A DNA stretch of 40,462 bases, taken from positions 1 through 40,462 of the forward strand of contig JBJTKU010000086.1 in assembly GCA_046096605.1 (NCBI GenBank). Reading direction: 5' to 3'. Under the pieces are notes generated by a model. The model was given only the letters and a program-made list of their open reading frames with translations. It was not told the DNA's origin and searched no databases. Both the position numbers and the translations under genes were made by a program. Positions within the stretch are counted from its first letter, which is position 1. Each line of letters starts with the position of its first letter. This document shows, in pieces, positions 1 to 40,462 of this stretch. This DNA comes from Candidatus Planktophila sp. Lineage in GTDB: Bacteria; Actinomycetota; Actinomycetes; Nanopelagicales; Nanopelagicaceae.

Positions 1-601
1 GCGCTTTGGCAGTTTGCTTTACATCATCCTCGGTATAACGATTTACGCCGAGGATAAATAGCTCCATTAATTCTCTAGAGAGATTCTCGTTTGGAGCCAT
101 CGATGTGTTCTTCTGACCATCAAGCCAATAGATAAGCGCACCATCGAGAACCATCGCTTTGGCCATTTCACGGAAATTTCCCAGAGCACTTTTCCGCAAG
201 GTATCAACATGATGAAACATGACTATTGGCTCATCAACTTTTGCATATGAAGTAGCCCAATGTCCATGCCAAAACCATGTCATTCGCTCTGTGATTGGAT
301 TTTCCTGAGTGACCACTTCATCTAGCCACCAAAGTGTCATAGTTCTTAATTGAAAACGTTTCTGCTCAACGTAATCGACAATTTCGGGAGTATTTGGACG
401 AGGTTGGTTGCCAAGATCTTTAAGACCAAGAGTTTGGACGAGATCACCAGAGTTCGACACGGGTGGCGTCAGCAAGAATTGAGCTGTCCGAGAAAATCCC
501 AACGAGAGTAGCTCTTCGAATTCACCCGGCTTTGGACCAAACCCAATCCGATGACTCAGTCGAGCGAGGTTGCGCCGCTCCTCAATACTGACCGGCGCCA
601 T
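1..601 (-). CDS. DUF1800 family protein (5' part; runs off the window edge)
   Basis: Not in the ORF track. My translation from ATG 601 is open to position 1: [27 protein letters not shown]...LWWLDEVV...[14 protein letters not shown]...[10 protein letters not shown]...[26 protein letters not shown]. These are typical DUF1800 motifs (R.GFG, E....FWH.H.ATS, NEN..RE.MELF.LG). Confidence 0.88.
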
Positions 602-658
602 GGCAGGACGGTAGAGGTAGCCACCTGCCGCTGTCCCTTTTCCAGCCTGTGAGGTTGC

Positions 659-700
659 CTGATTTGAGGGAGGGATAACGCTGATTTGAGGGCGGGAATA
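659..700. repeat. Tandem direct repeat, 22-bp period (CTGATTTGAGGG x2)
   Basis: CTGATTTGAGGG at 659-670 and 681-692, followed by AGGGATAA and CGGGAATA respectively. Confidence 0.85.
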
Positions 701-721
701 CTCCGGCCTAGGCTTGGCGTT
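695..721 (+). promoter_or_regulatory. SigR/SigH-type ECF promoter for groEL
   Basis: GGAAT (695-699), 19-nt spacer, GTT (719-721). Matches the actinobacterial GGAAY-N18/19-GTT consensus. Confidence 0.6.
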
Positions 722-746
722 AGCACTCGCCGGGCGAGAGTGATAA
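720..746 (+). promoter_or_regulatory. CIRCE element (HrcA operator)
   Basis: TTAGCACTC-gccgggcga-GAGTGATAA: one mismatch to TTAGCACTC-N9-GAGTGCTAA, ending 42 bp upstream of groEL. Confidence 0.93.
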
Positions 747-2411
<1,665 letters not shown>

Positions 2412-2436
2412 TCTAAATCCCGTATAGGCATTAGAC

Positions 2437-2476
2437 GAACAGGCTCGCGATTAACGTCGCGGGCCTGTTCTGCTTT
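2437..2476 (+). terminator. Stem-loop terminator after groEL
   Basis: GAACAGGCTCGCGA-ttaacg-TCGCGGGCCTGTTC (14-bp stem with one G-U) followed by TGCTTT. Confidence 0.8.
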
Positions 2477-2487
2477 ACCCTTAGCCC

Positions 2488-3153
2488 ATGAACACATCAG
2501 CCCAAGAGATCGCACGCAATGCCGCGACCGCCGATGCCGAAAAGCCTTCACAGGTTGGCGCGTTTATCTCAGTTGATGTCGATCGCGAAAATCGCGTCTC
2601 CACCTTTCTCTTCGAGGCAGATTTAGCTGGTTATAAAGGATGGCGTTGGTGCGTCACTGTTGCCGAAGTTGAAGATGGTGCAACACCAACTATTTGTGAT
2701 GTTGTGGTTATCCCAGGACCGGAATCACTTCTGGCACCCGAGTGGATTGAATACCGTGATCGCATTCTGCCTGAAGATATTCAGCCTGGAGTTATTGTTC
2801 CAAGTATTCTCGATGACACACGTTTAGCTCCTGGTCTGCACTCATTAATTCAGGATGAAGATTTAGATCCATCGCAGGTATTTGATTTAGGTTTATCTCG
2901 TGCACGTGTACTTTCGATTGAAGGTCGTGATCAAGCAAGTAAGCGTTGGTATGCATCTGATCGTGGACCCACTGCTCCGATTGCGCAGAGTGCACCGAAG
3001 CCTTGCCAAACATGTGGATTCTTCTTACCTATCGCAGGTTCTTTGCGCGCATCCTTTGGCGTCTGCGCTAATGCAATTGCACCAGATGATGCACGCGTAG
3101 TTTCAGTCGATCACGGCTGTGGTGCGCATAGCGAGGCCACGCTTAACTCTTAA
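2488..3153 (+). CDS. DUF3027 domain protein
   Basis: GYKGWRWCVTV, LLAPEWIEY.DRI.P.D and C-terminal CxxCGF...FGVCAN...DHGCGAHSE; leaderless -10 TACCCT at 2476-2481. Confidence 0.88.
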   Translation: MNTSAQEIARNAATADAEKPSQVGAFISVDVDRENRVSTFLFEADLAGYKGWRWCVTVAEVEDGATPTICDVVVIPGPESLLAPEWIEYRDRILPEDIQPGVIVPSILDDTRLAPGLHSLIQDEDLDPSQVFDLGLSRARVLSIEGRDQASKRWYASDRGPTAPIAQSAPKPCQTCGFFLPIAGSLRASFGVCANAIAPDDARVVSVDHGCGAHSEATLNS

Positions 3154-3241
3154 TCGCCCCCAAATACTGGGTAGCAGGCCACCATTATCCTGCGATAAAC
3201 TTACGCCCCTTCCCTATAAGCACGACATCAAGGAGTCTCCA

Positions 3242-3625
3242 ATGCCTACAGGCCGCGTTAAATGGTTTAGCCTCGAAAAGGGTTTTGGTTTTATCGCATC
3301 CGATGAGGGTGAAGATGTCTACCTGGCAGCAACTGCCCTTCCTGAGGGCGTTGCAACTGTAAAGCCTGGAACAAAGCTTGAGTTTTCAGTGATTGATTCT
3401 CGTAAGGGGCCACAGGCAATGTCGGTGCATATTGTTGATGCACCAGTATCTTTGGCTGAAAATTCACGTACTAACAATGATGATCTTGCAGCGATGATTG
3501 AAGACACCATCAAGATTTTGGATAAGGTCGGTAACGGACTTCGCCACGGTCGCCATCCATCAGGTCCTGAAGCAGAGCGCCTTGGTCGCGTGCTTCGCGG
3601 TATTGCAAGCCAACTCGAAGCTTAA
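3242..3625 (+). CDS. Cold-shock domain protein with actinobacterial C-terminal extension (CspB-like)
   Basis: MPTGRVKWFSLEKGFGFI (RNP1). An AGGAG RBS supports ATG 3242 rather than the ORF-track start at 3119. Confidence 0.92.
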   Translation: MPTGRVKWFSLEKGFGFIASDEGEDVYLAATALPEGVATVKPGTKLEFSVIDSRKGPQAMSVHIVDAPVSLAENSRTNNDDLAAMIEDTIKILDKVGNGLRHGRHPSGPEAERLGRVLRGIASQLEA

Positions 3626-3816
3626 ATTCCGCTTCGGCGATCTCTGCGGATCGAATAACGAATACCTGTAACTCCTAAGAGCGCGCCCACTACGCATGTC
3701 CAGATGTATTTGGATTCTGCTTCGAGGGTGATGGCAACCATTCCTGCAATCAACCAAGCAATAGTTCCGATTGCTACGAGGATTACAACAGTTTTAATCG
3801 GTGAGACTGGTGACAT
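3622..3816 (-). CDS. Small two-TM membrane protein, DUF2530 family
   Basis: From ATG 3816: GTIAWLIA...WTCVVGALLGVTG..Y..RR. The neighbourhood matches the actinobacterial csp/DUF3027/DUF2530 region. Confidence 0.75.
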   Translation of the reverse strand: MSPVSPIKTVVILVAIGTIAWLIAGMVAITLEAESKYIWTCVVGALLGVTGIRYSIRRDRRSGI

Positions 3817-3834
3817 GGGTCTATAGTAATGCGA
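3817..3834. promoter_or_regulatory. Bidirectional leaderless promoter (overlapping -10 boxes)
   Basis: TATAGT (+, 3822-3827) lies 7 nt before ATG 3835; TACTAT (-, 3828-3823) lies 6 nt before ATG 3816. Confidence 0.7.
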
Positions 3835-5103
3835 ATGCGAGTGGATGAGAACGGTAATTGGCGCTCTTTCCGCCATCGAAATTACCGAATTCTCTTTCCC
3901 GCAAATGCTGTTTCAAATATTGGTTCATGGGGACAGCGCATCGCTCAGGATTGGCTTGTGCTTGAACTAACCAATAACAATGGTTACTACCTCGGCCTTG
4001 TCACCGCTATTCAATTTGCTCCATTTCTTCTCTTCACTCTTCATGGAGGGCTACTTGCAGATCGAGTCAACAAACGTATGGCTCTTGTCGTGACAAATAC
4101 TTTTGGTGGACTATCAGCACTTGCTCTCGGTGTTTTAGTAATCATTGGAAAGGTTGAGTTGTGGCATGTGTTTGTCTGTGCAGCCGTTCTTGGAATTTCT
4201 GGTGCAATCGATTCACCGATACGACAATCTTTTACCTCCGAAATTGTCGGTCATTCAGATCTTGCAAATGCAGTCAGCTTAAATTCTGCAAACTTTAATG
4301 CTGGGCGTTTAATTGGCCCGGCAATATCAGGTTTTCTTATCGCACATTACGGCACTGGACCTTCATTTATTATCAATGCGGCTAGCTATGTTGCAGTCAA
4401 TATAGCCTTACTTTCGATGCGCGATTCTGAGTTCTTTTACCGTGAAGCTAAAAAAACTCTTGGCACCATCCGAGAGGGCTTTGCCTACGTCAAAGCTCGC
4501 CCAGATCTCTATGTAGTGATGATCGCAGTATTCTTTGCCGCAACATTTGGTCTTAACTTCCAGATTTTTAATGCACTGATGGCGCGTGGTGAATTCAATA
4601 AGGGAGCTGCATCCTTCGGATTACTCGGAACTTTCATCGCAGTTGGTTCACTCAGTGGAGCTCTCGTAAGTGCTCGCTTAGAGAAAAAGCGCAATACGAT
4701 GTTTGTTATTCGAATGGGTACTCTCTTTTCGATGGTAGTGATGGCACTTTCTATTATGCCCACCTACACCGTCTATGCGATCTGGCTTCCGTTGTGCGGA
4801 TTTACAGCCCTCACCATGTTGATAACAGCAAACTCATTGATGCAGATGCACTCAGATCCTGCAATCCGAGGTCGAATTACCGGGATCTATCTCTTGATCT
4901 TTATGGGCGGAACACCTTTTGGTTCACTTGCTATCGGTTATCTTGTAGAAGTAATCGGTGTGCGCGAGAGTGTTGCTGTCTGTGGCGGAATTTCTTTAAT
5001 TGGAATGATCGCGATCTGGATATATTACAAAGATAAGGTGAAGGTACCGAGCGACATCAGCGTAGAAGGCGTGCTACCTGCCGGATATGACGATCCACGC
5101 TAA
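3835..5103 (+). CDS. MFS transporter (EntS/DUF894-like)
   Basis: About 12 hydrophobic segments, SNIGSWGQRIAQDWLV, GGLLADR motif A, NAVSLNS..FN..RLIGPA. Start is 3835 or 3829. Confidence 0.9.
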   Translation: MRVDENGNWRSFRHRNYRILFPANAVSNIGSWGQRIAQDWLVLELTNNNGYYLGLVTAIQFAPFLLFTLHGGLLADRVNKRMALVVTNTFGGLSALALGVLVIIGKVELWHVFVCAAVLGISGAIDSPIRQSFTSEIVGHSDLANAVSLNSANFNAGRLIGPAISGFLIAHYGTGPSFIINAASYVAVNIALLSMRDSEFFYREAKKTLGTIREGFAYVKARPDLYVVMIAVFFAATFGLNFQIFNALMARGEFNKGAASFGLLGTFIAVGSLSGALVSARLEKKRNTMFVIRMGTLFSMVVMALSIMPTYTVYAIWLPLCGFTALTMLITANSLMQMHSDPAIRGRITGIYLLIFMGGTPFGSLAIGYLVEVIGVRESVAVCGGISLIGMIAIWIYYKDKVKVPSDISVEGVLPAGYDDPR

Positions 5104-5150
5104 GAGCACAATCACCGTAACTAGCGAGATGATTCTTCGACTTTTGTAAC

Positions 5151-6335
5151 TCACTCTAAAATCCCTTCAGCCTCGTGGACTTTCTTCTGCGATACATGTG
5201 TGGGGATCGCAAGAACAACAATAAATGCGATGGCGATAAGTATTGGCACCATGATGTAAGCGCGAGAAATACCGAATGCATCATCAAGAAGTCCAAGTGC
5301 AAATGGAGCAAGAGCGATGGCGATACCTGCAGCCAGTGAGCTTAGGCCAATAGCTTGATCCGGGCGCCCATGGCTGAGATAGATCAGTCGTAGTGATGCC
5401 AGCGCAAACTGCGTTGAAAGACCTAAACCAATGAGGAAGAGACCTATGATGCTTACGACGAAAATATGCGAGAACCAGAAGATGGCAAAGCCCACGAATT
5501 GAATTCCGATTACGGTGAGAAGTTGCTGATCAAGTTTGAAGTTAAAGAGGATGTGACCCATATACCAGCGACCAAGTGCCATGCCGATTCCGTAAGCGAA
5601 CATGATTGTTGTCGCTACACCTGCACTTCCTCCGACACGATCTTTAAAGAGTGATGCTGCCCAAAAAGATGTGGCGAATTCGCTACCGATACATGCGATG
5701 AAACCGATCCATGAAATCCAGAACTTAAGCGACATCTTTCCGCTCTGTCGCCTTCCTTCTTCAAAAACTACATCTATATAATTCTTATCGCGGATAAAGA
5801 GATATATAAAAAGACTTAGCGGAACAATAAGGAATAAACCAAGACGCCACTTATCTGGATAGTTTGTAGCAATAGTCCCGATTATTAGCGTTCCGGCGAT
5901 AAAACCTACTGATGCAACGGCATTTGCCTGCGAAATTGTGAGCGCTGCCTTATCACCTGCATGGTGGTTGAGCAGTGTTAAACCGTTATTTACGACGGTA
6001 GACGTTCCAAAACCTGCAATTAAAATAGAGAGCAGGGTGGTGGGATAAGTTGGGAAAAGAATAAATGCGCTTAGCCCTAAACAGAAGAGTGCTAGACCAA
6101 GCCATGAAAGTTTGACTCGACCATAGCGGTGAGCCAGGCGAGAATTAAAGGCTCCGGCAACAATTGCTGCGATACCCATTGCGGTTCCGTGTAGACCAGC
6201 TTGGGCACCGGTTGTGCCTTGATCAACACGGAGCAAGCCTTGTGATGGACCAAATCCGCCCAAGAACATATTGATGGCAACGGTCTGAAAGGAAACCTGC
6301 CAGAACAAACGATCGCGGACGACGCTACGTGGCAT
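5151..6335 (-). CDS. MFS transporter
   Basis: 394 aa with about 12 TM segments and an RLAHRYGR loop motif; starts 3 bp after the serC stop. Confidence 0.85.
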   Translation of the reverse strand: MPRSVVRDRLFWQVSFQTVAINMFLGGFGPSQGLLRVDQGTTGAQAGLHGTAMGIAAIVAGAFNSRLAHRYGRVKLSWLGLALFCLGLSAFILFPTYPTTLLSILIAGFGTSTVVNNGLTLLNHHAGDKAALTISQANAVASVGFIAGTLIIGTIATNYPDKWRLGLFLIVPLSLFIYLFIRDKNYIDVVFEEGRRQSGKMSLKFWISWIGFIACIGSEFATSFWAASLFKDRVGGSAGVATTIMFAYGIGMALGRWYMGHILFNFKLDQQLLTVIGIQFVGFAIFWFSHIFVVSIIGLFLIGLGLSTQFALASLRLIYLSHGRPDQAIGLSSLAAGIAIALAPFALGLLDDAFGISRAYIMVPILIAIAFIVVLAIPTHVSQKKVHEAEGILE

Positions 6336-6338
6336 TGT

Positions 6339-7466
<1,128 letters not shown>

Positions 7467-8141
7467 CTACGGGTAGTACCGGGTCAGTACGAACTCAGAA
7501 TCAGTGCTCTGCCTCTCAAAACGAAGGCGATCATGCAGGCGCGAGTAACGACCCTGCCAGAACTCGATGGAAAGTGGGAGCACGCGATATCCACCCCAAT
7601 GCGCCGGACGCGTAACGGTTGAGCCCTCAGGCCATTTGGCACTTGCACCAGCAAAGCGACTCTCTAACTGTTCTCGCGATTCCAAAGGTTGAGATTGCGC
7701 ACTGGCCCATGCCCCAATCTGACTCGACCATGGTCTAGTTGCAAAGTATTTGTCTGATTGGCTCTCAGAAATTTTTGCAATGGTTCCAGAGATACTTACC
7801 TGTCGTTCCATTGCATACCAAGGAAATAAGAGACTTACGCGATCATTAATTTCGATAGCGTGTGCTTTCCGTGATTGGTAATTGGTAAAGAAGGTAAAGC
7901 CACCTTCGGAGATATCTTTCAGTAGAACGGTGCGCGAGGTCAGCTCATCATTGCCGCCGAGAGTCGATAAGACCATTGCATTTGCTTCGACGATGTATTC
8001 GTTGGCTGCAGCTTCTTGCAACCATTGATGAAAGGCTCGAAAAGGGTCAACTGGAAGTTTCTCCAATCCGGCATCGCCATAGGAACGCCGCATCGCGCGG
8101 ATGGCATCTCGGGTCAGGCTTTGATCGGGCTTTTCGCTCAT
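7467..8141 (-). CDS. pdxH: Pyridoxine/pyridoxamine 5'-phosphate oxidase
   Basis: RTVLLK, FFTNYQSRK, SQIGAWASAQS, EFWQGRYSRLHDR; likely start MSEKPD at 8141. Confidence 0.95.
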   Translation of the reverse strand: MSEKPDQSLTRDAIRAMRRSYGDAGLEKLPVDPFRAFHQWLQEAAANEYIVEANAMVLSTLGGNDELTSRTVLLKDISEGGFTFFTNYQSRKAHAIEINDRVSLLFPWYAMERQVSISGTIAKISESQSDKYFATRPWSSQIGAWASAQSQPLESREQLESRFAGASAKWPEGSTVTRPAHWGGYRVLPLSIEFWQGRYSRLHDRLRFERQSTDSEFVLTRYYP

Positions 8142-8273
8142 GTCTGTATCTAACGTCACTTTCGCTCCCGCGTCATCTCGACGTTGGGATGGTCGCGCGC
8201 ACCCCTGTTTCGGGTGCAGAATTGGCGCCATAAGCGAATGCGCCGGGACTGGCGCCAGACAGGAGCTCTCACC

Positions 8274-9389
8274 GTGTCAGATGATTTCAAGCCAGGACTC
8301 GAAGGCGTCATTGCATTTGAATCAGAGATTGCTGAACCAGATAAAGAAGGTAGCGCTCTGCGTTATCGCGGTGTAGATATTGAAGACCTCGTAGGTCGCG
8401 TCTCATTCGGAAACGTATGGGGACTTCTTGTTGATGATCAATTCAACCCAGGTCTACCAAATGCTGAACCATTCCCACTTCCTGTTCACTCAGGTGATGT
8501 TCGCGTTGATGTGCAATCTGCAATCGCAATGCTTGCACCTGCATGGGGCTTTAAGCCAACACTAGATATTTCAGATGAAGAGATTCGCAGCAACCTAGCT
8601 CGCGCATCTGTCATGGTTCTTTCATACCTTGCACAAGCTGCTCGTGGAATCGTTGCTGCACCAGTTCCAGAGTCAGAGATCGATAAGGCACACACTGTTG
8701 TTGAGCGAATGATGATCCGCTGGCGCGGAGAGCCTGATCCACTTCATGTTCGTGCAATCGATGCATATTTTGTTTCTGCCGCAGAGCACGGAATGAATGC
8801 ATCAACATTTACCGCTCGCGTTATTGCATCAACTGGTGCAGATGTTGCAGCAGCACTCTCTGGTGCAATCGGTGCGATGTCAGGTCCACTTCATGGTGGT
8901 GCACCTTCACGTGTTCTTCACATGATTGAAGAAGTTGAGAAGACAGGTAACGCCGAGGCATATGTTAAAGATTTACTCGATCGCAAAGAGCGCTTGATGG
9001 GATTTGGTCACCGCGTCTACCGTGCAGAAGATCCACGCGCTCGCACCTTACGTCGCACTGCTAAGGAACTTAATGCACCACGTTACGAAGTTGCAGAGGC
9101 CCTTGAAAAGGCAGCCCTCAAGGAACTTCGCGAACGTCAACCTGATCGCGTTCTTGAAACCAACGTTGAATTTTGGGCTGCAATTATTTTGGATTTTGCA
9201 GAAGTTCCAGCACCACTCTTTACATCGATGTTTACAGCTGCGCGCACTGCAGGTTGGTCTGCACACATCCTCGAGCAGAAGCGCACCGGTCGTGTGTTTC
9301 GTCCTTCAGCACGCGATGTCGGAAAGGCTCCTCGTAGGCCTGAAGATGTCACCGGCTGGGATGCAACTGTCGAACAGCTTCACAAGTAA
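8274..9389 (+). CDS. citA: Citrate synthase 2 (actinobacterial CitA)
   Basis: FKPGLEGV, AEHGMNASTF, GPLHGGA, MGFGHRVY, NVEF. An AGGAG RBS precedes GTG 8274. Confidence 0.93.
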   Translation: MSDDFKPGLEGVIAFESEIAEPDKEGSALRYRGVDIEDLVGRVSFGNVWGLLVDDQFNPGLPNAEPFPLPVHSGDVRVDVQSAIAMLAPAWGFKPTLDISDEEIRSNLARASVMVLSYLAQAARGIVAAPVPESEIDKAHTVVERMMIRWRGEPDPLHVRAIDAYFVSAAEHGMNASTFTARVIASTGADVAAALSGAIGAMSGPLHGGAPSRVLHMIEEVEKTGNAEAYVKDLLDRKERLMGFGHRVYRAEDPRARTLRRTAKELNAPRYEVAEALEKAALKELRERQPDRVLETNVEFWAAIILDFAEVPAPLFTSMFTAARTAGWSAHILEQKRTGRVFRPSARDVGKAPRRPEDVTGWDATVEQLHK

Positions 9390-9592
9390 TCCCTGGTTGC
9401 GCGTCCTGGGAGAGACCCATGAAAATGGCTCTGTAAACGACCATTTTTATAACGATTTAATAAATGTGGCTTTCTACCCCTCGTATTTCTCACGCGTCTG
9501 TTGCCTTCGCACTTAATTAGAGGTGAGATATGGCTACTCGGAAACCTGTATTTCCAAAAAGAGGCTTCCAGAACTTAAAGGAGAATAATTAA

Positions 9593-10852
9593 GTGAAGAA
9601 CAGACTAGTTAAGGGTCTTGCTCTTGCTGCAACAGTGTCATTGGCCGTTGGCCTGACAGTGGTTCCTGCACAAGCCGCAAGTGAAATTCTTATTTGGGCC
9701 GATGAAACTCGCGGGCCAAACTTAACAAAAGTTTTTGCAAAGAAAGGTGACTGGGTTCCAGGAAGCACCATCAAGGTTGTATCTTTTTCAAGCTACGATG
9801 CATTGAAAGACGCACTTGACAAGGCATCTGGCACAACAGGACCAGATATTTTCGTCGCAGGTAACGACTGGGTTCCAGCACTAGCGAAGAGCGGAAAGCT
9901 CGCTCCTATCGTTTTAACTGCTGCGCAAAAAGCACAGTTCACCCCAAGCCAATTCTTTGACCTTTCATACGGTGGAAAACTTTATGGTGTTCCAGTGGAT
10001 GTGAACAATGTCGGAATGGTTTACAACACAAAGATCGTAAAGACGGCACCAAAGTCATACGGTGACATGGTTAAGTTCTACTTAGACAACAAGAAAAAGC
10101 TAGGACTTAAGGCTGGACTTTGCGTTGCCGGTGGAGGAATGTCTTGGGGAGGTCTCTCAGGATTCTCAGCACTTGGCGCAGAGCCATACATCATGAATGC
10201 TGATGGAAGCGTTAACTTCACTAAGAGCTTTGATCCAGCAGCATTTGCGAAGAATGTAAAGACATACTTGCTAGATAAGAATGGCAAGAGCAACGGCTTC
10301 TACCCAGCAACTGATACTGGTTGCCAGGATAACTATCTAGCCGGCAAGGTTCCATTTGCCATTATTGGTAACTGGCACTGGCGCACATTCGCAGAGGCTG
10401 GCTTTGATATGAACATTCAGCCTGTACCAGGCGTAAAGCCAGGAACTTACGGCAAGATGTTTGGATCAGTTAGCGGTGCATTCCTCACTTCCTATGCAGA
10501 AGCACACGGAGTGGCTGTACCAGCTAAGTCACTTCTTACGAGCTTCTTTGCATCGACGAAGGGTCAAGTTGCCTATCAAGCAGAAGAAGGTCGTCCACCA
10601 GCCGAGAAGGGTGCTCAGAAGAGCCAGCTCGTACTCGGTGGTCAGAAGGCCATGGGAGCTGCAGCAGGTCTCTCCTCTATCCCACAGATTGGTGCGTTCT
10701 TAAACACTAACGCTGGCGGGGCAAATTACTGGGATTCCGCTCCAGCTTATTGGACGGCAGTCTTGGTAGATGGAAAGGATCCACTTGCAGAGGCTAAGAA
10801 GCTTGCTGCCATTTGGAAGGCCAACGTTGCAGCAGGAAAGGCTGATCTTTAA
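9593..10852 (+). CDS. malE: Maltose/maltodextrin ABC transporter substrate-binding protein
   Basis: Signal peptide ending AQA; GPDIFVAGNDW and LYGVP...MVYN motifs of SBP family 1; strong AAAGGAG RBS; first gene of the malF/malG/GH13 cluster. Confidence 0.85.
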   Translation: MKNRLVKGLALAATVSLAVGLTVVPAQAASEILIWADETRGPNLTKVFAKKGDWVPGSTIKVVSFSSYDALKDALDKASGTTGPDIFVAGNDWVPALAKSGKLAPIVLTAAQKAQFTPSQFFDLSYGGKLYGVPVDVNNVGMVYNTKIVKTAPKSYGDMVKFYLDNKKKLGLKAGLCVAGGGMSWGGLSGFSALGAEPYIMNADGSVNFTKSFDPAAFAKNVKTYLLDKNGKSNGFYPATDTGCQDNYLAGKVPFAIIGNWHWRTFAEAGFDMNIQPVPGVKPGTYGKMFGSVSGAFLTSYAEAHGVAVPAKSLLTSFFASTKGQVAYQAEEGRPPAEKGAQKSQLVLGGQKAMGAAAGLSSIPQIGAFLNTNAGGANYWDSAPAYWTAVLVDGKDPLAEAKKLAAIWKANVAAGKADL

Positions 10853-10909
10853 GAGATCTTTCTTAAAGAACGAAAGTTAGAAGTTATAACTTTCACAGTC
10901 TAAGAGTTC

Positions 10910-10952
10910 AGTAGCGTGGGCGGTATCGAATCCCGCCCACGCTACTAATTTC
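10910..10952 (+). terminator. Intercistronic stem-loop after malE (partial terminator or mRNA stabiliser)
   Basis: Perfect 14-bp stem AGTAGCGTGGGCGG / CCGCCCACGCTACT followed by AATTT. Confidence 0.8.
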
Positions 10953-10991
10953 ACATTCTGCAAAATAAAATTATTAGGAAGCGGTAAAAAA

Positions 10992-12530
10992 GTGAGCAGT
11001 ATTTTTCGAGGCCGATTTGCCCAAGCCCTCAAAATCATTCTCTTAGCAGGTGTCACGGCAATACTGAGTTTGTTAGCTCAGAGCGCAGTCGCCTCAGGTC
11101 AACTCGCGATTGGAATATTTTTTGTTATTGCAATCGTGATCCTCAATTTTACTTATTTCACAAAAATATCAATTCCACTTAAATTTTTTGCTCCAGGAAT
11201 TCTATTTTTCATCGCTTTCGTAGTAGCGCCAATTCTCTTTACAGTTCTAATGTCCACCTACAATTATCAAACCGGAAACTACATTTCAAAAGATGCTGCG
11301 ATTGAACAGGTGCTGATTCGCGGAGTTGAACCCGATGCCAATCAAACCACCTTTGATCTAGTATCAGGAAAAGATGCAAACGGAAGTGACGCTATTTTAG
11401 TTTCTGATATTGCTAATGGAAAATTTTTTCTCTCCACTCAAAATCAGATTGAATATTTGAATTCAGGCCAAGTGACTATTAATGAATATGGGGTTGCAAC
11501 AAGTGCTCCAGGATTCACAGCACTCCCTGCTGATGAGTTAGCGACAAATGATGAGTATTCAAAGATTAGATACAAGTATGTAGATGATTACTACATAGTT
11601 ATCGAGGCTCAAGGAGTGGGTGCAGTCTTTAGGCAAGCTTTGGCCTATGATGCAAAAACTGACACAATGAAGAATCTTCAAACTGGAGAAACTTATATTG
11701 ATAACAACAGAGGTAACTTTGCTCTAGAGGGGTCTCCGGACGAAATATTGACACCTGGCTGGCGCGCCCCTGTCTGGTTTGAAAACTATGCGAAATTAGT
11801 TACCGATGAGCGAGTCCGAACTCCACTGATTAAAGTTTTTATCTGGACAGTTATCTTTGCTTCTTTAACAGTTTTGAGCACTTTCGCTTTTGGTCTCTTG
11901 TTGGCTTTAGCTCTCAATCGAAAAATGAGGGGACGACGCATTTACCGATCTGTTTTGATCTTGCCATATGCAATGCCGAGCATCATGAGTATTCTAATTT
12001 GGGCAGGAATGTTCGACACTGAATTTGGCGCAATCAACAATATTTTACAAACCGATATTGCATGGTTTTCTAGCGCTAACTTCGCACGAGCAGCGGTTTT
12101 GCTTGTAAATCTTTGGTTAGGTTTCCCCTACTTCTATTTAATTTGCTCTGGTTCTTTGCAAGCGATTCCATCCGAACTCCAAGAGGCGGCAGCGATCGAC
12201 GGCGCGAATCCACGACAAATTTTTAGAAGCATTACCCTCCCATTACTTTTGCAGATTCTGTCACCACTCCTAATCGCATCGTTTGCATTTAACTTTAATA
12301 ATTTTAATTTAATTTATTTGTTAACCGGTGGTGGTCCAAGAAATACCCTGGATGGTGAAATTGCAGGCGCTACGGATATTTTGATCAGCTACACCTATCA
12401 AATTGCATTTGGTACAAATATCTTAGATTTTGGACTTGCTAGTGCTATTTCAGTCTTGATCTTTTTACTTGTTGCGTCAATATCCTTCTATGGCTTACGT
12501 AAATCGAAAGTAATGGAGACCTTCGAATGA
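10992..12530 (+). CDS. malF: Maltose ABC permease MalF with a large extracytoplasmic loop
   Basis: EAAAIDGA (EAA motif), FNFNNFNLIYLLTGGGP, TDILISYTY; a hydrophilic loop of roughly 190 aa follows TM3. Confidence 0.9.
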   Translation: MSSIFRGRFAQALKIILLAGVTAILSLLAQSAVASGQLAIGIFFVIAIVILNFTYFTKISIPLKFFAPGILFFIAFVVAPILFTVLMSTYNYQTGNYISKDAAIEQVLIRGVEPDANQTTFDLVSGKDANGSDAILVSDIANGKFFLSTQNQIEYLNSGQVTINEYGVATSAPGFTALPADELATNDEYSKIRYKYVDDYYIVIEAQGVGAVFRQALAYDAKTDTMKNLQTGETYIDNNRGNFALEGSPDEILTPGWRAPVWFENYAKLVTDERVRTPLIKVFIWTVIFASLTVLSTFAFGLLLALALNRKMRGRRIYRSVLILPYAMPSIMSILIWAGMFDTEFGAINNILQTDIAWFSSANFARAAVLLVNLWLGFPYFYLICSGSLQAIPSELQEAAAIDGANPRQIFRSITLPLLLQILSPLLIASFAFNFNNFNLIYLLTGGGPRNTLDGEIAGATDILISYTYQIAFGTNILDFGLASAISVLIFLLVASISFYGLRKSKVMETFE

Positions 12531-13378
12531 CAAAATGGATGAGAGAGAATCTTTGGCGTCACGCATTTGCAATTTTTATGTGTGTTTTTGCCCTATTCCC
12601 ATTATATCTTGTTGTGCTTTCCTCCTTCAATCCTAGTGGTAGCCTCAACCTAACTTCATTTGTACCGCGAGAAATATCGTTTGAGAATTACAAAATGCTC
12701 TTCTCTTCACCGAAAATTCCATTTTTGTCATGGGTGAAGAACTCATTAATAATCTCTTCAGTAGTTGCGATTAGCTCAGTGGTAATCGGTGCTGCATCAG
12801 CCTTCGCTTTTAGCCGTTTGAAATTCAAGGGTAAAAAATTCGGTATTCAAATTTTGCTTCTAGCCCAAATGTTTCCTGCTATTTTGGCACTCTCAGCAGT
12901 GTATGTAATCATGGAGCGTGTTTACTCATTCGCGCCAGGTATTGGTCTTGGTACCCAAACTGGTTTGATCCTTGTCTATTTGGGTGGATCAATGGGCGTT
13001 AATATTTGGTTACTAAAAGGTTTTGTCGATTCAATCCCTGCTGAATTAGACGAAGCGGCAAAGATCGATGGTGCGAGCCCTGTTCAAACTTATTGGCTGA
13101 TTTTTATTCCGTTGGCTGCCCCGGTACTGGCCGTTGTTTGCCTCTTAAGTTTTATTGGTACTTTCAATGAATTTATTGTCGCACGGTTATTCCTGGTTGA
13201 AATGAGTGGAAGAACAGTTGCAGTCGGTTTGCAGCAGTTTATCGGTGGTCAGTATGCAAGTAACTGGGGTGCTTTTGCCGCAGGATCAATTCTTGCATCA
13301 ATACCAATCGTCATAATCTTCCTGAGTCTTCAGAAGTACATTGTTAATGGATTAACCGCAGGATCAGTTAAGGGTTAA
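12527..13378 (+). CDS. malG: Maltose ABC permease MalG
   Basis: EAAKIDGA motif, WGAFAAGS, GLTAGSVKG C-terminus; ATGA overlap with malF. Confidence 0.92.
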   Translation: MTKWMRENLWRHAFAIFMCVFALFPLYLVVLSSFNPSGSLNLTSFVPREISFENYKMLFSSPKIPFLSWVKNSLIISSVVAISSVVIGAASAFAFSRLKFKGKKFGIQILLLAQMFPAILALSAVYVIMERVYSFAPGIGLGTQTGLILVYLGGSMGVNIWLLKGFVDSIPAELDEAAKIDGASPVQTYWLIFIPLAAPVLAVVCLLSFIGTFNEFIVARLFLVEMSGRTVAVGLQQFIGGQYASNWGAFAAGSILASIPIVIIFLSLQKYIVNGLTAGSVKG

Positions 13379-15342
13379 TGTTTAAAAAGTTAATTGCAAG
13401 TCTTGCACTCTGTGCACTTGTAATTCCATATACAGCTATAGCTCAAGAGGTAAGCCAACCTAATGTTGGCCTTTCGAAAGATGTTATCTACTTTGTCTTT
13501 CCTGATCGTTATCGCAATGGGGATACAAGTAACGATTTAGCTGGAGGCATAACTTCAGATCCAACTTATGGGTATGACCCAACAAGCACAGCGCACTTTC
13601 ATGGAGGCGATCTCAAAGGGTTGACTGGAAGCTGCCAACCAGGTGATGACGGACTTGCTCGCATCAAATCGTTAGGTTTTACAGCGGTGTGGATGACTCC
13701 ACTTGTTACTCAAGTTGATGCAACTTCTGGCGGAGCTGGTTATCATGGTTACTGGGGCAAAGATTTTCTCAATGTCGATCCTCACTTGGGAACAAATGAA
13801 GATCTGTTGGCCTTGTCTGCTTGTGCCAAGAAACTCGGGCTCAAGCTCATTCTCGATATCGTCACAAATCACACAGGCGATGTTGTTCAATACGCTGATA
13901 AAAGAGCCTACATACCAGAGGATCTAAAGAGTGCAAAGAATCCTGCTTGGCTCAATAAACTTGAGAATTACCATAATTCAGGAAGCATCTCGAATTGTTG
14001 GGGCGTAGGTCGCTGCGAACAAATCGGTGATTTCTATAGCTTGGATGATTTAGCCACCGAGAAGGAAGAAGTGTATAAAGGTTGGATCGATGTCTACGGT
14101 GCATGGATCAAAAAATACGGTTTTACAGGATTTCGTGTGGACACTGCTCGACACGTCGATGATAACTTCTTCAAGAATTGGTCGCCAGGAATCCAAGAGG
14201 CGGCCAAAAGTGTAGGAATTAATGACTTCACGATCTATGGTGAAGTTTGGGATGTGAACCCAATGAACTTAGTTTCGTACGTCCGCGAAAAGAAAATCCA
14301 AACGGTTTTGGATTTTGCTTTCCAACGTACCGCAACACAATTTGCTTCGGGTTATTCCGATGCAGCAGTTTTAGCAAATCTTTTTGATGTCGATGATCAG
14401 TACACAACTGCCCAGTCATCTGCTTCAAATTTGGTCACCTTCTTAGGAAACCACGATATGGGTCGAGTAGGTTTTATCATCCCGCAGACTCAAATAAATG
14501 CGAAGTCAGATTTACTCGAGCGCACCAAGTTGGCACATGCATTGATGTACTTCTCACGCGGAATCCCAACTGTTTATTATGGCGATGAAGTTGGAATGAC
14601 AGGTAGTGGTAACGGTGGGGATCAAAGGGCGAGACAGGATATGTTTGAAACCAAGATCACTGCGTGGAAGAGCGAAGCCCGAATCGGCGGCCAACCAGTA
14701 GGGGATGGAAATTCATTTACTAATAGTGCAAGCCACCCTCTTGCCATCTATCTCACCCAATTAGCTCAGATACGCGCTGCGCATCCAGCGCTAGCTAACG
14801 GGCAGATGCAACTTCGATCTGCAAAAGGGAGCACTCTCGTTCTCTCCAAGTACGATCCCGTTGAAAAAATTGAGTACTTGGTCGCCTTTAATAACAGCAA
14901 ACGTCCATCTACTGCCTCGTTTTCGACCTCGTCTAATGGACAGTGGAAGAATATTTTCGGCAGTGCCCAACTCACGACAAAAGGGGCTACCGCATCACTT
15001 GAGATTCCAGCTTTCGGCGCTGCGGTCTTTGCTGCAACAACTGCGATGCCGGCGGCAAAGATTACTCCGGGAGTTTTGAAGACTCGCATGGATTTTCTGA
15101 CAGGAATGCTTGAACTCTCTGCACCGATGAAGAGCACTGGCCTTAACCGCGTCGAATTTTCAGTCAAGGCAGCAGGATCTGCGAAATGGGTCAACGTAGG
15201 AACCGATTTTAACGCTCCATATCGCATCTACCTATCACCTACCGATTACAAATATGGAAGCAAAATTTCAGTCAGAGCAACAGCCATGAATATCAAGGGA
15301 GATCGCGTTGCCTTCAAGCAAATCGAAGCAGTCAATAAGTAA
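13378..15342 (+). CDS. Secreted alpha-amylase (GH13)
   Basis: Signal peptide; GGDLKG, YHGYW; catalytic GFRVDTARH (Asp), GEVWD (Glu), FLGNHD (Asp). Confidence 0.92.
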   Translation: MFKKLIASLALCALVIPYTAIAQEVSQPNVGLSKDVIYFVFPDRYRNGDTSNDLAGGITSDPTYGYDPTSTAHFHGGDLKGLTGSCQPGDDGLARIKSLGFTAVWMTPLVTQVDATSGGAGYHGYWGKDFLNVDPHLGTNEDLLALSACAKKLGLKLILDIVTNHTGDVVQYADKRAYIPEDLKSAKNPAWLNKLENYHNSGSISNCWGVGRCEQIGDFYSLDDLATEKEEVYKGWIDVYGAWIKKYGFTGFRVDTARHVDDNFFKNWSPGIQEAAKSVGINDFTIYGEVWDVNPMNLVSYVREKKIQTVLDFAFQRTATQFASGYSDAAVLANLFDVDDQYTTAQSSASNLVTFLGNHDMGRVGFIIPQTQINAKSDLLERTKLAHALMYFSRGIPTVYYGDEVGMTGSGNGGDQRARQDMFETKITAWKSEARIGGQPVGDGNSFTNSASHPLAIYLTQLAQIRAAHPALANGQMQLRSAKGSTLVLSKYDPVEKIEYLVAFNNSKRPSTASFSTSSNGQWKNIFGSAQLTTKGATASLEIPAFGAAVFAATTAMPAAKITPGVLKTRMDFLTGMLELSAPMKSTGLNRVEFSVKAAGSAKWVNVGTDFNAPYRIYLSPTDYKYGSKISVRATAMNIKGDRVAFKQIEAVNK

Positions 15343-17152
15343 TTCTCTGGTTGAACTTCCACATCATGATGGAAGTGAGATCTATGTCAGCAACAGCGCA
15401 CCTACACTTGGAGAGAAGATAACTCTTCGAGTTCGAATTCCACGAGCGTACACATTTGCAAAGGCTTTTGTTCGTATCTATGAAGATGGTGAGCCTCGAT
15501 CATATGAGCTCAAGCTGGACAAGAAAAATTCTGTCGAATCATGGTGGAGAGTCAAAGTAGAGATTGTAAATGTTAAGACAGCTTACCGTTTTGTATTTAT
15601 CTCGGAAGAAAAATATGATTGGCTCAACGCTCGAGGCTTAAGTGATCACGATGTGCATAGCAATGATGACTTCAAAATAGTTGCCCTACCCGAATATCCG
15701 CGCTGGATTCGATCATCTGTCTTCTATCAAATCTTCCCCGACCGTTTTGCCAAATCAGATCTAGTAAGAGAAATTCCAGATTGGGCAGTTCCCCGTGAGT
15801 GGGATCAGGCCCCTCGCGGACGAGATAAAACAACAGGTGTAGAGCTCTTTGGCGGTGATTTAAAGGGTGTTGAAGAACATCTCGATCATCTCAATGCTCT
15901 CGGAATCAATGGAATCTATTTCACCCCATTCTTCCCAGCTCGATCTAATCACCGTTATGACGCATCTAGTTTTGACCATGTGGATCCACTCTTGGGTGGT
16001 AATGACGCTCTCTTCTCCCTTGTAAAGCGTGCCCGCAAGTCCAAGATCGCAATCATGGGTGATCTCACATCTAATCACTGCGGTGCAGGACACCCATGGC
16101 TTGCAAAGGCTAAGAGAGATAAGAATTCAAAGGAACGTGGATATTTCTACTGGGATAAATCAGTTAAACATGGGTATGTAGGTTGGTGGGGCCATGCATC
16201 TCTGCCGAAGCTCAACTTTAATTCGAAAGCCCTTCGTAAAGAGATGTACGAAGGTAAGAAATCCATTGTCCGAAAGTGGCTCTCTCCACAATTTGGTATG
16301 GCCGGATGGCGAATCGATGTAGGAAATATGACTGGGCGTCTTGGAAACGATGATCTTCATGATGAAGTAATGCACGGTATTCGCAAGGCGATGGATGAGA
16401 CAAATCCGAAAGCTTGGCTGGTTGCAGAAAATGGAGACTTCTTTGCATCGGATTTAGATGGTTTTGGTTGGCACGGTGCCATGAATTATCAAGGTTTTAT
16501 GCGACCTCTGTGGAACTGGATCAACCAGAATTCAACAATTGGCGGTGGATTCCAGGGACTTCCATTTGCCATGCCGAGAATTACAGGATCTCAAATGGTT
16601 GAAAGCATGAAGTCTTTCACCGCATCAATTCCATGGCGTTCACTAGTCTCAAGTATGGTTTTACTTGATTCACATGACACAGCGCGTATGCGCACTGTTG
16701 TTGCAGGCGATAGTGATCGTCATTTAAGTGCGATGGCTCTTCTCATGACATATCCAGGTGTGCCTTCCATTTATGCAGGCGATGAAATCGGTCTAGAAGG
16801 CGCATGGGGAGAAGATGGTCGCAGGCCGATGCCATGGGGCAAGAAAGAGGCGTGGGATAACGCTTTCTTCACTCAAGTTAGCCAGCTGGTTCGGATGCGC
16901 AAGTCCAGTGATGCTCTGGCAAATGGCGGTTTACGTTGGGTTGAAGTCGATGATGATTACATTCTCTTCTTACGCGAATCAAAGCGCCAAAAAGTTTTGG
17001 TCTTTATCTCTCGAACGGGTGTCAATAAGAGTATCGACCTTGCACCTCTTGGATTAAGCGTTGGCAGCACACTATTTGGTAGCCAAGCTGCAGGAAGAAA
17101 TATTACAATCTCATCCAAGACAGCAACGCAAGGAATCTGGATCGTTAAATAG
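15308..17152 (+). CDS. Cytoplasmic GH13 maltodextrin glucosidase/neopullulanase-like enzyme
   Basis: PHHDGS N-terminus, FYQIFPDRF, SNHRYD, GWRIDVG, AENGD, LLDSHD. An AAGGGAG SD lies 6 nt before TTG 15308. Confidence 0.9.
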   Translation: MPSSKSKQSISNSLVELPHHDGSEIYVSNSAPTLGEKITLRVRIPRAYTFAKAFVRIYEDGEPRSYELKLDKKNSVESWWRVKVEIVNVKTAYRFVFISEEKYDWLNARGLSDHDVHSNDDFKIVALPEYPRWIRSSVFYQIFPDRFAKSDLVREIPDWAVPREWDQAPRGRDKTTGVELFGGDLKGVEEHLDHLNALGINGIYFTPFFPARSNHRYDASSFDHVDPLLGGNDALFSLVKRARKSKIAIMGDLTSNHCGAGHPWLAKAKRDKNSKERGYFYWDKSVKHGYVGWWGHASLPKLNFNSKALRKEMYEGKKSIVRKWLSPQFGMAGWRIDVGNMTGRLGNDDLHDEVMHGIRKAMDETNPKAWLVAENGDFFASDLDGFGWHGAMNYQGFMRPLWNWINQNSTIGGGFQGLPFAMPRITGSQMVESMKSFTASIPWRSLVSSMVLLDSHDTARMRTVVAGDSDRHLSAMALLMTYPGVPSIYAGDEIGLEGAWGEDGRRPMPWGKKEAWDNAFFTQVSQLVRMRKSSDALANGGLRWVEVDDDYILFLRESKRQKVLVFISRTGVNKSIDLAPLGLSVGSTLFGSQAAGRNITISSKTATQGIWIVK

Positions 17153-17978
17153 TTAGATTTTTTAACCAGAACGAGATCGGTTCATCGATATACGAAGCCC
17201 ATGATTTTTCGTTATGGCCAGTTCGTACATGGACTTTTGTAAGAAAATCATTTCCCTCACGATAACCTTTACTGAGCATCAACTGATCTGCCCGCCTTTG
17301 ATGCGGCCCGTACTGAGCATCATGGCCTTTAGTCCCATGGCTCATATAAATTTTATGCTTACCTGGATCTGGAAGATTTCCAATAAGTGCATCAACAAGC
17401 GGATCTCCTCCTAAAATCCAATGCGGAGAGAGCGCAAGAGCCGTATGAAATGTATCTCGATATTGATCTGCAGCATAAAGTGTTGAAAGGCCACCCATAC
17501 TCGAACCGATCATCGCAGTCTTCTCAGATGTTCTCTCAATCTCTAGGAGATCTGTAATCGCAGGAACAATCGTTGAGAAAATCTCTTCGAGATAGCGATC
17601 TCCATAGAGTTCATCAACGGTGACTGGAATGACATCGCTGATAATAACTTTTACGCCACCTCGAAGTACTTTTTCCGGAGCGAGCTCCTTTACTCGCGCC
17701 CAAGGGTTAGCCTTGTTGTTTCCATTCCAGATCGCGATGACAGCAGGAGTGGCTATTCCTAGATGAGCGCTGATGCGATTAACAGACTGGCCAATTTCCC
17801 ACGTTTTTCTGCGGTGGGTGCTGGTCTTTCCATCAAATACATTTTGACCATCATGGGCTATCAGAAGCGTATCTGTTGGGCTTTGTGGAGCCCAATAATC
17901 AATAATTCGCTCGCCAATGCCGATTCGGATGACCTCTCCAGGTAATCCTCTGACTTGGAACTGCTTAATCGTCTTCAT
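17145..17978 (-). CDS. Alpha/beta hydrolase (esterase, IroE/Fes-like family)
   Basis: HDGQNVFD, GSSMGG nucleophile elbow, GHNEKSW catalytic His; likely start MKTIK at 17978. Confidence 0.85.
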   Translation of the reverse strand: MKTIKQFQVRGLPGEVIRIGIGERIIDYWAPQSPTDTLLIAHDGQNVFDGKTSTHRRKTWEIGQSVNRISAHLGIATPAVIAIWNGNNKANPWARVKELAPEKVLRGGVKVIISDVIPVTVDELYGDRYLEEIFSTIVPAITDLLEIERTSEKTAMIGSSMGGLSTLYAADQYRDTFHTALALSPHWILGGDPLVDALIGNLPDPGKHKIYMSHGTKGHDAQYGPHQRRADQLMLSKGYREGNDFLTKVHVRTGHNEKSWASYIDEPISFWLKNLTI

Positions 17979-17995
17979 AGTGCTTAAATCATGCC

Positions 17996-19369
17996 ATGAC
18001 AACGCCCAAGCGCAGCATTATCTGGTTCCGCCGCGATCTGCGCATCGGCGATCACCCAGCGCTTAATGCTGCTATTGAAAGCAGCGATGAAGTTATCCCA
18101 TTATTCATTTTAGATAGATCCCAGATCGAAGAAGCCGGCGCAAAGTTACTGGCTTATATGGGGCAATCACTTCGCGCACTAGATCAATCACTCGGCGGCC
18201 GGTTGCACATTATTGAAGGTGATCAGGTAGAAGTACTTAACGAATTGATGCAAATGTATGGCGCTACCGAAGTTCACATTTCTGATGAATATGAACGATA
18301 TGGTGCAGCGCGTGATGCACGTGTTGAGGCTGCTGGTATCAAACTTATTCGCACTGGAAGTCCCTATGCGGTTGCCCCAGGCCGCGTGCGCAAACCAACA
18401 GATAGCACTCCGTACCGCGTCTACACACCGTTTTATCGCGCATGGTGTGCACATGGTTGGCGAGCTCCAGCAAAGACTCCGAAAGAGATAAAAGCGCCAA
18501 TTCCTCCTGATAAATACCGTGCATTTCCAGATTTTCCAATGCCTGAAGGAGTTGAAGTGATTGCTGCAGGAGAAGTTGCAGCCCTTGCCCGCTTTAAAGA
18601 ATTTTCAAAGAAGGCTCTGAATAGTTATGACGAAGCACGAAACTTTGCAGGAATTGATGGCACTTCAAAGATGAGCACCTATCTCAAGTTTGGCGAAATT
18701 CATCCCCGTACTTTGCTTGCCAATCTTGGCGATAGCAAAGCTCATGACACTTTCCGCAAAGAGATTGCCTGGCGAGAGTTTTACGCAGACGTTCTCTACA
18801 ACAATCCGCACACCGACACTGATTACTACGCACCACAGTTCAAGGCGATGCGTTATGACAAGCCGGGTAAGCAATTTCAGGCTTGGTGTGAGGGTAAGAC
18901 CGGGTACCCCTTTGTGGATGCGGCTATGCGTCAGTTGGTCCACGAAGGCTGGATGCATAACCGGACGCGAATGGTTGTTGCTTCTTTTCTGGTGAAAGAT
19001 CTGCATCTTGAATGGCAATTAGGCGAGAGATTCTTTGCAGAGCATCTTGTTGATTACGACGTTGCATCAAATGCCCATGGATGGCAGTGGACGGCAGGTA
19101 CTGGTACCGATGCGTCACCGTATTACCGTGTCTTTAATCCTGTCGAACAGGGTAAGAGATTTGATGAGAACGGTGATTACATTCGAAAGTATGTACCAGA
19201 ATTGGCACACTTATCCGCGGCAGAGATTCATGAACCTTGGCTCTATCTAGATGGATACTCAAAGGGATATAGAGAAAGAATTGTTGATCACGCAATTGAA
19301 AGACTTGAGTCACTTGCACGTTTGCAGGAGATCAAGGCAGATAAGCCTGAAAGACCTTCTAAAGGCTAG
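17996..19369 (+). CDS. phr: Deoxyribodipyrimidine photolyase
   Basis: WFRRDLR, TSKMSTYLKFG, WREFY, TGYPFVDAAMRQL..EGWMHNR.RM, WQWTAGTGTDASPYYRVFNP. Confidence 0.95.
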   Translation: MTTPKRSIIWFRRDLRIGDHPALNAAIESSDEVIPLFILDRSQIEEAGAKLLAYMGQSLRALDQSLGGRLHIIEGDQVEVLNELMQMYGATEVHISDEYERYGAARDARVEAAGIKLIRTGSPYAVAPGRVRKPTDSTPYRVYTPFYRAWCAHGWRAPAKTPKEIKAPIPPDKYRAFPDFPMPEGVEVIAAGEVAALARFKEFSKKALNSYDEARNFAGIDGTSKMSTYLKFGEIHPRTLLANLGDSKAHDTFRKEIAWREFYADVLYNNPHTDTDYYAPQFKAMRYDKPGKQFQAWCEGKTGYPFVDAAMRQLVHEGWMHNRTRMVVASFLVKDLHLEWQLGERFFAEHLVDYDVASNAHGWQWTAGTGTDASPYYRVFNPVEQGKRFDENGDYIRKYVPELAHLSAAEIHEPWLYLDGYSKGYRERIVDHAIERLESLARLQEIKADKPERPSKG

Positions 19370-20708
19370 TTGATTTCTTCGCTCGATACATAGCAGCATC
19401 TGCTTTTGCTAGTAAATCTCCACCTTCACTATTGTTGACGTGGCCGATACTTACTCCGACTGAAAGATTCACGCCATCGATCAAAAACGGGTAACTCACA
19501 CATGCATGAAGCGCTTGAGCGATTTCGTGAATCGATGCCGTACTTCCAGGCACTAAAACACCGAATTCATCTCCACCAAGTCGAGCCAAGAGTGAACCTT
19601 CGGGCAACACACGTGCAAAACGCGCTGCCACTTGAATCAAAACTTGATCCCCTGCACTGTGGCCATATTGATCATTGACCTGCTTAAAGCCATTGAGATC
19701 AAGCAACATCAGGGCTCCTTCTGTTCGCGTGAAAAGAGGAAGTTCGGCGATTAGTCTCCTGCGATTAGGTAGCCGGGTAAGCTCATCAGTGCGGGCGAGA
19801 GATTTTTCTGTGGAAAGGGCTCCAGCTTGGCGTAGGCTGATAGTCATACGAATAAATGCGAGAAAGAGCGTTGCTATCGTTGGAAAGACTATGTAGGAGG
19901 GAAATATCCCTGGTCGAAGTGCCATTATCGCCAAAATGGCTGGACTGATAAAGATTGATAGTGCGATAAAGGCTGGGTGAATTGATTTGACCTCTTTGGA
20001 CTCAACAGGATGAAACCAGAGAGTTGTCGAGATCAGAGCGATTCCAAGAAGCCAGCCGTTATCAAAGATGGTTCCAAAGTTATATTGCGCTTGAAAACTC
20101 TGCCAAAGATAGAGGTAGTCAAAGAGCAGATAGACTCCAAAGCCACACAAGAGCAAGAGAAATCTAAGATTAATTGTTTGAGTAATTGAAGCAATTGCTA
20201 ACGAGATTAATAAAGCTAAATCACATATTGGATAGAAGATATCGAAGAAACCCTGATTACTCACTGTTGAAATTACTCGTGAAAAAATCAAGGCGGTTGC
20301 AATAGAACTTAAACCTAATCCAAATATCGTAGCATCCAGAATTTCTACGAAAGTTACCCCTTTGCGCTTATTGAGTATCCGTGGAATGGCCAGTAATGCA
20401 AATGGATAGAAGAGCATGTACGAAATGTTGATGAGGTAATCGAGAGAAAAGTTCACATATAAAAATGGGCCAAGGCTGGAAAGCAGAGAACCGAAGCACC
20501 ACGATCCGATTGCGCAAGCCAATAATGCGATGGCCAAAGAATCGTTATGCGAAGGTGAGAGAAAGAGCGCGATCAGCGCCGCAAGGGCAATCAGGTTGTA
20601 GAGCACCAGATCGAGCCAGATATTAGGCCCATCTATGAGAACACGCAGTCCTGAGTGCAGTGCAAGGATTGCTAGTGCAAGCCACCTCATCATCGGGTAA
20701 GTTCGCAC
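19359..20708 (-). CDS. Membrane-bound diguanylate cyclase (multi-TM + GGDEF)
   Basis: About 9 TM segments, then TDELTRLPNRR, DLNGFKQVNDQYGH..GD, ARLGGDEF, AD.AMYRAK. Confidence 0.92.
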   Translation of the reverse strand: MRTYPMMRWLALAILALHSGLRVLIDGPNIWLDLVLYNLIALAALIALFLSPSHNDSLAIALLACAIGSWCFGSLLSSLGPFLYVNFSLDYLINISYMLFYPFALLAIPRILNKRKGVTFVEILDATIFGLGLSSIATALIFSRVISTVSNQGFFDIFYPICDLALLISLAIASITQTINLRFLLLLCGFGVYLLFDYLYLWQSFQAQYNFGTIFDNGWLLGIALISTTLWFHPVESKEVKSIHPAFIALSIFISPAILAIMALRPGIFPSYIVFPTIATLFLAFIRMTISLRQAGALSTEKSLARTDELTRLPNRRRLIAELPLFTRTEGALMLLDLNGFKQVNDQYGHSAGDQVLIQVAARFARVLPEGSLLARLGGDEFGVLVPGSTASIHEIAQALHACVSYPFLIDGVNLSVGVSIGHVNNSEGGDLLAKADAAMYRAKKSTSL

Positions 20709-20759
20709 CTACAGAATTCTGATATCGGCAAGCTTAAGGATGAATAGGGGAAGCCTCAG

Positions 20760-21194
20760 ATGGAAGAGATTGACAATAATCAGGGCATCACTCGCCGCGG
20801 TGCACTATGCGCACTCTCATTGGTGGGTGTTGGGATTCTGACTTCTCCAGCCAGCGCCGAAGCGGCAACAGGTGTCAAAGTGCTCGCATCAGGAAAAGTT
20901 CAGGTAACGCTTAAATCAAATCCTGCCTTAAGTAAAGTAGGCGGTCTCATTCGCATCGATGACGTTAAAGGAAAGTCGATTGCACTTGTTCGCACCTCGG
21001 CAAAGGTATACACGGCAGTTAATCTTCTTTGCACTCATTTTGGAGGACAGCTTCTCCAGACCGGAAACCAGTGGCAATGCCAAGAACATGGCGCAACTTT
21101 TACTTTGGCAGGAAAGAATCTAGTTGGTCCAGCCACTTCACCACTGAAACAGCTACCGGTGAAAGTTACCGCAACAGTCGTAACGATCGGCTAG
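20760..21194 (+). CDS. Tat-exported Rieske [2Fe-2S] protein
   Basis: ITRRGAL twin-arginine signal with an ASA/AEA cleavage region; CTH...CQEHG ligands. Confidence 0.88.
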   Translation: MEEIDNNQGITRRGALCALSLVGVGILTSPASAEAATGVKVLASGKVQVTLKSNPALSKVGGLIRIDDVKGKSIALVRTSAKVYTAVNLLCTHFGGQLLQTGNQWQCQEHGATFTLAGKNLVGPATSPLKQLPVKVTATVVTIG

Positions 21195-21827
21195 TTAAGA
21201 ACAAACTGTTTGAGCAGTTGTTTGGGCTGTACTTGATGCTGAAGTGAGAATTCCCAAATTACTCAACGCGGTAGCTCTTTGCTTCTTGAGCAGATTAATT
21301 TTTGAAGAGAAAGTTGTGATTTTTCTCTTCTCATAAATTATCGCAGAAGCCCAGCTCTTATTTGCTCGCTCAATGGTCTTGATAACTTCAGCGTTCTGTA
21401 CTTTATTTGCTGTATCTGCATTGAGTTTTGCTATTTTCGCGATGTTTGCATCAATTTTTCCTTGATGCTCTGCAACTGCGGCATCTACGAGAGGTGTGAT
21501 AACTGTGATCGTTTCTTGTAGCAGAGCAATTGCCTCATCTACAGTTGCGACTGTCTGATCTGTCTCGATTTTCGCTGCTGCGACGTTGCTCTGAGCTTTA
21601 ACAAAAGCGTTGACTGTATTGACGCAATCGGTGGTTCGCCATGTCAGCTTTGAATTCTTGACGAGTGCATATTTGACGCACTTGAAGGTTGAGCTACCTG
21701 ACTTAGTTGTGGCTCCTGCTTTAGAGCAAGGAGTTCCGTTCTTAACCGCAGCACTTGCCGGAGCAACGCTCAGAGTAAGAGAGACGAGAAGTGCGGCAGT
21801 TGATGCAGCCAGTACCTTGCGAAACAT
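21195..21827 (-). CDS. Secreted hypothetical protein: short Cys-paired N-terminal module plus coiled coil
   Basis: GGAGG RBS; signal peptide ending ASA; NGTPCSKAG...FKCVK...LTW; Ala/Lys-rich helical remainder. Confidence 0.75.
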   Translation of the reverse strand: MFRKVLAASTAALLVSLTLSVAPASAAVKNGTPCSKAGATTKSGSSTFKCVKYALVKNSKLTWRTTDCVNTVNAFVKAQSNVAAAKIETDQTVATVDEAIALLQETITVITPLVDAAVAEHQGKIDANIAKIAKLNADTANKVQNAEVIKTIERANKSWASAIIYEKRKITTFSSKINLLKKQRATALSNLGILTSASSTAQTTAQTVCS

Positions 21828-21898
21828 GTCAAACCTCCATAGACGATGGCTTAATGCTATCTAAGGTAGGGGTAAATTCAGTGAAAATCCTGTGAGAG

Positions 21899-22663
21899 TC
21901 AGCGTTGGCGTTTGCGAAGATTCATTCCCACTTTGCGCACAATCGCCCGCGGCATGATGGAGATAGTTGCAACTAAAAGTTTATATTGCCAACCCGGAAT
22001 GCTGACTGCTTTACCTGACTGGGCATCTGACCATGACTTTGCCACTAACTGGTCAGAATCGAGCCACATGAAAGATGGCAAGCCGCTCATCTTCATCCGA
22101 CCCCTTTGATGGAATTCGGTACGAGTAAAACCTGGGCAGAGAGCGCTGATCTTCACGTTGGTACCGCGCAGCTCAGTGTGAAGAGATTCTGAGAGAACTG
22201 TGAGGTATGACTTTGAGGCGCTATATGTGCCGCCAGCGATAAAACTGGCAACGGAAGAGACATTGATAATTGTTCCGCTCTTTCGCTCCTTCATTCCTGG
22301 AAGAATTGTATGCATCAAGCGCATTGGTGTTCGAACGAGTACGTCGAGAAGATCTTGCTCGGCGTTGAGATCACTGACGGTAAAAGCTTTGTTGATTCCG
22401 AAGCCTGCGTTATTGATTAACACTTCGATCTCAAACTCTTTGATGTAATCCTCCACCGCCGCACATCCTTCTGCAGTGGCTAAATCGGCAGGGAGCACAT
22501 ATGTCTGCACGCCGTACTTCTCGCGCAGTCCGGCTGCTCGTTCGTGAAGTCGGGCCTCGTCACGGGCGACAAGAGCGATATTAAAACCCTTGGATGCAAG
22601 TAAACGGGTAAAGCTCTCGCCAATACCTGCAGTTGCTCCAGTGACAAGTGCCCACTTCGACAT
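21899..22663 (-). CDS. Short-chain dehydrogenase/reductase (DltE-like)
   Basis: TGATAGIG, NNAG, YSASK catalytic motif; ATG 22663 lies 2 bp after the upstream stop. Confidence 0.92.
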   Translation of the reverse strand: MSKWALVTGATAGIGESFTRLLASKGFNIALVARDEARLHERAAGLREKYGVQTYVLPADLATAEGCAAVEDYIKEFEIEVLINNAGFGINKAFTVSDLNAEQDLLDVLVRTPMRLMHTILPGMKERKSGTIINVSSVASFIAGGTYSASKSYLTVLSESLHTELRGTNVKISALCPGFTRTEFHQRGRMKMSGLPSFMWLDSDQLVAKSWSDAQSGKAVSIPGWQYKLLVATISIMPRAIVRKVGMNLRKRQR

Positions 22664-22665
22664 CG

Positions 22666-23892
22666 TTACGCCTCTATCCCTGTTGTATCTTCTTCGCGGA
22701 TATGCCAACTGCTTCCGTATTCTGCAAGCAGATCAAGGAATGGCTTTGGTTCAAACCACTCAGGACCATTTACACCTTCTGGCTTCCAGATTCCCTTATG
22801 GATAAGTTCCAGTGCCATCATTGGATTTATTGCTGTCTGCCAAACAACTGCTTGGTCGCCATAATTCTCCATCGACCATGCGTTATCAACGACGTTATAG
22901 ATATAGACAGCCTTTGGTTTGCCGTTCTTATCAAGACCCTTCACCAAAGTTCCAGCACAAGTCTTGCCGCGCATGCGCTCGCCGAGCGTTGCAGGATCTG
23001 GAAGAGCGGCCGCAAGAAGATCTCGCGGTGAGACGCTTACGCCTTGCACATTGATTGAATCTTTACGATCCATACCGAGCATGTGAATTGTTTTTAGCGT
23101 TGAAATAAATTCAGAGCCAAGTCCGTACTTAAAGCGAACTTTCTTAGCATCGACTTTCTGTGGAATGAGTACAACTTCTTCATGTTCGACGTTGACGCAC
23201 TCAACCGGCCCGATTCCTTCAGGGAAATCAAAGACTTCAAGTTCGCTGAATGGTTCGGTGGTGTACCAACCGCGGCCATCTTCCCAAACCAACGGTGGGT
23301 TGAGACACTCTTCGATTGTTGTCCAGATTGAAAAAGATGGCGCGAAGTCAGCACCTTCAACGGTCAAGTTTGAGCCATCAAAGACAGTGACTTCATCAAG
23401 GCGTGAGAACAATTCATCGGATGCGTAACGAGCAAAGACATCGCTCATTCCAGGTTCTATACCCATACCAACAACTGCGTAGATACCACGTTCTGACCAA
23501 TTCCAATCGCGAGCAAACTGCTCATCGCCGAGTTTTACGCCAGTTTCAGAGTTTGGATAGTGAGGATGTGGGCGGGACAAAGACATCGCCATATCCATGT
23601 AATTAGTATTTTCGATTTCACATGCCAAAAAGATAGGCATAACAAAACGCGGATCTACCGCGTTAATGACAATATCTGGTCGGGCCTTGCGAATGAGAGC
23701 GCGTATGTCCTCAAGTTCTGCAGCATTCACCTCCGCTGCTGAAAATCGTGAATCCTTAACCTTTGCTATTACGGCTTCAGCTCGTGACAGATTGCGATCG
23801 GAAATGACCATTTGAGTAATAAATGGTCTACGTGATGCGATATTTGCGATTGCACTGCCAACTCCGCCTGCGCCGATAACGAGCGCTTTCAT
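22666..23892 (-). CDS. Saccharopine dehydrogenase family protein (possible carboxyspermidine-dehydrogenase-like)
   Basis: MKALVIGAGGVG Rossmann fold, YMDMA, GMGIEPG, FSIWTTIEEC, VEHEEV; GAGAGG RBS before ATG 23892. Confidence 0.85.
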   Translation of the reverse strand: MKALVIGAGGVGSAIANIASRRPFITQMVISDRNLSRAEAVIAKVKDSRFSAAEVNAAELEDIRALIRKARPDIVINAVDPRFVMPIFLACEIENTNYMDMAMSLSRPHPHYPNSETGVKLGDEQFARDWNWSERGIYAVVGMGIEPGMSDVFARYASDELFSRLDEVTVFDGSNLTVEGADFAPSFSIWTTIEECLNPPLVWEDGRGWYTTEPFSELEVFDFPEGIGPVECVNVEHEEVVLIPQKVDAKKVRFKYGLGSEFISTLKTIHMLGMDRKDSINVQGVSVSPRDLLAAALPDPATLGERMRGKTCAGTLVKGLDKNGKPKAVYIYNVVDNAWSMENYGDQAVVWQTAINPMMALELIHKGIWKPEGVNGPEWFEPKPFLDLLAEYGSSWHIREEDTTGIEA

Positions 23893-23994
23893 GGGTGGCC
23901 TCTCATATTGTCTTACACGCGCTCCGAGTGAGCGCATTTAGCGTAGGTTATCTCTCGCGCTAACCTTTGCCAAGTACAGCAAGAATCAGGGTAA

Positions 23995-24070
23995 GTCCCC
24001 GTAGCTCAGTGGATAGAGCAACCGCCTCCTAAGCGGTAGGTCGCAGGTTCAACTCCCGCCGGGGACACCA
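23995..24070 (+). tRNA. tRNA-Arg(CCT)
   Basis: 76 nt: acceptor stem GTCCCCG/CGGGGAC, D-arm TAGCTCAGTGGATAGAGC, anticodon arm ACCGC-ctCCTaa-GCGGT, T-loop GGTTCAACT, encoded CCA. Confidence 0.97.
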
Positions 24071-24148
24071 ATAATTGAAAAAGTGATTCACAGACAGTAC
24101 TCAGTTCAATTTGAGTGGATATTGATTTAATAATGAAAGGTTTGGGGA

Positions 24149-24793
24149 ATGAGAAAAATAATTACTGCAATTATCGCTACCTTTACTTCGATATTTACAC
24201 TTTTAGCACCTGCTGAAGCTGCGGTGGCAGAGTGCGCCCCTACTCAAGCTATTGAAGAAGGACCTTACTATCTTTCGAGTACTCCAACCCGAAAAGATGT
24301 AACAGATGGGCAGGCTGGAAAGTCACTTACTCTCAAATTTAAAGTGCTAGATAATAAATGTAAGGCGATAAAGAATGCCCGGGTAGATATTTGGTATGCC
24401 AACGCACAGGGGATTTACTCTGGTGTTGCTTCTCGTGGGGATGATCTTGGCGCAGGAGTAAATTCTGGAAATTTCCTAAGAGGAACTCAATATAGTAATT
24501 CCAAAGGTGAAGTTACCTTTAAAGGAATTTATCCAGGTTGGTATCCGGCGCGGACAATCCACATTCATCAAAAGATTTGGGTGGGTGCAAAAGAGGTGTT
24601 GACCACTCAGACATACTTTACGGATAAAGAGAATGCGGCAGTAATGGCGACATTGCCTTACAGCACACGAGGAGCGCAACGAGTAACCAATTCGACCGAT
24701 ATGGTCCTCAATCGTGGGGGAATATCCCTAAAAGATGCTCTAATGAAACTCTCTGGTTCTACAGCTAGTTTTACCTTTGTCGTTAACCTTTAA
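24149..24793 (+). CDS. Secreted intradiol ring-cleavage dioxygenase-like protein
   Basis: Signal peptide; EGPYY, VDIWYANAQGIYS, FLRG.Q, YPGWYPARTIHIH (Tyr/Tyr/His/His iron ligands), TTQTYF. Confidence 0.85.
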   Translation: MRKIITAIIATFTSIFTLLAPAEAAVAECAPTQAIEEGPYYLSSTPTRKDVTDGQAGKSLTLKFKVLDNKCKAIKNARVDIWYANAQGIYSGVASRGDDLGAGVNSGNFLRGTQYSNSKGEVTFKGIYPGWYPARTIHIHQKIWVGAKEVLTTQTYFTDKENAAVMATLPYSTRGAQRVTNSTDMVLNRGGISLKDALMKLSGSTASFTFVVNL

Positions 24794-25629
24794 GAAAACA
24801 CAACGGTACGTTGGCCGACGATAAAGATTCGGTCTTGAGCAAATAGCTTGACTGCTTTTGCAAGCACTCGTCTTTCAATATCGCGACCCAGTGCAATGAG
24901 ATCTTCGGGTGTAGATGTATGTGACACATGTGCAACATCTTGTTCAATGATTGGACCCTCATCAAGATCTGCAGTCACAAAGTGGGCTGTTGCACCAATG
25001 ATCTTCACGCCACGTGCATGTGCCTGGTGGTACGGCTTTGCACCTTTAAACCCAGGCAAGAATGAATGGTGAATGTTAATGATGCGCCCAGGTAGTGCTG
25101 CGCAGAAATCATTGGAAAGCACCTGCATAAATCGGGCAAGTACAACAAAATCGATGTTTTGTTCTTTAACTAGTGCAAGAAGCTCTCTCTCTTGTTCAAC
25201 TTTATTCGATGCCGTCACTGGTAGGTGTACAAATGTGAAACCATGTGATTCGACTAGGCTTCGTAGATCTTCGTGGTTTGATACAACCACAGGAATTTCT
25301 ATCGGCAGCTCACCGAGTTCAAGAAGATAGAGCAGATCTCGAAGACAGTGGCTCTCTTTTGTAACAAGAACTAGAGCGCGTGGCTTGCTCTGAGTCGGCC
25401 GGATATGCAGAGTTGGTGAGAACTTTCCAAGTCCTTCATTGAGGCTCTTCTGCGCAGCTTCAAGACCCTGACTAGTTTCAAAGCGTGTACGCATTACAAA
25501 AGTATTAGTTGGCTCATCGGTAAATTGTTGGTTCTCGATGATATTTCCACCGCAAGCAAGAACAGCACTTGTCATCGCATGCACGATGCCTGGCTGATCT
25601 GCGCATTGCAGCGTAGCGATGAGATCCAT
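24790..25629 (-). CDS. purU: Formyltetrahydrofolate deformylase
   Basis: ACT domain C.DQPGIV; LARFMQVLS; INIHHSFLPGFKGAKPYHQA..RGVK.IGATAH; LDEGPIIEQ. Confidence 0.97.
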   Translation of the reverse strand: MDLIATLQCADQPGIVHAMTSAVLACGGNIIENQQFTDEPTNTFVMRTRFETSQGLEAAQKSLNEGLGKFSPTLHIRPTQSKPRALVLVTKESHCLRDLLYLLELGELPIEIPVVVSNHEDLRSLVESHGFTFVHLPVTASNKVEQERELLALVKEQNIDFVVLARFMQVLSNDFCAALPGRIINIHHSFLPGFKGAKPYHQAHARGVKIIGATAHFVTADLDEGPIIEQDVAHVSHTSTPEDLIALGRDIERRVLAKAVKLFAQDRIFIVGQRTVVFS

Positions 25630-25648
25630 GGCCTTAGCCTAAGGGCTA

Positions 25649-27757
25649 CTAGTGAGTCAGAGTAAATCTGCGCAAGCTCTTTGGAGCCCACCAGTTACGT
25701 TCGCCGAATAGACGCATTAACGCTGGGACAAGAAGTGCGCGGACTAAGGTGGCATCTAAGAGAACGGCAAAGGAGACACCGAAACCGAGCATCTTGATGG
25801 ATGTAACACCACTAGTCATAAAGGCGGCAAATACAACGGCTAACAGAAGAGCTGCGGCTGTGATGATTCGCGCCGAACGCTGTAACCCTGTTGCAACTGA
25901 TTCAACATTTGATCTACCTTGCAAATGCTCTTCTCTAATGCGTGAGAGTAAAAAGAGTTCATAATCCATGGAAAGTCCGAATACAACAACGGCGACCAAT
26001 ATCACTGAACCCGTATCAAGCGTCCCTGTTACCGTGAAATCTCCAACCAACCATTTCAAATGACCATCGATAAAGATCCACGTGATTGCACCAAGGGTTG
26101 CAACAAGTGAAAGTCCATTGAGCAAAACAGCTTTGATCGGCAGAATAATTGAACCGGTAAAGATGAAGATCAGGATAAAGACTGCAAGTCCAATCCAACC
26201 CAACGCCCATGGAAGCGTGCGGGCAATTCCCCCTTGTGAATCAGTGAAGTCGGCTGCCGCTCCACCAATCAATAAACCTTCTGGTTTATCAAGTGCGCGG
26301 AGTTCTTTAATGATGCGTTCTGCGTCTAGCGTGCGGGAACTTGTACCAGGAATAATTTGCACGCGGATATCTTTATCTGCATATTCAAGTTGGCCGACAC
26401 GAGATATTCCATCTACTTGTTCGGCAGCAGCTAGAAATGAATTGAGTTCGGTTTCTTTTCCTGCACCACTTGGAAGAATCACTTCAATCGGAGAGCCCTC
26501 AAAACTGGCAAAGCGATCTTCGATAATTTGAGAACTAATCGCTGCAGGGTCAGTGGCTGGGAGGACGCGAGAATCAACCTGAGCAAATGCGATATTTGCA
26601 ACCGGTAGAGCGAGAATGCCAAGTAGAGCTAGGCTGGCAATGACAACCGGAACAGGCTTAGCCATTACAGCTCTTGCAGTTTTTGCCCAACGCCCGTCTT
26701 CCTTAGGAGTCAGTGCGCTCTTTCGCGTTACACCTTTATCCACACGCTTTCCAAGAATTGCTAGCAGCGCTGGTAACGGAATAAGTGCTCCAAAAATCGC
26801 AAACAGTGTGACCACAACTCCTGCATAGCCAAAGGATTTAAGAAAGTTCAAGGGAAATAACAAGAGCGCACTGAGTGTAACCATCACTGTAAGTCCCGAG
26901 TAAAAGACGGTCTTACCTGCAGTTCCCACAGTGATAATTGCGCTCTCTTCCACACTCTTGCCGTTATGGAGTTCTTCTCTAAAGCGATTGACGATCAAGA
27001 GGGCATAATCGATACCAAGACCAAGACCGAGACCGGTGATCAGGTTGAGGGCAAATACGCTAACATCGGTGGCAAGGGTTAATAGATAAGTAACAAAGAA
27101 TGAGCCCAAGATTGCTCCTACGCCCACTACCAAAGGCATCGCAGATGCGACTAGCGCACCGAAGACAAAGGCCAGGAGAATAAATGTCAGCGGAATTGCA
27201 ATTCCTTCGGCAAGAAGGAGATCATCTTTAATCTTCGAGTTGATTGCATTAGTAACAACACCGCCACCTGCTGCATATACATCGAGAGATTTAAACTCTC
27301 CATCAAAATTGTCGGCAATAGTTTTACCGATAGCGCCGTAGCCTTCAAAGTCGAAATTTTCGATATCGGCATAGATAAAGAGGAAGGCGGCCTTACCGTC
27401 AGTTGATTTAAGGCTAGGCGCGCCGCCTGTTGACCAGTATGAAAGTGTGCGTTTAATTCCCTTTGTAGTTGCTACTTCAATCTCAAGTAAAGAAGCTTCT
27501 TGAGCTACTGCTGGATCATCAACAGATCTAGTACCGGCATCAATGACAAGAATTGCAACTGGATCCTGCACTTTGAAGGTGTCGGTGATGTAGTCGGCAG
27601 CTTTAGCAGATTCTGAGTTGAGATCTGAGTATCCACCTGAGTCAAGTCGGTTAAACGAGAGCGAACCGATTCCACCTGCGATCAATATTGCGATGATGTA
27701 GGTGATTAAAACGCTCTTACGGTGACCTACAATAAATGAACCAAGTCGCATAAACAT
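25649..27757 (-). CDS. MMPL/RND family membrane transporter
   Basis: Two repeats carrying GLGIDYAL..V.RFREE and FGLSMDYE.FLLSRIREE; LDATLVR.LLVPA. Confidence 0.92.
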   Translation of the reverse strand: MFMRLGSFIVGHRKSVLITYIIAILIAGGIGSLSFNRLDSGGYSDLNSESAKAADYITDTFKVQDPVAILVIDAGTRSVDDPAVAQEASLLEIEVATTKGIKRTLSYWSTGGAPSLKSTDGKAAFLFIYADIENFDFEGYGAIGKTIADNFDGEFKSLDVYAAGGGVVTNAINSKIKDDLLLAEGIAIPLTFILLAFVFGALVASAMPLVVGVGAILGSFFVTYLLTLATDVSVFALNLITGLGLGLGIDYALLIVNRFREELHNGKSVEESAIITVGTAGKTVFYSGLTVMVTLSALLLFPLNFLKSFGYAGVVVTLFAIFGALIPLPALLAILGKRVDKGVTRKSALTPKEDGRWAKTARAVMAKPVPVVIASLALLGILALPVANIAFAQVDSRVLPATDPAAISSQIIEDRFASFEGSPIEVILPSGAGKETELNSFLAAAEQVDGISRVGQLEYADKDIRVQIIPGTSSRTLDAERIIKELRALDKPEGLLIGGAAADFTDSQGGIARTLPWALGWIGLAVFILIFIFTGSIILPIKAVLLNGLSLVATLGAITWIFIDGHLKWLVGDFTVTGTLDTGSVILVAVVVFGLSMDYELFLLSRIREEHLQGRSNVESVATGLQRSARIITAAALLLAVVFAAFMTSGVTSIKMLGFGVSFAVLLDATLVRALLVPALMRLFGERNWWAPKSLRRFTLTH

Positions 27758-27784
27758 GGGCTAAGTATGTACTATGTGATTCTT

Positions 27785-27898
27785 ATGAGCGATTTATTCC
27801 CGTCAACGACCGAGGACGAACGCGATCCGCGTGAAGATATTGATACAAAACGTGACGAAGATATCAAAGCCGATAAGCCGCCACACCACAACGATTAA
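27785..27898 (+). CDS. Small acidic 37-aa protein ending in KPPHHND
   Basis: Below the ORF-track cutoff. MSDLFPSTTEDERDPREDIDTKRDEDIKADKPPHHND* fills the gap between MMPL and fmdB. Confidence 0.65.
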   Translation: MSDLFPSTTEDERDPREDIDTKRDEDIKADKPPHHND

Positions 27899-27917
27899 AG
27901 ATGATTAGCAAGAGGAA

Positions 27918-28121
27918 TCAGTCAGAGCTTGCTGTTGGCGCAGGTTTTGCAGAATCGGTCTTATAAAATCCTGAACCTTTGAAGACAATACCGACGTTAG
28001 AAAAAACTTTCCTAATTTCCCCTTGGCATTCTGGGCAGACGGTCAGAGCATCTTCTGAAAAGGATTGAACTGCCTCAAAGGCATGGTCGCAGGCGGTACA
28101 CGCGTATTGATATGTAGGCAT
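27918..28121 (-). CDS. FmdB-family zinc-ribbon protein (Rv0991c/Ruc-like)
   Basis: MPTYQYACTAC...CPECQG...GIVFKGSGFYKTD; AAGGGA SD before ATG 28121. Confidence 0.92.
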   Translation of the reverse strand: MPTYQYACTACDHAFEAVQSFSEDALTVCPECQGEIRKVFSNVGIVFKGSGFYKTDSAKPAPTASSD

Positions 28122-28150
28122 CGTCACATTCCCTTCGAAGCTCTAGATAA

Positions 28151-28170
28151 AGTGAGGAATTTTCCTCACT
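28151..28170. promoter_or_regulatory. 20-bp palindrome between divergent fmdB and copC (candidate operator)
   Basis: AGTGAGGAA-tt-TTCCTCACT with perfect 9-bp arms; function unproven. Confidence 0.45.
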
Positions 28171-28246
28171 AGGGGTAGATGCTTAGTCTAAAGAAGTGAG
28201 ACTATAGATGCGAATTGAGCGCTACTAGGTGAGCTGGAGGCATACG

Positions 28247-28783
28247 GTGAAGAGTTCAATCAAGGCGTTAGCAGGTCTTGTCGCAGTCTTCACATTTGTT
28301 TTTGCTCCAGTAGCCCAAGCAAATACATTGGTTGCAACAAGCCCAATTGCCGGCTCAACGCTTAAAGCTGGACCTAGTGCAATCACAATCACTACTGAAT
28401 TTCCACTCATTGAAGAAGGAAATGAGATCGTCGTTACCGATCCCAACGGCAAAAGAGTTGATACAGGAATCCTAACTGTTCTTGGGACAGATGCCGTTGC
28501 AGAGATGAAACCACTTGAGACTTCGGGTCTTTATAAAGTTTCATACCTCTTGCTCGCAGAAGCAGATCTCCCGTTGGAAGGTTCCTTTACATTTACTTAT
28601 TCAGCAGCTGTAATTTCTACTCCATCTGCTAGTTCTAACCCACAGCCTTCTGCTTCATCTACAGCTGAACCTGTTGGAAGCAATTTTGGAACAAACCTCT
28701 TTGTTATCTTCCTTCTAGGACTTTCGTTTCTAGTTCTGATCGGAATGGGTGCATACGCACGTAAGATATTTAAAGAGAGATAG
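28247..28783 (+). CDS. copC: CopC-family protein with C-terminal membrane anchor (lacks His ligands)
   Basis: GGAGG SD before GTG 28247; signal peptide AQA; LVATSP..GSTL, V.DPNG.RVD, G.YKVSY, EGSFTF; Ser/Pro linker and C-terminal TM; directly upstream of the copD fusion. Confidence 0.78.
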   Translation: MKSSIKALAGLVAVFTFVFAPVAQANTLVATSPIAGSTLKAGPSAITITTEFPLIEEGNEIVVTDPNGKRVDTGILTVLGTDAVAEMKPLETSGLYKVSYLLLAEADLPLEGSFTFTYSAAVISTPSASSNPQPSASSTAEPVGSNFGTNLFVIFLLGLSFLVLIGMGAYARKIFKER

Positions 28784-28785
28784 CA

Positions 28786-30603
28786 ATGTTGCTTGATCTC
28801 GTTCTACTAACTTCAAAATATCTCACCTTTATCTCCAGCTTTGCTGTAGTCGGATGCCTATTGGCGATGAGCTTTCTTTTACTTAACGTAGAAGGCAATC
28901 TCTCCGAGAGTGCGCTGGCCTTGCGACGCAAAGCTTCAATCGTTGGATTGATCTGGTTTATAGCTAGCGCCACCTATATCGCCGCGACCCTTGCAGATAT
29001 TTTGGGGAGCTCTTTTACCGATGCTCTAGAGATCACCTCTCTCCGTTCATTTGTGACGCAAGTACTTCTGGGTAAGTATCTCTTTGCACAAACTATCGTT
29101 GCTTTCGTCGTTGGATTCCTGCTCCTACGCGTGAAGCGAGTAATTCCAACTATCTTCTTACTTCTCATCTCTTTGGTTGCAATCGCAGCACCTGCCCTTG
29201 AAAGCCACTCAGCATCAGGTGGTTCTCATGCTCTTGCTACCGGTTCGATGATTCTTCACATTATTGGGCTCTCACTCTGGGTAGGCGGTCTCTTTGCACT
29301 TGCCTTCATAAAGAATGAAGAGAGAAAGCCGGCCATCCTGCGATTTAGTGTGATGGCGTTATGGGCTGCGATCATCGTCGTTGCAAGTGGTCTTATCAAT
29401 GCCTGGGCCAGACTTAACTTTAAGGCCGCCTGGGATACAACATATGCCCGAGTTGTTATTTTAAAAACAGTTCTCACCGCAATACTTATTCTTATTGGAT
29501 ACCTGCATCGCAAGAAGATTGCCTTGCGTCCTGCAATCGATTGGCGTGGAATAACCCGTTTAGTTACAGGCGAAGTTGTGCTGATGGCAGCTATAACAGC
29601 AATAGGGATTTGGCTTTCAGTAAACGCAAGCCCTGAACGCATCATTGATCCTGTAATTCCAGAAGCACCAACATTATCTAGAATCTTGTGGGCTTATGAG
29701 CCTGATCTTTTCTTTATTGGAGCACTTGTACTTACCACTGCTCTCTACATTAAAGGTGTCGTCATTCTCAAAAAACGTGGTGATACATGGCCAGTAGGTC
29801 GCACCGTTGCCTTTGCATTAGGGATCACTGGAATCGATTTTGCTACTAGTGGTGGCCTTGGTGTCTATGCGATGTATTCTTTTGAATATCACATGGTGGC
29901 ACATATGACTTTAGGAATGATTGCACCCATCGGACTTGTTCTAGGTGCTCCCGTCACTCTGGCATTGCGCACACTGCCTCAAGGTAGAACGCCCGAAGAA
30001 CGTGGTCCACGCGCTGTTCTAGTCGCACTGCTGCATTCACGTTATGGCATCTTGCTCACTAACCCTGTTATTGCTCTGGCGCTTTTTGACGGTTCACTCT
30101 TTGTTCTCTACTTCACCGATCTCTTCGGAACTTTGATGTCTAATCACGCAGGACACCTACTGATGAATATTCACTTTATTTTGGCCGGTTTCCTCTTCTT
30201 TATGATCGTTATTGGTGTGGATCCAAGTCCACGACGAATTCATCACTTAGTACGCATCGTGATTCTCTTTGCTGCGATGGCAATTCACGCCTTCTTCTCG
30301 ATTGCATTGCTAGCCACAACTAGTCTGATCGATAAAGGTTTCTACTCATCGCAGAATATTCCATGGCTTGGATCTGGCCTTTTGGATGACCAGCGAGCCG
30401 GCGGCAGCTGGAGTTGGGCAATGGGGGAAATACCAATTATTCTTGCCTTAATTGCAACCTTTATTCTCTGGATGCGAGAGGATGCAAAAGAGACTCGTCG
30501 CATCGACCGTAACGAAGAACGCAAGGCTGCGATGGGTGAACCTGATGAGCTCGCTCAGTACAACGCATATTTACAATCACTGAATACAAGAGAAGAGAAG
30601 TAG
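28786..30603 (+). CDS. CopD-CtaG fusion (copper resistance / cytochrome c oxidase assembly)
   Basis: N-terminal half: SHS.SGGSH, LH...LSLWVGGL, RFS..A, Y...V..K. C-terminal half: RGDTWPVGR, HMVAHM, HF.LAG.LF, HAFF, DQ.AGG..W..GE.P. Confidence 0.9.
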   Translation: MLLDLVLLTSKYLTFISSFAVVGCLLAMSFLLLNVEGNLSESALALRRKASIVGLIWFIASATYIAATLADILGSSFTDALEITSLRSFVTQVLLGKYLFAQTIVAFVVGFLLLRVKRVIPTIFLLLISLVAIAAPALESHSASGGSHALATGSMILHIIGLSLWVGGLFALAFIKNEERKPAILRFSVMALWAAIIVVASGLINAWARLNFKAAWDTTYARVVILKTVLTAILILIGYLHRKKIALRPAIDWRGITRLVTGEVVLMAAITAIGIWLSVNASPERIIDPVIPEAPTLSRILWAYEPDLFFIGALVLTTALYIKGVVILKKRGDTWPVGRTVAFALGITGIDFATSGGLGVYAMYSFEYHMVAHMTLGMIAPIGLVLGAPVTLALRTLPQGRTPEERGPRAVLVALLHSRYGILLTNPVIALALFDGSLFVLYFTDLFGTLMSNHAGHLLMNIHFILAGFLFFMIVIGVDPSPRRIHHLVRIVILFAAMAIHAFFSIALLATTSLIDKGFYSSQNIPWLGSGLLDDQRAGGSWSWAMGEIPIILALIATFILWMREDAKETRRIDRNEERKAAMGEPDELAQYNAYLQSLNTREEK

Positions 30604-31746
30604 ATGACAAGCGATCTATTCGCACTACCAAGCGAGTATCAAGATTTGCGAGATAGCGTGCGCGCACTCGCTGAAAAAGAGATCGCTCCACATGCTCATG
30701 CCGTTGACGAAGATCACCGTTATCCGCAAGAAGCATCTGATGCCTTGATCAGAGCTAATCTTCACGCCGCTCACGTCCCTGCTGAATTTGGCGGCGAAGG
30801 AGCAGATGCGCTAGCTGTAGCCATCATTATTGAAGAAGTCGCTCGCGTCTGTGCATCCTCTTCACTTATTCCAGCGGTCAACAAATTAGGTTCACTACCA
30901 CTCATGATTGGCGGAGAGGAATCTCAGAAGAAGCGGTGGCTTCCCGAGTTAGCTAAAGGAAAAGGTTTTTCATACTGCCTCTCAGAATCTGAAGCTGGAT
31001 CTGATGCGGCTGCCTTAAAGACAAAAGCCGAGAAGACATCGGCTGGATGGCTCCTTAATGGAAGTAAGAAATGGATATCAAACGCTGGAGTCTCTGAGTT
31101 CTACACAGTAATTGCGCAGACGGATCCAAGTAAAGGATCAAAGGGAATCACGGCATTTATCGTTGAAAAATCTGATCCCGGAATCTCATTTGGCGCTCCG
31201 GAGAAGAAGATGGGTTTTCGCGGATCTCCGACTCGAGAGGTCTACTTCGACAATGTAGAGATAGCAGATGATCGTCGCATCGGTGAAGTAGGCAACGGCT
31301 TCTCAATAGCAATGGATACCTTGGACCACACACGCATCACGATTGCCGCGCAAGCACTTGGCATTGCACAAGGAGCGCTCGATGCCGCAGAGAAGTATTC
31401 GCATGAGCGTAAACAGTTTGGTAAAGAGATTTTTGATTTCCAGGCAATCCAATTCATTTTGGCTGATATGGCGATGAATATAGAAGCCGCCCGTCAGCTC
31501 ACATATGCAGCCGCTGCAAAGAGTGAACGAAATGACAAGGATCTAAAATTCTTCTCTGCTTCAAGTAAGGCATTTGCAAGCGATGTAGCGATGAAAGTGA
31601 CTACCGATGCCGTTCAAGTCCTAGGCGGTTACGGTTATGTCTCTGACTATCCTGTTGAGCGCATGATGCGCGATGCCAAACTTACGCAGATTTATGAAGG
31701 CACGAATCAAGTACAACGCATCGTGATGGCACGTAATCTCCCTTAA
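30604..31746 (+). CDS. Acyl-CoA dehydrogenase (FadE25-like)
   Basis: YCLSESEAGSD, GSKKWISNAG, KKMGFRGSPT, RKQFG, GGYGY, QIYEGTNQVQR. Confidence 0.95.
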   Translation: MTSDLFALPSEYQDLRDSVRALAEKEIAPHAHAVDEDHRYPQEASDALIRANLHAAHVPAEFGGEGADALAVAIIIEEVARVCASSSLIPAVNKLGSLPLMIGGEESQKKRWLPELAKGKGFSYCLSESEAGSDAAALKTKAEKTSAGWLLNGSKKWISNAGVSEFYTVIAQTDPSKGSKGITAFIVEKSDPGISFGAPEKKMGFRGSPTREVYFDNVEIADDRRIGEVGNGFSIAMDTLDHTRITIAAQALGIAQGALDAAEKYSHERKQFGKEIFDFQAIQFILADMAMNIEAARQLTYAAAAKSERNDKDLKFFSASSKAFASDVAMKVTTDAVQVLGGYGYVSDYPVERMMRDAKLTQIYEGTNQVQRIVMARNLP

Positions 31747-32300
31747 TTGACTCGAACCACCATGTCGTAAGTTGCATAGGCGTTAACGGGAACATCATGA
31801 CTTTCTCGCGGTAGGTTTTGGCCAGAAATTTCTTCAGGAAATATCAGAGCGAGTCGCCACGCGGTCAGATGTGGAAGTGCGCGATCGTAATATCCGCCAC
31901 CTTGTCCAAGCCGGTATCCATGTGAATCAACTCGTAGCGCTGGAACGATAACGACATCGATGTGATTGTGATCTAAATCCGGTTCGCCAATCGGCTCAAG
32001 GATTTTGCCTCGGGCTTTTAAATTCTTTGAATCGCCATTCCATGGGACCCATTCCATAGCTGGTTCGCCATCTATTTCTGAGATTCGTGGCAACAATAAC
32101 TTTTTTCCAGCGGCGAGAATGTGGCGATTAAGCTCTGCTGTGTTGGGTTCATCACCATATGAAATGTAACTGGCAATGACTTTCGCTAACGAGATTTCTT
32201 TTGAATTAATCAGATAGGAATACGGAGTATCGACAGCGTATTCACTGCGTTCTCGCCGATATCTTTTTCGTAGATCAGACTTTTCATTGTGAAAGTTCAC
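31743..32300 (-). CDS. 5-formyltetrahydrofolate cyclo-ligase
   Basis: EKSDLR, EP.T, LLLPR, VIVPAL..D..GYRLGQGGGYYDR, HDVPV; likely GTG start at 32300. Confidence 0.93.
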   Translation of the reverse strand: MNFHNEKSDLRKRYRRERSEYAVDTPYSYLINSKEISLAKVIASYISYGDEPNTAELNRHILAAGKKLLLPRISEIDGEPAMEWVPWNGDSKNLKARGKILEPIGEPDLDHNHIDVVIVPALRVDSHGYRLGQGGGYYDRALPHLTAWRLALIFPEEISGQNLPRESHDVPVNAYATYDMVVRVN

Positions 32301-32343
32301 GTCAATCCCCGAATTCCGTAGAGCTAACAAGTATGGTGAGATT

Positions 32344-33270
32344 ATGGCAGAGCATGTAAGAGTTGATGAGTTCCTCTCATCTCTATTGGCCCTCTGTCGA
32401 CCACTTGAACCATTTGATATGCCTCTATTGGATGCTCACGGCGCAACTCTTGCCGCAGATGTATATGCTGGAGAACGGCTTGTCCTTAAAGAAGGTAGTC
32501 GCATCCGCTCGACACAAATTGGCCTTGCTGCTTCTATCGGCCGCGACCATCTCTTAACGAGACCACATCCTCGTGTGGTAGTTCTCTCAGCCGGCCCCGA
32601 TCTGGTTGAGCCAGGAGAGAAATTAAACGAGGATGAAGAGTACGAAACAAATTCTTGGCTACTCACCACAGCAGTACGTGAAACCGGTGCGGTTGCATAT
32701 CGGGTGCACACAATTCCAGATGATGAAGAAGAGCTCAAAGATGTCATTGAAGATCAACTGGTTCGCGCCGATCTCATTATTATTAGCGGCGAGCGTCATG
32801 ATGACTCTTTCGATCTGATTACACGAACACTTTCTGGAATCGGAGAGATCACCACAATTGATCTGGCAATTGAATCCAGCGGTCGTCACAATTACGGCAC
32901 CATTGGTCCGGATAAAGTCCCCGTCGTTACTCTGCCTGGCGATCCGATAGCCGCTTACATCTCCTTTGAGCTATTTGTTCGTCCGATGATTCGCACTATG
33001 TTGGGGGCGGCAACTATTCATCGCCCTGCTGTAAAGGCAAAGTTGGAAAAAGCAATCTCATCTCCGGATGGGCAGCGTTCATATATCCGCGGAATCTTGT
33101 CGGAAGATGGCAAATCAATCGCGCCACTTGGTAAAGGTAATTCATCGGCTCAAGACGAACAGACCACACTCTCTGATGCCAACGCATTTATCGCAGTTCC
33201 TGAAGGTGTGACCTCACTTGAACCAGGTAGCGATGTCACAGTCGTCGTACTTGAACGTCGATATATCTAG
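32344..33270 (+). CDS. Gephyrin/MoeA-like Glp protein, internally deleted (no domain II)
   Basis: MoeA landmarks LDAHGATLAADV, IGLAASIG, PRVVVLS.G..LVEPG, ETNS, LPGDP...ISFE.FVRP, ANAFI.VPE. Only 308 aa; SAMDGYA absent. Confidence 0.88.
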   Translation: MAEHVRVDEFLSSLLALCRPLEPFDMPLLDAHGATLAADVYAGERLVLKEGSRIRSTQIGLAASIGRDHLLTRPHPRVVVLSAGPDLVEPGEKLNEDEEYETNSWLLTTAVRETGAVAYRVHTIPDDEEELKDVIEDQLVRADLIIISGERHDDSFDLITRTLSGIGEITTIDLAIESSGRHNYGTIGPDKVPVVTLPGDPIAAYISFELFVRPMIRTMLGAATIHRPAVKAKLEKAISSPDGQRSYIRGILSEDGKSIAPLGKGNSSAQDEQTTLSDANAFIAVPEGVTSLEPGSDVTVVVLERRYI

Positions 33271-33275
33271 TTGCC

Positions 33276-33857
33276 ATGTCTTCACACCAGTGGCCAGTTC
33301 TCTTGAGTGATGGCGAATTAGAGCTACGCGCATTACGACTTCGCGATCGCAGACGCTGGAATCGACTGCGCGCCAGTAATCGACAATGGCTACAGCAATG
33401 GGAGGCAACTCTTCCGACGGTGACAACTGGGCCAGCGGCAGCAACCCCACAGTTACCTTCGTACTTCTCCATGATTGCAACCTTTAATCGTGAAGCGCGT
33501 AACGGGCGTTCGTTCTCTTTCGTTATCTGGAAGGGTCCACATCTGATCGGACAGATCACCCTTGGCGGCGTTATCTACGGAGCCCTTCGCGGTGGACATA
33601 TTGGGTATTGGATCGATCAGGAGTTCGCTAATCGTGGATATACAACGCAAGCGGTCGAGATTTTGACCCGCTTTGGTTTTGATCAATTAGGGCTTCACCG
33701 CATCGAGATCAACATTCGGCCCGAAAATGCACCGTCATGCAAAGTCGCCGAAAAGGCGGGATATCAATTAGAAGGAACGCGTTTGCGCTATTTACATATC
33801 GATGGACAGTGGCGCGATCACATTACATATGTGAAAGAGAACCCGACGGTCGAATAA
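33276..33857 (+). CDS. GNAT acetyltransferase, RimJ/RimL family
   Basis: WLQQWEAT, IGYWID...NRGY, LHRIEINIRPEN.PS.KVAEK.G, YLHIDGQWRDH. Confidence 0.92.
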   Translation: MSSHQWPVLLSDGELELRALRLRDRRRWNRLRASNRQWLQQWEATLPTVTTGPAAATPQLPSYFSMIATFNREARNGRSFSFVIWKGPHLIGQITLGGVIYGALRGGHIGYWIDQEFANRGYTTQAVEILTRFGFDQLGLHRIEINIRPENAPSCKVAEKAGYQLEGTRLRYLHIDGQWRDHITYVKENPTVE

Positions 33858-33925
33858 AAAAGTGCTGGTGAGCAAGGGGGCAAATCCACGGAAGTGAAGG
33901 GCTCACCCCTTAATCTTGGTTCATC

Positions 33926-34678
33926 ATGGCTTCGGGAATTATCTATCTGGCGATTATTGGCATGTGGGTTGCCTATTTTCTGCCACGCTGGATCCATAGC
34001 CGTAACGAATTTACCGGCAAGAGCGCTCAGCGATATCGCAGCGCGCTCGAAGTAGTCTCCGGAACAGCAAGTCCACTCTCTGAAGTTGATCGACTTCGTG
34101 CCAATCAACTCAAACTCACTCGAAGAAGACTCTTCTTCTCTCTAATTGTTTTATCATTCGTACTAACATTGGTAGGTGCAGTAATGCAAGCAGTTACATA
34201 CACACTCATTTTGTTACCTGTTGCAGGATTTATCTTCTATCTTGCACAAGTTCGTCACGAAACGAATATTGAAAAGATTGCTAAGCGACGTCGTGATGAA
34301 CTCCATCGCACCAACGCGGGGGTCTCAACGACCAATCTTGCAGATGTTGTTGCACCACGCACCACAACCGAACATTGGATTCCATTATCTGAACGTGAAA
34401 TTTCCGGCGTTACGATTTTGCCAAAGGGAAGCCAGAAAGCTGCAAGCGAATGGGATCCACAGAGTGTTCCTGTCCCAACTTATGTACATGCAGCTAAAGC
34501 TGTTCCATCACGTCGCGTCATCGATTTAACTGAGCCAGGTAAATGGAGTGAAGAGCAAGAGCGACTTGAGCGCGAAGCACTGGCCGCAGCATCTCCTTCT
34601 CGAGATGAGATCTTTGATCAGCAACTAGCTGAAGAGGCGGTCACTCGCCTACGAGAAAACCGCGCCTCAAATCAATAA
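33926..34678 (+). CDS. GlpR/SepX-family divisome membrane protein
   Basis: N-terminal TM ending W..Y.LP, an RRR before two further TMs, and C-terminal W.P..VP.PTYV; position after glp and the rimJ-like gene. Confidence 0.72.
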   Translation: MASGIIYLAIIGMWVAYFLPRWIHSRNEFTGKSAQRYRSALEVVSGTASPLSEVDRLRANQLKLTRRRLFFSLIVLSFVLTLVGAVMQAVTYTLILLPVAGFIFYLAQVRHETNIEKIAKRRRDELHRTNAGVSTTNLADVVAPRTTTEHWIPLSEREISGVTILPKGSQKAASEWDPQSVPVPTYVHAAKAVPSRRVIDLTEPGKWSEEQERLEREALAAASPSRDEIFDQQLAEEAVTRLRENRASNQ

Positions 34679-34684
34679 TGTAGG

Positions 34685-35950
34685 TCAGATCCAGCTCGGT
34701 AACCACATACGCCCATACCAGGCGTCATATGTGATGACTTCTCCCAGATAAATCGGAAGAAAGTAGAGAAAGTTAAATAGCACCAGGATCGCAAAGGCGC
34801 TACTGGCTATTGTTCCCCACTTGTAATTTTGCGAGATAAACCAGCGCGCACAATAAGTAATTGCCAGGATAAGAAATGGCTGAAAGATAATTGCGTAGAA
34901 GGAAAATACCGTCCGATTATCAAAGGCAAACCAAGGCAGGTAACCGGCGGCGATACCAATCACAATAATATTTGAGGCAGGTTCCATTCGATTCTTAATA
35001 ATTGATTTAATCCAGAAGCCAAAGACTACAAAAATTGCTATCGCACCAGCCCACCATAAAAATGGTGTACCCATTGCCAGAACTTCTTGCGAACATGACG
35101 ATGCACCACAAGTGTTTGGAGATTGATAGAAGAATGAAGTTGGTCGAGATTGAATCAACCAGGTCCATGGGTGTGCTTGGTAGGTGTGCTTCTCACTCAA
35201 TCCCGTATGAAAATTAAGCATCTGCTGGTGATAGTGGATAAAGGATGCGATCGGATTAGTTGAGTGATCACGCCCCCATCCACGATCTGAAAGAAACCAA
35301 CCGGTCCATGATGTGACATAGACAGCAAGTGGCAGAACTCCAAAAGATGCAAAACGTGAAAGTGTGGGTTTAATCAGATCTCGCCCAGTGTGATGAGTGA
35401 ATGCACGATACAAAGCGATCATGCCAAAGAGGGCGATGAAATAGATTGCACTCCATTTGGTGGCAAGGGCTAAGCCTAAGAAGAGTCCAGTCGCCCAATA
35501 ATTTTTCCGAATGAAGAAGTAAGTTGAGGCGAGGATGAACGTGGTGAGAAAGTTATCTAAGAGAGAAGTACGTGAATGAACTAAAGCTAAACCATCGAGT
35601 GTTGCCAGAAATGTTGCAAAGAGAGTCAGAAATCGTGATCTAAAGAGGCGTTGTGTAATGAGGCCAATAAGAACAATAGAGATAACGCCAGCAAGTGCTG
35701 TCGAAATTCTCCACCCAAACTCGTTGTTACCAAATATTTGTATACCTGCAGCAATCAGCCACTTTCCCACGGGTGGATGGACGATGAATTCAGCCTCATT
35801 GCCTTTTACTTCAACGCCATAAGCTAATAAATCTCTAGCGCCATCTACGTAATAGACCTCATCAAAGATCAGTCCTTTGGGCAGACCGAGGTTGATGACA
35901 CGAAGGAGAAAACCAAAAGCGGAAATCGCATATATTCCAACGTAGGTCAC
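34685..35950 (-). CDS. pmt: Protein O-mannosyltransferase (GT39)
   Basis: IFDEVYY, VHPPVGKWLIA, FGWR, SRT.LLD, ATKWS, H.YQ..PW.W, W..RMWLPSWI. Confidence 0.92.
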   Translation of the reverse strand: MTYVGIYAISAFGFLLRVINLGLPKGLIFDEVYYVDGARDLLAYGVEVKGNEAEFIVHPPVGKWLIAAGIQIFGNNEFGWRISTALAGVISIVLIGLITQRLFRSRFLTLFATFLATLDGLALVHSRTSLLDNFLTTFILASTYFFIRKNYWATGLFLGLALATKWSAIYFIALFGMIALYRAFTHHTGRDLIKPTLSRFASFGVLPLAVYVTSWTGWFLSDRGWGRDHSTNPIASFIHYHQQMLNFHTGLSEKHTYQAHPWTWLIQSRPTSFFYQSPNTCGASSCSQEVLAMGTPFLWWAGAIAIFVVFGFWIKSIIKNRMEPASNIIVIGIAAGYLPWFAFDNRTVFSFYAIIFQPFLILAITYCARWFISQNYKWGTIASSAFAILVLFNFLYFLPIYLGEVITYDAWYGRMWLPSWI

Positions 35951-36009
35951 GAGTGCAAGGGTATGCGCATCTGTTCATAAAGTGGTGTAATTCCTGAGAA
36001 GATAGCGCA

Positions 36010-36846
36010 GTGACCTTAACTCTTGCAGCAACTCCCCTTGGAAATCCAGGCGATGCAAGCGCGCGCCTTAAGGCTGCGATTGTGGGCGCTGAAGTAATTG
36101 CGGCAGAGGATTCGCGACGTTTCCATCGATTGGCCTCTGATTTAGGTCTCACATTTACAGGCAAAGTCATCTCTTTCTTTGAAGGAAATGAAACTGCGCG
36201 CACTGAAGAAGTTCTTGCACTCTTGCAGGCAGGCAAAGATGTCCTTGTACTCTCTGATGCAGGCATGCCAACAATTAGTGATCCTGGATTTCGTTTGACT
36301 CGAGATGCAATTTCGCTCGGCATTCACATAGTTGTAATACCAGGACCAAGTGCACCAACGATGGCACTTGCCCTCTCTGGACTTGCTACCGATCGATTTA
36401 CCTTTGAAGGTTTTCTCTCCCGCTCAAGCGGTGCCAGACAATCTCATCTTGAATCACTTCGTTTTGAAGAGCGCACAATGATCTTCTTTGAAGCACCTCA
36501 TCGCATTACCGAGTCTCTTGCTGATATAGCAGAGATTTTTGGAGGTGATCGTCAGGGTGCAATCTGTCGCGAGATGACAAAGACCTATGAAGAGACTGTT
36601 CGCGGCACATTAGATGAATTAGTTGCCTGGTCACAATCAAAGGAGATTCTCGGTGAAATCACGATAGTGATTGCCGGAGTTCCAGTGGGATCTGCTGCAA
36701 AGACAGCCGAAGATATGGTTGCACGAGTTCGTGAATTTGAGAGAGCCGGGATGGATCGCAAAGACGCAATCGCCACTGTGGCTAAAGAGTTTGAAATGCC
36801 GAAGAAGATCGTTTACGCAGCAGTCGTTGATGCGAGTAAGTCGTAA
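36010..36846 (+). CDS. rsmI: 16S rRNA (C1402-2'-O)-methyltransferase
   Basis: ATPLGN, AAEDSR, SDAGMP.ISDPG, IPGPSA, FEGFL, FFEAPHR, REMTK.YE. Confidence 0.96.
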   Translation: MTLTLAATPLGNPGDASARLKAAIVGAEVIAAEDSRRFHRLASDLGLTFTGKVISFFEGNETARTEEVLALLQAGKDVLVLSDAGMPTISDPGFRLTRDAISLGIHIVVIPGPSAPTMALALSGLATDRFTFEGFLSRSSGARQSHLESLRFEERTMIFFEAPHRITESLADIAEIFGGDRQGAICREMTKTYEETVRGTLDELVAWSQSKEILGEITIVIAGVPVGSAAKTAEDMVARVREFERAGMDRKDAIATVAKEFEMPKKIVYAAVVDASKS

Positions 36847-36859
36847 TAAGATGGCGACC

Positions 36860-38422
36860 GTGAAATCCTTCTATCTGACGACGCCTATCTACTACGTCAA
36901 CGATGCCCCACATATTGGTCATGCCTACACAACAGTGGCAGGAGATGTGCTTACTCGTTGGCACCGTCAGCGTGGAGAATCAGTCTGGTTCCTCACCGGA
37001 ACCGATGAGCATGGCCAGAAGGTAATGCGCACCGCCGAGCAGAATAACGTTGCTCCACAAGAGTGGGTTGATCGCTTAGTTGCAGATGCATGGAAGCCAA
37101 ATTGGGCAGCGCTGAACATTGCAAACGATGACTTCATCCGCACAACCGAGCCTCGCCACACAGTTCGTGTTCAGAAATTTTTACAAGCCCTAAAAGACTC
37201 TGGCCATATCTATGCAGGTAAATATGAAGGTCCATACTGCGTTGGCTGCGAAGAATTTAAGCTTCCTGGTGATCTCATTGATGCTAATGGTGAAAAACTC
37301 TGCCCAATCCATAGCAAACCAATTGAGATCGTCAACGAAAATAATTGGTTCTTTAATCTTTCAGCATTTGCCCAGGCGCTTCTTGATCACTACAAAAATA
37401 ATCCAGAAAGCTGCCAACCAGAGAGTGCGCGCAACGAAGTAATTGCATTCCTCGAGGGTGGAGTCTCTGATCTCTCCATTAGTCGTTCTACCTTTGATTG
37501 GGGAATCCCAGTTCCATGGGATACCGATCAAGTTGTCTATGTCTGGTTCGATGCTCTGCTTAACTATGCGACAGCAGTTGGCCTTACAGATGATCCTGCA
37601 TCCGAAGGTGGAAAGAAGTTTGCGCAGACTTGGCCGGCAGATGTACATCTTGTTGGAAAAGATATTTTACGGTTCCATGCTGTTATCTGGCCCGCAATGT
37701 TGATGGCAGCAGGAATTGATATTCCGCGCAAGATATTTGCGCACGGTTGGCTTCTTGTTGGCGGCGAAAAGATGAGTAAGTCAAAGCTGACGGGTATTGC
37801 ACCATCTGATATCACCGATCACTTTGGCGTAGATGCGTTTAGATATTACTTCTTACGTGCAATTCCATTTGGTAGCGATGGATCTTTCTCTTGGGAAGAT
37901 ATGAGCGCTCGTTACACCTCAGAGCTTGCCAATGATTTTGGCAACCTTGCTAGCCGCCTTGCGGCAATGATCGAAAAGTACTGTGGTGGGCTCATTCCTG
38001 CACCACATCGCGATGAAACGTTAGCGAAGGCTCTCGAGGCAACTGTTGAAACGGCTGATAAGGCCATGGTTGCTCTTGATTTTCAAGGAGCGATTGTTGC
38101 GACAATGGATTTTTGCAAGAAGGTCAATGGCTATGTCACAGAGAAAGAACCATGGATCCTTGCTAAAGATCCAGCCAACCATGCAGAGCTTGAGCAAGTT
38201 CTTTACAACACCGCTGAAGCACTTCGCGCACTTGCAGTCCTGTTACATCCGGTGATGCCAGCAACGACTGAGATTTTGTGGCAATCACTTGGAGCCCAAG
38301 CCGCACTCGGTGCAATCGGAGATCAGAAAATCAGTCAGATCGCACAATGGGGACAGCTTCCACAGGGTGCAACTGTTACCAAGACCCCAGTTCTCTTTCC
38401 TCGTCTTGAGATTAAAGAGTAA
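36860..38422 (+). CDS. metG: Methionine--tRNA ligase (short form, one Zn knuckle)
   Basis: HIGH, GTDEHGQK, CVGC...CPIH, KMSKS. Start is GTG 36860 (leaderless -10 TAAGAT) or ATG 36851, not 36671. Confidence 0.97.
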   Translation: MKSFYLTTPIYYVNDAPHIGHAYTTVAGDVLTRWHRQRGESVWFLTGTDEHGQKVMRTAEQNNVAPQEWVDRLVADAWKPNWAALNIANDDFIRTTEPRHTVRVQKFLQALKDSGHIYAGKYEGPYCVGCEEFKLPGDLIDANGEKLCPIHSKPIEIVNENNWFFNLSAFAQALLDHYKNNPESCQPESARNEVIAFLEGGVSDLSISRSTFDWGIPVPWDTDQVVYVWFDALLNYATAVGLTDDPASEGGKKFAQTWPADVHLVGKDILRFHAVIWPAMLMAAGIDIPRKIFAHGWLLVGGEKMSKSKLTGIAPSDITDHFGVDAFRYYFLRAIPFGSDGSFSWEDMSARYTSELANDFGNLASRLAAMIEKYCGGLIPAPHRDETLAKALEATVETADKAMVALDFQGAIVATMDFCKKVNGYVTEKEPWILAKDPANHAELEQVLYNTAEALRALAVLLHPVMPATTEILWQSLGAQAALGAIGDQKISQIAQWGQLPQGATVTKTPVLFPRLEIKE

Positions 38423-38430
38423 GTACCTCT

Positions 38431-39303
38431 ATGGCCGATCGCCACAATCGAGATATTGATCGCAAATTAGCACCAGCACCAGAGCCTCTTCCAGCTCCAT
38501 GTGTTGACGCACATGCACATATCGAAATTGTTGCAAATGCCAGTTTTGATTCGCCGGAAGTGCGTGCTGTTATTGAAGATGCAGCCCGTGCCGGAATCGA
38601 TCGTATTGTGCAGGTTGGATACTCAGCAGAGCAATCTCGATGGGGTGCAAACTTGGCCGCGCTCTACGATGGACAAGTTTTGGCGGCAGTTGCTCTCCAC
38701 CCTAATGAAGCACCAGTGGTTGAAGATCTGGAGGCCGACCTTGCGATCATCGAAGCCCTTGCACAGCATCCCCGTGTACGTGCAATTGGTGAAACCGGAC
38801 TTGATTACTTTCGCACTCCACCAGAACTGCGTGCCCGTCAACAAGAATCTTTTAAATGGCACATTGATTTAGCAAAGCGCACCAAGAAGGCGCTGGTGAT
38901 ACATGATCGTGACTCTCATGATGATGTTCTCTCAGTATTAGTAGAGGTAGGTGCCCCAGAAAAGACCGTCTTTCATTGTTTTTCAGGTGATATCAAGATG
39001 GCAAAGAAATGTATCGAGCGCGGATATATTCTCTCTTTCGCCGGCACTGTTACCTTCAAGAATGCCCCAGCGCTGCGTGAGGCGCTGGCAATTACGCCGA
39101 TCGATCAGATTCTTGTAGAGACCGATGCACCGTTTTTGGCACCAACACCTCACCGTGGGTCACTCAATTCGCCGGCGCAGATTGCAACAATTGTTCGTGC
39201 GATGGCACAAGAGAAAAATGCTGATCTTGCCGAATTCGCGACAGCACTATCAAATAATGCCGAGCGCATCTTTGGATCATTTGCTGCAGGGTCGACTCTG
39301 TGA
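38431..39303 (+). CDS. tatD: TatD family nuclease
   Basis: DAHAH, LHPNEA, AIGETGLDY, IHDRD, HCFSG, ETDAPFL. Confidence 0.94.
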   Translation: MADRHNRDIDRKLAPAPEPLPAPCVDAHAHIEIVANASFDSPEVRAVIEDAARAGIDRIVQVGYSAEQSRWGANLAALYDGQVLAAVALHPNEAPVVEDLEADLAIIEALAQHPRVRAIGETGLDYFRTPPELRARQQESFKWHIDLAKRTKKALVIHDRDSHDDVLSVLVEVGAPEKTVFHCFSGDIKMAKKCIERGYILSFAGTVTFKNAPALREALAITPIDQILVETDAPFLAPTPHRGSLNSPAQIATIVRAMAQEKNADLAEFATALSNNAERIFGSFAAGSTL

Positions 39304-40124
39304 GCCTTCTCGGAGCAGCGCAGATCCGCGAACTTGCAGATTTGCTTGATCTCAAACCTTCTAAATCACTAGGACAGAACTTTGTCATTGATGCAAATGT
39401 CTGTCGCAAAATAGTGCGGATAGCCGATGTGAATTCAGATGATGTTGCATTGGAAATTGGACCAGGGCTTGGTTCTCTGACCCTTGCTTTACTAGAAATA
39501 GCCTCATCGGTTGTAGCTATCGAGATCGATCATCGTCTTGCCAATCAACTTCCCATAACCGTCGCCCAGCATTGCGATCGCGCTGAAAGTTTGACTGTGA
39601 TTAACAGCGATGCACTTGCCATCCAAAGTCTGGATATTCCTCCAACTGTTCTCGTTGCTAATCTTCCTTACAACGTTTCTGTTCCGGTTTTCTTACACTT
39701 GCTCGAAACTTTCTCCACTCTTCGTGCCGGCGTCGTGATGGTGCAAGCAGAAGTTGCCGATCGCCTTGTGGCCAAGCCCAATAGCAAGGAATATGGAATC
39801 CCTAGCGTAAAGGCTGCATGGTGGGCAGATGTATCTGGTGCTGGTTCTGTTTCGCGATCAATATTCTGGCCAGCACCCAATGTTGATTCTAAATTAGTCG
39901 GCTTCACCCGCCATACCCCGCTTGGCGATGACGTCTTGCGTAAGAAAGTCTTTGCCATTATTGATCTCGCCTTTGCCCAACGTCGCAAGATGCTACGTTC
40001 GGCTCTCTCATCGATGTATGGAAGTTCTGCTGCGGCACAAGCCCATCTTGAATCTGTTGGAATCGATGCCACTCTGCGCGGAGAAGCGCTGACCATTGAA
40101 GACTTCTGCAAAATCGCTCAATAA
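39300..40124 (+). CDS. rsmA: 16S rRNA dimethyladenosine transferase
   Basis: KSLGQNF, EIGPGLGSLT, VANLPYN, MVQAEVA.RL, F.QRRKMLR. Confidence 0.97.
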   Translation: MSLLGAAQIRELADLLDLKPSKSLGQNFVIDANVCRKIVRIADVNSDDVALEIGPGLGSLTLALLEIASSVVAIEIDHRLANQLPITVAQHCDRAESLTVINSDALAIQSLDIPPTVLVANLPYNVSVPVFLHLLETFSTLRAGVVMVQAEVADRLVAKPNSKEYGIPSVKAAWWADVSGAGSVSRSIFWPAPNVDSKLVGFTRHTPLGDDVLRKKVFAIIDLAFAQRRKMLRSALSSMYGSSAAAQAHLESVGIDATLRGEALTIEDFCKIAQ

Positions 40125-40140
40125 GCAATAAGGTCTAGTC

Positions 40141-40462
40141 GTGGCAAAAGAGAGTGTAACGGTACGCGTACCAGCAAAGGTCAATCTCCAATTGTCTGTT
40201 GGACCACGAGAAGAAGATGGCTATCACAACCTCGTCTCGGTCTTTCAAGCTATTTCGATCTTTGATGATGTCACTGTGACTAAGAGCGCTCCTGGTTCGG
40301 GAATTACTATTTCGATCGTAGGAGATCACACGCATGGGGTACCAGCAGATCACACAAACTTAGCGGTTAAAGCGGCACAGCTAATTGCATCTGAATATGA
40401 AATTACCATTGATGCGCATATTGAAGTTAAGAAGAGCATTCCAGTGGCTGGAGGAATGGCAG
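40141..40462 (+). CDS. ispE: 4-diphosphocytidyl-2-C-methyl-D-erythritol kinase (5' part)
   Basis: Not in the ORF track. From GTG 40141: MAKESVTVRVPAKVNLQLSVGPREEDGYHNLVSVFQAIS...NLAVKAA...KKSIPVAGGMA (GHMP motif); follows rsmA. Confidence 0.96.
   Translation, partial: MAKESVTVRVPAKVNLQLSVGPREEDGYHNLVSVFQAISIFDDVTVTKSAPGSGITISIVGDHTHGVPADHTNLAVKAAQLIASEYEITIDAHIEVKKSIPVAGGMA

What the first reader, a model, noticed from the sequence alone, without database searches (positions are those of the whole stretch)
32344..34678. A minimal gephyrin-like protein: MoeA/Glp lacking domain II and catalytic motifs, kept with a GNAT and GlpR/SepX
Seen: the 308-aa MoeA homologue reads ...GATLAADVYAG|ERLVLKEGSRI... 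The junction is near 32470-32475. Canonical ~400-aa MoeA has about 95-100 residues here, covering domain II and the conserved PFDNSAMDGYA motif. Other active-site motifs are also changed: STGDEL>SAGPDL, SGG>SGE, PGKP>SSGR, LPGNP>LPGDP. The frame is intact, domains III/IV are complete, and there is a clean leaderless promoter (TATGGT, 6 nt, ATG), so it does not look like a decaying pseudogene. Known: in Corynebacteriales the MoeA paralogue at this locus (Glp) binds FtsZ and the membrane receptor GlpR during division. Inference: this lineage may have dropped molybdenum insertion and kept a purely structural FtsZ/GlpR scaffold. The deletion appears to join two similar DV.A(G) segments that flank domain II. 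This is my best candidate for an undescribed system in the window.
Basis: partly seen in the sequence, partly recalled or inferred. Interest (0 to 1): 0.82.

Follow-up and report, generated by a model that had tools for sequence, protein, structure and literature searches.

The report
Trimmed gephyrin-like protein of freshwater actinobacteria
Most members of an abundant family of tiny freshwater actinobacteria carry a gephyrin-like protein that has lost the domain holding half of its enzyme's active site yet is strongly conserved beside its receptor gene, so it likely works as a non-enzymatic cell-division adaptor, although its binding partners are untested.

Summary
Confirmed. The 308-aa gene is the Glp orthologue of Ca. 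Nanopelagicaceae (acI). It lacks E. coli MoeA residues 47-144, i.e. domain II. All 78 loci counted, from 14 of 16 genera, share the junction; dN/dS is about 0.06 and glp-rimJ-glpR order is kept. It is neither artefact nor pseudogene. 209 of 301 genomes have neither MoaE nor a domain-II MoeA, yet 298 have a Glp-family match. The two remaining genera keep full-length Glp with an intact active site as their only MoeA, beside moaC, so Glp probably still moonlights there. A second freshwater family lost domain II independently (AU p=0.006). Best reading: a catalytically dead adaptor for GlpR in division (0.6); direct FtsZ binding is doubtful. The Glp/GlpR assignment in acI is already in a 2023 supplement; my searches found no report of the domain loss. 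New variant of a known kind.

The parts
31743..32330 (-). 5-formyltetrahydrofolate cyclo-ligase, divergent neighbour; galU, which lies between it and glp in relatives, is missing here
   Evidence: TIGR02727 118.5 bits, over cut-off; present in 83 of 83 short loci, galU in 4 of 83
32332..32337 (+). Candidate -10 element (TATGGT), 6 nt before the start codon; leaderless transcript inferred
   Evidence: Sequence; recurring TANNNT at the same spacing in related loci; not called by the scanner; no RNA data
32344..33270 (+). Domain-II-less Glp (mini-Glp), 308 aa: domains I, III and IV of MoeA
   Evidence: NF045515 279 bits, best family but under the 475 cut-off; model pLDDT 89.7, pTM 0.89; 295 residues align to 8bve_A, Z 32.2, rmsd 3.4
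32467..32472 (+). Deletion junction (codons 42/43), replacing E. coli MoeA 47-144
   Evidence: same span in 78 of 78 short loci
32749..32772 (+). Glp-specific EDQLVRAD segment of domain III, candidate partner-binding surface (inferred)
   Evidence: D137, Q138, R141, D143 in 78 of 78 short loci; D, Q and R also in 16-18 of 19 class Glps and not conserved in 5 MoeA sequences
33097..33120 (+). Domain IV hairpin equivalent to the C. glutamicum FtsZ/GlpR-binding loop; shortened and polar
   Evidence: 8 residues here against 12 in C. glutamicum and 10 in sister genera; aromatic at the Y369 position in 1 of 78 short, 7 of 7 sister and 14 of 19 class sequences
33276..33857 (+). RimJ-like GNAT acetyltransferase
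   Evidence: PF13302 over cut-off; NF008072 69.5 bits, under cut-off; next to glp in 82 of 83 short loci, the miss at a contig end
33926..34678 (+). GlpR/SepX-like membrane protein, 250 aa
   Evidence: NF050099 82 bits, under the 150 cut-off; found in 81 of 83 short loci, both misses at contig ends; acI orthologues listed as GlpR in PMC10522489 Table S3
34376..34387 (+). Extra W-I-P-L motif of GlpR, seen only in short-form Nanopelagicaceae
   Evidence: Present in 12 of 14 short-form genera (not g37, g40); absent from the 5 g32/g39 GlpRs, the class relatives and the second short lineage
34451..34483 (+). Conserved W-x-P-x-x-V-P-x-P-T-Y motif of GlpR, candidate Glp-binding peptide (inferred)
   Evidence: W176, P178, P182, P184, Y186 invariant in 27 of 27 aligned GlpRs across families and 62 of 62 short-form ones

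Best explanation
The gene encodes a Glp that lacks MoeA domain II and several active-site residues, is fixed and under purifying selection in 14 of 16 genera of Ca. Nanopelagicaceae, and likely acts as a non-catalytic, probably dimeric adaptor that would bind the membrane protein GlpR during cell division. Shown: orthology, the deletion, its spread, selection, gene order, and independence from the Moco pathway. Inferred history: the family ancestor had one bifunctional Glp in a galU-glp-moaC-moaB-rimJ-glpR locus, as genera g32 and g39 still do. One descendant lineage lost moaC/moaB from the locus and deleted domain II; members that make Moco use a separate MoeA. Inferred mechanism: the conserved domain I/III surface (R120, EDQLVRAD, G188-x-D190, R213) binds the W-x-P-x-x-V-P-x-P-T-Y tail of GlpR. 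Step odds: no Mo insertase activity 0.97; works with GlpR 0.7; in division 0.6; binds the FtsZ tail directly 0.35; any role is Wag31-independent 0.9.
For: Deletion and residue losses. [quoted passage not shown] 298 of 301 genomes have an NF045515 match and 7 are full length; 209 of 301 have neither MoaE nor MoeA_N. G000 (83% complete) gave no moaA, moaC, moaE, MoeA_N, PF02738 or PF00174 match; its one PF00384 match sits between nuoF-like and nuoH-like genes. Median dN/dS 0.063, max 0.111, over 179 of 946 pairs with usable dS. Synteny. Confident fold. Engineered gephyrin without subdomain II keeps dimerisation and receptor binding (PMC12441120, passages). Glp binds GlpR and FtsZ and is septal in C. 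glutamicum (PMC10522489 Results); SepX co-localises with FtsZ at Streptomyces septa (PMC8748795, passages). FtsZ was found in 5 of 5 and SepF in 5 of 5 genomes tested.
Against: No function was tested in this family. The loop whose deletion abolishes both FtsZ and GlpR binding in C. glutamicum is shortened; of 7 side-chain contacts only V338 and L360 are identical in the window's protein. Domain IV identity across the 14 genera is 32%, against 46% among 21 full-length Glps. GlpR's known downstream partner Wag31/DivIVA was not found (0 of 201 over cut-off). rimJ is as tightly linked as glpR, so synteny cannot say which is the partner. The model's hinge is closer to closed Mo insertases (Cnx1E rmsd 1.9) than to open Glp (rmsd 3.3-3.4); this is a predicted monomer, so weak.
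Confidence: 0.6

Rival explanations
1. One reading: mini-Glp keeps the canonical C. glutamicum mode and binds both the FtsZ C-terminal peptide and GlpR through the domain IV hairpin.
For: V338 and L360 equivalents stay hydrophobic in most short forms; three of the known contacts are main-chain hydrogen bonds; FtsZ tails keep a D-[VI]-P-D-F core in 5 of 5 genomes; both proline-rich hinges are kept (P20, P74, P76 in 78 of 78).
Against: Aromatic at the Y369 position in 1 of 78; hairpin 7-11 residues in 77 of 78; domain IV is the most variable folded domain. Conservation of the FtsZ tail is expected anyway from SepF binding (established knowledge).
Confidence: 0.3
2. The module's retained job is not division: mini-Glp scaffolds or regulates the adjacent RimJ-like acetyltransferase at the membrane through GlpR.
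For: rimJ lies between glp and glpR in 82 of 83 short loci and starts 5 nt after the glp stop here; it stayed when galU, moaC and moaB left; Wag31 is missing.
Against: No interaction data. The sections read of PMC10522489 do not name the GNAT as a Glp partner, and the deletion phenotypes known elsewhere are division defects.
Confidence: 0.15
3. Domain III keeps a nucleotide-binding or pyrophosphatase activity of the MogA/CinA type, and that is what selection preserves.
For: Weak CinA N-terminal matches; D86, E101 and N103 near the old pocket are conserved in 75-78 of 78.
Against: The Gly-Gly loop (G252) is lost in 78 of 78; D228 is kept in only 44 of 78; N300 in 1 of 78.
Confidence: 0.1
4. Assembly artefact or decaying pseudogene.
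For: None found.
Against: Same junction in 78 loci of 14 genera, closed genomes included; dN/dS about 0.06; no stops inside any listed family match.
Confidence: 0.01

Closest known systems
Glp/GlpR of Corynebacterium glutamicum (PDB 8BVE/8BVF; NCBIfam NF045515; PMC10522489)
   Same: Same locus and orthologous group; best family and best solved-structure match by sequence and Foldseek; domains I, III, IV and proline-rich hinges kept; acI members already tabulated as Glp in Table S3.
   Different: No domain II; FtsZ loop shortened, without M361/Y369; the GlpR stretch between its first and second hydrophobic segments is about 45 residues against residues 27-218; no Wag31 found in the family.
MoeA / Cnx1E / gephyrin E-domain molybdenum insertases
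   Same: Fold of domains I, III and IV (Z 31-34, 295-301 residues aligned).
   Different: Lacks D59, T100, G101, R137 (deleted), E188, G252, N300 and S371; cannot form the two-monomer active site.
Engineered gephyrin lacking subdomain II (PMC12441120)
   Same: Same module removed; that construct keeps dimerisation and receptor binding.
   Different: Here the deletion is natural, old and fixed. In gephyrin it abolishes filaments and clustering, so mini-Glp would not build gephyrin-type filaments.
SepX of Streptomyces venezuelae (PMC8748795)
   Same: GlpR homologue with a septal role; no direct FtsZ contact was detected and an unknown partner was proposed.
   Different: Filamentous host; 'moeA' has 0 occurrences in that paper's main text.

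Membership tests
Glp (gephyrin-like protein) | Branches with Glp, not with canonical MoeA | tested here: met
   Nested among full-length Glps, with g32/g39 at 99-100 SH-aLRT (quick trees)
Glp (gephyrin-like protein) | Synteny with glpR | tested here: met
   81 of 83 short loci, misses at contig ends
Glp (gephyrin-like protein) | Two proline-rich hinges between domains I and III | tested here: met
   P20, P74, P76 in 78 of 78; located from the paper's text, its figure was not seen
Glp (gephyrin-like protein) | FtsZ-binding loop delimited by M361 and Y369 | tested here: not met
   S253 for M361; aromatic in 1 of 78; loop 4 residues shorter. The signature was defined on Corynebacteriales, and M361 is also absent from most full-length Glps here
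Glp (gephyrin-like protein) | Four-domain architecture; NF045515 over cut-off | tested here: not met
   279 bits against 475; domain II absent. So filed as a domain-deleted orthologue of Glp, not as a canonical member
Glp (gephyrin-like protein) | Binds FtsZ and GlpR and localises to the septum | not testable with these tools
   Needs experiment
MoeA molybdenum insertase | Domain II with D59, T100, R137 | tested here: not met
   Gapped in 78 of 78; PF03453 18.4 bits against 30.8
MoeA molybdenum insertase | Domain III/IV residues E188, G252, N300, S371 | tested here: not met
   D75, E71, D73 and Q71 of 78 at these columns
SepX/GlpR | Family model over cut-off | tested here: inconclusive
   NF050099 E 5e-23, 82 bits against 150
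SepX/GlpR | Three hydrophobic segments, conserved tail motif, position after glp and GNAT | tested here: met
   hydrophobic segments judged by eye from the sequence
Glp-GlpR-Wag31 network | Wag31/DivIVA encoded in the genome | tested here: not met
   PF05103 0 of 201 over cut-off, TIGR03544 0 of 5, yggT abuts ileS in 6 of 6; the same search finds it in 5 of 5 other Actinomycetes

The most novel reading that the evidence does not exclude
Nanopelagicaceae capture the whole path from moonlighting enzyme to pure scaffold. Two genera keep a Glp that is both their only molybdenum insertase and a divisome protein, against the published prediction that Glp does not moonlight. The other 14 carry a minimal Glp that binds a co-evolved GlpR tail through a domain I/III surface, in a family that has lost DivIVA and has MreB. 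The same domain loss recurred in other actinomycete lineages once catalysis became redundant. This would define a Wag31-independent core function of Glp-GlpR.
Probability: 0.35. Interest if true: 0.72.

Novelty: new variant of a known kind. Interest (0 to 1): 0.54.

Why it matters
PMC11733289 states that it is unknown whether Glp keeps enzyme activity and predicts it does not moonlight. This family offers both ends of a natural experiment. A form that cannot be an enzyme is nearly universally kept, which shows that the non-catalytic role alone is selected. A sister form is the only MoeA in genomes with Moco genes and molybdoenzymes, which makes moonlighting testable with one complementation assay. 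The 308-aa protein marks the minimal parts of the scaffold. The missing Wag31 implies a function of Glp-GlpR that the C. glutamicum model does not cover. The locus is conserved in mycobacteria, where it has been proposed as a drug target.

Tried and rejected
Complex prediction of the mini-Glp dimer with GlpR residues 145-215 gave 'no answer' (score 0.00, mark 0.32); it is no evidence either way. No RNA holder was listed for the locus, so expression and the leaderless start are untested and read laying was not used. The AU test that all 14 short forms in a Glp-only tree are one clade was not rejected (p=0.37). RimJ alone gave p=0.09 for the two main short lineages; only Glp III-IV plus RimJ rejected it (p=0.0064). 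The careful 52-row tree did not finish, so all trees are quick trees. The promoter scanner found nothing at the glp start. Earlier findings of this scan: nothing by sequence, words or relatives. G466's short open frame looks like a frameshifted full-length gene and G460 is full length, so neither is counted as a domain loss. P0177, P0189, P0161, P0217, P0222, P0210 and P0243 are fragments or odd fusions and were left out. Deletion by microhomology between the two D-V-x-A/G segments cannot be tested at this age and is not needed. The 13 weak PF05103 matches cover only coiled-coil positions 39-123 and were not counted as DivIVA.

Full report
Observation. The window gene at 32344-33270 encodes 308 residues. 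Its best family is NCBIfam NF045515, Glp (279 bits, cut-off 475), and its best solved relative by sequence is C. glutamicum Glp, 8bve. Against E. coli MoeA (fetched) positions 47-144 are missing. In C. glutamicum numbering about 40-151 are missing, which is all of domain II (46-145; PMC10522489 Fig. 2 legend). An AlphaFold2 model from a 51-row alignment is confident (pLDDT 89.7, pTM 0.89) and closes the cut as a short hairpin. 295 residues superpose on 8bve_A (Z 32.2, rmsd 3.4) and 300 on Cnx1E (Z 33.7, rmsd 1.9). Downstream lie a RimJ-like GNAT and a SepX/GlpR-like protein.

Spread. Identical-sequence look-ups name the family Ca. Nanopelagicaceae; genus g28 is Nanopelagicus (WP_095672708.1, WP_095681088.1, WP_095688526.1; 299-303 aa). 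That the window's genus is Planktophila is my inference, not a call result. 298 of 301 genomes of the order have an NF045515 match, and only 7 (genera g32, g39) pass the cut-off and are full length. A few of the 298 best matches are weak or partial, so 298 is an upper bound. All 30 genomes picked from the 13 other genera are short. I held 83 short loci and counted 78: three duplicates and, by mistake, two non-duplicates (L043, L044) were dropped. All 78 have the same 13-residue span across the junction. rimJ follows in 82 and glpR in 81 of the 83, the misses at contig ends. Nei-Gojobori dN/dS in the window's genus (44 sequences; 179 of 946 pairs with dS 0.05-2) has median 0.063 and maximum 0.111, lower than rimJ (0.109) or glpR (0.146). 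Artefact and decay are excluded.

Catalysis. [quoted passage not shown] The short form lacks D59, T100, G101 and R137 and has replaced E188, G252, N300 and S371 (the residues are those mutated in the PDB entries, plus motif positions). MoaE occurs in 91 and MoeA_N (PF03453) in 90 of the 301 genomes, and 209 have neither. Of 84 MoaE genomes without full-length Glp, 82 have a separate domain-II MoeA; the exceptions are the drafts G207 and G220. Many genomes are incomplete, but the pattern holds among those at least 90% complete (MoaE 64, MoeA_N 63, Glp-family match 183, of 183). G000 (83% complete) gave no match for moaA, moaC, moaE, MoeA_N, PF02738 or PF00174, and its PF00384 match lies between nuoF-like and nuoH-like genes. 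So the gene is kept whether or not Moco is made.

The sister genera. In all 7 g32/g39 genomes the only PF03453 match is Glp itself (same coordinates), and all 7 have MoaE. The 4 tested have moaA, moaC and xanthine-dehydrogenase-type enzymes. The locus reads galU-glp-moaC-moaB-rimJ-glpR in the 5 of 7 loci long enough to show it, and D59, T100, R137, D142, E188, D228, D259, N300, R350 and S371 are kept in 7 of 7. These are draft genomes (87-99% complete), so a missed MoeA is possible in any one but unlikely in all. I infer that Glp is still the working insertase there (about 0.7). That conflicts with PMC11733289, which predicts that Glp does not moonlight.

Repeated loss. Other domain-II-less Glps exist, with different junction lengths (8-28 residues). 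One lineage (P0160; freshwater MAGs; 22 loci) keeps galU, has two other MoeA_N genes and MoaE in 4 of 4 genomes, and shares its family with full-length Glps (13 close short matches and about 17 full-length among 61 genomes). A Glp III-IV plus RimJ tree puts each short lineage with its own family's full-length forms (100 and 98) and rejects their union (p-AU 0.0064). RimJ alone does not reject it (0.09), and a Glp-only test of all 14 short forms does not either (0.37). So two origins are supported and more are only suggested. G048 (97% complete) has a short Glp and neither MoeA_N nor MoaE. At class level the form is rare: 1 of 143 genomes outside the family showed a continuous match among the 150 matches listed, with 41 further matches unlisted (this tally includes the unpublished G059, G347 and G353, as that includes G042, G050 and G059; no other claim rests on them).

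What is kept and what is not. In C. glutamicum, FtsZ binds a domain IV hairpin, and deleting it abolishes both FtsZ and GlpR binding. Here the hairpin is 8 residues against 12, and an aromatic at the Y369 position occurs in 1 of 78 short forms, 7 of 7 sister forms and 14 of 19 class Glps. Domain IV identity across the 14 genera is 32%, against 59% for domain III and 69% for domain I. Conservation concentrates on positions typical of Glp and not of MoeA: P74, P76, R120, EDQLVR, G188, D190, P193, R213 (only 5 MoeA sequences compared). GlpR keeps an invariant W-x-P-x-x-x-P-x-P-x-Y motif and has gained an upstream W-I-P-L motif in 12 of 14 short-form genera; the gain may be co-evolution or just shared descent. 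Engineered gephyrin without subdomain II keeps dimerisation and receptor binding but loses filaments (PMC12441120, passages).

Missing partner. DivIVA/Wag31, which binds GlpR in C. glutamicum, was not found: 0 of 201 over cut-off and 0 of 5 with TIGR03544, three closed genomes included. No gene lies between yggT and ileS in 6 of 6 genomes (that divIVA usually sits there is recalled). The same search finds it in 5 of 5 other Actinomycetes, including the second short lineage. MreB is present in 4 of 4 family genomes. A full-length genome (G126) lacks DivIVA too, so this loss predates the deletion and is not its cause elsewhere.

Mechanism. I commit to a catalytically dead, probably dimeric adaptor that binds the GlpR tail through domains I/III and serves division (0.6). 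Direct FtsZ binding is less likely than not (0.35). Rivals are the canonical hairpin mode, a RimJ scaffold and residual nucleotide chemistry. None of the binding steps was shown.

Literature. PMC10522489: Results, Discussion, extended legends and two parts of supplementary file 4 read; Table S3 lists five acI genomes with Glp and GlpR and MoeA 'NA', two of them proteins shown short here (ASY24267.1, ASY09783.1). PMC11733289: parts 1-4 of 7 read; 'domain II', 'Nanopelagic', 'deletion' and 'truncated' have 0 hits in its main text; its supplements were not opened and could bear on novelty. PMC12441120, PMC8748795, PMC11434336 and PMC9458074: passages only. Searches listed no paper on a domain-II-less Glp or on DivIVA loss in acI; the library lacks most subscription papers, and figures and bioRxiv supplements were not seen.

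Verdict. Real, fixed and selected; a new variant of the known Glp/GlpR system, not a new system. Its value is the natural contrast between a probably bifunctional and a purely structural Glp in one family, the independent repeat of the loss, and the absence of Wag31. Interest 0.54.

Noticed in passing
G000, G007, G083, G087, G126, G255 (loci L189-L194); 201 genomes: DivIVA/Wag31 not found in Nanopelagicaceae, and yggT directly abuts a convergent ileS; MreB present in 4 of 4 tested. Unusual for Actinomycetes, which typically grow at the poles (recalled).
   Followed up: partly
L116-L122 (G126, G166, G210, G261, G337, G255, G299): Full-length Glp with an intact active site is the only domain-II MoeA in genomes that have Moco genes and molybdoenzymes: candidate moonlighting Glp.
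   Followed up: partly
L129-L150, L152-L161, L179-L181: Second freshwater family with an independent domain II deletion (17-residue junction), keeping galU, DivIVA and two canonical MoeAs; some full-length relatives (L167, L170) show eroded domain II motifs.
   Followed up: partly
L175-L178 (G486, G473, G472, G480); L107 (G048); proteins P0145, P0163, P0225, P0226, P0227, P0251: Further, more diverged domain-II-less Glps with junctions of other lengths; the number of origins is not settled.
   Followed up: partly
L079, L080, L084, L085 (genera g30, g38): galU is still upstream of the short glp here and the leaderless -10 element is absent, so the domain loss appears to predate the loss of galU from the locus.
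   Followed up: partly
L111-L115, FtsZ C-termini: The tail ends D-I-D-[VI]-P-D-F-M in the 3 short-form genomes and [ED]-L-D-[VI]-P-D-F-L in the 2 full-length ones; the changed Leu is a Glp contact in C. glutamicum. Only 5 sequences.
   Followed up: no
L125-L127 (G031, G109, G061): The canonical MoeA of short-form genomes lies in separate moaC/moaB/moaE clusters, is far from Glp in the tree, and is patchy across genera, which suggests later gain or repeated loss.
   Followed up: partly
window 28229-30603 (+): A CopC-like and CopD/CtaG-like gene pair (labels recalled from the sequence, no family scan) lies upstream; a similar pair precedes the glp locus in L116 and L120.
   Followed up: no
L120:1042-2112; L107:40-1161: A transposase-like ORF just after glpR in G255 and an integrase-like ORF after glpR in G048 (judged by eye).
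   Followed up: no
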